Assembly (NCBI GenBank): GCA_965221295.1
Contig: OZ244879.1
Coordinates: forward strand, 2,897,603 to 2,961,602
Source: Dehalococcoidia bacterium
GTDB lineage: Bacteria; Chloroflexota; Dehalococcoidia; Lucifugimonadales; UBA3495
Length of the DNA: 64,000 nucleotides
Direction: 5' to 3'
The notes under the pieces were generated by a model. It searched no databases. It saw nothing but the letters and a program-made list of their open reading frames with translations, and was not told the origin of the DNA. Shown piece after piece: positions 1 to 64,000 of the stretch. The translations under genes and the position numbers were made by a program. The stretch's first letter is position 1, and every line of letters starts with the position of its first letter.

Positions 1-1
1 G

Positions 2-790
2 CGGGAGGCGGCGCCTGCAGAATCCGAGCAGAACCTGCGGAACACCCTGGGCGGTTTCCTGTTCAGCGGCGACGACATCCTCAAACCCATTTCAGCGTTG
101 TCGGGCGGCGAAAAGGCCCGGGTCGCATTGGCCAAGCTACTGCTGCAGCCCAGCAATTTCCTGCTGATGGACGAGCCGACCAACCACCTGGACATCGCCT
201 CCCGGGAAATCCTGTCCGACGCCCTGGGTGATTACCGGGGATCTATCTGCTTGGTGACCCACGACCGCACCCTGATTCGTCAGGTCGCCAACAAGATCAT
301 CGAAATCGACGGCGGGCAGCCCCGGATTTTCCCCGGCGACTATGACGCCTACCTGTACCGGAAGAAACAGGAGTCTGCAGCGGAAACGCCAGTTGCCAAT
401 GGGAACCGGCCGCAACCTTCCACCGAGTCGCAACCATCAACTGAGTCTCAACCATCGCGGCGCCAAAATGCCACGTCAGGGCGCCGGTCCCGCCGTCCGC
501 TAACCCCTGAGGTAGAACAGCAGCGGGACCTCAACCGCCAGGCCCGCAAGGTGGCCGCTCGCATTGACGAGATCGGCGAAGCCATCAGCGACCGGGAAGC
601 GCAAACCGCCGAACTGGAAGCTCTCTTCGCCGATCCAGACCGTTTTGATGACCGGACCCAAATGGCTGCCTCTGGCGAACGATACCGAATCCTCAAAGAA
701 GAGGAGCAATCCCTGTGGGAAGAATGGGAACGTCTATCGGAACAGGCGGAGGACATCGACCGGATGCTGGTGGCCCTCAAACCTTCGTAG
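2..790 (+). CDS. ABC-F family ATP-binding protein, C-terminal part (5' partial at window edge)
   Basis: The frame is open from nt 2. ABC signature [16 protein letters not shown], Walker [13 protein letters not shown] and H-loop VTHDR are followed by a charged coiled-coil tail. Stop TAG is at 788-790. Confidence 0.85.
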
Positions 791-826
791 CGTTGTCGGC
801 CATGCCGCTCCCCAAGAGGTGACGCC

Positions 827-1660
827 ATGAGACTGGATGGCAAGGTAGCGGTGATCACCGGCGCCGGCCGGGGTATCGGGCGGGCCATCGCCTTGGCCTA
901 CGCTCGTGAAGGGGCCAAGTTGGCCCTGGCCGCCCGCAACGAAGCCGAATTGCGGCAGGTCGCCAGCGCCGCGGCCGACTTGGGCGCCGAGGCCATCGCC
1001 GTCCCTACCGATGTGACCGATGAGCGCGACACGGAGCGGCTGGCCCGTAGGGCTCACGATGAGTTCGGCCGCATCGACATTCTCGTCAACAACGCCGGGG
1101 TCTCTGGACCCATTGGCTCGTTGCAGAACAACGACGTCGCCGAATGGGTGAACACGGTCAACGTCAACCTCACGGGAACCTTCCTGATGTGCCGCGCCGT
1201 CGTGCCTGTGATGCTGGAAAGCGGGGGCGGGAAGATCATCAACCTCTCCGGCGCCGGGGCGACCAATGCCTGGAGCAACATGTCGGCCTATTGCTCCAGC
1301 AAGGCCGCGGTGGTGCGATTGACCGAGGTGTTGGCTCAGGAACTGGCGAGCCAAGGAATCACGGTGAACGCCCTGGGGCCCGGCTCGGTGCACACCAGCA
1401 TGTGGGACAAGATGACTGAGGATGCGACCCAAGCCGGCGCCGAATTCATTCAACAGCTGGGACTCAGGGTAACGTCCGGTGGCGGCGCGTCCATCGACGA
1501 GTGCGCCGATTTGGCGGTGTGGCTGGCTTCAGCCGAGAGCGGAACGCTCACCGGCCGTTTGATCTCCGCGGCCACCGACGATTTTCGCAGCCTGTCGCCG
1601 CGTATCGAGGAAATCATGGCCGGCGACGCCTACACGCTACGCCGAGTCGGCTTGGATTAA
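827..1660 (+). CDS. SDR family oxidoreductase
   Basis: N-terminal GKVAVITGAGRGIGRAIA Rossmann motif, NNAG, and catalytic YCSSK (YxxxK). RBS AGAGGTGA lies upstream. Paralog of 23420-24253. Confidence 0.85.
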   Translation: MRLDGKVAVITGAGRGIGRAIALAYAREGAKLALAARNEAELRQVASAAADLGAEAIAVPTDVTDERDTERLARRAHDEFGRIDILVNNAGVSGPIGSLQNNDVAEWVNTVNVNLTGTFLMCRAVVPVMLESGGGKIINLSGAGATNAWSNMSAYCSSKAAVVRLTEVLAQELASQGITVNALGPGSVHTSMWDKMTEDATQAGAEFIQQLGLRVTSGGGASIDECADLAVWLASAESGTLTGRLISAATDDFRSLSPRIEEIMAGDAYTLRRVGLD

Positions 1661-1699
1661 AGCTTGGATTGAAGCCCAGATTGCGAACGCCAGAGACAC

Positions 1700-2902
1700 C
1701 TAGGCGATCACTCCCTGCTCGGCGATCACCCCCTGCTCGGCCAGGTCCGCCAGGTCAGACTCCGATAAACCCAAAAGGTTTCCATAGATTTCCCCGTTGT
1801 GCTCACCGTATCTGGGGATCGGCCCGGCGGTGGTAGGGGTCTTGGAGAACTTGATGATGGTGGGGCCCGGAACCAGCACCTTCTTGCCGGGCGGGTCGTG
1901 GGCGTCGGCCTCCATCATCACCTCCCGCTCCCACATGTGGCTATCGGCCAGCACCTCCGGTATGGACTTCACTGGACCGAAGGGAATGTCGGCGGCGACC
2001 AGGGCTTCCTCAACCTCGGCAACGGTGCGCTCTTCGCACCACATTCGGAGCAGCTCCATCCGTATCTCGGCCATGTCGGTGGCGAACATCGGCGCGGCGA
2101 ATTCGGGGTCTTCAGCCAATTCGTCATAGTCCATCACCCTGAGCATCCGCTCCCACATGCCGGCGCGAGCCGCTCCCGTGGTGACCCATCCATCCTTGCA
2201 ACGCAGGAAGGTTCCCACCCTGACGAAATCGTTGGTGTTGGTTTCGTAGCACATGGCCAGGGCGACTTCCTCCAGGGTGATGCCGCCATCCAGCATGGCC
2301 ACCTCCAACCATTGCCCTTCGCCCGTCCGGTCCCGGTGGCGGAGCGCTCCCAGGATCCCGATTACGGCGTGGAGCGCGGCGGTGCGATCCATCACCGGGC
2401 CATTGCCCATGATGGGTTCCCCGAACCCGCGGCCGGTCTGATCGCCAAAACCGCTCATGGCCTGGATGATGGGGTCGAAGCACTGGCGTTCGCGATAGGG
2501 GCCGTACTGTCCAAACCCGGAAACGGAGGCCAGGATAATTTCGGGATTGACCTGGCACAGTTCTTCGTACCCGAATCCCATTTGCGCCATGGTGCCCGGC
2601 CGGAAATTCTCCAGAACCACGTCGGAGACTTCGAGCAGGCGGAAGAAAAGCTCCTTGCCTTTTTCGTGCCTGGTGTTCAGCGTCACGCTCTTCTTGCCGC
2701 GGTTGTATGCGGCGAATTGCACGCTCATACCGCCCACGAACGGCCCCGAGTCGCGCAGATCTGCTCCCTTGCGCCATTCTATTTTGATCACCTCGGCGCC
2801 CATGTCCTGCAGAATCAATCCGCCCCTTGGCGCGGCCTGCCAGCGGGCGAGTTCAAGCACGCGCACTCCATCCAAAACCGAGGCGTTTCCGTTAGCTATC
2901 AT
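1700..2902 (-). CDS. CaiB/BaiF family (type III) CoA-transferase
   Basis: LDGVRVLELARWQAAPRGGLILQDMGAEVIKIE is the typical family-III N-terminus. The start was trimmed to the ATG at 2902, which is preceded by GGGGAGA. The longer ORF to 3097 has no homology-like sequence. Confidence 0.85.
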   Translation of the reverse strand: MIANGNASVLDGVRVLELARWQAAPRGGLILQDMGAEVIKIEWRKGADLRDSGPFVGGMSVQFAAYNRGKKSVTLNTRHEKGKELFFRLLEVSDVVLENFRPGTMAQMGFGYEELCQVNPEIILASVSGFGQYGPYRERQCFDPIIQAMSGFGDQTGRGFGEPIMGNGPVMDRTAALHAVIGILGALRHRDRTGEGQWLEVAMLDGGITLEEVALAMCYETNTNDFVRVGTFLRCKDGWVTTGAARAGMWERMLRVMDYDELAEDPEFAAPMFATDMAEIRMELLRMWCEERTVAEVEEALVAADIPFGPVKSIPEVLADSHMWEREVMMEADAHDPPGKKVLVPGPTIIKFSKTPTTAGPIPRYGEHNGEIYGNLLGLSESDLADLAEQGVIAEQGVIA

Positions 2903-3011
2903 GTGGTGTCTCCCCTGCTCCTGGTTGTCGCCCCATTGTACCCGGATATTGCCCCGCCGTTCGGGGGCATGTACACTCGCGGACAGTTCATACCCCAGGG
3001 AGGCGCAATCC

Positions 3012-3212
3012 ATGCCTATATCCGACGAAACCCTCAATAGAATCATTGCTGAATACGGCGGATTCGAGCTGAGCGGCGAGGAATTGGAGTTGGTCAAACC
3101 TGAGTTGGAGAACTATCTGGCTGAGTTGCAGAACCTCAGGGACCTCGACCTGTCCGACGTAATGTCATCACGCCTGCTCCGGGCGGCGGAAGGAGCCGAT
3201 GCCGATGCCTGA
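3012..3212 (+). CDS. GatC/AtzG-like small subunit (66 aa) partnered with the downstream amidase
   Basis: ATG at 3012 follows GGGAGG. The 66-aa acidic helical protein (ISDETLNRIIAEYGGFELSGEELELVKPELENYLAELQNL) resembles GatC. It overlaps the amidase start by 14 nt. Confidence 0.6.
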   Translation: MPISDETLNRIIAEYGGFELSGEELELVKPELENYLAELQNLRDLDLSDVMSSRLLRAAEGADADA

Positions 3213-4628
3213 CCACGAAATGCTGAAACTGACCATCTCGGAAATCGCGCCGCTGATTCAGTCGCGGGCCGTGTCCCCGGTTGAGCTGACGGAGGCTGCC
3301 CTCGCGGAGGCCGAACTGCGTCAACCGGTGTTGAACTCCTTCATCACCGTCATGCGAGACCGAGCGCGGACGCAGGCCGAGGAGGCGGAGGCAGAGCTCG
3401 CACGGGGCGAATACCGCGGCCCTTTGCATGGCATACCCATCGGAATCAAGGACAACATCGCCACCGGCGGCATCAAAACCACCGTGGGGACCAAAGTCTT
3501 GAAGGATCACGTGCCCGACGAGGATGCCGAGGTCGTGAGGCGGTGCAAGGAGGCCGGCGCCATCATCCTGGGCAAGGAAAACCTCGAGGAATTCGCGGCG
3601 GGCGCCACCTCCAACAACCCTCACTACGGCCCGGTTCACAACCCCTGGGGCCTCGACCACGTGCCGGGCGGCTCCAGCGGCGGCGGTGGCGCCAACGTGG
3701 CGGCCGGCGTAACCTTTGCCTCGTTGGGCACTGACCTGGGCGGATCGGTGCGCATTCCGGGAGCGTTCTGCGGCGTGGTGGGTTTGAAGCAAACCTTCGG
3801 ACGGGTCAGCCAGCGGGGTCTGCTGGTAACCAGCTTCAACGGCGACCATATCGGCCCAATGACCCGTTCGGTTCGGGACAGCGCGCTGGTCCTTCAAGCG
3901 ATCGCCGGCTATGACCCCTTGGATCCGTCCACCGTGCCGGTTCCCGTGGACGACTACGCCCTGGCAGTTGAGCGCGGAGTTCAGGGGCTAGTCATGGGCA
4001 TACCGACAAACCATTACTTCGACCTGCTGGATCCTGAGGTCGAAGCGGCGGTACGCCGGGCCATCGCAGCGCTGGAGGAACTGGGAGTGGCCAGCCGCGA
4101 GGTCAGCTTGCCCAGCATGGAATACGTGGGCGCCCTCCGATTTGCCGCCATGGCGGACAGCGTCGTCACCCATGAGCCGTACATCCAGTCCAACCGGGAA
4201 GACTACGGCCCAGATACGCTCTATCGAACGCTGGCCGGTCAGTTCGTGCTGGGCCGCGACTACTCCAAGGCCATGAAGGTGCAGCGCGTCATCAAGGAGG
4301 ATACGCCCAAGTCATGCAGGAAGTCGATTTCCTGGTGACGCCAACGGCTCCGATGCCAGCGCCCCGCATCGACGCCGAAACCATCGAGGTGCAAGGGCGC
4401 CGCCAAAAAGTCCGGGGGCCCGGTTCCGGGCATATATCCCGCAACACCAGCCCGATGAACGGCACGGGATTCCCGGCCATCACCGTGCCCTGCGGCTTCA
4501 GTGGCTTGGGTTTGCCCATCGGACTCCAATTCATCGGGCGTCCTTGGGCAGAGGGCAACCTGTTCCGAATCGCCCACGCATACGAAGGGATCTCTCCCAG
4601 CGTTGGGGCATGGCCGGATTTGGGCTAA
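3199..4628 (+). pseudogene. Amidase-signature family amidase (GatA/AtzE-like) interrupted by an apparent 1-nt deletion near 4300-4302
   Basis: ORF 3199-4338 (frame 1) carries GIKDN and GGSSGGGGA. ORF 4314-4628 (frame 3) carries the amidase C-terminus (VDFLVTPTAP...FPAITVPCGF). Frame 3 read back to 4302 gives YAQVMQEVDFLV, which joins cleanly to ...KVQRVIKED. Confidence 0.75.
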
Positions 4629-4669
4629 ACCGGCCATGCCATTTCCGGAGGGCTATCGCGGCGCCGGGG

Positions 4670-6244
4670 TCATCCCGCCGCCACCCAGTCGGCCACCCGT
4701 TCCGCCACCATGATGACGGTGGGATGAATGCCGCCGGATCGCGGCACCCGCGGCATCACCGAAGCGTCCACCACCCAGAGGCCCTCGACGCCACGCACTC
4801 GACAGCGCTGGTCAACCACTGCCATGGGGTCGGAGTCTGGCCCCATTCGGCAGGTGCCGGATACGTGCCGAGCCGTCCCCACTGTCTGCCTGATCCATAG
4901 ATCCAGGGCGTCGTCGTCGTTTAGGATTTCATCAGACGGATTGATGCGGAAATCGCAAACGTCGCGGAAGGCGTCGGATTCCAACATGCGGGCGCCGAAC
5001 CGAACGCCGTCGCGCACCCGCCGTGCATCGTTGGGATGCTGCAGGTACCGGTAGTTGAACTCCGGTTGCTGGTCGGGGTCTGAAGAAGCCAGGCGAACAT
5101 ACCCGGAACCGTCGGGCAGACCCAGCGTGCAGGAGATGCGCGCCGCCCGGTCTGGGGGCACGTCGCCCGTGTTGTAACGGGTCCGAACGCCCGGCACCAA
5201 TTCCTCGCGTTCGTCCACTACGGTGTTGCTGCGCAGCACCATGTCGTTGGTGTATTCCGAACCTTCGGCGGAGTAGTGGAGGCCAAAATGCGGCGAATCC
5301 GGTTCGGCGGTCAGCGTTTTGCCGTCCTTCACCTTGTAGGTGATGTGCGCGCTCAGGTGGTTCCACAGGCCCTGACCCACCCCTGGGCTATCGTGGATAA
5401 CCGGGATGCCGAACTGCTGGAGATGCTGCTTGGGCCCGACGCCGGATAGCATCAGTAGCTGGGGGGACCGGAGCGCGCCGCTGCTGAGCGCCACCCGGTC
5501 GGCCAGCGCCGTGAAGATCTCGCCGCCGCTCTCGGCTTCCACGCCCACCGCCCGGTTGCCCTCGAACAACACCCGGCGCACGTACACGTTGCCGCGCACG
5601 GTCAGGTTCAGCCTGTGGCGCATGGGGTTAAGGTGAGTCATGGCGGCGCTCATGCGGATGCCGCCCAGGTTATTGGTGGGGGAGACGCCCACGCCCGTCG
5701 GGTTGGGGCCGTTGGTGTCTTCAACCGCTCCGAAACCGTCGGCCAGGCAGGCGTCATAAAAAGCTCGCTGGATGTCGGCCCAGGCGCCCGACTGACGGCG
5801 GCGCACCGGCATCGGCCCATCCGTACCGTGGTAGTCATCCTGTATGTCCAGGTCGTTTTCCATCTTGCGGTAGAAGGGCAGCACCTTGTCGTATGACCAT
5901 TCGTCGTTGCCCATGGCCGCCCAACTGTCGAAATCCTCTGGGAAGCCCCGCTGCATCGCCTGACCATTGATGGAAGAACCGCCGCCGATCACCTTGCCTT
6001 GGGCAACGTGAATGGCGCCCTGCTCTTCAGTAATGGTTCCGCGCAAGGCCCAGTTGTGGATCGAATCCTGAGCCTCGGCGTATCTGGTGCCGCCAAACTT
6101 CACGTCGTCCGGCAGAACCGACGGATCCGGGTAGTCGTTGCCGGCCTCCAGCAACAGCACCGATGTGTTGGTGTCTTCAGCCAAGCGGGCGGCCAGGGTG
6201 GAGCCAGCGGCTCCGCCTCCGACCACTATCACGTCGTATTTCAT
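4670..6244 (-). CDS. GMC family oxidoreductase (choline dehydrogenase-like flavoprotein)
   Basis: MKYDVIVVGGGAAGSTLAARLAE FAD-binding fold and a C-terminal GTCRMG...VVD..V.P motif. Start ATG at 6244 is preceded by AGGAGG. Confidence 0.85.
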   Translation of the reverse strand: MKYDVIVVGGGAAGSTLAARLAEDTNTSVLLLEAGNDYPDPSVLPDDVKFGGTRYAEAQDSIHNWALRGTITEEQGAIHVAQGKVIGGGSSINGQAMQRGFPEDFDSWAAMGNDEWSYDKVLPFYRKMENDLDIQDDYHGTDGPMPVRRRQSGAWADIQRAFYDACLADGFGAVEDTNGPNPTGVGVSPTNNLGGIRMSAAMTHLNPMRHRLNLTVRGNVYVRRVLFEGNRAVGVEAESGGEIFTALADRVALSSGALRSPQLLMLSGVGPKQHLQQFGIPVIHDSPGVGQGLWNHLSAHITYKVKDGKTLTAEPDSPHFGLHYSAEGSEYTNDMVLRSNTVVDEREELVPGVRTRYNTGDVPPDRAARISCTLGLPDGSGYVRLASSDPDQQPEFNYRYLQHPNDARRVRDGVRFGARMLESDAFRDVCDFRINPSDEILNDDDALDLWIRQTVGTARHVSGTCRMGPDSDPMAVVDQRCRVRGVEGLWVVDASVMPRVPRSGGIHPTVIMVAERVADWVAAG

Positions 6245-6326
6245 GGGACCTCCTGAAACCTGTGCGTCGCCGCGTGGCCGCGGGCATCTCAAACAACCTG
6301 AATTCTATAATATTATCGACCGAATA

Positions 6327-7307
6327 TCATCCGACGAATACCGGTTGGCCAGATGCCATCGATTCGTAGGCGGCGAGAACCAGAGCCAAATCAGCCGCTC
6401 CTTCGGCTCCACTCATGGCTGGCGCCCCCTGTTCCCGGATGCTTCGATGGAATTCCCGAACCATCGGCACGAAGCCGCCCGGATGGTCTGCAACGTCAAT
6501 CAGCGTTTCGGAACCGGCCTCTACGATTTTCAGTTGCGGCTTGCCGGCCTCGAAGTACAGGGTGGCGTCGGCGCCGGACAGCGAAACCCAGGAATGCGGA
6601 GCGATTGGAGCTACGTTCCACGAGTGGGTGATGACGCCGACCACGCCTTCCGCGGTGCGCGTCATCACCACCGCGCCATCCTCGGCCTCCAGGCCTGGTT
6701 GGCCGCGCGGCGTTTCGTGAGCGTAGACGCGATTGGGTCGGCCGCAGAGATGCGACAACACGCTGAACTTGTGAATTCCTCCGTCGATGAGGACGCCGCC
6801 CCCGTTGAATTCGGCCCGGCTGCGCCATCCCTGGGGAAAAAACGGGTACTGCTCATGCAGTTCCATAAGCCTTAACGACCCCAACCGTCCTGCGTCCACC
6901 AACCGTTTGGCCTCCATGACTGCCGGGTGAAAGCGCCAGTTCTCCGCCACCATGAGCGTTACGCCTGCTGAATCGGTTAGCCGGATCATGGTTTCAGCGT
7001 CCGCCAGTTCAGCGGCGATCGGCTTCTCAACCAACGCGTGCTTGCCTTCCCTGGCGGCCAGAGCGACGTGTTCCAGGTGCAAATGGTGGGGAGTGCAAAC
7101 GTAAACCGCGTCCACCCTGGGATCCGCCACCGCCGCGGCGTAATCGCCAAAAGCGTCGATGCCGTTGAACCGGGCGGCGTAATCTCGCGCCTTGCGCAAA
7201 TCGCGGCTGGCGAAGTACAGGCCAATCTCGTCGCTCAGTTCCGAAACGTACCGCGCGAAACGAGCGGAGAAGTCGCCGCAACCCAGAACCAAAAGACCAA
7301 GACTCAC
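6327..7307 (-). CDS. Gfo/Idh/MocA family oxidoreductase
   Basis: LGLLVLGCGDFSARF Rossmann N-terminus and an EKP motif (LVEKPIA). GTG at 7307 has GAGGA upstream. The alternative GTG at 7328 has no RBS. Confidence 0.8.
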   Translation of the reverse strand: MSLGLLVLGCGDFSARFARYVSELSDEIGLYFASRDLRKARDYAARFNGIDAFGDYAAAVADPRVDAVYVCTPHHLHLEHVALAAREGKHALVEKPIAAELADAETMIRLTDSAGVTLMVAENWRFHPAVMEAKRLVDAGRLGSLRLMELHEQYPFFPQGWRSRAEFNGGGVLIDGGIHKFSVLSHLCGRPNRVYAHETPRGQPGLEAEDGAVVMTRTAEGVVGVITHSWNVAPIAPHSWVSLSGADATLYFEAGKPQLKIVEAGSETLIDVADHPGGFVPMVREFHRSIREQGAPAMSGAEGAADLALVLAAYESMASGQPVFVG

Positions 7308-7510
7308 ATTGTCACCATCCTCGAGCACAGCGCCGCCAGCCGCAACCTGGCGCGGCGATTGAACATGAGGTTAACGCAGAAGGCGCGCGGAATCCAGCGT
7401 AAAAGCCCAACGGTTGATTGCCCAGACGTGGGTTCCTATAATCGTCAGCGTAGAATCGACTGCGCAGCCACCCCGGTTCAGGTGGACAACCCAGCGCGAG
7501 GAGGACGGAA

Positions 7511-8302
7511 ATGGCCCGGTTGGACGGAAAAGTGGCTCTGATCACGGGCGCGACGGGCGGCATCGGCCGGGCAGCCGCCCGCGCGTTCGCCGACGAAGGC
7601 GCTCGGCTCACGCTGGTGGACCTCGATGAGAGCGCCTTGCAAGAACTGGTGGAATCCATTGGACCGGATCGGGCCAGTTACGCAGTCGCCGACGTAACCG
7701 ATCCGGTCCAGTCCCAAGCTTATGTCAACGCCGCCGCGGAACGCTGGGGCGGCATCGACGTGTTCCTGGCCAACGCCGGCATCGAGGGGCAGCTTTCGCC
7801 CATCACCGACTATCCCATCGAAGTATTCGACCGGGTGATGGCCGTGAACGTGCGCGGCGTATGGCTCGGCATCAAGTACGTAACGCCGGTGATGCGAGAG
7901 CGTGGCGGGGGCAGCATCGTCATCACGTCGTCTACGGCCGGCATCGGCGCCGGGCCGGATATGTCGGCCTACACCACCAGCAAGCACGCGGTGATTGGGC
8001 TGATGCGGACCGCGGCCATGGAAGGCGCTCCCCTGGGCATCCGTGTCAACACCGTGAATCCGGCCCCGATCGAAACCCGCATGATGCGATCCATCGAAGA
8101 GCAGCGCGTGGCTGCCCTGGACGACGCCACCGTCACCGTGGATCAAACGAAACGGGCGACGGCGGCGCGCATTCCGCTGCAACGGTACGGAAACCCCGAA
8201 GAAGTGGCCCAGATGATGCTGTTCTTGGCCAGCGACGACAGCAGCTTCTGCACCGGTGGCGTCTACATGGTGGACGGGGGCCGGTCGGCGGGAAACCGTT
8301 AG
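7511..8302 (+). CDS. SDR family oxidoreductase
   Basis: GKVALITGATGGIGRAAA, NAG, YTTSK (YxxxK). RBS GAGGAGGA. Confidence 0.85.
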   Translation: MARLDGKVALITGATGGIGRAAARAFADEGARLTLVDLDESALQELVESIGPDRASYAVADVTDPVQSQAYVNAAAERWGGIDVFLANAGIEGQLSPITDYPIEVFDRVMAVNVRGVWLGIKYVTPVMRERGGGSIVITSSTAGIGAGPDMSAYTTSKHAVIGLMRTAAMEGAPLGIRVNTVNPAPIETRMMRSIEEQRVAALDDATVTVDQTKRATAARIPLQRYGNPEEVAQMMLFLASDDSSFCTGGVYMVDGGRSAGNR

Positions 8303-8309
8303 CAGACGC

Positions 8310-9545
8310 TCAGCAGCAACCCGCCAGACCTGGCGTCTTTGAAATGCCGCGGTCCCGCACCAAAAGGGTGGCGGCGGCCGCAACCACCGATAGCCCCAGC
8401 AGCAGGATGAAGGCGGGGTTATAGCTGCCCCACAGGTCAAAAGCCAGGGCGCCGACCAGGGCTCCCAGCCCTCCGCTGATCTGGTGAACCGCCGAAATGG
8501 CGCCGCTGATCCTCCCTAAACGAGTCTGGCCGAACAGGTTGCCGGAGAACATTACCGTCAAGGGCGCCGTCATCAGGAAGGTGAATCCGTAGAGCAGGGC
8601 GAATGCCATCACCGACGCTTTGGCCTGTGACAGCAAGATCAGCCCGAAGATGCCGATGCGCATGACGAAACACAGCAGCGTCGGCCGGCCCGGCCCCTTG
8701 AGGTCGGCCAAATACCCAGAGACCAGCACCCCCAGCAGGCCCATCAATCCCATGAAGGCCAGCAGGTTGCCCGCCACCACCGTTTGAATTCCAGTGTCCA
8801 GAGCGAAAGCCACCACGTGCGTCGCCACCAGAAAATCCTGGAAACCGCAAATGGCATAGATCCCCACCAGCAACCAAAGCTGGCCGGAATGCAACAGAGG
8901 AGACTCACGGGAAGTTTCCAGGGGCGCATCCGGCGCCTGAGCCGGCGGCGCTTCGTCCCATGCGGCTGGCGGCGCCGGGCGCGACCTGACCGCCAACAGC
9001 GCCGCCGGCGCCAGGATCGCCAGGTTGGCCAGGCCCAGACCCGCGAAAGACCACCGCCAGTTGTACCTAACCAACGATTGGGCCAATACGCCAACGATGG
9101 CCAACTGACCGATGGCGTTGCCCGATACGGCCACGCTGTTGGCCAGACCTCGCCGATCGGGAAACCACCGCACGATCATCACGCTCACGACCGGGTTGGA
9201 CATTCCCGCGTTGCCCAGGGCGAAAATCAGCCCGTACACCGTGAATAACTGCCAGGGCGCGGACACCACGCTCATCAGACCCAGGCCCAGCGCGACCAGA
9301 ACCGCGCCCGCGCCCATGATCCAGCGAAGTTCGTAGCGGTCCGCAAGCCGTCCAACCAACGGCATGGCCAGAGCCGACACCAACATGTAGGCGGTGATGC
9401 CCAGCGAGAGAACTGACCTGCTCCACTCAAGGTCATCGGCCATGGGCTTGAGCATCAGCCCCAGGGCGGATCTCGAGCCGCCGTTGAAGAAGAGAACCAG
9501 GAATCCCGTCGCCAGGATGATCCAGCGGTAGTCAGCGCCTCGCAT
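8310..9545 (-). CDS. MFS transporter
   Basis: 411 aa with about 12 hydrophobic helices. The GRLADRY loop motif lies between TM2 and TM3. Confidence 0.8.
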   Translation of the reverse strand: MRGADYRWIILATGFLVLFFNGGSRSALGLMLKPMADDLEWSRSVLSLGITAYMLVSALAMPLVGRLADRYELRWIMGAGAVLVALGLGLMSVVSAPWQLFTVYGLIFALGNAGMSNPVVSVMIVRWFPDRRGLANSVAVSGNAIGQLAIVGVLAQSLVRYNWRWSFAGLGLANLAILAPAALLAVRSRPAPPAAWDEAPPAQAPDAPLETSRESPLLHSGQLWLLVGIYAICGFQDFLVATHVVAFALDTGIQTVVAGNLLAFMGLMGLLGVLVSGYLADLKGPGRPTLLCFVMRIGIFGLILLSQAKASVMAFALLYGFTFLMTAPLTVMFSGNLFGQTRLGRISGAISAVHQISGGLGALVGALAFDLWGSYNPAFILLLGLSVVAAAATLLVRDRGISKTPGLAGCC

Positions 9546-9836
9546 CGAACCGACGCTCCGTCAGGCTGCCACACCCTAGCGCACTGGTAGTGGCGAGTCA
9601 ATGCATCCGGATCCTTCACGCCACCCGGTTTCTGCGACCGCTACTGAAACCAGGCATTTTATTCGTCAGCCTGAAGCGATGGACCCAATATTGGGAGCGC
9701 AGCGCGGCAAACTCGTTGCCCGCCAATAACCACGGTTCGCCCTGTCTAGGGGCCGTAGCGACATCACCACGGGAGGGTCAATGTGCGAACGCTCGACCGG
9801 CGCCGCTCGAGCGCCTTCCCGCTCAAGGTGTCTCTG

Positions 9837-11036
9837 TCATATCTCGAGGGGCGTCACGCATCGGGCCGGGTCGCATTCTTGCATCACGGTTGGTCGATAG
9901 CCGGCGTGTATGAAGTCAGCCAGCAACTTCCCGGCCATGGGGCCGCGACCGAACCCGGACGATGCCAGGCCGGTGGCGATGTAAAGGTTCTCCATGCCAG
10001 GCGCTGCCCCAATGATGGGTTTGCCATCAAGGGAAAAGGGCATCAAACCCGACCAAGAGCGGTTGATACCGACCTCATGCAAGAAGGGGAGCGCCTCGGC
10101 CGTGTGGGCGAAATTCGCTTCCACGCCGCTCATATCCAAAGACCGGTCGTAACCGACCAGTTGGCGATCCCCTCCAAAGATGATTTCACCCTCCCGTGTT
10201 TGTCTCCCATAAAGGTGCCTGGTGACTCGTTGGCTGCCCAGGTGGGTCAGTTCGGGTGGGGTGTCCGGGCCGGCGCCGGGGCTGCCATTCCAATGGGCGT
10301 ACGACTCCGCGCCGGAAATTCCATGGAAGACACGCGGCGGCAGCGGTTCCGTGGCCCACATCTGGCCGCGCACCGGAACCACCGGGACGCTCAACCCCAG
10401 CATCTTGCCCAACGGCGCGCTCCACGCCCCAGCGGCCAGCACGAGTTTGCCAGCGCTGAATTCCTCGTCGTGACACGCCACTCGGTAGGTATCATCGCCG
10501 GCGCGGGTGATCCCGGTAACCTCCCGACCCAACAGTATCTCGGCTCCGAGGCCGCGGGCCGCCTCGGCGAAGGCGCGGGTGGCCTTTACCGGGTCAGCCT
10601 GACCTCGCAGCGGGAAGCGCATGGCCCCCTTCAGCTGGGGATTCAAGCCCGGTTCGATGCCTCGGGCCTCGTCAATGGTGAGCAAATCCAGGGTGTAGCC
10701 CAGAGATTGCAACCGCAGCGTCCGGTCCCTCGCGTAGTCATACTGTTCGTCCGTCTGTATGACCTGCAGGCCACCGGAAGCCCGGAATTCGATGTCATAA
10801 CCAAGTTCCAGCTGCATCCGCTTGAAGATCTGGAGGCTGCCCATGGTCAGGTGGGATTCCAAGTCGGGAACGTTGCCCCAACCCAGGGCGCCGATGCCTC
10901 CCGCGTTCACCCCGGAGGCTTCGGAGGCGATTTCTCCGCGCTCGAGCAGGATCACCCGGCGTCCATATTCAGCCAGATGAAAGGCAACCGAGGCGCCGGC
11001 GATGCCGCCACCTATGATGACGTCGGCAGCGTCCAT
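9837..11036 (-). CDS. FAD-dependent oxidoreductase (DAO / sarcosine-oxidase beta-like)
   Basis: DVIIGGGIAGASVAFHLAEYGRRVILLERGE dinucleotide-binding motif. RBS AGGAGAG. Confidence 0.85.
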   Translation of the reverse strand: MDAADVIIGGGIAGASVAFHLAEYGRRVILLERGEIASEASGVNAGGIGALGWGNVPDLESHLTMGSLQIFKRMQLELGYDIEFRASGGLQVIQTDEQYDYARDRTLRLQSLGYTLDLLTIDEARGIEPGLNPQLKGAMRFPLRGQADPVKATRAFAEAARGLGAEILLGREVTGITRAGDDTYRVACHDEEFSAGKLVLAAGAWSAPLGKMLGLSVPVVPVRGQMWATEPLPPRVFHGISGAESYAHWNGSPGAGPDTPPELTHLGSQRVTRHLYGRQTREGEIIFGGDRQLVGYDRSLDMSGVEANFAHTAEALPFLHEVGINRSWSGLMPFSLDGKPIIGAAPGMENLYIATGLASSGFGRGPMAGKLLADFIHAGYRPTVMQECDPARCVTPLEI

Positions 11037-11162
11037 GGCGATCTCTCCTATGGGTTGGGCTCAGGAAAGCATTAACGGCGGCGGCGGTCCGATGGGCGCA
11101 GGGGTTCCGGGCAATCTCGCCAGTCGGAACGGCGACGCCCGAACGTCGATTCTGGAAGCGGA

Positions 11163-11253
11163 TGGCGGAGAGAGCGGGATTCGAACCCGCGATATCCCAG
11201 AGGGATATACCGGTTTTCGAGACCGGCGCCTTCAACCACTCGGCCACCTCTCC
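11163..11253 (-). tRNA. tRNA-Ser (anticodon CGA), 91 nt with long variable arm, encoded CCA
   Basis: The reverse complement folds as a cloverleaf. Acceptor is GGAGAGG/TCTCTCC, anticodon arm CCGGT-CTCGAAA-ACCGG, variable arm ATATCCC-TCT-GGGATAT, and T arm GCGGG-TTCGAAT-CCCGC. Confidence 0.9.
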
Positions 11254-11320
11254 GCAGGATTGGCATATTATTGTATCAGACGGAGTATCAGACGGAGCCG
11301 CGGGGTCCGCGAATCGCGCG

Positions 11321-11329
11321 TGCTATAAT
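11321..11329 (+). promoter_or_regulatory. Extended -10 element TGCTATAAT immediately upstream of the helicase ATG (near-leaderless transcript predicted)
   Basis: TGn+TATAAT at 11321-11329 with the ATG at 11339. There is no SD in between and no good -35. Confidence 0.3.
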
Positions 11330-11338
11330 CGCCCGGTC

Positions 11339-13930
11339 ATGTCCCTCCAACCCCAGTTCTTCTCGAATTCGACCGGCTGGGATTTGCCGGGCCAAGATTC
11401 GTCCGGCCAAGATTCGTCCGGCCGCGCGACTGGGCCGGCCTCAACCCCCTACTGGGAGGAGCCTACCGCATCGCCCTATTGGGATGAATCAGAACTGGCG
11501 GCAGCCATCCCAGAACCTCCAAAAAATCCAGCCGCGCCCGCCCCTTCTCCTGCCATCCTGCAGGGACTCAACGAGCCGCAGCAGCAGGCGGTTCAATGCG
11601 TGGAAGGCCCCGTCCTAATCGTCGCCGGGCCCGGATCCGGCAAGACGCGGGTGATCACCCACCGCATCGCCTACCTGGTTGAAGAATGCGGCGTTGCGCC
11701 CTGGCGCATCTTGGCAGTAACTTTCACCAACAAGGCGGCCCGCGAAATGCGAGAGCGCCTGGATCGCCTGATGATGGGCTCCGGCGAAGCGGTCACCATG
11801 GGCACGTTCCACGCCGTGTGCGCCCGCATCCTGCGGCGACACGGCGAACGGGTCGGGCTGGGTCGCAACTTCACCATCTACGACCAGGACGACCAGATCG
11901 ACGCCATCAAATCCGCCATGTCCCTGGCCGACATTGATCCACGCAGTTACAACCCCCGAGCCCTGCTGTCGCGCATCTCGGCCGCCAAGAGCAGCCTGCA
12001 CGACTCCCGCCAGATGATCCAGTCTGCATACGACGCCGATGACGAATACGGCGCCCATTGGATCGAGACCTGCGCTCGCGTTTATCACTACTACGAGGAG
12101 GCGTTGACCCGTCAAAACGCCGTGGACTTCGACGACCTCCTCATGAGAACGACGCAGCTGCTGGAGTCCTTCCCCGAAGTGCGGGAGCAATACCATGACC
12201 GTTACCATCACATCCTAGTGGACGAGTTCCAGGACACCAACGTCGCCCAGTACCGCCTGGCTCGCCTGCTCACCGGATCGCGCCGCAACCTCTGTGTCGT
12301 GGGCGACCCGGACCAGAGCATCTATTCCTGGCGCAACGCCGACATCCGCAACATCCTCAGCTTCCAGACCGACTTTCCCGACGCCACGGTAATCAGCCTC
12401 GGGGAGAATTATCGCTCCACCAAGAATATCCTCAACGCGGCGGCCAGCGTCATCGCCTCCAACGAGGAACGGATCGAAAGGCCGCTTTACACCAACAACC
12501 CGGTGGGCGCCAAGCTCACCCTCCACGAAGCCTACAGCGAGGAGGACGAGGCCGCTTGGGCGGTGGAGGAGGTCGCCCGCCTGAATCGGGCCAGCCAGTA
12601 CCGGTCCGGAGACTGCGCCATCATGTACCGGATCAACGCCCAGAGCCGCGCCTTCGAAGACCAGTGCATGCGCCAGGGCATTCCGTACCGGCTGGTTGGC
12701 GGCGTCCGTTTCTACCACCGCAAGGAAATCAAGGATGTGATGTGCTATCTCCGGGTCATCTACAACCCGGGCGATGAGGTAAGCCTGCAACGCATCATCA
12801 ACACGCCGCCCCGCGGCATTGGAGCCAAAACCGTTCAGCAACTGACCGCCTACGCCGCTAGCCTGGGCCTCACCACCCGCGCGGCCATGGCCAACATCGC
12901 CGCCGCCCGTTCCAGCGATCGTCCGTGTCCCATTGACGTAACCACCCGCGCGGCGCGTTCCATCGCCAGCCTGTCGGTCACCCTGGATCGACTTGGCGAC
13001 GCCGCCCGCGAGCTGGCCGTGCCGGACCTGCTGGACCGAACGCTGGACATGTCTGGCCTCGCCAAGCACGTCCAAGCCCAGGACGACGGAGACGAACGGT
13101 GGGAAAACATCATGGAACTGCGCGGACTGGCGGAGGATTATGGCCCTCCCGGCGACGGCAGCGCCGACGGCCTCAGCGCGTTCCTTGAGCGCGTTTCCCT
13201 GGTTTCCGACGTGGACCAATACGAACCGTCCGACGACGCATTGACCCTGATCACCCTGCACCAGGCCAAAGGTCTCGAATATCCTGTGGTCATGATGGCC
13301 GGCCTGGAGGAGGGTTTGCTGCCACACAGCCGTTCCATGGACACGCTGCGGGAGATCGAGGAGGAGAGGCGGCTGTGCTACGTGGGCATGACCCGCGCCA
13401 AGGAACGGCTGTACCTGTTGCGGGCGTTTCGACGGCGCTACCCGTCCGCCGGCGGAGTATCCCTCCCCTCGCGATTTCTGGAGGACATACCCGACGAGGT
13501 CCTGGCGTCGCCCGCCGTGGAACGCCCGGCCGGCTCCCGCGCCGGCGACTACTCCCTGAACGCCACCGGCGACCGGCCGGGCCGCAACGAGAACGCGGTC
13601 ATTGGCGGGGAATACGGAGCCCGTCGACGCGCCACCCGAACCCGTTTGGGCGACGGCGCCGGCGAATCCGGGCCAGCCACGCGCGGCCGTCTCCGGGGCA
13701 ATATCGACGAAAAACTCACCGAGTGGGAAAGCAGCCGTTCGGTGGCCACCGCGCAACCCACACGAACCCCGCTCACGGTCGGGGAAATCGTGCGGCATCC
13801 GGTGTTCGGTGAAGGAGTCGTTCAGGAAGTCCAGGGCGAGGGCGAAACCGAGCAGGCCACCGTGCAGTTCGGCGCCGACGTGGGTTTGAAGCGCCTGCTG
13901 GTATCCCTGGCCCCGCTGGAACGGGGTTGA
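11339..13930 (+). CDS. UvrD/PcrA-type ATP-dependent DNA helicase
   Basis: LNEPQQQAV, AGPGSGKTRVITHRIAYL (motif I), VDEFQDTN (motif II), TLHQAKGLEYPVV, YVGMTRAKERL, and a C-terminal Tudor-like VRHPVFGEGVV. The track ORF start at 11162 overlaps the tRNA antisense, so it was trimmed to the ATG at 11339. Confidence 0.9.
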   Translation: MSLQPQFFSNSTGWDLPGQDSSGQDSSGRATGPASTPYWEEPTASPYWDESELAAAIPEPPKNPAAPAPSPAILQGLNEPQQQAVQCVEGPVLIVAGPGSGKTRVITHRIAYLVEECGVAPWRILAVTFTNKAAREMRERLDRLMMGSGEAVTMGTFHAVCARILRRHGERVGLGRNFTIYDQDDQIDAIKSAMSLADIDPRSYNPRALLSRISAAKSSLHDSRQMIQSAYDADDEYGAHWIETCARVYHYYEEALTRQNAVDFDDLLMRTTQLLESFPEVREQYHDRYHHILVDEFQDTNVAQYRLARLLTGSRRNLCVVGDPDQSIYSWRNADIRNILSFQTDFPDATVISLGENYRSTKNILNAAASVIASNEERIERPLYTNNPVGAKLTLHEAYSEEDEAAWAVEEVARLNRASQYRSGDCAIMYRINAQSRAFEDQCMRQGIPYRLVGGVRFYHRKEIKDVMCYLRVIYNPGDEVSLQRIINTPPRGIGAKTVQQLTAYAASLGLTTRAAMANIAAARSSDRPCPIDVTTRAARSIASLSVTLDRLGDAARELAVPDLLDRTLDMSGLAKHVQAQDDGDERWENIMELRGLAEDYGPPGDGSADGLSAFLERVSLVSDVDQYEPSDDALTLITLHQAKGLEYPVVMMAGLEEGLLPHSRSMDTLREIEEERRLCYVGMTRAKERLYLLRAFRRRYPSAGGVSLPSRFLEDIPDEVLASPAVERPAGSRAGDYSLNATGDRPGRNENAVIGGEYGARRRATRTRLGDGAGESGPATRGRLRGNIDEKLTEWESSRSVATAQPTRTPLTVGEIVRHPVFGEGVVQEVQGEGETEQATVQFGADVGLKRLLVSLAPLERG

Positions 13931-14178
13931 TCAATCTCGCAACGGCAAACCGGCGCCAATCGATACCTCGCCGCCGCGCCACGCCGAATGGCAACGCTCC
14001 CGGCGAGGTTCCAGTAGACCAACATCTGCCGAGTTTCAAATCCACGGAATTTTCGCATGGGTTAGAAAAAGGCGCAATGCGGCCATTTGGAGAGTTTTGG
14101 CACGAATTTCGCCAGATTGGTCAAATAAAAAGACGAAACACGTTCCAAAATACGGCGCAACGGTTGCAACGCATAGTT

Positions 14179-14207
14179 TTGACCTGATAGCATTCTGAAC
14201 ATATACT
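14179..14207 (+). promoter_or_regulatory. Sigma-70-like promoter for the ABC importer operon
   Basis: TTGACC (14179-14184), 17-nt spacer, TATACT (14202-14207), in an AT-richer intergenic region 72 nt upstream of the start codon. Confidence 0.4.
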
Positions 14208-14278
14208 ACCTTCCGCTTTGCCGCATCGCGCCAGGCTGCGCGCTGCGGCGGTAACGCTATTCGTTCGGAGGTACCAAA

Positions 14279-16141
14279 TTGGTCAAGCCTACGATCCTTG
14301 TCGCCGTGGCCGCCGCGTTGTTGCTGGCCATTGGCGTTGCCTGCGGAGGCGCCGCCCAGGAGGAGCCCGCCACTTCGGCTCCCCCGGCCGAGTCTCAAAC
14401 GCAGGGGCAGCAGGACACAACGCAACAACAACCGGAACAGCCTGCGTCCTCGGACCAGACCGCTCCCGAGACCCCCGCCACCCCCATACCGACGGTAATC
14501 GCCACCGCCACGCCGAGCCCAACCAACACTCCGACGGCGGAGCAGGAAACCGCTGCGGTGGGTGGCCGCCTCCGCATCGCCACCGTCCCGCCGGTGCAAC
14601 AGCTGACTGGTTCGTGGCTCGGCACCACCACTTCGGTGAACACTCAAGTGCGACCCTTCACTGATCCACTGGTGCACACTGACCGCTTCGACGGTTCCCT
14701 AGTTCCCGGCTTGGCCACCCACTGGGAGACCAACGAGGACGGTACTCAGTGGACCTTCTTCCTCAGGGACGACGTCAACTTCCACGGAGATTGGGGCCAG
14801 TTCACCGCCCACGACGTGCCGGTAAGCGCCCAATTCGTCATCAGGGAGGACGCCATCGCGACGGACACCGGTCTATTCCGCGGCCTCTTCGGTGACACCG
14901 CAGAAGAGCTGATGACCAATATCGTAGCTCTGGACGACACCACCATCCAGTTCAACCTCAAGACTCCCAACTCGCTGATGGACTTCTTTGCCGGCGCTCA
15001 GCAGGGCAACTTGTTCATGTACTCCAAGGCTCAGTACGAAGCCGAAGGCATCGAACAGTTGCAACTCAAACCCACCGGCGTCGGGCCGTGGGTCTTTGAG
15101 GAACGCACCATCGACGTGAACATCCTGTACTCCCGCAATGCTGACCACTACCGTCGGTCGCCCTTCTTCGAGGAAATGGAGTACGTGCTCATCCCCGAGG
15201 AAACCACCCGCTTGGCCCAACTCCAAACCCAGCAGGTGCAAATCGGCGAAATCAGCCGCGAGTTGCACTCCGACGCCCAGGGCGCTGGGATGCAGGTTCT
15301 GCAAAGCGAACTCCCATCCATTCAGGTCGCCTTCATCATCGGTGGAGTGTACAACCCCGAAGAAGCCGGCCCGTGCCTGACCGAAGAATTCCAAAACTGC
15401 TTCTACCAACCGGACGAACCACACTTGGACGTCAGGGTGCGCGAAGCCATCAACCGCGCGATCAATCGCGAAGAAATCAACGCGGAGTTGTTCGGCGGCA
15501 TCGGTCGTCAACACACCGTGTGGGGTTTCCATCCAGCTCTCCCAGGCTACAACCCCAGGTGGACGGAAGAGTTCGACGAAAAGTACGGATACGATCCCGA
15601 ACGGGCTCGCGAACTGCTGAAGGAAGCCGGCTATGAGGGATACGATCTCAAGTTGCTCCTCACCCAACTGACCGGCGTGCCCGAAATGATCCCCATGGGC
15701 GAGGCGGCGTTCACCTACCTTTCCAACATCGGCATCAACGTCACTTCCGAGGCCGTCCAGTGGGCAGATTACCGCGCCAAGTACTACCGGCCCGGCAAGA
15801 CTCACGGCACCATCGCCGCCACACGGGGAACTTACCGCCCCGCCGACATCACGCTGCGTTTCTACAACCGCAGCGGCGACGCCGGCTTCTGGCGCACCTC
15901 TGTGGATCCCATGACCGATGTCCTCTACGACAAGGCGACTCAGAGCATCGATCCCGAGGTCAAGGCGCAAGCGCTGCGGGACTTGGGCGACCTCAAGTTC
16001 GACCTCTACTCAGAGGTTCCTATCGTTTGGCTGCCCGCCCAAATCGTGGTGGACCCAACGGCCATCGGTGAGATGGTGTGGCCCGGCAACATCAACGCCA
16101 GCTTCACCCACACCGAGTACATCACCCCGGCCAGCCAGTAG
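14279..16141 (+). CDS. ABC transporter substrate-binding protein, family 5 (peptide/nickel/opine type), lipoprotein-like
   Basis: TTG start 8 nt after GGAGG. Signal peptide with a lipobox-like IGVAC, then an approximately 80-aa Pro/Thr/Gln-rich linker, then an SBP_bac_5-like body. Confidence 0.85.
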   Translation: MVKPTILVAVAAALLLAIGVACGGAAQEEPATSAPPAESQTQGQQDTTQQQPEQPASSDQTAPETPATPIPTVIATATPSPTNTPTAEQETAAVGGRLRIATVPPVQQLTGSWLGTTTSVNTQVRPFTDPLVHTDRFDGSLVPGLATHWETNEDGTQWTFFLRDDVNFHGDWGQFTAHDVPVSAQFVIREDAIATDTGLFRGLFGDTAEELMTNIVALDDTTIQFNLKTPNSLMDFFAGAQQGNLFMYSKAQYEAEGIEQLQLKPTGVGPWVFEERTIDVNILYSRNADHYRRSPFFEEMEYVLIPEETTRLAQLQTQQVQIGEISRELHSDAQGAGMQVLQSELPSIQVAFIIGGVYNPEEAGPCLTEEFQNCFYQPDEPHLDVRVREAINRAINREEINAELFGGIGRQHTVWGFHPALPGYNPRWTEEFDEKYGYDPERARELLKEAGYEGYDLKLLLTQLTGVPEMIPMGEAAFTYLSNIGINVTSEAVQWADYRAKYYRPGKTHGTIAATRGTYRPADITLRFYNRSGDAGFWRTSVDPMTDVLYDKATQSIDPEVKAQALRDLGDLKFDLYSEVPIVWLPAQIVVDPTAIGEMVWPGNINASFTHTEYITPASQ

Positions 16142-16216
16142 ACGATATTGACGCTTCCCACACACAGGGGCAACCGGCCGGTTGCCCCTGCACTCTGCAA
16201 GAAAAGGTAGCAACTC

Positions 16217-17140
16217 GTGCAGCGTTACATCCTTTTCAGGGTCGGACAATCCGTCCTAACCTTGCTGGTGCTCACGGTCATCGTGTTTTCGCTGGCGCGT
16301 CTCTCCGGAGACCCGCTGGACGTGCTGCTTCCGTTGGAAGCCACCAACGAGGACGCCGAACGACTTCGGGCGGCGTGGGGTTTGGACCGGCCACTGTATG
16401 CCCAATATTTCACCTTCATCGGCAATGCCATCACCGGCGACTTCGGCGATTCCCTGCGCGTGCGGGGACGCACCGCCATGAGCTTGGTGCTCGAACGCCT
16501 TCCCAACACCGCGGCGCTGGCTGGCGTGGCGGTCATCGTGGCCATCGTAATCGCCGTGCCCATCGGAGTGCTGTCCGCCGTCAAGAAGGACACTGGCTTC
16601 GACTTCGCCGGCAAACTGATCGCCCTGTTCGGGCAATCGCTGCCCGCCTTCTGGCTGGGCTTGATGCTGATGTGGGTGTTCGCCGCGCAATTGCAATGGT
16701 TCCCAGTGTCCGGCAAGGAAGAGGGAGCCCTGTCATACATCCTGCCGGCCATCGCCATCGGTTGGTTTCAAGTAGCGGCCCTCATGCGCCTGGTGCGTTC
16801 CTCCATGCTGGACGTACTGGACACCGAATACGTGAAACTGGCCCGGATCAAGGGCGTTCCAGAATGGAAAGTCGTTTGGAAGCACTGCCTGCGCAACGCG
16901 GCCATCGCGCCGTTCACCTACTTCGCCCTCATCATCGGGTCCCTGATGGTGGGTTCGGTGTCCATTGAGTTCGTGTTTGCCTGGCCCGGCGTGGGCCGGC
17001 TTGCCGTGGACGCGGCGGTGACCAAGGACTTCCCGGTGGTCCAGGCTGTGGTCATCACGTTCTGCCTGGTGTACATCATCGCCAATCTGTTGGTGGACAT
17101 CGCGTACGCGTACGTTGATCCCAGGATCCGCTACAACTAG
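16217..17140 (+). CDS. ABC transporter permease (DppB/OppB-like)
   Basis: N-terminal RYILFRVGQSVLTLLVLTVIVF. The EAA-like loop is YVKLARIKGVPEWKVVWKHCLRNA. Confidence 0.85.
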   Translation: MQRYILFRVGQSVLTLLVLTVIVFSLARLSGDPLDVLLPLEATNEDAERLRAAWGLDRPLYAQYFTFIGNAITGDFGDSLRVRGRTAMSLVLERLPNTAALAGVAVIVAIVIAVPIGVLSAVKKDTGFDFAGKLIALFGQSLPAFWLGLMLMWVFAAQLQWFPVSGKEEGALSYILPAIAIGWFQVAALMRLVRSSMLDVLDTEYVKLARIKGVPEWKVVWKHCLRNAAIAPFTYFALIIGSLMVGSVSIEFVFAWPGVGRLAVDAAVTKDFPVVQAVVITFCLVYIIANLLVDIAYAYVDPRIRYN

Positions 17141-17152
17141 GAGCATCTCAAC

Positions 17153-18088
17153 ATGGCTGCGGAAAATCGCGCCGTAGAACCACAGCTGGCCGTCGACTCG
17201 ATGAGCGAGGCGGCCGCCCCGTCTCGCAGCCGCGCCGGCCGGTTCTGGGCCGAGGCGCGCCGGTATCCCCTGTTTCCCATCGCGCTCTTGCTGATCGTGT
17301 TGGTGATACCAGCGATATTCGCCGATTGGGTCGCCCCTCATGACCCGAAACTGGGTACCCTAAGCACCCGTTTGCTGCCGCCGGCCTGGATGGAGGGCGG
17401 CGACCCTCAGTACTTGCTGGGAACTGACCGGGTGGGCCGTGACATCCTCTCTCGCATCATGCACGGGGCCAGGGTGTCCGTTATCATCGCCGCCGTCGCC
17501 ATATTCATCGCCGGCCTGGTGGGCACCACTCTGGGCATCGCCGCTGGCTATTGGGGAGGATGGGTAGATTCGGTGGTGATGCGCCTCGTCGACATTTCCT
17601 TATCAATCCCCATCATTCTGCTGGCTCTGGTCATCGTCGCCGCCACGAGACCCAGCATCACCAACGTGATCCTCGTGCTGGTGCTGCTGCTGTGGTCCAG
17701 ATACGCCCGCCTGGTGCGCGGCGAGACGCTGGCGGTGCGGGTGCAGGACTTCATTTCGCGAGCCAGGGTGTCCGGCGCGTCCCACCGCAGGATCATGCTT
17801 CGGCACGTCTTCCCCAACGTCTTCAACAGCGTTATCGTGCTGGCCACCCTCAACGTGGGGTTCGTCATCATCCTGGAAGCCACGTTGAGCTTCTTGGCGG
17901 TGGGCATACCACCCCCGCAGCCGGCGTGGGGCCTCATGGTCGCCGACGGGCGCGTGCTGATCGCGTCGGCTCAAGGCTGGTGGGTATCGTTGTTCCCAGG
18001 CTTGGCCATCATGCTGGTGGTGCTGAGCATGAACCTGCTCGGAGACTGGTTGCGCGACCGCCTGGATCCGAAACAACGCCAGGTGTAG
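17153..18088 (+). CDS. ABC transporter permease (DppC/OppC-like)
   Basis: [21 protein letters not shown] and [23 protein letters not shown] motifs, with six hydrophobic helices. Confidence 0.85.
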
Positions 18089-18108
18089 CGCCCGAACGCC
18101 GCAACCTG

Positions 18109-18144
18109 AAAAAGGGGGGCTGGCTGAGTTCCTGCCCCCTTTTT
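18109..18144. terminator. Bidirectional intrinsic terminator between convergent genes
   Basis: AAAAAGGGGGGC - 13-nt loop - GCCCCCTTTTT. The GC stem is flanked by an A-run and a T-run, so it works on both strands. Confidence 0.55.
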
Positions 18145-18174
18145 GGGTCAGCGCTTTTGAATATTGCCAAGCCT

Positions 18175-19089
18175 TTACGCGAACTGCGGAATCACATCCT
18201 CGGCAATCGCCTGCATCAACTCACCTATCCGCCCAACGTCGCCCGTATTCAACGCCAGGGCCACGTGCTCGGCCCCAGCATCCCGGTAAGCCGCGATTCC
18301 CGCCACCATGCCGGCAGCGTCGTCGCCCGGCAGCCTAGACCGGTCGGCCGCGCGTTGGCTGGACGGCCCGCCGTGGGCTTCCACTTCCACCCGCACCGAC
18401 ATCGTCAGGGCGTCCGGGTCCCTTCCGGCGGCTTCGGCGATTTCCCGCACGGCACGCCGACCGATGGCGAATTCCTCGGCGCTCACCCCTGAGGGATGCC
18501 AGCCATCGCCCCGCCGTCCGGCCCGCCGCAACGCCCCTGGGCTATTGCCACCCACCCACAAGGGCACGCCAGGCAGGCCCGAAACCGTCTGCGCCGGTTT
18601 TGGCGAGAATTTCAGGTCTCCAATCTTCCAGCCGCCACCGCTGTACTGCGGGTCTTCGTTCGACCACAGCTCCCGCATGATGTCCATGGATTCGTTGGTC
18701 AGGGCGCCTCGTCGATTCAGTGGAATCCCCAGAGCTTCAAATTCCGGTGTCATGGCTCCCACGCCGACTCCCAGCGCCAACCGTCCCCCGGACATTTGGT
18801 CCAGCGTGGCCGCGTATTTTGCCAACTCCACCGGATTGTGGTACGGCAGCACCAGTACCGAAGCGCCCAGCAGGATCCGTGATGTCAATGCCGAAATGTG
18901 CGACAGGGTCGCCATCGGATGATAGTACGGTTTGTCGTCCAGGCGTTCCCGGATGTATCCGTTGTTGAAGAGATGGTCCATGACCCAAATCGAGTCAAAC
19001 CCAAGTTCCTCCGCCCTGACGCCGAATCTGATGACCGCCTGCGGATCCTCGATACCCCAATTATTGGGTACGGTTACGCCAAATTCCAT
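18175..19089 (-). CDS. LLM class (luciferase-like) F420/flavin-dependent oxidoreductase
   Basis: FGVTVP...AEELGFDSIWVMDHL...GGRLALGVGVG...VPLWVGGNSPGALRRAGRRGDGW, typical of LLM proteins. Confidence 0.85.
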   Translation of the reverse strand: MEFGVTVPNNWGIEDPQAVIRFGVRAEELGFDSIWVMDHLFNNGYIRERLDDKPYYHPMATLSHISALTSRILLGASVLVLPYHNPVELAKYAATLDQMSGGRLALGVGVGAMTPEFEALGIPLNRRGALTNESMDIMRELWSNEDPQYSGGGWKIGDLKFSPKPAQTVSGLPGVPLWVGGNSPGALRRAGRRGDGWHPSGVSAEEFAIGRRAVREIAEAAGRDPDALTMSVRVEVEAHGGPSSQRAADRSRLPGDDAAGMVAGIAAYRDAGAEHVALALNTGDVGRIGELMQAIAEDVIPQFA

Positions 19090-19132
19090 TATCGATCCTC
19101 ATGGACTGCCGGGCTTGTTTTCGACCCGGGCG

Positions 19133-19582
19133 TCAGCCGGTTTTGATGGCCTGAACCAATCTGGCCGCCTCAATGGCGCCAACCGCGCAGTCGGCGCCCA
19201 GATTCCCGACCTTGCCGCCAGACCGATTGATCGCCTGTTCCAAGTTTTCGGTGGTCAGCACGCCAAACATCGTGGGGACGCCGGTCTCCCGTCCCACGGC
19301 GGCGATGCCGGAGGACGCTTGGTTGCACACCATATCGTAGTGGCTGGTCTCTCCTCGGATCACGGCGCCCAGGCAGATCACCGCGTCGAAACGGCCCGAT
19401 TCCGCGAAGGTCTTGGCTACGACGGGCAACTCGAAAGAGCCGGGAACCCAAGCCGTGGATATATCGTTATCTCTGACACCGTATTGCGCCAGAGCGCTGA
19501 CCGCGCCTTCCATCAGGTTCTTGGTGATGACGTAGTTGAAACGGGCGGCCACCACTGCCACCCTGAGGCCAGCGCCGTCCAT
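19133..19582 (-). CDS. ribH: 6,7-dimethyl-8-ribityllumazine synthase
   Basis: LRVAVVAARFNYVIT...WVPGSFELPVVAK...DAVICLGAVIRGETSHYD...VPTMFGVLTT. Trimmed to the ATG at 19582. Confidence 0.9.
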   Translation of the reverse strand: MDGAGLRVAVVAARFNYVITKNLMEGAVSALAQYGVRDNDISTAWVPGSFELPVVAKTFAESGRFDAVICLGAVIRGETSHYDMVCNQASSGIAAVGRETGVPTMFGVLTTENLEQAINRSGGKVGNLGADCAVGAIEAARLVQAIKTG

Positions 19583-19723
19583 TCCACCATTCAGTTCTTG
19601 CGGCAAACTCTCATCTCCAGTGTCGCGGAGTTGGGCCGCCGGACGGTTCCGGCGTCCCGGCAACAAGTGTACTACGCATTCACCGCCGGCGTAACCGGGT
19701 TTACGCGGGCGGCGCGCTATCCC

Positions 19724-20809
19724 TCACCACGGGAGGGACAAGCGGTCATATAGGCCGTTCAGCGAGTTGATTTCGGACGCTAGGATATCCCGAGCCAGTT
19801 GCCGCGCGTACGCTTTCGAAGCGTCGTCGGTGATGTATTCCGCTGGTGATTTCCCGTCAATCCGGGCCAGCAGCAGCGCGCCCATTTGCCGCACCGTGTC
19901 CTCTTCCAGCGCATTTCGGTCTCCTGCGGCGCCCTCGTGGGCCATCGCATACGCGGCCCAAAACGACTGGGCCGCTGCGGAGTACTGCGTCGCCAACGTT
20001 GGGTTGTATATCGCCTTCAAAGTCAAATGGTTGAGCATGAACGCCAAGTCGAAAACTGGGTTGCCCAGGTGGGCCACTTCAAAATCCAGCAGCATCGCTC
20101 GCACCGCCGGGCCTGACCCGTTGACGATGATGTTCTTGGGGCTGAAATCTCCATGCGCCAGGACGCGCCGCTCCCAGGCGGATGGCAGCATTTTTTGCGC
20201 CTCGCGCTCTATGGTGTCCGCCAAGTCTGGATGCGCCCAGGCGGTTGCCCGGTGATAGGGGTCGATCCGCAGTTGCATGAAGCACGACAAATCTCCAAAT
20301 CCATCGAGACCCTGGGGCAGGTCCCTCCCAATTACGCTTGACCTGGAATGTATAGCGCCCAGCATTTCACCCACCAGCCGGGCAGCGTCCATGTCGATGT
20401 GTCCCGCCAAGAGCCGCTCTTTCCAGTTGGCGCCGTCGCTCGGAGCGACGGTCATCGCAAAGGCGAAATTCTCCCGGTCCTCGAAAACCACCCGTGGCGC
20501 CGTCCAGCGACTCGCCAGCGACGATGAAGGTTCTTCCAACGTCAATTTGCCCACGAAGTCCAGGGCCGCCACTTCGCGGAAGATTCGTTCGCGGTCAGCG
20601 TACCAGTCCTCTTCAACGCGTAGTTTGGGCAGCGATTGTTTGAGCGCCAGAGCGTCGCCCGGGTTCGTTCCCCAGGTGACCTTGATGACGACGTTGGATA
20701 CGCCTCCGCCCAGCGACTCAGCCCGCGCCCGGCGGCCATCCTCGGCCGAGATCACCCGTCGCTCCACGAGGTAGCGGACGGCGTTGTGTTCCGAAAGCGT
20801 CAGCTCCAT
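19724..20809 (-). CDS. Phosphotransferase family protein (APH/choline-kinase/MTR-kinase-like fold)
   Basis: GGGVSNVVIKV nucleotide loop, HGDFSPKNIIV catalytic loop, and LLDFEVAHLGNPVFD (DFE metal site). Confidence 0.7.
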   Translation of the reverse strand: MELTLSEHNAVRYLVERRVISAEDGRRARAESLGGGVSNVVIKVTWGTNPGDALALKQSLPKLRVEEDWYADRERIFREVAALDFVGKLTLEEPSSSLASRWTAPRVVFEDRENFAFAMTVAPSDGANWKERLLAGHIDMDAARLVGEMLGAIHSRSSVIGRDLPQGLDGFGDLSCFMQLRIDPYHRATAWAHPDLADTIEREAQKMLPSAWERRVLAHGDFSPKNIIVNGSGPAVRAMLLDFEVAHLGNPVFDLAFMLNHLTLKAIYNPTLATQYSAAAQSFWAAYAMAHEGAAGDRNALEEDTVRQMGALLLARIDGKSPAEYITDDASKAYARQLARDILASEINSLNGLYDRLSLPW

Positions 20810-20844
20810 AGCGGTGACGCGATGCCTTTCACCATGGCCACAGG

Positions 20845-21804
20845 TTAGACCCTCGCGGCCACCTGTGTGGTGAAATCCTCCAGATGGCCCAGCGTCTCCT
20901 CCAGGTTCCCGTCGGCGCTGAGCCGGGCAATGTCCAGAACCAGGTAGCTCACGCCCAGGTCAGCATACTGCCTAATGTCGCCAGCGACCTGCTCGCCGTT
21001 GCCGGTGAAGCGTGTCCGATTCCCGCTCGAATCCGTGCCGGTGAGGCGGTAATCGTGCGAACGGTAGATGATCTGAATCTCTTGCGGACTGCGCCCGGCT
21101 TGTTCCGCAGTTCTTTGCAAACGCTGAATGCCTTGCTGCAACGCCTCAGGCGTCCCGACGGGGAAAGCGGGGTTGTTGCCAATGGGATACCATCCGTCGC
21201 ACAGCGTAGCCGCCCGCCGGATGGCCGGACGGCTTTCGCCGCCCACCCAAAACGGCGGATGCGGTTTCTGGGCCGGCTTGGGCAGGAACCAAATGTCGGA
21301 GAAGCTGACGTATTCGCCCTCGAATTTGGGATCGTCAGCAGTCCAAAGTTCCTTGAAGGCGCGGATGTACTCGTCGGTGACCGCTCCTCTATCGTCGAAG
21401 GGCTCGCAGCCCACGGCCTCGAACTCCTCGCGGCACCAACCGACACCCACGCCCACGATGAGCCTGCCGCCCGACAGCACATCCAGTGTCGCCAGGGCTT
21501 TGGCGGCCACCAGGGGATTGCGGTGCGGCACGATCAACACCGAGGTGGCCAGCCGTATGCTCCGGGTGCAGCCGGCCATGTACGCCAACGCCGTGATCTG
21601 CTCCATGGCTTGCCCTGATGCTGAACCCGGGAACTCTCCCGTTTCGGTGTACGGATATTCTGAAGATATATTTTTGGGCACCAGGATGTGATCCCCCAGG
21701 GCAATGGAGTCAAATCCCAGGGCTTCCGCCCGCTGTGCGATGGTCGCCAAGTTGTCGGGCGTGGCCAACGGCCCCCGGCCCGGAAGAGTGATTCCGTACT
21801 GCAT
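20845..21804 (-). CDS. LLM class F420-dependent oxidoreductase (Rv2161c-like)
   Basis: MQYGITLP...AEALGFDSIALGDHI...GGRLIVGVGVGW...PPFWVGGESRPAIRRAATLCDGW. The ATG at 21804 follows GGAGGAAAAGGG. Confidence 0.85.
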   Translation of the reverse strand: MQYGITLPGRGPLATPDNLATIAQRAEALGFDSIALGDHILVPKNISSEYPYTETGEFPGSASGQAMEQITALAYMAGCTRSIRLATSVLIVPHRNPLVAAKALATLDVLSGGRLIVGVGVGWCREEFEAVGCEPFDDRGAVTDEYIRAFKELWTADDPKFEGEYVSFSDIWFLPKPAQKPHPPFWVGGESRPAIRRAATLCDGWYPIGNNPAFPVGTPEALQQGIQRLQRTAEQAGRSPQEIQIIYRSHDYRLTGTDSSGNRTRFTGNGEQVAGDIRQYADLGVSYLVLDIARLSADGNLEETLGHLEDFTTQVAARV

Positions 21805-21903
21805 TCGCCCTTTTCCTCCGTTGTTGCTAGCGAGTCGGGTGAACAATCGGCGCAAATTGAATGCCGCGACTGCCACGGCTGTAGCCGGCTGGCTTGGCGG
21901 TCA

Positions 21904-22758
21904 TCAGTGAAACAATATGCCGCCGTTCACGTTGTACGATTGTCCTGTAATCAACTCGGCGTCGGGTCCAGACAGGAAGGCGACCAGATTGGCCACGTCT
22001 TCCGGTTCGGCGATACGACCCAGCGGGGTGCGCTCCGAAGACGCCGCGACTACCTGAGCCCTGAATTCCTCCTGCGAGATCCCGCGTTCCGCGGCCTGCG
22101 CCCGTTCCCAATAGCTCATGCGATCCGTGTTGATGGGACCGGGACACACCGCGTTGACCGTGATCCCGTAGGCCGCCAGGTCCATCGCCGACGCCTGGGT
22201 CAGCCCGATGACGGCGAATTTGCTAGCCGAATAGGCCGCGCCGTCCGCGCTGGCCTGCTTCCCGGCGTTGCTCGCGATATTCACGACCCGGCCGCCATTG
22301 CCCAACCGCGCCATCTCACGCCCGGCGTGCTTGGTGCACAGGAACACCGCAGTGGTGTTGATGGCCAAGAAATGCTGCCAAACCTCTTCTTCCAACTCGG
22401 TGACGGGAACCTTGTCCCGCCCGATGATGGCCCGGGCGTTGTTCACCATAATATCCAGCCGGCCATAGTGGTTGACGGTTTCGGCCACCAATTCTTCGAT
22501 GTCAGCTGAATTGGACAGGTCAGCGTATATTGGCAAGGCTTTCCTTCCCAGCTGTCGCACTTCTTCGGCCACACTGTCGATGGACTGCCATTCCGCCCGC
22601 ACTTCGCCGGGCGGCAGGTCGTCCACAGGCCGGCGCACGTCAGTTATTGCCACGTCGGCGCCCAGCGACGCCAGCTTCAACGCGGTCGCCCGACCCACGC
22701 CGCGCATTCCGCCGGCGCCGGTGATCAACGCGACCTTGCCTTCCAGACTCATGATCAC
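21904..22758 (-). CDS. SDR family oxidoreductase
   Basis: GKVALITGAGGMRGVGRATA, NNA, YSASK. The start overlaps the stop of the upstream HD gene by 4 nt. Confidence 0.85.
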   Translation of the reverse strand: MIMSLEGKVALITGAGGMRGVGRATALKLASLGADVAITDVRRPVDDLPPGEVRAEWQSIDSVAEEVRQLGRKALPIYADLSNSADIEELVAETVNHYGRLDIMVNNARAIIGRDKVPVTELEEEVWQHFLAINTTAVFLCTKHAGREMARLGNGGRVVNIASNAGKQASADGAAYSASKFAVIGLTQASAMDLAAYGITVNAVCPGPINTDRMSYWERAQAAERGISQEEFRAQVVAASSERTPLGRIAEPEDVANLVAFLSGPDAELITGQSYNVNGGILFH

Positions 22759-23342
22759 TCCCTCCCGGCGCTGAACGGGTCTCGGCTGAAGATCCGGCGC
22801 ACCATGGGCTCGAAGAACTCCAGCGGCAGCGAATCGTAGGCGGGATCAAACGAAGGCTGATCCCAGCGGTGGCAGAAATCCACCGCGTCCTGGTACCACG
22901 GATGATCGATATAGCGATCCCGAGCGTTGCGGTCGTCGCCGAAATGGTGGGCGTAGTAGTAACTCTGGAACAACCCGTGCTGCCGCACTATCCAGTAGGC
23001 GCGTTCCGACACGTATGGCCGCAGCGCGGCCGCCGCCAGTTCGCTATGGTTGTGCGGGGACAGCAAGTCTCCGATGTCATGGAGCAGAGCGGCTACCACC
23101 ATCTCTTCGTCCGCGCCGTCTCGGTGCGCTCGCGTCGCTGACTGCAACGAGTGCTCCAGGCGGTCAACTTGGTATCCTCCCAAGGAACCGGCCAGCCCGC
23201 GGAGCTGCTGCAATATTCGGTCCGCCGTGCCGGCGGCGAACTCGGTCTCCAATCGCTCCAATAGCTCGTAATCTTCGCGCGTTCCGGCGGCCATGCTGGT
23301 GAAAGAGACCGTCGGCGTCTCGGTTTGCGTTGTCTCACGCAT
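22755..23342 (-). CDS. HD-domain protein, COG4341/PhnZ-like
   Basis: Trimmed to the ATG at 23342. Ligand-like pattern (numbered from that Met): H64, H88-D89 (LLHDIGD), H99, H122, and D161 in CHRWDQPSFD. Confidence 0.7.
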   Translation of the reverse strand: MRETTQTETPTVSFTSMAAGTREDYELLERLETEFAAGTADRILQQLRGLAGSLGGYQVDRLEHSLQSATRAHRDGADEEMVVAALLHDIGDLLSPHNHSELAAAALRPYVSERAYWIVRQHGLFQSYYYAHHFGDDRNARDRYIDHPWYQDAVDFCHRWDQPSFDPAYDSLPLEFFEPMVRRIFSRDPFSAGRE

Positions 23343-23419
23343 CGGGCGCCCCCATCGTGTAGTATGTACCGGATTGTACCACCACGCGGCGCAAACATCG
23401 GGTTGGCAGGAGATCGACA

Positions 23420-24253
23420 ATGGCGGATACACAGCGATTGCTTGACCGCGTCGCCCTGATCACCGGCGGCGGCCGGGGCATCGGCCGGGCTATCGCCTTC
23501 GCCTACGCCGCCGAGGGAGCCAAGCTCGTTCTCGCCGCCCGGACCGACGCCGAGTTGCAGCGGACCGCCCGCGACATCCGCGCCAAGCATGACGCCGACG
23601 TCGTCACCGTCGTCGCCGACGTAACGGACCGGGCACAGGTCGAAAACGCGGTCGCGCAAACGTTGCGGCGCCACGGCGTCATCGACGTCATGGTCAATAA
23701 TGCCGGCAACACGGGGGAGATTGGGCCACTCTGGACGCTGGACCCGGATCGATGGGCCAACACCATCGCTGTGCACGTGTTGGGGACTTACTATGGATGC
23801 CGCGCCGCCATCCCGCCCATGCTGGAACGTGGCAGCGGCCGCATCGTGAACATGTCTGGGGTCGGCGGGCCCAACGACACCTCCTACGACGCCGCCAAAA
23901 CCGCCATCGTCAACATGACCGAAAACCTCAGCGTGGAGTTGTCCAGCTCGGGTGTAACCGTCAACGCCATCAGCCCCGGCTCAATCCACACCCGCATGTG
24001 GGAAGAGGTGCGCGACATGGCATGGGCCGCCGGCGACACCGAACTCTACGAAAAGGGCGTGGCCGTAACCTCCGGTGGAGGAGCTTCCATCGAGCGGGCC
24101 GCCGAGTTAGCGGTGATGCTGGGCAGCGACCAATGCGGACCGTTGTCGGGCCGCTTGATTCGCGCGGCAGTGGATCAGTTCGAGGGCATCCCCGGCTGCG
24201 TGGACTCCATCATGGCCTCCGACGCTTACCAACTACGCCGGGTGGAACCCTAG
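23420..24253 (+). CDS. SDR family oxidoreductase (paralog of 827-1660)
   Basis: RVALITGGGRGIGRAIA, NNAG, YDAAK. It shares the C-terminal module VTSGGGASIE...GRLI.A..D.F......I...DAY.LRRV with the first SDR. Confidence 0.85.
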   Translation: MADTQRLLDRVALITGGGRGIGRAIAFAYAAEGAKLVLAARTDAELQRTARDIRAKHDADVVTVVADVTDRAQVENAVAQTLRRHGVIDVMVNNAGNTGEIGPLWTLDPDRWANTIAVHVLGTYYGCRAAIPPMLERGSGRIVNMSGVGGPNDTSYDAAKTAIVNMTENLSVELSSSGVTVNAISPGSIHTRMWEEVRDMAWAAGDTELYEKGVAVTSGGGASIERAAELAVMLGSDQCGPLSGRLIRAAVDQFEGIPGCVDSIMASDAYQLRRVEP

Positions 24254-24303
24254 CCACTTGCGGCCTTTCCAGACTGCTCGCCCCCGCCAACCCCTGGCGC
24301 CAT

Positions 24304-24948
24304 TTACTGCACCGGATTCACCCTGAACTTGTTGTAAGACTCCAAGGTTTCCAGCCGGGACAGGAAAAGGGCCTTCATGGCCTCGTTCAAGAACGGATTG
24401 GACTTGGGTTTCACGATTTCCTTGGTACCCTGATGGCTCACCGTCACCAGGCCGATGGGGGTGTACAAGTCCAGTAGGTCGGCCAGTTCCTCGACATTTG
24501 AACCCTCCGGGTGAACGACATACACGTGGTCGAAGATGCTGCCGGCGAAGGTCCTAGATACCGGTGAACTCACTGGGTTTTTGAGCATGGCCAACGCTTG
24601 GTCAATCCCTGCGTACCCCGCTGGAGCCTTCATATCGCTGCCAGACTTTAGGTATCCTTTCAGCTCGTAGCCTACCACTTTCCCGCTGGCGCGCGCCTCC
24701 AACAGATCAATGTCTGGCGAAAAGCTGAAGTACCGATAACCGCCCGTATCCTTGCTGACTCGCACCTTCTGAAAAATCTCGCTCTGGTTGTTTCTGCGCA
24801 GGATTTGATACATGGCAAGGAATACGGCATCCTCCGTAATGGGGAGCCGTTTGCTCATGATCCGGTTGAGCACCTCGGATGCGTGTTGGTCGAACGGCGC
24901 CGGACGCCCAAACGCTCCGCGACCGATGGTGGTTCTGCGTCTTCGCAT
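24304..24948 (-). CDS. Hypothetical protein with PD-(D/E)xK nuclease-like core
   Basis: FSFSPD79IDLLEA-x9-VVGYE95LK97 matches a PD...ExK core preceded by a helical, wHTH-like N-terminal region. GGAG lies 5 nt upstream of the ATG at 24948. G+C is locally lower. Confidence 0.5.
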   Translation of the reverse strand: MRRRRTTIGRGAFGRPAPFDQHASEVLNRIMSKRLPITEDAVFLAMYQILRRNNQSEIFQKVRVSKDTGGYRYFSFSPDIDLLEARASGKVVGYELKGYLKSGSDMKAPAGYAGIDQALAMLKNPVSSPVSRTFAGSIFDHVYVVHPEGSNVEELADLLDLYTPIGLVTVSHQGTKEIVKPKSNPFLNEAMKALFLSRLETLESYNKFRVNPVQ

Positions 24949-25071
24949 GTCAACTCCGTCGTGGAGTGGTATCAGAAATACTCAGGCCCGCATGGTCCCG
25001 TTGAGCGCGATCCGGTGGGTGAGTGCCGCACTTGCGATTCTCACGCGACAGGTTGGATTTAGGTCAACTGC

Positions 25072-26397
25072 CTAGCCGCCCCCGCTCACCATCGGCGTCG
25101 CCGCTCGCAGCGATGGGTGTTGGGGCGGCCTGGCCAGCAGCAGGGCCGCCGCGGTGATGGCCGCCAACCCCGCGTAGATGATGAAAGCTAGGCCGTAGCC
25201 GTGGGCCAGGTGGAATACCAACCCCGACGCCACCGCGCCAATGGCTTGCCCCAGCGAGGTGAACGGCTCCGTCACGCCTCGGATCGTGCCAAGAGACTGG
25301 CGTCCGAAGAAATTGGCGTACGCCACTGGCGGCACCACCAGTATGCCGGCCACCGACACGCCAAACAGGCCGGCGGCGACGTAGGCCAGCCACACCGTGT
25401 CAGCGACGATGAACAGGATGCACGCCACCATCATCACCAGGGCTACAATGGCGTAAGTGTACGAAACCCGCATATTCTCCAGCGCCTTTCCCCACAGCAG
25501 GCTGCCGACGCCGGTGCCGGCCGCATTCACTACGATACTCAGTTGCGACAACGCCAGATCTATGCCCCGGGAACGCAGTAGGTCTGCCTGGTACACGTTG
25601 GTGCCAGACTGTAGCAGAAACAGGAAACCGGTGCCGATGGCCAGCGCCCACAACGCCGGCGTCCGTATGGCCTCTCGAGCGGTCCATTCCTGGCCCTCCT
25701 CAGATGGCGTCGGCTCGGCCGCGGGAGCGTCTTCTTCCCCTCCGCTGTCGTTGGGCTCAGGCAAATCGCCGTCCGGGAATAGACCAACGTCCTCGGGCCG
25801 CTGCGCCACCAGCAGCGCGGCTGGAGCCAGGGCGATGGCGTAAACCATCAACCCCAATACGATCCACGCGGTCTCCCAGCCGTATGCCACGCTGATCCAG
25901 GTGGCCACCAATGGGAACGCGACCATGCCCCCGGAGTGGGCCAGGAACAACAGTCCGGTGGCCCGGCCACGCTGCCTGACGAACCACCGACCGACCAACG
26001 TGGCCGATCCGACGTTGAGCGGACTGCTGAACATGATCCGGCCAACCGCCAGCGCCGCGTAGAAGACGGCAATGTGAACCGAAAGCCAGGCCATGGCGAT
26101 CGTGCTCAACCCCAGGATGATCAACGACACCACCAGAACCACCCGGGACCCATAGCGATCAACCGCCCAGCCGACCGGTGGCGAGGCTCCCGTGGCCAAC
26201 AGACCGCCCAGAGCGGCCGCTCCGCCAATCAAGGCGCGACTCCAGCCCGTTTCTTCTGCGATCAACGGCACGAACACCGCGAAGGTGAGACTGCCCGCGG
26301 CGTTGCGCACGAACATGCTGCTGCCGGCGGTTCCCAGCACAACCCAACCGTAAAAGAAGGGGAGCCGGCCAGACAGATATGTTATGAGAATTTGCAT
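25072..26397 (-). CDS. MFS transporter
   Basis: 441 aa with about 12 helices and a central acidic loop. The ATG at 26397 directly abuts the TGA of the upstream gene (TGAATG). Confidence 0.8.
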   Translation of the reverse strand: MQILITYLSGRLPFFYGWVVLGTAGSSMFVRNAAGSLTFAVFVPLIAEETGWSRALIGGAAALGGLLATGASPPVGWAVDRYGSRVVLVVSLIILGLSTIAMAWLSVHIAVFYAALAVGRIMFSSPLNVGSATLVGRWFVRQRGRATGLLFLAHSGGMVAFPLVATWISVAYGWETAWIVLGLMVYAIALAPAALLVAQRPEDVGLFPDGDLPEPNDSGGEEDAPAAEPTPSEEGQEWTAREAIRTPALWALAIGTGFLFLLQSGTNVYQADLLRSRGIDLALSQLSIVVNAAGTGVGSLLWGKALENMRVSYTYAIVALVMMVACILFIVADTVWLAYVAAGLFGVSVAGILVVPPVAYANFFGRQSLGTIRGVTEPFTSLGQAIGAVASGLVFHLAHGYGLAFIIYAGLAAITAAALLLARPPQHPSLRAATPMVSGGG

Positions 26398-27039
26398 TCA
26401 GCGATTATCCCGCAACATTTGCAGGGCTGCAAACGTATCGTCTCGAAACCTGAGCCATGAGGGCAGTTGCTCCAACAGGCCGCCGACGGGCAGGTTCTCC
26501 AACAATTGACGACGGTGGCGGTTAAACCGGCTCACGAAATCCTTTCTGCGCCGGGTTCCCCTGGGCGACGCCGCCTTCAACAAAGCGTCTTGCAACGCGG
26601 CTTTGGGATCAGCCACACCCTCCAATTGGCGCACCTGGGGCAATTCCAGCGGGTTCGCCCCGGAAGGGTTTCCAGCCACTCGTCGGATTTCTGATTCATT
26701 GGTTAGGAGCCAAGTCTCGGTCGTTTGCACCGGAACAATGGGCACGGAGACCCCAGCGTATTCGGCAGCGACGATGCCTTGGTTGATTTCTTCGTAACGG
26801 GATCGCGAGCCAGCAGCCGCGGTCTGCAGGGTACTATCTGCGTCGCGATGGACGAATAGCAGATCCACCGGCCCAGACATGGCGCATCCCCGTAGTACTT
26901 TATCCGCCACCCTCCTTCCCGTGTGTGATGCAGCGCCCTCCGCTTCCTGAACGCCGAAATAAATTAGCAAGGAGGCGATGTGCGGGATCATTGCCGCGTC
27001 CGACGAACCTTCGCATACAAGGAAAAACCGCAATATCAT
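26398..27039 (-). CDS. DUF4276-like protein (TOPRIM-like predicted nuclease partner of the ATPase)
   Basis: Trimmed to the ATG at 27039, which gives an ATGA overlap with the ATPase stop. Motifs are FFLVCE10GSSD, FVHRD66AD68 (E...DxD as in TOPRIM) and a later TTETWLL. Confidence 0.6.
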   Translation of the reverse strand: MILRFFLVCEGSSDAAMIPHIASLLIYFGVQEAEGAASHTGRRVADKVLRGCAMSGPVDLLFVHRDADSTLQTAAAGSRSRYEEINQGIVAAEYAGVSVPIVPVQTTETWLLTNESEIRRVAGNPSGANPLELPQVRQLEGVADPKAALQDALLKAASPRGTRRRKDFVSRFNRHRRQLLENLPVGGLLEQLPSWLRFRDDTFAALQMLRDNR

Positions 27040-28511
27040 CCGGCCATCCAAAATTCGGGCGGAAAAAACGAAGGCTGCGTTCCTTCCGGCAAGGAAACGT
27101 AAGCGGACAATTCCAAATTGCCTACACTGCGAATTTGGCGCGCCGCTTCGGTGACATCCGGTCGCTGAAACGCGCGCGATCGCCAGGTATCGTGCAATGG
27201 ATAGCATCTCAAGGGCAAAACCTTTGCCCCGGACTGCGAACGCACGGCCGGGTTTTTGGCAAGGACCAGATCTTCGGCGGATTGGATCTGAACGAAAAAC
27301 GGTGAATGGGTCGAGACTACGACTTGCCTCAGAGGGTTGTCGTCTGCCACCGCTTCAATTGGGTCCACCGCGACGTCATGCAACAGACGGTTCATGTCCG
27401 CCAGTTTTTCCGGGTGGATCCCGTTTTCCGGTTCCTCAATGCAGTAAACCCCGGTTAGCTCAGAGGACTCAGCGATGGCGACCAACGCCAAAAAGCGCAG
27501 CGTTCCATCCGAAACGGAATTGGCTCGCAGACGCACGCCAGAGGGTTCTTCCAATTCCAGAGAGTAAAGCTGGCGGACCTCATCTTGGACTACTCGCAAC
27601 GACTTTACCGGTATCAGGTCGGCCAGCCGGGACGCCACTCGGCCCAGAATGTCATCTGGCGCCGCTCCGGGTTCAAGTTGCTGATGCCGCAGACTGGACA
27701 AATGCTGCAGCGTCGCCGGGATGTGGGCGCCGTCGGCGCCGATGCCGGGCGGTTGCGTGTACCGATCCGGACGGCGCATGGCGGCCGGGGCCAGGGCTAG
27801 AATCCGCCAGCTCTGCATCTCTCTCTTGGCCGCCAGGATGGTTGGCGTGGCAGAGGTGTTCTCAGTCCCGATAATGGTTCGCGTCGCCCCTTCCGCCGGA
27901 GACGGCCGGCCGCGCCCGTGGGAGCCCCCGTCTTGGTGAACCACGATGGCTGCCTGTTCGGTGTCCGGGTCGGTTTCGGTCGATATGAACCCGCTGCGGG
28001 CGTGGCGTTTGTTGTACACCACGCTGTCCCGGAACCTCTGCTTGCTGTGGGGAAACCTCAGATGCTGCGCCGCGTTCCCCGTGGTGATGGGCCGCAGTTC
28101 TTCTTTTTCCAGCGACAACCCTCCCAATGGACCGCTGGTCGGCGACGGCGGTTCGTACCGGAACGCAACCTCATAACGCAGGAAGGAGGAAGAGGCCTGG
28201 GTTTCACGGCCGAAGTCGTCGCGCACGTGGCTGTCCACGATCATCTCAACAGCGAACCGCATCCGGTTGGCGCGTTGGCCATTCCCGGAAAACAGCAGGT
28301 CGGCGATCTCCGCCGTATCCTCGCCGGCGTTGCGCAGTCGCAGCGCCGCTTCGTTGATGGTGGAGTCGGTCAGCAGCGAAAGGAACCGTATGGCGTCAAA
28401 GATGTTGGACTTGCCCACGCCATTGGGCCCGGCGATGCAGGTGTAGGGCCCGAAATCCAGCGCGAAGTCCTGCAGATTCTTGAAACCATTGACTTCCAGT
28501 CGCGTCAGCAT
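27036..28511 (-). CDS. ABC/SMC-like AAA ATPase (AAA_15/21/23-type, OLD/AriA/RecF-like head)
   Basis: LEVNGFKNL...IAGPNGVGKSN (Walker A, G28-S35), signature SVSDGTLRFLAL, Walker B/D-loop VYCIEEPENGIHP, H-loop VVVSTHSP. GGAGG lies 5 nt upstream of the ATG. Confidence 0.8.
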   Translation of the reverse strand: MLTRLEVNGFKNLQDFALDFGPYTCIAGPNGVGKSNIFDAIRFLSLLTDSTINEAALRLRNAGEDTAEIADLLFSGNGQRANRMRFAVEMIVDSHVRDDFGRETQASSSFLRYEVAFRYEPPSPTSGPLGGLSLEKEELRPITTGNAAQHLRFPHSKQRFRDSVVYNKRHARSGFISTETDPDTEQAAIVVHQDGGSHGRGRPSPAEGATRTIIGTENTSATPTILAAKREMQSWRILALAPAAMRRPDRYTQPPGIGADGAHIPATLQHLSSLRHQQLEPGAAPDDILGRVASRLADLIPVKSLRVVQDEVRQLYSLELEEPSGVRLRANSVSDGTLRFLALVAIAESSELTGVYCIEEPENGIHPEKLADMNRLLHDVAVDPIEAVADDNPLRQVVVSTHSPFFVQIQSAEDLVLAKNPAVRSQSGAKVLPLRCYPLHDTWRSRAFQRPDVTEAARQIRSVGNLELSAYVSLPEGTQPSFFPPEFWMAG

Positions 28512-28536
28512 GATCGCCTCCAGGAAACGGCGGGCG

Positions 28537-30339
28537 TCAGGTTTCAGCCGATTCTAGCATGGCCAAATGCCACCTCAATCGCTCCATTTCGCAGGCGAAC
28601 CACAGGGCCATGCTTCCCGTCCGGTCGTCGTGGCCAGACAGCGCCGCGCGGTCCAGGTATGCCCTCAGGTCCGGCATCACCCCTGTACTGATACAGCCGT
28701 CCACCACACCGCCATCGTCATCGACCCGTTCGGACACCGCCCGCCAGCAAGACTCCACGCCGGCCCGGTATCCATCAGCCTCGCCATCGGGCAGCCAACC
28801 CTCGCGGATCCCTCTCGCCAGCGCGTAGCCCACCATGCAGGTGGACGTGAGTTCTCCCCAGGCGCCCGGCACGTCCACCAACTCGCCAAAGGTTCCCCAG
28901 GGTTGTTGGCGGCGCAACAACGCGTCCAAATGCTGGCGGTGCCTGGCCAACAACTCTGGCCGCGCCGGATGCTCAGCAGGCAGGTAAGTCAACGCTTCAG
29001 CGTATCCCAGCGCCGCGAAACCGTTGCCACGGCTCCAGAAGTGAGGAGCCGACCGCGCGTGTTTGAACAACCCGCTGCCGTCCTGCACGTCGCCACCGTC
29101 GATTAGAAACCGCGCCAATAGATCCGCGTATTTTGCGTCGCCGGATATGCGGTGCGCCCGGCCCAGCATCGCTCCGGCCATGAACATGTCCTCCACGCGA
29201 AAATCGGGGTCGCACGGCGCCGGGGCGGCGCCCGGGCCGCGACTGGCGAACCGGTCGGCCGCATAGAAGAACAACTTGCGGTAGGTTTCGTCGCCGGTGT
29301 AATCGGCCAGTCGAGCCGCCCACACTACGCCGGCCAGCGCCGCGCCGCCGGCGTTCGCCAGATACGCCGCTGGATCCGCTGCGATGGGAGCGACGAAGGC
29401 CGCGATTTCCCCGGTGGGGTTTTCGCCAGTGGGATTCTCGCCGCCATCGTCCAGCGCCGCCAGCCGCAGCCGCCCGCTGATGCCGACTCCCTGCGTGTAG
29501 TTCACCGGGTCCAGCGCGTGACCGTACCGACGCGCCAGGATCCGCGCCGTCTCAACTGGAGTTCGCGCCCGTCGGCCTTCCAGCGCCAACCGGCCGGCCG
29601 ATACCGGAACATCAGCGTCCTTTTTCGTGGCGGCCCACAGTGGCGCCAAAGCGTCGGTCAACCCAGTCCAATGGGTGGTCAATCTCAACGCGGGCAACGT
29701 CCCTGGGGCATCGTTTGACGCTCGCCCCAACGCCGACGCCAGGGAGTCGTCGCTGGCCATGGGAAGGGCCCCCAGCGCCCTGGCTACCGCGCCGCCGGCC
29801 GCGGCCTCGTTGGCTTCCCAACGTATCGGATGCTCAGCGCTATCATGCAGCGCCACCTCCACCACCAAATCCGGAGCCTGGTAGGTGATCCACCGCCACA
29901 GATAGCGCCGCTCTGGAGCAGTTTGGTCGAAGTAGTAACCGCCCTCTGGCGGATACCCGGCGGTGAGATCAACCCGGTTGGCAACGGCCTCTTCCCAATC
30001 TCCGCCGGCGAGGGCGTCAGGGTTGGCGGCGACTATCACGGACAGGGCCACTCCCGACTCCTGGGCGGCCGCCGTTCCGCAGAACCGTTCCAGCGCGGTG
30101 AGGATGCGTGGCGTATCGGCGGCGTTGCCGCGCAGCCCCGCCACCAGCAGCGCCGATGGTTGGCGTGGGACATCCGAGAACGGCAACGTCCGAGTGTCCT
30201 GCAACGCCATAATGGGACGCAGTGATGGCGTCAACCCAATTGTGGTGGACTGCCAGTACGCTGGCGAGCGTTTGCGCAACAAGTTGATCAGGGCGGCGTT
30301 GATGTCGGTGGGGTGCATGGTGGACATTGAGCATCTCAC
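28537..30339 (-). CDS. Glycoside hydrolase family 88/105-like (YteR/unsaturated glucuronyl hydrolase-like) protein with an extra N-terminal domain
   Basis: The C-terminal ~330 aa resemble the (alpha/alpha)6 GH88/105 fold (VEDMFMAG..L, FWSRGNGFAALG, TSTCMVGYALARG). The N-terminal ~200 aa look like a degenerate M14/AstE-type domain. The start is uncertain (GTG 30339, ATG 30327 or 30318). Confidence 0.6.
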   Translation of the reverse strand: MRCSMSTMHPTDINAALINLLRKRSPAYWQSTTIGLTPSLRPIMALQDTRTLPFSDVPRQPSALLVAGLRGNAADTPRILTALERFCGTAAAQESGVALSVIVAANPDALAGGDWEEAVANRVDLTAGYPPEGGYYFDQTAPERRYLWRWITYQAPDLVVEVALHDSAEHPIRWEANEAAAGGAVARALGALPMASDDSLASALGRASNDAPGTLPALRLTTHWTGLTDALAPLWAATKKDADVPVSAGRLALEGRRARTPVETARILARRYGHALDPVNYTQGVGISGRLRLAALDDGGENPTGENPTGEIAAFVAPIAADPAAYLANAGGAALAGVVWAARLADYTGDETYRKLFFYAADRFASRGPGAAPAPCDPDFRVEDMFMAGAMLGRAHRISGDAKYADLLARFLIDGGDVQDGSGLFKHARSAPHFWSRGNGFAALGYAEALTYLPAEHPARPELLARHRQHLDALLRRQQPWGTFGELVDVPGAWGELTSTCMVGYALARGIREGWLPDGEADGYRAGVESCWRAVSERVDDDGGVVDGCISTGVMPDLRAYLDRAALSGHDDRTGSMALWFACEMERLRWHLAMLESAET

Positions 30340-30358
30340 AAAGCAAGCAGATGGCGGG

Positions 30359-30559
30359 TTACGATTGGATCTGCGCTGTGATCAGCACAGCGAAGATCGC
30401 GACGGCGAAAGGCAGGGCCGCGGACTTGAGCGCTCTGGCGAACGCAACTGCAATCGGATGGTCCGCAGTCAACAACAGATACTCCGCGAAAGTTCTCACC
30501 ATGATCGCCGCGAATATCGGCACAAACATGGGGTAGTAATCGAAATCGACGGAGATCAT
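30359..30559 (-). CDS. Small hydrophobic protein (66 aa, two predicted TM helices)
   Basis: MISVDFDYYPMFVPIFAAIMV...LPFAVAIFAVLITAQ. G+C is lower and the RBS is weak. It is co-directional with the downstream GH-like gene (19-nt gap). Confidence 0.4.
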   Translation of the reverse strand: MISVDFDYYPMFVPIFAAIMVRTFAEYLLLTADHPIAVAFARALKSAALPFAVAIFAVLITAQIQS

Positions 30560-30607
30560 TGGCCTTTGTCCTGAGTTTCGGTTGACGGATAAGAACTGCC
30601 GGCGCGG

Positions 30608-30778
30608 TTACTGCTTTCTGATGACAAGTACGGACACGGCCAAGCTGGCCACGCCAATCAGCCCCAATCCGACGCTGAAAGATTTTGTGGCCTGACAAGC
30701 GAAATCGTTGCCGGAACAGCTGAAAAACCAACCGAGCGATATGAGGATCATCGTCAGACTCAGACCCACCAAAAACAT
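30608..30778 (-). CDS. Small membrane protein (56 aa, two predicted TM helices); below the ORF-track length cutoff
   Basis: Hand translation gives MFLVGLSLTMILISLGWFFSCSGNDFACQATKSFSVGLGLIGVASLAVSVLVIRKQ*. A strong RBS GAAGGAGG lies 6 nt upstream of the ATG at 30778. Confidence 0.45.
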   Translation of the reverse strand: MFLVGLSLTMILISLGWFFSCSGNDFACQATKSFSVGLGLIGVASLAVSVLVIRKQ

Positions 30779-30857
30779 CGGGACGCCTCCTTCTCAAATG
30801 GCGACGCGGCGCAGTTGCGCGGCTGGATATACTATACCCGAAATGAACGTCACGATT

Positions 30858-30887
30858 TTGACATGCCCGGTTCGCCGGCGATAAATT
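30858..30887 (+). promoter_or_regulatory. Sigma-70-like promoter for the tandem CoA-transferase genes
   Basis: TTGACA (30858-30863), 18-nt spacer, TAAATT (30882-30887). GGAG RBS precedes the ATG at 30938. Confidence 0.35.
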
Positions 30888-30937
30888 GGCAGCCGGCAGA
30901 TTTGCCCCAATAGCATCGTATTTTGGAGTAGGCGCCC

Positions 30938-32182
30938 ATGCCGCGTTTCGACGATTACACCGGCGAAAACCTAATCCCGCCCTACCGCATCCTGGACCTG
31001 ACCGATCGGCGCGCCGCCTTTTGCGCCCGCCTGCTGGCCGACTACGGAGCGGACGTGGTCAAGGTGGAACCACCCGCGGGCGACCCCTCGCGACGCCTGG
31101 GCCCATTTCCCAACGACGCGCCGGACCCCGAGCGCAGCATGGACTTCCTGTTCTACAACACCAACAAGCGCTCCATTACCCTGGATCTGGAAACCGAGAC
31201 GGGCCGCAGCCTCTTTCGCCGGCTTGCCGTCGACGCCGACGTGATCATCGAGAGTTTCGACCGCCACTATCTGACTGACCTCGGCGTCGGTTTCGACTCA
31301 TTGCGGACGGAGAATCCCGGATTGGTCATGGCGTCCGTGACGCCTTTCGGCAGCGTGGGCGACTGGGCGGACTACCGGGGCGACGACCTCGTGGTGATGG
31401 CGGCCAGCGGATACATGCAAATCACCGGCGAACCCGACGAGCCTCCCGTGCGCCAGGGCAACGAACACAGCCACTACCCGGCCGCTCAGTACGCGGCGGT
31501 GGGCGTCCTCGCCGCCCTCTATCACCGCGACTTCGGCGGCGGCGACGGCCAACATATCGACATTTCCTCACAAGAAGCCCTCATCACCTACTACACCGAC
31601 GCCCATCCCGCTCTGCTTTGGCGCAAGCTCGGTCAGAACGTAACCCGGGTGGGCGCCAACTCCACGCTGGTGATCCCCTTGGGAGCCTACCCCTGCAAGG
31701 ACGGCTGGATCTCCGCCGGCGTCATCACCCCACGGGAGTGGGATGCCCTGGCCGAATGGATCCACGAGGTCACCGGCAACGATGAGGCGCTGAACGAAGC
31801 CTACCGCGGCGGCAACCAGGACCGCGCCGAGCACATGGACATCATCACCGCCCTGTTCCTCGAATTCGCCGAGAATTTCACCGTGCAGGAACTGTTCCAC
31901 GAGGGCCAACGCCGGAACCTGGTGTTCCTGCCTGTCAACGAGATCGCCGACCTGCTGGCGGACCCACAGCTCGCCGAATCCGGCTTCTGGTACGATATCC
32001 AAGATAACGACCCAGCCGTTGGCCCGGTCAAGTACCCGCTAGGGATCTTCCACAGCGAAGAGGTTCAGGCGCGGAACCGACCGGCGCCGGCGTTGGGCGC
32101 GGACAATGAGGCCGTGTACCAAGGGGAACTGGGGTTAACCCCCAGTGAACTCGCAACCCTGAAAGCCGATGGCGTCATATGA
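30938..32182 (+). CDS. CaiB/BaiF family (type III) CoA-transferase
   Basis: YRILDLTDRRAAFCARLLADYGADVVKVEPP, with family-wide layout. Confidence 0.85.
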   Translation: MPRFDDYTGENLIPPYRILDLTDRRAAFCARLLADYGADVVKVEPPAGDPSRRLGPFPNDAPDPERSMDFLFYNTNKRSITLDLETETGRSLFRRLAVDADVIIESFDRHYLTDLGVGFDSLRTENPGLVMASVTPFGSVGDWADYRGDDLVVMAASGYMQITGEPDEPPVRQGNEHSHYPAAQYAAVGVLAALYHRDFGGGDGQHIDISSQEALITYYTDAHPALLWRKLGQNVTRVGANSTLVIPLGAYPCKDGWISAGVITPREWDALAEWIHEVTGNDEALNEAYRGGNQDRAEHMDIITALFLEFAENFTVQELFHEGQRRNLVFLPVNEIADLLADPQLAESGFWYDIQDNDPAVGPVKYPLGIFHSEEVQARNRPAPALGADNEAVYQGELGLTPSELATLKADGVI

Positions 32183-32233
32183 CGTACATTTGACGTACGC
32201 CTTTTGACGCGCGTCATGCCGGAGAACGCCCAG

Positions 32234-33487
32234 ATGAACGCCAGCTTGCCTGCATCCCAGCCTGCCACCCCTTCCGCGCTCACCGGCATCCGCGTCGTTG
32301 AGTTTGGCCCCTATGTCGCCCTACCCCTGACGGGGCGTATCCTCGGCTCGCTGGGCGCCGAAGTCATCAAAGTGGAAACCAACAAGGTCCTCGACGAGAT
32401 GGCATTCATACCTGCCTGGTCGCGGGGCGCCGGCCAACCGGAATACCAGCGCGGCAAACGCCGCATTACCCTCGACGCGCGCACCGACGCTGGCCGCGAC
32501 CTGATGCTGGAAATCGTCCGGATTAGCGACGTGTTCATGACCAACTTTCGCCGCAACGTCCTGGACCGCTGGGGCATAGACTTCCCCGAGATCCGGCGGC
32601 AGAGGCCCGACGCCATCATCATGTGGCAAACCGGCCTGGGCGGACACGGGCCGTATTACACCTACAAGTCCTTCGGCATCCTGGTGCAGCACCTCTCAGG
32701 CGTGTCAATGATGACTGGGCTGCCCGGCGAACCGCCCGGAGTGGTCAACACCTCCTACTCCGACTACCACACCGGAGTGTTCCAGCCGGCCGGCATCATC
32801 GCCGCCCTGATGCGTCGCAACCTGACGGGCAAGACGGCCACGCTGGAATCCTCCATCTTCAAATCCGGCGTCGCCACCTGCGGCCCGGCTTTACTGGACT
32901 ACCAGATCAACGGTCGCAGCCCACAACGTCGCGGCAACGCCGACGCATGGGCCGCCCCTCACGGGGTATATCCCTGCGCGGGGAAAGACCGCTACATCGC
33001 CATCTCCGTAGCCGACGATGCGCAGTGGTCCAAATTGCGTCAGGCCATGGGCGACCCCGCCTGGGCAAGCCATCCTGATTACGAGACTCGCATTGGGCGC
33101 CAGCGTCACCAGGCTGCCCTCGACGCCGCCATCTCGGATTGGACGCGCCCCCAAGAAGCCGGACCGCTGATGGAATCGCTGCAACGAGCCGGAGCGCCAG
33201 CCGGCATCGTGTCCCAAGGCTCCGATCTCAATGAGAGCTCGCACCTAAAATCCCGCAATTTCTACCAGGACACCCAATACTGGGAAGCGGAGCGCGGGGT
33301 GAAAGCCGCCGAATGGGTGGAGGGCGAAAGCGTTTCATGGTCGATTCCGGCCAAGATGTCCGCCACGCCCATCGCCTTCGGCAAATACAGCAACATCGGC
33401 GAGGACAATGCTTATGTGTTCGGGGAACTGCTCGGCCTCACCGAATCCGAAATCGCCGGGTTAGAGGAAGCCGGGGTCATCTACTGA
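32234..33487 (+). CDS. CaiB/BaiF family (type III) CoA-transferase
   Basis: LTGIRVVEFGPYVALPLTGRILGSLGAEVIKVE. The ATG at 32234 is 9 nt after GGAG. Alternative starts are 32204 (TTG) and 32216 (ATG). Confidence 0.85.
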   Translation: MNASLPASQPATPSALTGIRVVEFGPYVALPLTGRILGSLGAEVIKVETNKVLDEMAFIPAWSRGAGQPEYQRGKRRITLDARTDAGRDLMLEIVRISDVFMTNFRRNVLDRWGIDFPEIRRQRPDAIIMWQTGLGGHGPYYTYKSFGILVQHLSGVSMMTGLPGEPPGVVNTSYSDYHTGVFQPAGIIAALMRRNLTGKTATLESSIFKSGVATCGPALLDYQINGRSPQRRGNADAWAAPHGVYPCAGKDRYIAISVADDAQWSKLRQAMGDPAWASHPDYETRIGRQRHQAALDAAISDWTRPQEAGPLMESLQRAGAPAGIVSQGSDLNESSHLKSRNFYQDTQYWEAERGVKAAEWVEGESVSWSIPAKMSATPIAFGKYSNIGEDNAYVFGELLGLTESEIAGLEEAGVIY

Positions 33488-33587
33488 TCGGCTCCACCAA
33501 CGCGTCCGGCGCTTGGTCAGCTAGGACCCGCGGCTGAAGCCCGTCCAGAAATCGCATCGTTTGTCTATTCGTTGCTGCGGACGCCTC

Positions 33588-34143
33588 ATTGCCGCCATTG
33601 CGAGCAGCAACCGCAACGCGGCGACCACTTAGCTTAGCCAGCGGCCGTTGGTCGCACGCTACGGGATTGCCGCGCTTCGCTCGCAATGACAGTGGGGTAT
33701 GCCCGCAATGACAGTGGGGTATCGCTCGCAATGACCACTGGGGCAATTTCGAAATGGTGGCTGAGGCAATCTCGCAATGGTGGTCGCGGGAGGGATCTGT
33801 GCTTCTGTCATTGCGAGGCCATGGGACGTGGCAGTCTCGCTCCGACGCGAACGGCCGTTGGTCGCACGCTACGAGATTGCCGCGCTTCGCTCGCAATGAC
33901 AGTGGGGTGATGCTCGCAATGACAGCGGGGTATCGCTCGCCATGACCGCTGGGGCAATCTCGCAATGGCGGCTGAGGCAATCTCGCAATGGTGGTCGCGG
34001 GAGGTATCTTTGCTTCTGTCATTGCGAGGCCATGGGCCGTGGCAATCTCGCTCCGACGCGAACGGCCGTTGGTCGCACGCTACGAGATTGCCGCGCTTCG
34101 CTCGCAATGACAGTGGGGTATCGCTCGCAATGACAGTGGGGTA
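33588..34143. repeat. Tandem array (about 2.5 units, period 210-211 bp) of a two-tier palindromic hairpin element plus ~21-nt CATTGCGA-core sub-repeats
   Basis: GGCCGTTGGTCGCACGCTACG recurs at 33643, 33853 and 34064. Each unit has CTGTCATTGCGAG...GGCA(A/G)TCTCG...AACGGCCGTT...CGAGATTGCC...CTCGCAATGACAG. Confidence 0.8.
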
Positions 34144-34187
34144 ATGCTGGCCCTGATAGATTGCGGAGCTCCGTTGTTGCCGTTGCG

Positions 34188-35279
34188 TCAGTTTTCGAAG
34201 TCGGTGATCACGCTGCGACGAACGGAGGCCGCCTTCATGTCCGCGAATGCCCGGTTGATTTCTGACAGTTTCAATTCCTGGGTAACCAACTCGTCCAGCT
34301 TGAGCCGCCCCTGCTTGTAAAACTCGATGTACCGCGGCATGTCGGTGCGGAACCTGTTGGAACCCATCGTGCAGCCCTGGATCGCCCGGCCGCGCCGCAG
34401 GTAGTTTCCTGCATCCAGTTCGATCTTCACGCCCTCTGGCACCATGCCGATGATGGTGGCCACGCCGCCCGGACGCAGCATGTTGTAGCAGTCTTCGGCG
34501 GTCTGCTTGAGTCCGATGGCCTCGAACGAATAATCCACGCCTCCGCCGGTCAATTCAACGATCCGCTCGGCCACGTTGCCGGACGTGGCGTCGATCACGT
34601 CGGTCGCGCCAAATTCGCGGGCCAGGGCGAACTTGTCCTCGGTGGTATCCACGGCGATGATGCGCAGGGCTCCAGCCAACGCCGCGGCCTGAACGCAATG
34701 GATGCCGATGCCACCGCAGCCAACCACGGCAACCGTGCTGCCCGGCTCCACCCGCGCGGTGTTCAGCACGGCGCCCAGCCCGGTGGTGGCGCCGCAGCCG
34801 ATCAGGGCCAACTGCGGGAACGGAATATCGTCCTCCACCTTCACCAGGGCGTTCTCGTGCACCAGCATCTCGGCGGCGTAGGATCCCAGTTGGGCGAACT
34901 GGGTGATGGCCTCGCCGTTCCTGCGTAGCCGGGGAGGTTCGCCGCGCCCGCGGGTAACCGCAGTCCGGTCACAGAGGTAGGGCTGGCCGCGCGTGCAGAA
35001 TTCGCAAACGCCGCAAAATACCGACAGGCACATGATTACCGAGTCCCCCGGCCTCACGTATTGAACCTGATCGCCCACCGCCTCAACCGTGCCGGCCGCT
35101 TCGTGGCCCAAGATGCAGGGCATCGGGGTAGTGTACAAACCCTCCACAAAGTGGAGGTCGCTGTGGCACACGCCAGAAGCGCCGGTGCGCACCAACACTT
35201 CCCGAGGCGCTGGCGCGTCCACCTGCACCTCCTCAACCACCACTGGTTGGTTCACCTCGCGCAAAACTGCTGCCTTCAT
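34188..35279 (-). CDS. Zinc-dependent alcohol dehydrogenase (MDR family)
   Basis: MKAAVL..., GVCHSDLH, GHEAAGTVEAVG, structural-Zn cysteines CGVCEFCTRGQPYLC, GCGGIG Rossmann motif. The ATG at 35279 is 8 nt after GGAGGG. Confidence 0.85.
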   Translation of the reverse strand: MKAAVLREVNQPVVVEEVQVDAPAPREVLVRTGASGVCHSDLHFVEGLYTTPMPCILGHEAAGTVEAVGDQVQYVRPGDSVIMCLSVFCGVCEFCTRGQPYLCDRTAVTRGRGEPPRLRRNGEAITQFAQLGSYAAEMLVHENALVKVEDDIPFPQLALIGCGATTGLGAVLNTARVEPGSTVAVVGCGGIGIHCVQAAALAGALRIIAVDTTEDKFALAREFGATDVIDATSGNVAERIVELTGGGVDYSFEAIGLKQTAEDCYNMLRPGGVATIIGMVPEGVKIELDAGNYLRRGRAIQGCTMGSNRFRTDMPRYIEFYKQGRLKLDELVTQELKLSEINRAFADMKAASVRRSVITDFEN

Positions 35280-35458
35280 CGCTCGATCCCTCCGAATCAC
35301 TGGCTGAACTATGATCGCCTCATCTGTGGGGCGATGTTAACAACGCCGCCGGCCAGCGTCAACAACGCCAGTCAGTTCGCCCCCACCCAGATCGCCGAAA
35401 AGGGGTCCCACATTCGCATGATCGCGAAACGCCTCATAGCCAGCCGGGACGCTTCCCC

Positions 35459-35635
35459 CTACTGTGATTGCGAGCTTCCCTCTACTGCGATTGCGAGCTT
35501 CCCAGCACTGTCATTGCGAGCGGAGCGCGGCAATCTCGTTGACCACTGCCGATAACTGTCATTGCGAGCGTCCCACCACTGTCATTGTGAGCGGAGCGCG
35601 GCAATCTCGTTGACCATGACCAACGGCCGTTCAGC
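35459..35635. repeat. Third, shorter cluster of the same repeat family (five same-orientation (G/T)(T/C)(G/C)ATTG(C/T)GAGC half-sites, two with the GCGCGGCAATCTCGTTGACC extension)
   Basis: tgtgattgcgagc, ctgcgattgcgagc, tgtcattgcgagcggagcgcggcaatctcgttgacc, tgtcattgcgagcg and tgtcattgtgagcggagcgcggcaatctcgttgacc...caacggccgtt. Confidence 0.7.
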
Positions 35636-35836
35636 CTCGCCGCTCACTGCCATCCACTCCGGCGACTGAGGGGCGCGCACAGGCGACGCCAAACGCTTGC
35701 CCTGTTTGGCGAAAGGGGCCACCATACGATCATCCGGGGACGCATCCATCAAGAATTCGGGGACGCGCTCGACCAATGCCGCGACAAATAAACGGCCCCA
35801 TACATCTGGGACCGTTCAATCGTCGGTTGGAAGTAA

Positions 35837-35912
35837 TGGCGACCCGGAGCGGATTCGAACCGCCGATCTCTGCCTTGACAGGGCAGTATGTTAACCGCTA
35901 CACCACCGGGCC
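35837..35912 (-). tRNA. tRNA-Asp (anticodon GTC), 76 nt, encoded CCA
   Basis: The reverse complement is GGCCCGGTGGTGTAGCGGTTAACATACTGCCCTGTCAAGGCAGAGATCGGCGGTTCGAATCCGCTCCGGGTCGCCA. Anticodon arm is CTGCC-CTGTCAA-GGCAG. Confidence 0.9.
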
Positions 35913-36220
35913 TTCCGCCGCGCAGCCTGAGCTGCGTAACGATCATTGTATGCGGACGCCTGAAGAAATGTCAAACCGGCCAGCCCTGCGCTCCAGCGCT
36001 TGAGCCACTATCGGGACAGTTGGCCAGACGTTCATCAATCACTTAGCGCGACATCGACCTAGCGAGGCGTGATTTGGGGAATCGACGCCGTGGCTGTGGC
36101 TGGCCTCAAGCCTCCTGGCGAACCGGCGCGGTCTTTGAATGTTCGGCGCCGGTCTGTATAGTTGTTGGCGGCGCCAACGCGAATCGGCGTTGAACCCCAA
36201 CGCGCCACCGGAGCCCGAAC

Positions 36221-37471
36221 ATGACCGCTCAATCGCTAGCCAGCCGCGAACTCCAGCCGTTGCCACTGGAAGGACTGCGAGTCCTCGATGCGACCCACAT
36301 CGTGGCCGGTCCGTTTTGCGCAATGATCTTGGCGGACATGGGCGCCGAGGTCATCAAGATCGAACGGCCTGGCGTAGGCGACCGCGCCCGTCAGAACGAT
36401 CCATACGTAGCTGGACCCGACGGCGCGCAGGTTAGCGCCCGTTATCTGGGCGTGAACCGGAACAAGAAGAGCGTGGCCCTGGACCTTCGCGACCCGGTGG
36501 CCAAGCGCGCCTTTGAAAATATGCTCCGCGCCTCCGACGTGCTGTTGGACAACTGGGGCCCGGGCGCCATGGCCCGCCTCGGTTACGACTACGACCGCCT
36601 GAGCGACATAAACCCCGGGCTCGTGTACGCCAGCATCACTGGCTACGGAGACAGCGACGGCCGACGCGGCCCCTATTCCAACTGGCCCGCCAACAATCCG
36701 TGCGTCCAGGGCATGGGCGGCTGGATGGCAACCACCGGCACGCCGGAAAGCGGTCCACAGATGGTTGGCGACAACATGGGCGACTCCGTGCCTGGCGTCT
36801 GGACCGCCCTGGGCGTCATGCTCGCCCTGGAGTCCCGACGCAAGACGGGCCGGGGCCAGCACGTCGACATGGCCATGTACGACTGCATGGTGGCCCACAC
36901 CACCAGCAGCATGCCCCTGTACCAGACGACGGGACAGGTAACGACTACGGCGCGAGAGAACATGTTCTCCGCCCAATTGACCCTGCGGGCATCTGACGGC
37001 TACGTCGTGCTGGCCGGCGCCGGCAACGCCGATGACAAGTGGCGCGCCATGTGGAACCTCATTGGCCGGCCCGAATTGGCCGAAGACCCTCGTTACCTGG
37101 GACGCGGCGTAACGGGTCCGTTCTATTTCAGCAACATCGTTCCGGCCATCGAGGAGTGGTCCCAACACATCACCAAGCGGGAGCTGAACCAGCATCTGCT
37201 GGACTGCGGCTTCTCCATGGGCATCGTGCAGGACACCGCCGATTTGGACAATTGCCCGCACCTGGAGGCGCGCCATATGTTCGTAGACAGTGGCGACACC
37301 TTTGGCGGCTCGTTCCGCACCGTCAATACTCCGATTCAACTGACCGGCTGCGTCGATACGCCGGCCAACTCACCGCCCACCCTCGGCCAGCACAACCTAG
37401 CCCTGTTGTGCGAAATCGGCGGCCTCACCCCGGAAGAAGTGGCGCAGTTGCAGGCCGAAGGCAAGGCATGA
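36221..37471 (+). CDS. CaiB/BaiF family (type III) CoA-transferase
   Basis: LEGLRVLDATHIVAGPFCAMILADMGAEVIKIERP. GGAG lies 7 nt upstream. Confidence 0.85.
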   Translation: MTAQSLASRELQPLPLEGLRVLDATHIVAGPFCAMILADMGAEVIKIERPGVGDRARQNDPYVAGPDGAQVSARYLGVNRNKKSVALDLRDPVAKRAFENMLRASDVLLDNWGPGAMARLGYDYDRLSDINPGLVYASITGYGDSDGRRGPYSNWPANNPCVQGMGGWMATTGTPESGPQMVGDNMGDSVPGVWTALGVMLALESRRKTGRGQHVDMAMYDCMVAHTTSSMPLYQTTGQVTTTARENMFSAQLTLRASDGYVVLAGAGNADDKWRAMWNLIGRPELAEDPRYLGRGVTGPFYFSNIVPAIEEWSQHITKRELNQHLLDCGFSMGIVQDTADLDNCPHLEARHMFVDSGDTFGGSFRTVNTPIQLTGCVDTPANSPPTLGQHNLALLCEIGGLTPEEVAQLQAEGKA

Positions 37472-37571
37472 CGCCTCGACTCCGCCGCCGCATGGACGCA
37501 ACTCGGCGACGAGCGACTAACCGTAAAGGCGACCGCCCAAATTCGACGCCGCAGGGACTTAGCGCTGCGAG

Positions 37572-37580
37572 TGGTACAAT
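37572..37580 (+). promoter_or_regulatory. Extended -10 element TGGTACAAT upstream of hisS
   Basis: TGn+TACAAT at 37572-37580, about 84 nt upstream of the hisS ATG. The -35 is weak. Confidence 0.25.
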
Positions 37581-37663
37581 TCCTTGCCGGCGCATATCCA
37601 GATTTGCCCGATTGTTTTTCACCTGAACCGCGTTGGCGCGCACAGGGAGCTAGAACAACCGTC

Positions 37664-38923
37664 ATGCCTACCTTCCAGTCCCCCAGGGGCACCACCGACC
37701 GCCTGCCGGCGGAACAAAAATACTGGCGATACATCGAAAGCAAGGCGATGGGGGTGGCCCGCCGCTTCGGCTACGGACGAATCGACAGTCCCATGTTCGA
37801 GGACGCGGGGCTGTTCATCCGGGGCGTTGGCGAAGGCACGGACATCGTGGAAAAGGAGATGTACGTCTTCGAAGATAGGGGCGGCGACATGCTCACCCTC
37901 CGCGCCGAAGGCACCGCGCCGGTCTGCCGCGCCTACCTACAGCATGGCATGGCGAATTTGGCGCAGCCAGTTCGCATGTATTACATCTGCCCGGTGTTTC
38001 GCTACGAACGCCCCCAGGCCGGCCGCTTCCGGCAACACCACCAGTTCGGCATCGAGGCCATCGGCGACCCGGACCCTTCGGTAGACGCCGAGGTCATCGA
38101 ACTGGCCTGGACGTTCGTGAACGACCTGGGCCTGTCCGACATCACGCTCTTCACCAACAGCATTGGCGACGGGGCTTGTCGGCCTGAGTACATCCGGTCC
38201 CTCCATTCCTACTACGAGAAGATGAGCTCCCACCTGTGCCAGGACTGCAAAGCGCGGCTGGAGCGCAATCCGCTGCGATTGCTGGACTGCAAGGTCGAAA
38301 CCTGCCGCGCCCTAGGCGAAGAGGCTCCCAGATCCACCGAATGCCTCTGTGACGAATGCGACAATCACTGGAAGCGGGTGCAGTCCTACCTGGGCGCCAT
38401 GGGAATCGACAACCGCATAGACCACCGGCTGGTGCGCGGCCTCGACTACTACACGCGCACCGTGTTTGAGATCCAACCCGCCGTTGAAGGCGCGCAATCG
38501 ACGATTTGCGGCGGAGGTCGCTACGATGGCCTCATCGAACAACTGGGTGGACGCCCAACACCGGGCATCGGGTTCGGCAGCGGGATCGAGCGCCTGGCCC
38601 TCAACTTGCAGCGCTCGGAGGTTGATGTTCCGGACGAACCAACGCCTCAGTACATCATCGCCACCATCGGCGAAGAGGCGCGCCTCGCCGGCGTCCAGCT
38701 GGCCAACCGCATGCGCTCCGCCGGGGTAGGTGCGATTCTGGCCAACGGCGGGCGGGCCCTGCGCGGGCAGATGCGTCAGGCCAATGCCCTGGGAGTTTCC
38801 GGCGTGATCATCCTGGGTGAGGATGAAGTGCGCGACGGCGTCGTCATGGTGCGAGACATGGCTACTTCCAGTCAGCAAGCCCTACCCATGGCAGACTTCC
38901 TACGGGATCTGTCCTCCGCGTGA
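37664..38923 (+). CDS. hisS: Histidine--tRNA ligase
   Basis: FQSPRGTTDRLP, class II motifs (MYVFEDRGGDMLTLRAEGTAP; RMYYICPVFRYERPQAGRFRQHHQFG; GGGRYDGL) and an anticodon-binding C-terminus. Trimmed to the ATG at 37664. Confidence 0.9.
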   Translation: MPTFQSPRGTTDRLPAEQKYWRYIESKAMGVARRFGYGRIDSPMFEDAGLFIRGVGEGTDIVEKEMYVFEDRGGDMLTLRAEGTAPVCRAYLQHGMANLAQPVRMYYICPVFRYERPQAGRFRQHHQFGIEAIGDPDPSVDAEVIELAWTFVNDLGLSDITLFTNSIGDGACRPEYIRSLHSYYEKMSSHLCQDCKARLERNPLRLLDCKVETCRALGEEAPRSTECLCDECDNHWKRVQSYLGAMGIDNRIDHRLVRGLDYYTRTVFEIQPAVEGAQSTICGGGRYDGLIEQLGGRPTPGIGFGSGIERLALNLQRSEVDVPDEPTPQYIIATIGEEARLAGVQLANRMRSAGVGAILANGGRALRGQMRQANALGVSGVIILGEDEVRDGVVMVRDMATSSQQALPMADFLRDLSSA

Positions 38924-39067
38924 CTCCGCCACGCGCGAGCCTCCGGATCCCCTCCGGTGGCGGGCGCAATCCCGAGCATCCCCAAAAGAGAAGTTAAATT
39001 CCGAAAAATTGTGTCAAAAACCGCTTGACTTGGAACGGGCGTTTGCTAGAACATACAGCCAACACAT

Positions 39068-39403
39068 ATGCGCTCAATCGGCGCCAATGGAGATATTCGG
39101 CTTATGTTCAGCAACGACAGCATCGTGGGAGCAACCACCGCCATCCGAACCACGTCAATCCCAGACTATGGTCGCAAAGTGCACTACCGCGGCTATATGA
39201 TCCATGGTGAGATTCCGGGCATATGCTACGTCATCTACGGCCGCAACCAGTTCGGCCAGTTGGCCGAACTGGGCGCCACCCGGTGTTTCCGTTCGGCGAT
39301 GCGTTGGGTTGACCGCCACGCGGCGGAAATGCGACGCCTGATGCCGGTGCGCGACAGCGGAATGCCCGGTTCAATCTCTGACCAGCTGCCGGTCGCCGCA
39401 TAG
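39068..39403 (+). CDS. Hypothetical protein (111 aa)
   Basis: ORF only, with no motif recognised. G+C is lower at the 5' end. It ends 15 nt before the cyclase-family gene, so it may be co-transcribed. The start is uncertain. Confidence 0.35.
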   Translation: MRSIGANGDIRLMFSNDSIVGATTAIRTTSIPDYGRKVHYRGYMIHGEIPGICYVIYGRNQFGQLAELGATRCFRSAMRWVDRHAAEMRRLMPVRDSGMPGSISDQLPVAA

Positions 39404-39418
39404 AGGAACCCAAATTCG

Positions 39419-40138
39419 TTGGCATCGTCAACAGAAAAGAGCGTCAACTACCGCCGGGTCGTGGACCTCAGTCACCCGATCACTGCCGACATACCGCTTT
39501 GGCCCGGCGACCCGCCGGTCAGATTCGGCGCCGTGGCGGACATCGAATCCCAAGGCTATTTCCTACGGCAATTCAGCATGGGCGAGCACAGCGGCACCCA
39601 CCTGGCCACCCCCAGCGCCTGTTGCGGCGACGGCATGGACCCCAACCAGATTCCCGCCGATTCCCTGGTCGCGCCGGCGGTTGTGATCGACGCCCGAGAC
39701 CCGTCTCGCCACAACCCCGATTATGCACTGTCGGCCCGCGACATCGCGGCATGGGAGAGGAAACACGGGCCCGTCGAATCGGGCGCCCTGGTATTGCTGA
39801 ATACCGGCTGGGCCCAGTATTGGACCCAGCCGGAGCGTTTCATTGGCCGCGACAGCGATGGCGCCACGCACACTCCCGGGTTCAGCTTGGAGGCCGCCCG
39901 ATTCCTGCTGGAGTGGCGCCAGGTAGCTGGCCTGGGCATCGATACCCACGGCATCGACCCCGGCGCGGACGCGGGTCTGTCGGTCAGCCGCCTGGCGCTG
40001 GGTCGCGCGGCGCTGGTCTTGGAGTGCCTCAATAACCTGGATGAATTGCCGCCCACCGGGTCCACCGTCGTCGTGGGAAGGTTGCGTCTGGTGGGCGGCA
40101 GCGGCTCGCCGGCCAGCGCGCTTGCGTTGGCGCCCTGA
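39419..40138 (+). CDS. Cyclase family protein (kynurenine formamidase-like fold)
   Basis: VVDLSHPI...PLWPGDP...GEHSGTHLATPS. TTG start about 10 nt after GAGGAA. The metal motif is degenerate (see findings). Confidence 0.7.
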   Translation: MASSTEKSVNYRRVVDLSHPITADIPLWPGDPPVRFGAVADIESQGYFLRQFSMGEHSGTHLATPSACCGDGMDPNQIPADSLVAPAVVIDARDPSRHNPDYALSARDIAAWERKHGPVESGALVLLNTGWAQYWTQPERFIGRDSDGATHTPGFSLEAARFLLEWRQVAGLGIDTHGIDPGADAGLSVSRLALGRAALVLECLNNLDELPPTGSTVVVGRLRLVGGSGSPASALALAP

Positions 40139-40160
40139 CCGGCAACGGAACCACCTGGAT

Positions 40161-40556
40161 CTAGAGCGCGCTGGCGCCGGCCGCGGCGCACTGTTCGTCC
40201 TCTTGGCTGGTGCCGCCACCGACTCCACAGGCGCCAACCACCTGGCCGCCGCTCACGATGGGAACAGCTCCCTGGCCGAAGATCATTTCCGCCCCGGAGC
40301 GTTCGCGGATCCCCGCCGGGGTGGGCGCCGTGGCCCGGTCCTGCATCTCGCCGCTAGGCCTTCCAAACGCGGCCGACGCTACGGCCTTGCCCTGGCACCC
40401 GTAGGCCGATGCCCAGATCGCGCCATCCATCCGTTGCAGTCCGATCAGCCGTCCTCCCGGATCCACCACCGCTACACTGATTTTGATGTTCAGTTCCTGG
40501 GCTTGGGCTATCGCGGCCGCCATGATTCGATTGCTGTCCGCTAGTGTAAGGGCCAT
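40161..40556 (-). CDS. GlcG/HbpS-like (DUF336) haem-degrading/binding domain protein
   Basis: ISVAVVDPGGRLIGLQRMDGA...QGAVPIVSGGQVVGACGVGGGTSQEDEQCA. The ATG at 40556 is 7 nt after GGAGG. Confidence 0.75.
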   Translation of the reverse strand: MALTLADSNRIMAAAIAQAQELNIKISVAVVDPGGRLIGLQRMDGAIWASAYGCQGKAVASAAFGRPSGEMQDRATAPTPAGIRERSGAEMIFGQGAVPIVSGGQVVGACGVGGGTSQEDEQCAAAGASAL

Positions 40557-40671
40557 TATCATTCCTCCTGAAGCCAGACCTTGAGCGTCCGGCGTTTCGC
40601 AGACATATTATGTCCGTCGCCCTCCCGGAGCAAGTTTCAACTACCCCGAGCCGTACCCAGTTTCCCCGAAT

Positions 40672-41275
40672 CGCCATTGCGACCTACCCCGGCTGCAATC
40701 GCGACCTCCTTTCTGCTATTGCGACCTCCTTTCCTGTCGTTGCGACCCCCTTTTTGTCATTGCTACCTCCTTTTTTGTCATTGCGAGCCCAGCGCGGCAA
40801 TCTCGTTCCCCACGACCAACGGCCGTTCGCGCTCGCACCAGCGGCCGTTGGTCCAGGCTTCGAGATTGCCGCGTCGCTACCGCTCCTCGCAATGACATTT
40901 GGGGCGCTCCTCGCAATGACAGTTGAAGGAACCATTGCGAGCCCAGCGCGGCAATCTCGTTCACCACCACCAACGGCCGTTGGTCCAGGCTTCGAGATTG
41001 CCGCGTCGCTACCGCTCCTCGCAATGACAGTTGGGGCGCTCCTCGCAATGACAGTTGGGGCGCTCCTCGCAATGACAGTTGAAGGAACCATTGCGAGCCC
41101 AGCGCGCCAATCTCGTTCACCACCACCAACGACCGTTCGCGCTCCCCCCGAAGGCCGTTGGTCCAGGCTTCGAGATTGCCGCGTCGCTACCGCTCCTCGC
41201 AATGACAGTTGGGGCGCTCCTCGCAATGACAGTTGAAGGAACCATTGCGAGCCCAGCGCGCCAATCTCGTTCACC
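40672..41275. repeat. Tandem array (about 3.3 units, period 154-156 bp) of the two-tier palindromic hairpin element, preceded by five ~21-nt CATTGCGA-core sub-repeats
   Basis: CATTGCGAGCCCAGCGCG(G/C)CAATCTCGTT recurs at 40779, 40933, 41089 and 41243. Partner arms are CGAGATTGCCGCG...CTCGCAATGACAG. Confidence 0.8.
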
Positions 41276-41453
41276 GCACTCGAACGACGTTCGGCCTGAA
41301 CGCCGCCGTCTGTTCCCGCCAGCGTCGGATTATCGCGTCGCCATGACGATTCACAACGACGCATTGCGGAAAATGGGCGCGCGGCGAGCCAACTGTCCCG
41401 GAGGGAGTGATATACTGTGCGCCGACTTCCCACAATCGGAACGCAACCCCACA

Positions 41454-42263
41454 GTGTTGACTCGCCGCATCATACCGTGCCTCGATGTTGACGCCGGTCG
41501 CGTCGTGAAGGGCACGAGCTTTGTCAACTTGCGCGACGCTGGCGACCCGGCGGAGTTGGCCTCTCGCTACGACCAAGAAGGCGCCGACGAGTTGGTGTTT
41601 CTCGACATCACCGCCAGCAGCGACTCCCGCGACACCATGGTGGACGTGGTGCGCGCGGTTTCCGACCAGGTTTTCATTCCTCTGACCGTGGGCGGCGGCA
41701 TCCGCGCCATCGAGGACGTTCGCCGCATGCTCAACGCCGGCGCCGACAAGGTATCCGTCAACACCGCCGCCATCAGCGACCCGGAACTGGTCGTCCAAGG
41801 ATCAGAGCAGTTCGGCAGCCAGTGTATCGTTACGGCGATTGACGCCCGGCGCGTCGTGCCCGGCGAAACCTGCCCCGAACCCAGAGACCTCAACCTGGCG
41901 CTGGATGAATCATCGAGCTGGCAGGTGTACACCCACGGCGGCAGGAACCCAACCGGGATGGACGCCGTGAAGTGGGCTCGCCGGGCGGTTGCCCTGGGCT
42001 CCGGCGAAATTCTGCTCACCAGCATGGATGAAGACGGCCAGCAAGACGGGTACGACCTGTCGTTGACTCGCGCCATCTCCCGCGCCGTGCCGGTTCCGGT
42101 GATCGCCAGCGGCGGCGCCGGCAACCTCAATCATCTCCATGACGCTCTCACTGAAGGCGAAGCCGACGCCGTGCTGGCCGCAAGCATCTTTCACTTCGGA
42201 ACGTATTCCATCGCCCAAGCCAAAGAATTCCTCAATGGCCGGGGTGTCCCCATGCGGATTTGA
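41454..42263 (+). CDS. hisF: Imidazole glycerol phosphate synthase, cyclase subunit
   Basis: [31 protein letters not shown]...[12 protein letters not shown]...GGGIR...[10 protein letters not shown]...[18 protein letters not shown]...PVIASGGAG. The start is GTG 41454 or TTG 41457. The upstream part of the track ORF lies in the repeat array. Confidence 0.9.
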
Positions 42264-42347
42264 ACCCCAACTTGCCCCAGGAAAACTACTCCCCAAGACC
42301 ACAGCCTCAGGACCAAAGCCCAGTACCACAGCCCAGGACCAAAACCA

Positions 42348-43049
42348 ATGAACGGCATTACCACCGTAATCTTCGACATGTTCAACACGATAGCGCAGGA
42401 CGGCCCTGATCTTTGGAATCTCTCCTTCGCGCGGATCATTGAAGAACAGGGCTTGCATACCACGCCGGAAATGCTGCGCCACGCCTGGGACGCCGGTTCC
42501 AACAATTTCCGGGAACGGCGCATTGACCCAGACGGTCCTTTCATCTCCTATCTCGATGGCTGGGCCGACGCGTTCTCCAGAGCGTTCAACGACCTGAACC
42601 TGCGAGGAGATCCCGCGGCCGCCTCCCAGAGTTCCATCGATGACCTGGGAACTCGCCCGCTATTCCCCGACGTCGCCGAAGCCTTGGCCATCGTCGGGCG
42701 GGATCGTCGCCTGGCCGTGCTGTCCAACGCCGACGACGCGTACCTGAATCCGGTCGTCGCCCGCATCCCCGCGCACTTCGAGGCGGTGGTCTCTTCCGAA
42801 GGCGGTCAACGCTACAAACCGGATCGCCGCCTGTTTGAAATCGCTCTCAACGAATTGCAGGCCGACCCTGCGGAGTGTCTGTATGTGGGCGACAAGCAGT
42901 TCGAGGATGTGCAAGGCGCCCGAGGGGCTGGCATGTCGGTGGTATGGATCAATCGCCGGGGCGACCCTTTGAATCCCGACCTGCCAGCCCCCGACGCCGA
43001 GATTCGCAACTTGCTGGAACTGCCAGCCGTGCTCGGTCAACCTAACTAA
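42348..43049 (+). CDS. HAD superfamily hydrolase (haloacid dehalogenase-like subfamily)
   Basis: Motif I variant VIFDMFNT, motif II LSNA, motif III/IV K...YVGDKQFEDVQGA. Confidence 0.75.
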   Translation: MNGITTVIFDMFNTIAQDGPDLWNLSFARIIEEQGLHTTPEMLRHAWDAGSNNFRERRIDPDGPFISYLDGWADAFSRAFNDLNLRGDPAAASQSSIDDLGTRPLFPDVAEALAIVGRDRRLAVLSNADDAYLNPVVARIPAHFEAVVSSEGGQRYKPDRRLFEIALNELQADPAECLYVGDKQFEDVQGARGAGMSVVWINRRGDPLNPDLPAPDAEIRNLLELPAVLGQPN

Positions 43050-43244
43050 CGCGCCGACACGCATCCGATGCCTCCAATGCGTCAGTCCGAGGTTCGCCGT
43101 TCTGCCATCTCGAGCCTTCCGCTTCCGCCGTTGCCCGCTTCCCTTTTCTGCAATCGCGAGGTTCCCTGGGCGCGTCGACAAACTGGGCGCCCGCAAAGCC
43201 TGACCCGCCACCGTCCCGCGATTCAATCATTGGAGTTGATCCTC

Positions 43245-43868
43245 ATGACCGAAGTAAAGTTGGATGACAAAGGACTGGTTCCGGCCATCGCCCAAGACAT
43301 CAACACGGGCCAAGTCCTCATGCTCGGCTACATGAACCCCGGCTCTCTCAAGCGCACCGTAGAGGGTACCCAGGTGTGGTTCTACAGCCGCAGCCAGGAA
43401 GACTTGTGGCACAAAGGCGAGGTATCCGGAAACTACCTCAACCTCAGAGAATGGTACGTTGACTGCGATTCCGACACCCTGCTGCTCAAAGTGGAACCCG
43501 ACGGGCCCACCTGCCACACCGGCGAACCCACCTGTTTCTTCACCCGAATGGACGGTCTCCCCGACGAATATACCGCATCTGAAGGGGGGCCTCGGGTGCT
43601 GGACGAACTCTTCGCCGTGATCAAGGACCGGCAACGGGAAATGCCCGAGGGCAGCTACACTGCCCAACTGCTCGCCGGCGGCGCCAGCCGCATCGCCCAG
43701 AAGGTAATCGAAGAAGCCGGCGAGGCCGCGTTGGCCGCCGCCACTTCAGACGCTGAAAACCTGCCCGCCGAAATCGCCGATCTGTTCTACCACACCCTGA
43801 CGCTCATGGCCTCGGCCGGGGTATCGCCCAACGCCGTGTGGGAAGAGCTGCGCACTCGCCGCAGCTAA
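43245..43868 (+). CDS. hisIE: Bifunctional phosphoribosyl-AMP cyclohydrolase / phosphoribosyl-ATP diphosphatase
   Basis: GLVPAIAQD...MLGYMN...WFYSRSQ..LWHKGE.SGN...DCD.DTLL.KV...GP.CHTGE.TCF (HisI), then SYTA.LL..G..RIAQKV.EEA.E...A...........E.ADL.YH (HisE). The ATG at 43245 is 9 nt after GGAG. Confidence 0.9.
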   Translation: MTEVKLDDKGLVPAIAQDINTGQVLMLGYMNPGSLKRTVEGTQVWFYSRSQEDLWHKGEVSGNYLNLREWYVDCDSDTLLLKVEPDGPTCHTGEPTCFFTRMDGLPDEYTASEGGPRVLDELFAVIKDRQREMPEGSYTAQLLAGGASRIAQKVIEEAGEAALAAATSDAENLPAEIADLFYHTLTLMASAGVSPNAVWEELRTRRS

Positions 43869-44575
43869 CGGGTAGGCCCGTCCACGGTCAAATTCGCCAC
43901 CGGCTCCCCGCCGGCATACCGTCTCCACTGGCCATCCCAGTAGATGGTGACGTTCCCGCTGCCCAGGGCAATGGCCCCGTCCGGCTCCAGGAGAATCCCG
44001 GAACCCCCATCGATGCCAAGTACGATCAGTCCAACGTAATCCGAGCCGGCGAGCGCCGCCAGCGTCGCCTGGGGATCGCTACGCTCATGGTGAGGCAGAG
44101 TCATCACGTTGGGCACGATGTTCAGCGCCGGGGATGCCGGCGAGCCGGACGACGGTCTTCGCATCACCGCTCCCAGCGCCATGGCGCCGGCGCTGGAACC
44201 GGCCCATGTGGTTCCGGCCTGGTTGGCTGCGATCAACGCTTCCAGCAGCGGCGATCCTGCCAGGGTCGAATACAGATGCTCCGGGCTACCTCCGGTGAAG
44301 TAAATGATGTCGGCGTCTTCAAGTTGCGCGGCGATGCGCGGATTCTCGGCGTCGCTGCGCCGTATCACGTCCACGCTGTATGCTTCGGCTCCCAAGCCAG
44401 TGAAGTGCCTAACACCGTTGGCTGCCGCCAACTGCGGGTTTTCGAAAGCGGCGGCCGTCGGCAAGATGGCCACCCGGGGAGCGTTCTTTCCGGTGAGTTG
44501 CAGGACATGGCGGTCCATTCCGGCGGCGGCTGGTCGGAATTCGTCGCCGCCCACCAACAAAATCCGGCGTTCCAA
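43865..44575 (-). CDS. Peptidase S51 family / type-1 glutamine amidotransferase-like (cyanophycinase-like)
   Basis: ILLVGGDEF...RVAILPTAA...IIYFTGGSPEHL...WAGSSAGAMALG (nucleophile-elbow Ser). Confidence 0.7.
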   Translation of the reverse strand: MERRILLVGGDEFRPAAAGMDRHVLQLTGKNAPRVAILPTAAAFENPQLAAANGVRHFTGLGAEAYSVDVIRRSDAENPRIAAQLEDADIIYFTGGSPEHLYSTLAGSPLLEALIAANQAGTTWAGSSAGAMALGAVMRRPSSGSPASPALNIVPNVMTLPHHERSDPQATLAALAGSDYVGLIVLGIDGGSGILLEPDGAIALGSGNVTIYWDGQWRRYAGGEPVANLTVDGPTR

Positions 44576-44858
44576 GTTCGTCTCCTGCCATCGGCCAACC
44601 CTGGGGAAAGATGTTCGAGTTTATACACCACGCCAGCGTCCTTGTCCACGAAACCAGTCGCCGCCGGTCGGGCCATGCCGTTTGGACCAAGCTTCGTTCT
44701 GCCGTGTTTCGCGATGCGAATCGCCATCGCATTCTGGACACCGGTCGAGTCGTCGTCATCTATCCGAATGTGGCGATTCGGCGAGCGCGCATTTAATCTT
44801 GATGCTAACATATATGCTGTAACTGTCCGAATCCATCTCACATTGCCGGATCCCAAAC

Positions 44859-46538
44859 ATGCTAGTCAGAGAAACCATCGCCAACGCGGTTGCCGCCGCC
44901 CTCGAACGAGCCGTCTCCGACGGAGCGATCAGCATCGACACCACACCCGAAATCGAGGTCGAACGACCCAACAACTCTGAGCACGGCGACTTCGCCACCA
45001 ATCTTCCCCTGCGCCTGGCCAGGGAAGCCCGAGCCAACCCCCTCCAGCTGGCCGGGATCATCGCGGACCGCATCGAGAGTTTGCCAGAAATCGACAGCGT
45101 TTCGCCGGCGCCGCCCGGTTTCGTCAATTTCAAGCTCAGCGACGCGTGGTTGCAGGAGCAAGTGGAGGTTGTGCGCTCCGCCGGGGATACCTTCGGCGCC
45201 TCCAACTTGGGCGCCGGACGCAAGGTCATGGTCGAATTCGTCAGCGTGAATCCCACCGGCCCGGTGCACGTCGGCCACACCCGGGGCGCGGCCCTCGGCA
45301 GCGCCCTGGCCAACACCCTGGCCGCCGCCGGCTACGACGTAACCAGGGAGTATTACGTCAACGACGCCGGTTCCCAGATGGATGCGTTCTACCGCTCAGT
45401 TTGGGCCCGCTACCAGCAGGCGCTGGGCCATGACGCCGAGATGCCAGAAAATGGCTACCAAGGCGATTATATCGCTGACATCGCAGCGCAGATCATTGCA
45501 ACCGACGGCGCCGGATATTTGACGAAGGGAGACGCCAACGCCATACGGGAAATCGGCAACGTCGCTCGGGAAAAGATGGTCGCTCTGATCCGCGACGACC
45601 TGAACGCCATCGGCGTAGACTTCGACAACTGGTTCAGTGAGCGATGGCTGTTTCAAAACGAAGACTACGACCGCGCCATGGCTCGGCTACGCGACGGAGG
45701 CCATTTGGCCGAACGCAGCGGCGCCCTTTGGTTCATATCCACCGCGCTCGGCGACGAACGGGACAATGTCGTGGTGCGCTCCTCTGGCGAACCCACCTAC
45801 TTCGCGTCCGACATCGCTTATCACTACAACAAATTCGTGGACCGCGGCTTCGACCACGTAATCGACATTTGGGGCGCTGACCACCAGGGCCACGTGCCTC
45901 GCATGAAGGCGGCGGTGCAGGCCCTGGGCATCGACCCGGACAATCTCACGGTGCTCATATCCCAGATGGTCACCTTGAAGCGCGGCGACGAAACTGTCCG
46001 GGCTTCCAAGCGCACCGGAGATTTCGTGACTCTACGGGAACTGGTCGATGAAGTCGGCATGGATGCCTGCCGCTACTTCTTCCTAGCCCGGGCCGCCTCC
46101 ACCCAGATGGAATTCGACCTGGAACTGGCAACCCGGGAATCCTCCGAGAACCCGGTTTACTATGTGCAGTACGCCCACGCCCGCAACGCCAGCATCCTGA
46201 ACCTGGCGGCCGAGCGCAATATCGACTACGGCGGCGGCAACGTGAGCCTGCTGACTCATCCTCACGAGTTGGCGCTGATCCGCGCCATGCTGCGGCTGCC
46301 GGAGCTCGTAGTCCAGGTCGCGGAGAACCTGGAACCCCACCATCTGCCGCATTACGCCATGGAGTTGGCAACCGCGTTCCACCATTTCTACGAGAGCTGC
46401 CGGGTAATCTCGGCCAATGCTGAAGACAACGACCTTACCCTGGCCCGACTCAAACTGGTCGCCGCGGCGCAGGTGGCTTTCCGCCGCACGCTGAATCTGA
46501 TGGGCATGTCCGCTCCAGACCGCATGGAACGCGCTTAG
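44859..46538 (+). CDS. argS: Arginine--tRNA ligase
   Basis: FVSVNPTGPVHVGHTRGAALG (HIGH), the MSAP..M region, and the Add-1 N-domain HGDFATNLPLRLA. Confidence 0.9.
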   Translation: MLVRETIANAVAAALERAVSDGAISIDTTPEIEVERPNNSEHGDFATNLPLRLAREARANPLQLAGIIADRIESLPEIDSVSPAPPGFVNFKLSDAWLQEQVEVVRSAGDTFGASNLGAGRKVMVEFVSVNPTGPVHVGHTRGAALGSALANTLAAAGYDVTREYYVNDAGSQMDAFYRSVWARYQQALGHDAEMPENGYQGDYIADIAAQIIATDGAGYLTKGDANAIREIGNVAREKMVALIRDDLNAIGVDFDNWFSERWLFQNEDYDRAMARLRDGGHLAERSGALWFISTALGDERDNVVVRSSGEPTYFASDIAYHYNKFVDRGFDHVIDIWGADHQGHVPRMKAAVQALGIDPDNLTVLISQMVTLKRGDETVRASKRTGDFVTLRELVDEVGMDACRYFFLARAASTQMEFDLELATRESSENPVYYVQYAHARNASILNLAAERNIDYGGGNVSLLTHPHELALIRAMLRLPELVVQVAENLEPHHLPHYAMELATAFHHFYESCRVISANAEDNDLTLARLKLVAAAQVAFRRTLNLMGMSAPDRMERA

Positions 46539-46814
46539 CCCCACATCGCACCCGGCCGGAGGCCCCACGGCGCTGGCCGAACTGGTGTCTGCGTCCCGCT
46601 GCCTTGGGACAGCGCTTCCATATTGATGCACGCGTTTGCCGGGATGCCCGCGTACGCCGGTTTTTAGTGACTGGAATCGGCTTCACAATTGAGAAAAACC
46701 ATCGATCTCCACGTTCTCGCTAAACGTTCTGGACTCCCTTTTGCCCACGGATTTGGAGGGGCTATTGGAGGGGCTATTTCAGATGCGATTGCCCGTTCGG
46801 CAAGCCGACTTACG

Positions 46815-46844
46815 TTGACAGATTCCAATTTGCGAGTGTACAAT
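46815..46844 (+). promoter_or_regulatory. Sigma-70-like promoter for rpoBC
   Basis: Consensus TTGACA (46815-20), 18-nt spacer, TACAAT (46839-44), in an AT-richer 490-bp intergenic region about 185 nt upstream of rpoB. Confidence 0.4.
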
Positions 46845-47029
46845 CAAGCACCCCCTTATCGTATGTCAATCGTCGCCACTGCCCCAGATTCTAGCCTGCG
46901 CTCTCTGAACTGAAGCCTCTCGAGATTCGGCTTGCCACAATTGGCGGGCCGAGTCGTTGTGTCTATTCCAGCCTCAGTGAAGGCGGGCCGCCCTCAGTTA
47001 AAGCCCCCACCGCCAGGAGTGTCGATCTT

Positions 47030-51640
<4,611 letters not shown>

Positions 51641-51643
51641 ATA

Positions 51644-54600
51644 TGGTCAGGATGCTCGACAGTCGCGAAGCCACTACCTCCTCCGACTTCAACGCCATTC
51701 GCATTTCCATCGCCTCGCCCGAGCAGATCCGTGGCTGGTCTTCCGGCGAGGTGCAGAAGGGCGAGACCATCAACTACCGCACCCAGCGGCCCGAAAAGGA
51801 CGGCCTATTCTGCGAAAAGATCTTTGGCCCCACCAAGGACTGGGAATGCCAATGCGGCAAGTACAAGCGGCAAAAGTACAAGGGAGTAGTCTGCGACCGT
51901 TGCGGCGTTGAGGTGACGCGTTCCAATGTCCGCCGCCAGCGCCTGGGGCACATCGCCCTGGCCGCCCCGGTGGCCAACATCTGGTTCGTCAAGAACACCC
52001 CCAGCGTGATGAGCCTCACCCTCGACCTCAAACTCTCCGACCTGACGCGCGTGCTGTACTACTCCGCGTTTGTCATCAACCAAGTTGACGTCGACCTGAT
52101 GCGGGAACAGTTCGAGCGGCACGAGGGCGAAGTTGAACTGATCCGCAGCGGCCCGATCTCGGTGGCCGACGGCGCGCTCCAGAGCATCGCCAACCGAATC
52201 GCCGACTGGGATCTGGAAAGCCGGCGCGCCGAAGCCGCCGCCGCAGTGCGCGGTATGCCGGAACGACTCAGCGGCGCCATCGACGCCGCCCACGCCGCTC
52301 TGGCCCGGCTCACCGCGGCCGACCCGGATGGCGATGTTGACCACGCCTCCGATCTGCAGGTCCTGCGGGATGTGGCCGAAGCGAGCGTGGCGGCCCACGC
52401 CGCCGTGATGGCCGCTGGACTCAATAGCCTGCGACCCGAAGACCTGGAATCACCCGAACAGCTGTCGCTCTTGGCTGTGGATGGCGACCCCATGGCCGCC
52501 GCCATTTCCAGGTTCTTCCACGGACCTACTCCCATTACCAACTCCCTGGAGCGGCTTGGCGTCAACGTATCCAGCGTCATTGAAGCCTTTTCCGCATGGC
52601 GCAACGGGCCAACGGAAGAACTCCAAGACGACGTTGCCGACGCCGCCGACCGCCTGCGGTCGGACATCGCCGAAATCGGCCAAGATGTGCTGCTGCCGAC
52701 GTTGAACGACCTGCAAGGCATATTCGCCAGCCCCACTCCGCATGACGAAGAGCCGACCTCTTCGGAGTTCATGGCCGCCGACTTGGCCACGATACGGCAG
52801 GCTCTGGCCGAAATCGAAGCGGCGGTGCGCGCGTGGAACTACCGGCGCGGGGAGGACAACCCCGAAGGTCGCGGCTGGAACGTGCCCGCCTTCTCGGCGC
52901 TGCTCGAACGGCTCCAAATCGACAGCGATGACATCAAGGCCATTTCCAGGCTCGAAGAACGCATCGAAGGCATTTCAGATGTGGTCGATCACGCCGGTCG
53001 CCAGAAGGAAATCGGACTGTGGCGCGATGAACTGGTCAAGTTGCAAGACCTGATCAGCAGCGTGGATGGCTACTTGGTGCGCGCCCTGACTGAACGCCGC
53101 AAGGAAGCCGTGGACCTCATCCAGGCCATGCGGTGGCTGCGGTGGGATCCTTCGCAACGCCTCCGCAGCGCCGATGTGGACTGGCTTTGGGACGACCTGA
53201 AACTGCCCGCCTGGGCGCGCGACGAGGTGGAACTTCCGGACGAATTCTACATCGCCCGCAGCGGCTCTGGCGGCCTCCGCCTCACCATCCTTTCGACCAG
53301 TCGTTACGACCGGCTCAAGCCCTTCTGGGGCGACTCTTTCGACGCTGAAATGGGCGCCGAACCGGTTCTGGAATTTCTCAAGCTCATGGACACCGACCTA
53401 GACCAGGAACGGTATTACACGGAGCTTGAGATGCGGGCTACCTCGGCCCAAATCCGCACCAAGGCCGGCAAGCGGATGCGCCTCCTCGAGACCTTCCGCC
53501 GTAGCGAAAACCGGATGCAGGACATGATCATGACCGTCCTGCCCGTGCTACCACCGGAATTGCGGCCCATGGTTCAACTGGACGGCGGACGCTTCGCCAC
53601 CAGCGACCTGAACGACCTCTACCGACGAGTGTTGTCCCGCAACCATCGCCTCAAGCGCTTCGCCAGTATGCGCGCCCCGGGCCTGATGATCCGGAACGAG
53701 AAGCGAATGCTGCAGGAAGCGGTGGACTCCCTCATCGACAACGGGCGCCAGGGCAAAGCCGTCAAGGGCAAGCGCGACCATGCCCTAAAATCGTTGAGCG
53801 ACCTGCTCAAAGGCAAGCAGGGACGTTTCCGTCAGAACCTGCTCGGCAAGCGCGTGGACTACTCCGGCCGCTCCGTAATCGTGGTTGGCCCCGAGCTGAA
53901 GATGGACGAGTGCGGCCTCCCCAAGCGCATGGCCCTGGAACTCTTCAAGCCCTTCGTGATGCACCGCTTGGTGATCAGCGCTTTGGCCCCCAACATCAAG
54001 GCCGCCAAACGCATGGTCGAACGCTCATCGCCCGAAGTTTGGCACATCCTTGAAGACGTGATCAAAGACCGTCCGGTGATGCTCAACCGCGCTCCCACCC
54101 TGCACCGCCTGGGCATCCAGGCGTTCAAACCTGTTCTGATCGAAGGCAGCGCGATTCAACTCCATCCGTTGGTCTGTTCCGCTTTCAACGCCGACTTCGA
54201 CGGGGACCAAATGGCCGTTCACGTCCCGCTGTCCTCGATGGCAGTCAACGAGACCGGCACCGTGATGCTCAGCATTAACAACATGCTGTCCCCAGCCTCC
54301 GGCGAGCCGTTGGTGGCGCCCACCCTGGACATGGTGATGGGTTGCTACTACCTGACCGAACTGGCGCCCAACGCCAAAGGCGCTGGCGACATTTTCTACG
54401 ACATCAACGAAGCCCGCATCGCCTACTCTGACGGCCAGATCGACCTGCGGGCGCCGATCACCGTCCTCAGCGTCTCCGGCGCCGAGGGCAAGGTCGAGAC
54501 CACGATGGGCCGGCTGATCTTCAACGAAGCCCTGCCGGATTCGTTGGAATACAAGAACGCGCTCATGGACCGCGGAGCCATCAAGGACCTGACCTCTGAA

Positions 54601-56868
54601 CTGCACCGGAGCCTGTCCAACGACGAAACCGCCCGCGTTCTCGACCTCGTCAAGGAAATCGGCTTCTACTACGCCACCAAGTCCGGCATCACCATCGCCA
54701 TCAACGACATCCAGGTATCTGACCGCAAGCAGGACATCCTGAATGACGCCGTCGACAAAGTTGCCCAACATGAGGACAACTTCATGATGGGCATGATGAC
54801 CGAGGACGAGAAATACGAGCGCATCATCGAAACCTGGACCCAGGCGTCGGACGACATGCAGCGCGTAGTTCAAGAAGACCTCGGCAACTACGGCGGGGTT
54901 GGCGTCATGGCCGCCTCGGGCACCAAGGGCAACATTTCCCAGATCAAGCAGATGGCGGGAATGCGCGGCCTGATGAGCGACCCTGAAGGACGCATCATCG
55001 AGCGGCCGGTGAAGTCAAGCTTCCGAGAAGGCTTGACCGCCTTGGAGTATTTCATCTCCACCCACGGCGCCCGCAAGGGACTGACCGACACCGCATTGCG
55101 CACCGCCGACAGCGGCTACCTCACTCGTCGCCTGGTGGACGTGTCTCAGGAGGTGATCGTTCGCGACCACGATTGCGAATTCGCCGAGCCCTTCTACGTG
55201 CAACCCAGGCCCAACGACTATGACCTCAGCACCATCGCTGAGCGCATCGTAGGGCGCACCGCAGGCGATGTCATCGCCGACCCGACCAGCGGAGAAATCA
55301 TTGTTGACCGCAACGAAATGATCGACGAGACCATCGCCGAACAGATCAAGGAAGCTGGCATTGACCGCGTGCCAGTGCGGTCTCCGCTGACCTGTCAAAC
55401 CCCGCGCGGCATCTGCCAGATGTGCTACGGACGACTGCCCGCCACCGGCAAACTGGTCGAGATCGGCCAGGCCGTGGGCGTCATTGCCGCCCAGAGCATT
55501 GGCGAACCCGGCACTCAGCTCACCATGCGCACCTTCCACACCGGAGGAATCGCCGGTTCGGACATCACCACCGGCCTGCCCAGGGTGCAGGAGCTTTTCG
55601 AGGTCCGTCCTCCCAAAGGCGCTGGCGTTCTGACCCACATTGACGGCATCGCCTACATCGAGGAAGACGCCAATGGATCCCGCCGCATCCGCGTCACCTA
55701 CGACGACGAGGAACGCCACGACTACCCGCTGCCGGAAGGCGCGATCCGTCTGGTGCAACCCGGCGAACCCATCGCAGAGGGCAACCTGCTGGCCGTGGTG
55801 ATCAGCCCCGACGCTCCCGTCGATGGCGACGGGACCGCAACCGCCTTGACCGGAACCGGCATCGTGCAGGAGATTCGCTCAGATTACCAGGGCGAAGTCG
55901 AGATTTCCGCCCAGGGCGTAACCGTGGTCTGGCGCGAGGAAGAATCGCGTTCCTACGACATCAGTTCGCAGATGAATCTCAAGATCCGCGACGGCCAGCA
56001 GGTCTGGGCCGGAGACGCGCTGGTGGACGGCCCCCTGGACCTCCGGGAACTGCTGGACATTCGCGGTCTGGAGGGCCTGCAGCACTACTTGGTGGACGAG
56101 GTTCAGGAGGTTTACCGCTCCCAAGGCGTCAGCATCCACGACAAGCACATTGAAGTGATCCTGCGCCAAATGCTCCGCCGGGTTCAGGTGGAAACCGCTG
56201 GCGACACGGAATTCATCCCCGGCGATGTGGTTGACAAGTTCCGGTTCCAAGACCAGAACAACCACGTACTGGCTGAGGGTGGAGAACCCGCCACCGCCAA
56301 GACCCTGTTGCTGGGCGTATCCAAGGCGGCCCTTGCCACCGACAGCTTCCTATCCAAGGCTTCCTTCCAGGAAACCACCAAGGTGCTGACCATGGCCGCC
56401 GTGGCCAGCGACCGAGACTGGTTGCGCGGCTTGAAGGAGAACGTCATCATTGGTCGCCTCATTCCGGCCCGCCTGGAGTCCCTGCTCGCCGCCGAGCACA
56501 CCCTAGCCCTCATGGAGGCCTTCGAGGATGACGAGGACGACGTACTGGCGGCGCCAGCCTGGCTCTCCGGTGATGGCGACTTCCCCGACGGCCTTGGGCC
56601 CATGCAGCGGGCTGCCCTAGACTTGCCCCAGGATGTAATCGACGAAGAACTGATCTCGGGACAACCGACCCCATCCTTGGTAGTCGGCTCGGGATTCGAC
56701 GACGCCGGTTACCAGATCCGCACCTCAGAGGAGGAGGAAGAACTCATCCGTCGCGCCCAGTCCCTCACCGAGGCGGATTCGGAGGTGGACCGGGAAGTGG
56801 AATCCAGCGCCTCTCGCATCTTCTCGCCCTTTGACGACGAGGACGACGAGGACATCCCGGCGCTCTAG
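51644..56868 (+). CDS. rpoC: DNA-directed RNA polymerase subunit beta' (1740 aa, with a large insertion)
   Basis: Zn motif CQCGKYKRQKYKGVVCDRCGVEV, VLPPELRPMVQLDGGRFATSDLNDLYRRV, catalytic NADFDGDQMAVH, trigger loop and bridge helix. The ATG at 51644 is 7 nt after GGAGGTGA. The upstream part of the track ORF overlaps rpoB out of frame. Confidence 0.97.
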
Positions 56869-56898
56869 TTTCACGCGGCGCAACATGTCGAGATTGGG

Positions 56899-56930
56899 CA
56901 GGGGCGAAGCGATTTTCGCCCCTGTCTTTA
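56899..56930 (+). terminator. Intrinsic terminator-like hairpin downstream of rpoC
   Basis: CAGGGGCGAA-gcgatt-TTCGCCCCTG (perfect 10-bp stem) followed by TCTTTA. Confidence 0.5.
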
Positions 56931-56958
56931 CGCATAGGCAAGCGTGAGGCCACCACCA

Positions 56959-57915
56959 ATGGAACTTACCGTCAACCTGGCTCCCGAACGTCCCGGCGGA
57001 CTGACGCTTTCCAACCCGGTCATGATCGCTTCCGGAACGCTGGGGTACGACGGGTACGGCCGCGGCTTTAAACCGGACGCCCCCCTGGGTTCTCTGGGAG
57101 CGATCGTGCCAAAGACGTTCACGCGCCACCCGAGGCAGGGCAATCCGGAACCTCGTTGGTTCCCCCAGTCCTTCCGAGAGGCGATGCGGGACGGCGAAAC
57201 CACCTTGCTAAATTCCATCGGCCTCACCAACCCCGGCATCAAAGCGGCCATGGCTGACCTCGCTCCCCAGTGGGACGCCGCTTACGCCAACGTGGTCCTG
57301 AGCATGTCGGCCGAAAGCGCCGAGCAGTGGGAGGAGATGGCGTCTTTTACCGTCGGCGTCAAGGGCTTCGTAGCAATCGAGCTCAACCTCAGTTGCCCCA
57401 ATGTGGGGGACGGAGCAATGTTCAGCCACCAACCACGTCTCACCGAGGCTGCGGTGGCCGGCGTGCGCCGCCAAACCGAATTGCCGCTGTGGGCCAAGCT
57501 GGCCCCCAACGTGCCCGACATCACTGAAATCGCCCACTCCGCGGTATCCGCTGGCGCCGACGCATTGACCATCTCCAACACCATACCCGCGCTGCATGTG
57601 GACGTTGAGTCCGGCCAGCCCGTTCTGGGCACGGGCTATGGCGGATTGTCCGGTCCAGCCCTGCGGCCCATTGCCATGGCCCTGGTGCACAAGGCGGCTC
57701 AATCGGTCGATGTCCCCGTGATCGGAGTGGGCGGGATCACAACGGGCCGCGACGCCGCCGAGTTCCTAATGGCCGGAGCCACCGCAGTGCAGGTGGGCAG
57801 CGCCAACCTGGCTGATTTGGACGCGCCTTTCCGCATCCTGGCGGAGTTGAAGGCGCTACTGGCTGAGTGGGAAGTCGCCAACGTATCCGAAATAGTCGGC
57901 AAAGCCTGTTTTTAA
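56959..57915 (+). CDS. pyrD: Dihydroorotate dehydrogenase, class 1 catalytic subunit
   Basis: LSNPVMIASGT, NSIGLTNPG, IELNLSCPNV (Cys base), LAPNV, ISNT, GGLSGPALRPIA, GVGGI. The alternative start is GTG 56944. Confidence 0.85.
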   Translation: MELTVNLAPERPGGLTLSNPVMIASGTLGYDGYGRGFKPDAPLGSLGAIVPKTFTRHPRQGNPEPRWFPQSFREAMRDGETTLLNSIGLTNPGIKAAMADLAPQWDAAYANVVLSMSAESAEQWEEMASFTVGVKGFVAIELNLSCPNVGDGAMFSHQPRLTEAAVAGVRRQTELPLWAKLAPNVPDITEIAHSAVSAGADALTISNTIPALHVDVESGQPVLGTGYGGLSGPALRPIAMALVHKAAQSVDVPVIGVGGITTGRDAAEFLMAGATAVQVGSANLADLDAPFRILAELKALLAEWEVANVSEIVGKACF

Positions 57916-57923
57916 CCACCCGC

Positions 57924-59132
57924 CTACCATGCGGATCGCAAAACTCCGGCAAGTTCTTCGGCCCCATTGATGGGCCGCACGTTGCGGTGCAACCCAAAAT
58001 CGGTCATCGCGTCCTCGGCGATTGCGGCGATTCCATCCTTGGCGACCCCGACTTCCCGCAACGCGGTCGGCAATCCTACCGCCTCAAAGAAGCCCGAAAC
58101 CGCTTCGGCGGCGGCCTCCGCCGCTTCCGAATCCCCAGCGTCTGGCTCACGCACGCCCAACGCTTCGGCGACCCGGGCTTGGCCCATCACGTTGTGGGAC
58201 TTATTGAACCGCATCCCCGGTGCGGTGAGTATGGAATACGCCGCGCCGTGACTGCACTCTGGGTAACGAGTGTCCAGGCTGTGAGCGAGCGCGCTGACTA
58301 CTCCCAGCGCCGACCCACTGGCTCCCGTATCCCACGCGCGGTTGTACATGAACGAGGCCAGGCATAGATTCACCCTGGCGTTGCCGTCCGCGGGATTCTT
58401 CCTCACCGCGGGCAGGTTTTCCACCAGTAGGCCCAGCGTCGCCAGCAGGTCTGCCGTCGCCATGGCGTTCAGAGCCGGCGCTTGCAAGGCGCTGATCACG
58501 CCGCTGAACAACGACCCCGACGCGCTGACGCAGAGCTCAGACGGCGCGGTCAGCAGTGCTTCAGTGTCCCACACCACCGCGGCGGGTCGCGTCTTCGGAT
58601 CGAACATTTCCAGCCGATGCCCGGTTTCGTCATCGATGATTGCAGAGCCAGCCCGTGTGGCCGCCGTCGTCGGCGTGGTCAACGCCAAGATGTTGGGCAG
58701 TTTTGGCTGCATCAGCCTGGGACTGATGGGACGCTGGCCCGGCGGGTATTTGGTGGCGTGATCCTGCGGGACGCCGCCTTCCGCCAGCATGATGATGATT
58801 GCCCTAGCGGTCACCACTGCGCTGCCGCCGCCAATCGCGATGATGAGGTCCGCGTTGGCTTCCCTGGCCATCCGCGTCCCTTCCAACACTGTTGATTCCG
58901 GGGACCCGGCCGTTACCCCGTCGAAGACCCCGGCTGGCTCCATGCCCGATGCGGTTGAAACTCGCTCCAGCAAATTGGTGCGGCGGGCCACCGACTGGCC
59001 ACACACCACAAAGGGACGGCTTGCGCCCAACCGTTCCGTTTCCCGTCGCAGGTTGGAAATCGCGTCGTCGCCAGCGTAAACGCGCACGGGATAAGCCACG
59101 TGCCGGAATGGATTCACAGTGATTTCAGACAT
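57924..59132 (-). CDS. Iron-containing (group III) alcohol dehydrogenase / maleylacetate reductase-like
   Basis: RPFVVCGQS, IIAIGGGSAVVTARA, and a His-rich C-terminal metal site (HSLD...H). Confidence 0.8.
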   Translation of the reverse strand: MSEITVNPFRHVAYPVRVYAGDDAISNLRRETERLGASRPFVVCGQSVARRTNLLERVSTASGMEPAGVFDGVTAGSPESTVLEGTRMAREANADLIIAIGGGSAVVTARAIIIMLAEGGVPQDHATKYPPGQRPISPRLMQPKLPNILALTTPTTAATRAGSAIIDDETGHRLEMFDPKTRPAAVVWDTEALLTAPSELCVSASGSLFSGVISALQAPALNAMATADLLATLGLLVENLPAVRKNPADGNARVNLCLASFMYNRAWDTGASGSALGVVSALAHSLDTRYPECSHGAAYSILTAPGMRFNKSHNVMGQARVAEALGVREPDAGDSEAAEAAAEAVSGFFEAVGLPTALREVGVAKDGIAAIAEDAMTDFGLHRNVRPINGAEELAGVLRSAW

Positions 59133-59283
59133 TGCCGCTCCATGTCAATTGAGCGCAGGTGGTCATCCAAACACGAGCGCTCCACGATATACGGGTCATC
59201 ATGACAGCAGTGTATCCGACCAATCATCCGGCCGCCAACATCTGCGAAACCGCGCCTGCCCGTGCTAAAATTGCGCTATAACC

Positions 59284-59742
59284 ATGTTCGAACACGCGCC
59301 ACAACAACAGTCCTTGGCATCGCGCCTCGTCCGACATCGCAGCCAGGCCCTGCGACTGCTGGAATCCGCCCAAGCTGCAATGAGCCGTGGCCGGTGGAGC
59401 CAATCCGAGGATCTGATCTGGGGCAGCCTCGTGGCCGCGGCACGCGGCGTCGCCCTATGGCATGGGGAACCGGCGGATACCGACGAACAGCTGCGGGCGT
59501 TCCTGCGCCGCTTGGGCGATCAGGAACGCAACCGACACATCCGCGACGCCTTCGACCATCTGGCCGCCCTCGCCGATGCCGCCGAACGGGTACGCGAACG
59601 CCGCAGCCGCGTGGATTACCTGTTTCTGGCCATGGACGACCTGGTCGAATCCGTGGAACAATTGGTTGCGCGCATTCCAGGCGGCGACGAACAGGTTGCA
59701 GTCGCCGAACCCGACCCCAGCGCCGCGGATTTGGGCAGGTAA
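59284..59742 (+). CDS. Hypothetical all-helical protein with an Rx4H (HEPN-like) motif
   Basis: 152 aa. The motif is IRDAFDHL at about residues 87-94. The stop is 6 nt before the mtaB-like start. No other motif was recognised. Confidence 0.4.
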   Translation: MFEHAPQQQSLASRLVRHRSQALRLLESAQAAMSRGRWSQSEDLIWGSLVAAARGVALWHGEPADTDEQLRAFLRRLGDQERNRHIRDAFDHLAALADAAERVRERRSRVDYLFLAMDDLVESVEQLVARIPGGDEQVAVAEPDPSAADLGR

Positions 59743-59748
59743 GGGTGC

Positions 59749-61188
59749 ATGTCCATCAGTTCCGTTCATTCCCAGGAGCGCGGGAATGGAGCTCCCACAA
59801 ACCATCACTCCATATCTGGTACGGTGGCGATAGATACCCACGGCTGCAAGTTGAATCAGGCCGACAGCGCGACGCTGGCTCGCCAATTCCTCAACGCCGG
59901 CTATCGGACCGTAGATGACCACTCCGATGCCGACATCATCATAATCAACACCTGCACGGTAACCGCCGACGCCGACGCCAAAGCCCGCCAGGCCCTGCGC
60001 GCCGCCCGTCGAGACAACCCAAACGCCATCGTGGTCGCCGCCGGGTGTTATCCGCAACGCGCCGCCGACGAGATACGCCGGATGCCGGAAGTTTCCCTGG
60101 TGGTCGGCAACGCCGAAAAGCCGGAACTGGCCGAATTAGCCATCGCCAGATTGGCGACGGAACGTACGGGCGGCGTTCAGCCTCATCCGCAGCGACCTTG
60201 GCCATCAATGGACGGCAGGGGCATACTGCGTCGCAGCCGGGTGATGGTCAAAATCCAGGAGGGCTGCGATCAGGTTTGCGCGTACTGCATCGTGCCCAAG
60301 GTGCGCGGTCGAGAGCGCAGCATTCCGACGGGGCAACTGGTGGCGACCGTGCGGGAACATGTCGCGGCCGGGTTCAAAGAGGTCGCGTTGACCGGCACCC
60401 AATTGGGGACTTACGGGTTCGACCTCGACGGGGAAAACTTGGCGCGGCTGTTGGCTACGCTGTTGGAAAAAACGACGGTCCCTCGGTTGCGGGTATCCTC
60501 GCTCCAGGCCCACGAAATCGGGCCCGGATTGTTGGAGTTGTGGCGGGACCGGAGGCTCTGCCCGCATTTCCATGTCCCTCTGCAAAGCGGGTGTAACGCC
60601 ACGCTGGCATCCATGCGCCGCCGGTATGATACCGGCGCCTTCCGGCGCGCTGTCGATCTGATTCGCGAGGCCGTGCCCGACGCCAGCGTCACCACCGATG
60701 TCATCGTGGGATTCCCCGGCGAGGACGAACGCGCCCACGCCAGCAGTTTGGCCTTCGCGGCCACAGTCGGCTTCGCTGATATGCACGTCTTCCGGTACTC
60801 ACAACGACCCGGCACCACGGCTGCCCACTTGCCGCATCAGGTGAGCCCAGACGAGAAGCGCCGCCGCGCCGCCGAGATGTTAGCGGTGGCCGAACGAGGC
60901 TTCATCGACTATCGCAACGGCATGGTTGGCCAACGGCGATCAACGCTGTGGGAAACGGCGCGAGCCGTCGGGTGGCCTGAAGTCCAGGATCCAAGCCACG
61001 ATGCAGCATCAGGCGGGAATTCACAGCCAGCGCTGAGCTGGAGCGGCCTCACCGACAACTACGTCCGGGTGACTGCCATCAGCGCGCGGGACCTCAGGAA
61101 TCACATCACCGACGCCCAACTGGTCAAACTCGACGGCAAGTCGGTTGTGGCAACGATCCCGGACTACAGCTCCACCGGGCGCAGGTAA
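59749..61188 (+). CDS. mtaB: MiaB/RimO-family radical SAM methylthiotransferase (MtaB-like)
   Basis: UPF0004 domain IDTHGCKLNQADS...IIIINTCTVT, radical SAM IQEGCDQVCAYCIVP, and a TRAM-like C-terminus. The start is uncertain (ATG 59749 or GTG near 59824). Confidence 0.8.
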   Translation: MSISSVHSQERGNGAPTNHHSISGTVAIDTHGCKLNQADSATLARQFLNAGYRTVDDHSDADIIIINTCTVTADADAKARQALRAARRDNPNAIVVAAGCYPQRAADEIRRMPEVSLVVGNAEKPELAELAIARLATERTGGVQPHPQRPWPSMDGRGILRRSRVMVKIQEGCDQVCAYCIVPKVRGRERSIPTGQLVATVREHVAAGFKEVALTGTQLGTYGFDLDGENLARLLATLLEKTTVPRLRVSSLQAHEIGPGLLELWRDRRLCPHFHVPLQSGCNATLASMRRRYDTGAFRRAVDLIREAVPDASVTTDVIVGFPGEDERAHASSLAFAATVGFADMHVFRYSQRPGTTAAHLPHQVSPDEKRRRAAEMLAVAERGFIDYRNGMVGQRRSTLWETARAVGWPEVQDPSHDAASGGNSQPALSWSGLTDNYVRVTAISARDLRNHITDAQLVKLDGKSVVATIPDYSSTGRR

Positions 61189-62000
61189 GCCATGTCGTTG
61201 TCCTTGCCACGCTGCAAGTATCCGGCCCTGGTCTCGTTGCCGTGGGCGAATACCATCAGCCAGCCGCGTTTCTCGACGTCGGCCAAAATGTCCTGCTTTT
61301 GGTTCATGGTCGTTTCCGGTTCGTAGTCAAAGGACGATAGCGCCGTCGGCCACAGGTGATGCGGCGTGGGAACCAGATCGCCCAGGTACACAATGCGTTC
61401 TCCGCCGTGGCTGAACACCACGATCTGGTGGCCTTTGCAATGACCGTCGGCAACGATCAAATTCAGCCCAGGCAGCAATTCGCAGTCTCCGTCGATCAGT
61501 TCCAACTGCCCCCGTTCACCGATTGGGGCGAAGTCATCAGCCCGGAAAAGATCGGACTGCCGCAACGAGGGTTCCTGGGCGTCTTCCCACGCCGCCCGTT
61601 GCACATAGTAGGTCGCCTTGGGAAAGGATGGTACCATGTCTCCGGTCCGGTCCATGCGAGTCGCGCCGCCAGCGTGGCCAAAGTGCAGATGCGTAAGCAC
61701 CACGCCGTCGATGTCTCTGGCTCCCAGGCCCAATGCCTTCAGACTCCGCATTAGACGGCTGGGAACCAAGCCATACATTTCCTTGTCGCGAACGTTGTCC
61801 TTGGGGCCGACCCCGGTATCCACCAAAATGTTCTTGCCGCCGCATTGCAAAAGCATGCAGTTCAAGCCCATGGTTAGCCGGTTCTTTCGGTCGGTGGTGA
61901 CCAGATTCTCCCACATCATCCTTGGGATGCGGCCGAAAACCGCGCCGCAGTCGACCTTGAACACCCCGTCGCTGATTACCTTCACACCCGTTGCCAACAT
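61164..62000 (-). CDS. MBL-fold metallo-hydrolase
   Basis: NILVDTGVG and VVLTHLHFGHAGG (HxHxGH variant of HxHxDH). Strong RBS GGAAGGAAGGA. Confidence 0.75.
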   Translation of the reverse strand: MLATGVKVISDGVFKVDCGAVFGRIPRMMWENLVTTDRKNRLTMGLNCMLLQCGGKNILVDTGVGPKDNVRDKEMYGLVPSRLMRSLKALGLGARDIDGVVLTHLHFGHAGGATRMDRTGDMVPSFPKATYYVQRAAWEDAQEPSLRQSDLFRADDFAPIGERGQLELIDGDCELLPGLNLIVADGHCKGHQIVVFSHGGERIVYLGDLVPTPHHLWPTALSSFDYEPETTMNQKQDILADVEKRGWLMVFAHGNETRAGYLQRGKDNDMAYLRPVEL

Positions 62001-62246
62001 AGCAATTCCTTCCTTCCCTGTTTTCCAAGTCCGCTTACCCGACCCTGTTTACTGCACCCGCCATCTTTTGTCTGGAACGCCCGGCGTCGGGCTCCAGGGA
62101 GCAACGCATACTAGAGCGACTTCGAGAAACTTGGTCATCATTAGCGCGGCCCGGAACCGGGCCGCCTATACAATACAATCCCCCAAGCGTGGGCAGTCAA
62201 TACAAAAACGGCCAAATTGTCGTGATTTCATAAAAATTTACCAAAA

Positions 62247-63272
62247 ATGCCGACTCCGACGCGGTTTGCGCCGTTTGTCGCGCAGTTCCAAAACTCCCTC
62301 GCGCTTTCCGGCGTGTATTTCGCCAACATGAACCAGAACCCAAACGCCAAGCGGCCGGGCGGCGCTGGGCTGCGGCGCCGCATCTTCACGCTTCTGGAAC
62401 CGACGGCCTCAGATTCCGGGCGCCCAATGCCAATGCTAGGGGGCGCCAATCCGGCCTTCCTGGTCGAACTGAGTTTGGTAACGATCATCCTCTTCAACTC
62501 GGTTTCTCTGATCCTTTGGACGGTTCCCCGGTTCGCCGCTTCTTTCGCCCTGGGCTTCCACGTCATCGAGTATTGCACCGTTGCGGTGTTCCTGATGGAA
62601 TACGCTCTGCGCCTGTGGACCGCGCCAGAGGGATATGGCGACGACAACGCGTCAGATTGGCGCTGCCGTTGGCGTTTCGTCCGCTCTCCCAACGCCGTGA
62701 TAGATGCTGCGGCGTTGGCTCCATCTGCAATCGCCGTGATCGTCCTGCTGTCCAGCGGCGCTGGCCCCAGCCTGTCATTTCTCCTGACCGTTCGGCTCCT
62801 GACACGCACCGCCAAGCTGGCCCGGTACTTTCCCGCGGCGCGCAGATTGGGAACCGCGTTGCGACTGAAGGGCAGCCAACTGCTGACCACCGTAGCCGGA
62901 TTGCTGATCGCGTTGGTCATCGCGGCCACACTGATGTACTTCGCAGAAACCAAGGCTCAGCCAGAGGTTTTCCCCAGCATACCGGCCGCCATGTGGTGGA
63001 GCGTGGTGACGCTGACAACGGTGGGTTACGGAGACGCCGTGCCGGTGACCGGTCCCGGGCGCACCCTGGCCGCCATCATCGCAGTGCTGGGCATCGGCCT
63101 ATTTGCATTGCCCGCCGGGATTCTCAGCGCCGGTTTGGTGGAGACTGACGCCGCCGCCGGAGGGGGAGCTATACCACCACGGGACACCGCACAGTACGTG
63201 GGCGATCCTTGCCCACACTGCGGACAACCGATGTCCGCTGATCGCGAATCCCAACGGCCCAACGCCAATTAG
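62247..63272 (+). CDS. Voltage-gated-type potassium channel (ion transport protein, 6TM)
   Basis: S4-like LLTVRLLTRTAKLARYFPAARRLGTALRLKG and selectivity filter TLTTVGYGD. The start may be the internal ATG at 62328. Confidence 0.8.
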   Translation: MPTPTRFAPFVAQFQNSLALSGVYFANMNQNPNAKRPGGAGLRRRIFTLLEPTASDSGRPMPMLGGANPAFLVELSLVTIILFNSVSLILWTVPRFAASFALGFHVIEYCTVAVFLMEYALRLWTAPEGYGDDNASDWRCRWRFVRSPNAVIDAAALAPSAIAVIVLLSSGAGPSLSFLLTVRLLTRTAKLARYFPAARRLGTALRLKGSQLLTTVAGLLIALVIAATLMYFAETKAQPEVFPSIPAAMWWSVVTLTTVGYGDAVPVTGPGRTLAAIIAVLGIGLFALPAGILSAGLVETDAAAGGGAIPPRDTAQYVGDPCPHCGQPMSADRESQRPNAN

Positions 63273-64000
63273 AGGTCGGACAACTTTTCCTCCGCCGCCG
63301 CCAACCGCTGCAGGCACCGGTCACGACCCATCACTGCCATCATTTCAAACAGCGGAGGGGTCGCGGTGCGGCCCGTGATGGCGGTGCGCAACGCGCCGAA
63401 GAACTGCCGGCCCGACAAATCCAAATCCTTGCCTGCGGCCCTCAGCAACGATTCCAAGCGCTCGTAGTTGAAATCGGAGTCGTTGACCGCCGCAACGTCG
63501 TTGGCGGCTCGGCGCAGCGCCGCCAGCGTGGTCGGAGCGTCCATCCCGCGCTGCACGATGCTGGCCGCTTCGTACTCTAAGGAGTCTTCAAAGAAATACC
63601 TGAGCATCTCGGGCGCTTCAGCCAAGGTCTTGAGTCGTTCCTGGGCCAGTGGGACGATGCGCAACAGGTAGTCCGGTTCGATGGGCAGGAGATCATCGGG
63701 GTAGGCGCGCTCCAAAAACGGCACGATGCGATCTGCGAGGTCGCCAACATCCATTTGCCGAATGTACACGCCGTTCATCCACTGGAGCTTGTCCAGGTCA
63801 AATATGGCCGCCGGCTTGCCGACGCGCTCCAGCGTGAAATTGTCGCGGATGGTATCCACCGTCATCACGTCGGTTTCCCCATCCAGAGACCAGCCCAGGA
63901 GCGCCATGAAGTTGATCAAAGCCTCTGGTACAAAGCCGTCATCCCGGTACTCCATCAACGAGGTGGCGCCGTGCCTCTTGGACAGCTTGGCGCGGTCGGA
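63269..64000 (-). CDS. gltX: Glutamate--tRNA ligase, C-terminal part (5' end beyond window)
   Basis: The frame is open to nt 64000. KLSKRHGATSLMEYRDDGFVPEALINFMALLGWS (KMSKS-type loop) precedes the anticodon-binding domain. Confidence 0.9.
   Translation of the reverse strand, partial: SDRAKLSKRHGATSLMEYRDDGFVPEALINFMALLGWSLDGETDVMTVDTIRDNFTLERVGKPAAIFDLDKLQWMNGVYIRQMDVGDLADRIVPFLERAYPDDLLPIEPDYLLRIVPLAQERLKTLAEAPEMLRYFFEDSLEYEAASIVQRGMDAPTTLAALRRAANDVAAVNDSDFNYERLESLLRAAGKDLDLSGRQFFGALRTAITGRTATPPLFEMMAVMGRDRCLQRLAAAEEKLSDL

Follow-up and report, generated by a model that had tools for sequence, protein, structure and literature searches.

A HEC-01-type ATPase–TOPRIM gene pair long resident at a GH88/MFS site in Dehalococcoidia

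The window, a 64,000-nt stretch of a Dehalococcoidia bacterium genome, carries a two-gene cassette surrounded by genes for CoA-transferases, a GH88-like protein, an MFS transporter, short-chain dehydrogenases and luciferase-like oxidoreductases. All features described here lie on the minus strand. A 600-aa gene with a C-terminal GH88-like domain (28537..30339; Pfam Glyco_hydro_88, 2.4e-27) is followed by a 491-aa ABC-type ATPase of HEC-01A type (27036..28511), recognized from its ORF and from Pfam and PADLOC matches, and then by a 213-aa TOPRIM-like protein of divergent DUF4276 or HEC-01B type (26398..27039), recognized from PADLOC, its homologues and an AF2 model. Downstream on the same strand lies a 441-aa MFS_1 transporter (25072..26397; Pfam MFS_1, 4.2e-38). 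The ATPase stop and the DUF4276 start overlap as ATGA (27036..27039), which is consistent with translational coupling of the two genes, and the DUF4276 stop directly abuts the MFS start codon as TGAATG (26395..26400). The gap between the GH88-like gene and the ATPase is 25 nt and holds a Shine-Dalgarno-like GGAGG (28517..28521), 5 nt 5' of the ATPase ATG. A sequence-only reading of the locus had placed the reading frames, both junctions and the GGAGG exactly where we find them, and its GH88-like and MFS assignments for the flanks hold in Pfam.

Because of the short upstream gap, the internal ATGA overlap and the downstream TGAATG junction, we place the pair in a GH88-like/MFS operon, and in relatives the GH88-like and MFS genes likewise remain adjacent to the cassette. 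This layout goes part of the way to showing that the pair is co-expressed with the GH88-like/MFS operon in the window genome, and the rest we infer from sequence. A promoter-like sequence, identified by consensus alone (TTGAGG, a 16-nt spacer and TG-n-TAGAAT; 28551..28578), lies within the GH88-like gene at its 3' end, just 5' of the ATPase; such sites occur at 5 per 6.8 kb against the 1.5 expected from shuffled sequence.

On translation the ATPase has a complete catalytic set, comprising a Walker A motif, GPNGVGKS (28407-28430), a signature, SDGTLRFL (27489-27512), a Walker B/D-loop, VYCIEEPENGIHP (27411-27449), and an H-loop, STHSP (27300-27314). The head is of SMC_N type and the protein matches Pfam AAA_21 at 3.8e-25 and AAA_15 at 7.7e-21, while its N-terminus matches the OLD protein 6p74 at 2.2e-9. 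The PADLOC HEC-01A model PDLC04184 matches it at 4.7e-96 (320.6 bits), with residues 1-408 aligned to profile positions 1-392 of 464. An AlphaFold model built with 42 close homologues as input was unusable (pLDDT 50.3, pTM 0.34), and we base no claim on it.

The 213-aa protein matches the PADLOC HEC-01B model PDLC04210 at 3.8e-21, residues 46-210 aligning to profile positions 59-213 of 217. It had been assigned to DUF4276 from its TTETWLL motif, and that assignment survives by an indirect route. The Pfam model (PF14103) leaves the protein itself unmatched even at E<=10, but 26 of its 42 homologues match that model (best 1.4e-7) and several are named 'DUF4276 family protein' by NCBI. Because there is no direct match, membership runs through the homologues only, and judged by its sequence relationships the protein is a divergent branch of the DUF4276 family.

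Translation also recovers the motifs that had been picked out in this protein, as it does those of the ATPase: E10 (27010-27012), D66-A-D68 (26836-26844) and TTETWLL, which includes E108 (26704-26724). Among the 42 homologues E10 is nearly invariant (at least 90% conserved), H64, R65, D66, E108, W110 and L111 are invariant, and position 68 is mostly D. The DUF4276 orthologues are under purifying selection, with dN/dS of 0.10-0.31. In the AF2 model (pLDDT 94.4), E10 follows straight after strand 1 (residues 2-8) and D66/D68 straight after strand 3 (residues 60-64), within a four-stranded alpha/beta core; a Glu after strand 1 and a DxD after strand 3 of such a core are the marks of a TOPRIM fold. 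The placement of the acidic residues fits the proposed fold. Among solved structures the top PDB match, 6nk8_A, the C-terminal TOPRIM region of Burkholderia pseudomallei OLD, is weak (probability 0.99, but E 1e-2 and TM 0.42/0.44); the search with this model gave zero PDB matches at E<=1e-3, and an alignment profile of the DUF4276 branch returned noise only (E about 0.9) against PDB sequences.

[quoted passage not shown] Its further claim that the module was uncharacterised and unnamed is out of date, as the pairing of an ATPase with DUF4276 already has names in HEC-01 and in the Mad3–Mad4 module of MADS, and HEC-01 has been through two phage tests. HEC-01 is a PADLOC candidate defence system, described as an ABC ATPase with a TOPRIM protein that shares the metal site of OLD (Payne et al., bioRxiv 10.1101/2024.01.29.577857). 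The window proteins both match HEC-01 models best, the same two genes stand in the same ATPase-first order, and for the 213-aa protein a TOPRIM fold and an OLD-like metal site are predicted. The copies from which HEC-01 was defined lie within Hma (helicase-methylase-ATPase) systems (bioRxiv 10.1101/2024.01.29.577857), whereas the window pair sits inside a metabolic operon; however, Hma embedding is the context of discovery and not a requirement of the PADLOC model. A representative tested by the defining group did not protect E. coli MG1655 from any phage of a BASEL subset (bioRxiv 10.1101/2024.01.29.577857), and in another study E. coli B carrying a different HEC-01 representative was protected from one or more of T4, T5 and T7.

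Mad3-Mad4, counted among the ABC ATPase and TOPRIM systems (PMC11464382; PMC12065111), combines an AAA_15/21 ABC ATPase with a DUF4276 TOPRIM protein, as the window pair does, and DUF4276/Mad4 has been assigned to the Toprim superfamily (PMC12065111). The window ATPase aligns over its full length to NCBIfam MAD3 (5.7e-39) and matches PADLOC mad3 at 2.9e-20, but the 213-aa protein has no PADLOC mad4 match and the flanks of the pair hold no methyltransferase or other MADS genes. Membership of the ATPase in MAD3 was rejected, its score of 134.5 bits falling below the 420-bit NCBIfam equivalog cut-off. OLD and GajA share with the window pair an ABC ATPase head and a TOPRIM domain with the E...DxD pattern; however, the two are fused in those proteins and encoded by separate, overlapping genes here, the PADLOC Old and GajA matches are weak (about 1e-13), and the GajB-like helicase of Gabija is absent at the window locus. 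PARIS is likewise a two-gene ABC ATPase and TOPRIM system, and PADLOC AriA models match the window ATPase at 7.2e-27. The window nuclease differs in being of DUF4276 lineage, with no AriB/DUF4435 match in PADLOC or Pfam, and phage- or satellite-borne copies of the pair were not found in a phage collection or in PHROGs. In PARIS the ATPase scaffold senses the trigger and releases a TOPRIM tRNA nuclease (PMC11464382), and by analogy we take this system to be the best mechanistic template for the window pair. As a type of system there is little new here: an ABC ATPase with a DUF4276/TOPRIM protein has already been catalogued.

We propose that the pair is, with fair probability, a HEC-01-type two-gene immune module. 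An ABC-family ATPase would be co-translated with a small, metal-dependent TOPRIM-fold nuclease from the DUF4276 lineage, with E10, D66xD68 and E108 as its acidic residues. The sequence data show the family assignment, the conservation of the catalytic residues, the purifying selection and the pattern of evolution; the defence function, the division of labour between sensor and effector, and the substrate we infer. On the model of PARIS, OLD and Gabija, the ATPase would act as sensor and regulator, holding or licensing the nuclease, and upon detection of a phage cue the nuclease would cut nucleic acid and so stop the infection.

The two genes are lower in G+C (DUF4276 58.1%, ATPase 60.8%) than their flanks (MFS 64.9%, GH88 66.3%), and the pair falls within the lowest 1.1% of windows of equal length. 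The dip spans DUF4276 and only the C-terminal half of the ATPase, where GC3 is 0.64 as against 0.79 in the N-terminal half; this step inside the gene would predict a recombination breakpoint around codons 250-270. The sequence-only reading had noticed the lower G+C with roughly correct figures, although it overstated the contrast with the MFS gene, and had read the locus as an insertion between a hydrolase and its transporter. Taken as a recent event, this would mean that a foreign cassette was inserted by horizontal transfer into the GH-MFS string of the window genome. The identity of the window DUF4276 protein also fits such an event, as it is no closer to its syntenic relatives, at 46-53%, than it is to copies from a cyanobacterial-type gene context, at 56-57%. 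However, the cassette is lower in G+C than its flanks in every relative (54-63% against 62-72%), so the dip is no mark of recency, and neither composition nor the 'wedged-in' gene order alone indicates recent acquisition. The ATPase is present at the exact GH88/MFS site in 45 of 48 syntenic species-level relatives, relics of DUF4276 persist in one of the three empty sites and in one ATPase-only site, and we found no integrase or transposase in the window neighbourhood and no direct or inverted repeats above chance flanking the pair. A recent insertion is highly improbable, contradicted as it is by synteny, with the site occupied throughout the clade and relics left behind. The pair is an old resident of the GH88/MFS site in this Dehalococcoidia clade, and the window allele may have been replaced at the site, as opposed to the cassette having been inserted there.

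Long residence at one site, together with purifying selection on the ATPase orthologues that is as strong as on the flanks (dN/dS 0.04-0.13) and the weak sequence similarity of the N-terminal ATPase head to RecF and SMC, would also fit a lineage-specific function that the clade needs, either in DNA maintenance (RecF/SbcC/OLD-like repair) or within the GH88-MFS operon. The state of the site across the clade speaks against a needed function. The 48 syntenic relatives comprise 27 with ATPase and DUF4276, 18 with the ATPase only and 3 with an empty site, and some copies are broken, whether by an IS, by another insertion, by a frameshift or by a stop codon within the gene. Paralogous GH88 loci lack the cassette, its G+C remains persistently atypical, and the same pair occurs in unrelated operons of other phyla. 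The history of the cassette is also decoupled from that of the flanking genes: pairwise identities of the cassette correlate with those of the flanks at Spearman 0.30 and 0.29, compared with 0.69-0.93 for the flank genes among themselves, and in one pair of relatives (L036 and L051) the flanks are 97% identical and the ATPases 55%. We consider either role very unlikely. The sequence-only reading had itself set a fixed position and host-like composition against its defence module; only the first of these holds, as the composition differs from that of the host and the cassette shows presence/absence variation and allelic turnover. Allele exchange, decay and loss have kept the cassette changing, in the manner of accessory immunity genes. 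For a defence gene, so stable a hold on one operonic site in about 45 species is uncommon, and a non-immune role would fit it too.

Outside the clade, the 4-bp overlap and the ATPase-first order are strict in all eight unrelated genomic contexts examined, one of which (L091) is surrounded by many toxin-antitoxin and restriction genes. The pair occurs within housekeeping operons in three unrelated lineages, namely in the GH88/MFS string, at the end of an NDH/ChpXY/carboxysome cluster and after a GHL10 gene. Around the window pair there is no defence island, with no Hma or other defence gene nearby. A fold search of viral structures (BFVD) with the TOPRIM model gave nothing at E<=1e-3, PHROGs and a tblastn search of a phage collection gave no match, and a plasmid search gave two distant megaplasmid matches only; these viral and plasmid searches offer no evidence that this HEC-01/DUF4276 branch is phage- or plasmid-borne. 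The negative HEC-01 phage test, the missing direct Pfam match to DUF4276, the weak OLD fold match and the lack of a defence island, integrase or flanking repeats speak against reading the pair as an immune module, as does the survival of partner-less ATPases under constraint.

A translationally coupled pair lodged in housekeeping operons of three unrelated lineages could alternatively be a selfish, addiction-type cassette resembling a toxin-antitoxin system, in which loss of the ATPase would unleash the nuclease and which would give no benefit against phage. In its favour, loss at the GH88/MFS site is asymmetric, with 18 ATPase-only loci and no clean DUF4276-only arrangement among the 48 syntenic relatives, and one of the phage tests of HEC-01 was negative. 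However, in one relative an IS interrupts the ATPase (L014) and in another the ATPase is frameshifted (L033), and in both the DUF4276 reading frame looks intact, so the nuclease is not obviously lethal without its partner. The other HEC-01 representative was protective against phage, and addiction is compatible with abortive-infection defence, so that the two are not mutually exclusive. We regard a purely selfish cassette as unlikely, and retain the HEC-01-type immune module as the reading we favour.

The ATPase also persists by itself. Partner-less ATPases form a separate clade in which Walker A is kept but the catalytic Glu and the H-loop His, needed for hydrolysis, are mostly gone, yet these proteins are still under purifying selection, which indicates that the ATPase can be kept without the nuclease. 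About 50 species-level genomes hold one cassette at one site in intact, decayed, deleted and partner-less forms. As a natural series they allow one to ask which residues and which partner the system requires and to test whether the ATPase works without its nuclease, and they give a view of how an immune cassette is exchanged without mobile-element machinery in uncultured Chloroflexota. We tentatively suggest, as a rather doubtful possibility, that the HEC-01 locus is a long-lived recombining dimorphism at a single operonic site whose partner-less form has taken on a new role; if true, an immune ATPase would here have been repurposed in nature. The two forms would be the complete ATPase and TOPRIM pair and the partner-less ATPase with lost hydrolysis residues, and the latter might serve, for example, as an ATP-binding sensor or decoy, as a regulator of a nuclease acting in trans, or in a function linked to GH88/MFS.

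Relatives of the locus were sought by querying species-representative genomes with the GH88-like protein; all 80 loci obtained come from Dehalococcoidia/Chloroflexota MAGs (homologous loci carry L-numbers below). In forty-eight of these a single contig bears both the GH88-like and the MFS orthologue, arranged as in the window (CoA-transferase, GH88-like gene, cassette, MFS, SDR). The ATPase lies between the GH88-like and MFS genes in 45 of these 48 syntenic loci, accompanied by DUF4276 in 27 of the 45, and the site is empty in three. In a tree of the flanking genes no major branch is without the pair, and ATPase-only, degraded and empty states are scattered among pair-bearing relatives. Relics of the DUF4276 C-terminus persist in the "empty" site of L030 (26 codons, E 0.002) and in the gap of L018 (31 codons, E 2e-4), so these states are secondary deletions. 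The clade's GH88-like orthologues have diverged to 68-83% identity, and the cassette is older than this radiation. The sequence-only reading had described the pair as inserted; in the sense of a recent event this does not hold, as the occupied site and the relics show. A search of the window for flanking repeats and mobility genes around the cassette found none. In L053 a GH88-like orthologue (8001-9761, 72% identity) is without CoA-transferase, cassette, MFS and SDR neighbours, so at least one relative departs from the conserved gene order.

In the window, the ATPase ORF (491 aa; 27036..28511, minus strand) and the small-protein ORF (213 aa; 26398..27039, minus) overlap by ATGA (27036-27039, minus), and the TGA of the small gene abuts the ATG of the following gene (TGAATG, 26395-26400, minus). 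A GGAGG lies 5 nt 5' of the ATPase ATG, within the 25-nt gap behind the preceding gene. The flanks encode a 600-aa protein with a GH88-like C-terminal domain and an MFS_1 transporter (Pfam). These features stand as first observed, and the motifs translate as quoted: GPNGVGKS, SDGTLRFL, VYCIEEPENGIHP and STHSP in the ATPase; E10, D66-A-D68 and TTETWLL in the small protein. The public gene call P0001 (197 aa) begins at Met17 of the 213-aa protein and leaves out the conserved N-terminus with the catalytic-type Glu10 (16 codons, 26992-27039, minus). Because homologues keep RFLLVCEGSSD, which begins at residue 4, and other genomes preserve the ATGA-overlap start, the real gene is the longer ORF. 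Given the operon embedding and a weak promoter-like site at 28551-28578, the pair may be transcribed by readthrough from the GH88-like gene or from its own promoter.

The pair belongs to HEC-01, a candidate defence system in PADLOC. The ATPase finds its top match there in HEC-01A (PDLC04184, 4.7e-96, residues 1-408) and the small protein matches HEC-01B at 3.8e-21, which supports the architecture and defence class first proposed. Far weaker PADLOC matches of the ATPase are AriA (7e-27), mad3 (3e-20) and AbiLi, Old and GajA (about 1e-13); its alignment with NCBIfam MAD3 of MADS is full-length, yet scores 134.5 bits against a 420-bit cut-off. Payne et al. described HEC-01 as the pairing of an ABC ATPase with a TOPRIM protein that has the metal site of OLD, and the representative they tested gave no protection against any of their phages. 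In a cold-seep survey, E. coli B carrying another representative was reported to be protected from one or more of T4, T5 and T7. The ABC ATPase + TOPRIM systems listed by Burman et al. include "MADS3-4" and AbiL beside PARIS, OLD and Gabija, DUF4276 being among the domains used for annotation, and a Menshen study placed DUF4276 in the Toprim superfamily and named Mad4 as a DUF4276 homologue. Given these published descriptions of HEC-01, MADS3-4 and Mad4, the initial statement that no ATPase-DUF4276 system had been named is out of date. The pair is a further member of this catalogued candidate family.

Of the Pfam assignments expected for the two proteins, the ATPase's was recovered, with an ABC/SMC-type head (AAA_21 3.8e-25, AAA_15 7.7e-21, SMC_N 2.4e-10); the 213-aa protein gave no Pfam match, to DUF4276 or otherwise, even at E<=10. 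Among its 169 database homologues some are annotated with PF14103 or named "DUF4276 family protein" by NCBI, and 26 of 42 aligned homologues, scanned one by one, match PF14103. Across this alignment H64, R65, D66, E108, W110 and L111 are invariant, and E10 nearly so. A profile of the small protein found 1,698 clusters at E<=1e-10 among 1.84 billion cluster representatives, so this branch is widespread. The AlphaFold model is confident (pLDDT 94.4, pTM 0.89) and has a beta-alpha core, with E10 right behind strand 1 and D66/D68 right behind strand 3; the C-terminal half that follows the core is helical. Within the PDB the model most resembles the C-terminal TOPRIM region of Burkholderia pseudomallei OLD (6nk8_A, probability 0.99), with a modest score (E 1e-2, TM 0.42/0.44). 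A TOPRIM identity is well supported by motifs and literature, and the fold search taken by itself points weakly the same way.

The best-supported reading of the pair is a PARIS/OLD-like logic, in which an ATP-driven ABC sensor would be coupled to a metal-dependent TOPRIM nuclease effector, the two presumably co-translated at fixed stoichiometry. What the analysis observed directly is the family assignment, the conservation of catalytic residues, the obligate pairing, the selection and the evolutionary dynamics; as to immune function, trigger, substrate and quaternary arrangement, we infer rather than observe.

The cassette evolves like accessory immunity, unlike its neighbour genes, and its history is decoupled from that of the flanks. 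In 20 loci with an intact pair, the three flanking genes have median pairwise identities of 0.88, 0.82 and 0.74, compared with 0.77 in the ATPase and as little as 0.56 in DUF4276. Pairwise identities of the flank genes correlate among themselves (Spearman 0.69-0.93), as do those of ATPase and DUF4276 (0.65); against the flanks the latter two reach 0.30 and 0.29. L036 and L051 share 97% identity in the flanks and 55% in the ATPase, and L020 and L028 share 95-96% and 59% (neither L036 nor L020 has DUF4276); between L006 and L028 the flanks are 73-89%, the ATPase 85% and DUF4276 82% identical. The window's DUF4276 is equidistant (46-53% identity) from all syntenic copies and marginally nearer (56-57%) to copies of another lineage. 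Purifying selection acts on both genes where they are intact (dN/dS 0.04-0.13 for the ATPase, 0.10-0.31 for DUF4276, 0.03-0.15 for flanks). Elsewhere they decay: an IS with a DDE_Tnp_1_4 transposase (1.6e-60; L014:9969-11363) interrupts the ATPase after about codon 36, an insertion bearing a 258-aa ORF without a Pfam match interrupts DUF4276 (L026:11501-12277), the L033 ATPase is frameshifted, the L035 DUF4276 has a stop codon, and L016 and L027 have truncated ATPases.

Composition sets the cassette apart in every relative (G+C 54-63% versus 62-72% for flanks). In the window the small gene has 58.1%, the ATPase 60.8% and the flanks 64.9-66.3%, placing the pair within the lowest 1.1% of equal-length windows. 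Only the small gene and the ATPase's C-terminal half show this dip; within the ATPase, GC3 steps from 0.79 (host-like) in the N-terminal half to 0.64 (DUF4276-like). A recombination breakpoint within the gene would fit both this step and the ATPase segments least conserved among relatives (residues 267-294 and 414-464).

The added value of the locus is a clade-wide natural series at one site. Twelve partner-less ATPases form one deep clade of the ATPase tree, their hosts interspersed with pair-bearing ones. They still match HEC-01A (7.9e-73 to 4.9e-85) and keep Walker A, and in ten (L020, L024, L025, L031, L036, L040, L041, L052, L013 and L010; about 9800-11250 in each locus, same GH88/MFS site) the catalytic Glu behind Walker B is replaced, CIEEPE becoming CIELPE, CIESPE, CIEYPE, CIENPE, CIDAPE or CIEQPE. 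The H-loop His is also changed (THSP to SQSP) in nine of the ten, being unchanged in L010; L003 and L011 retain both residues. Most of the twelve are intact ORFs of 472-496 aa (the L052 boundaries are uncertain), and dN/dS among six pairs is 0.13-0.23. A second group (L012, L048, L018 and L029) has pair-type ATPases with intact catalytic residues and lost DUF4276 more recently.

Pairing is obligate in eight other genomic contexts: in each of them DUF4276 follows the ATPase, and the 4-bp overlap is unchanged. One, conserved over several divergent contigs, is the end of an NDH (Proton_antipo_M)/ChpXY/pterin-4a cluster beside carboxysome shell genes, a gene content that suggests a cyanobacterial host; here (L002, L083, L084, L086) the pair is fixed directly behind a pterin-4a-like gene (about 6560-8640 in L002), its start overlapping the upstream gene. 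Transfer between phyla is suggested by the L002 ATPase, which nests within the pair-type clade of Dehalococcoidia. The pair also lies behind a GHL10 gene among BNR_2 genes, and amid metabolic genes on Nocardia and Streptosporangium chromosomes. In L091 (300-16600) it sits among HepT-like, Peptidase_M78 + DUF4411, a Type ISP restriction-modification enzyme, ParE, Uma2 and DUF433/DUF5615, a defence-island-like toxin-antitoxin/restriction context unlike the window's. Phage searches, including PHROG, gave no match, and a plasmid search gave two megaplasmid matches only.

Between the MFS and SDR genes of the window lies a 214-aa ORF (24304-24948, minus) whose G+C of 55.5% is the area's lowest and falls in the bottom 0.5% of equal-length windows. 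Pfam, PADLOC and PHROG searches gave no match, and in NCBIfam the ORF resembles only the "sce7726 family", weakly (1.3e-4) and below cut-off. This ORF looks like a genuinely strain-specific insertion of the neighbourhood: it is missing in 48 of 48 syntenic relatives and present only in an identical metagenome contig, L001.
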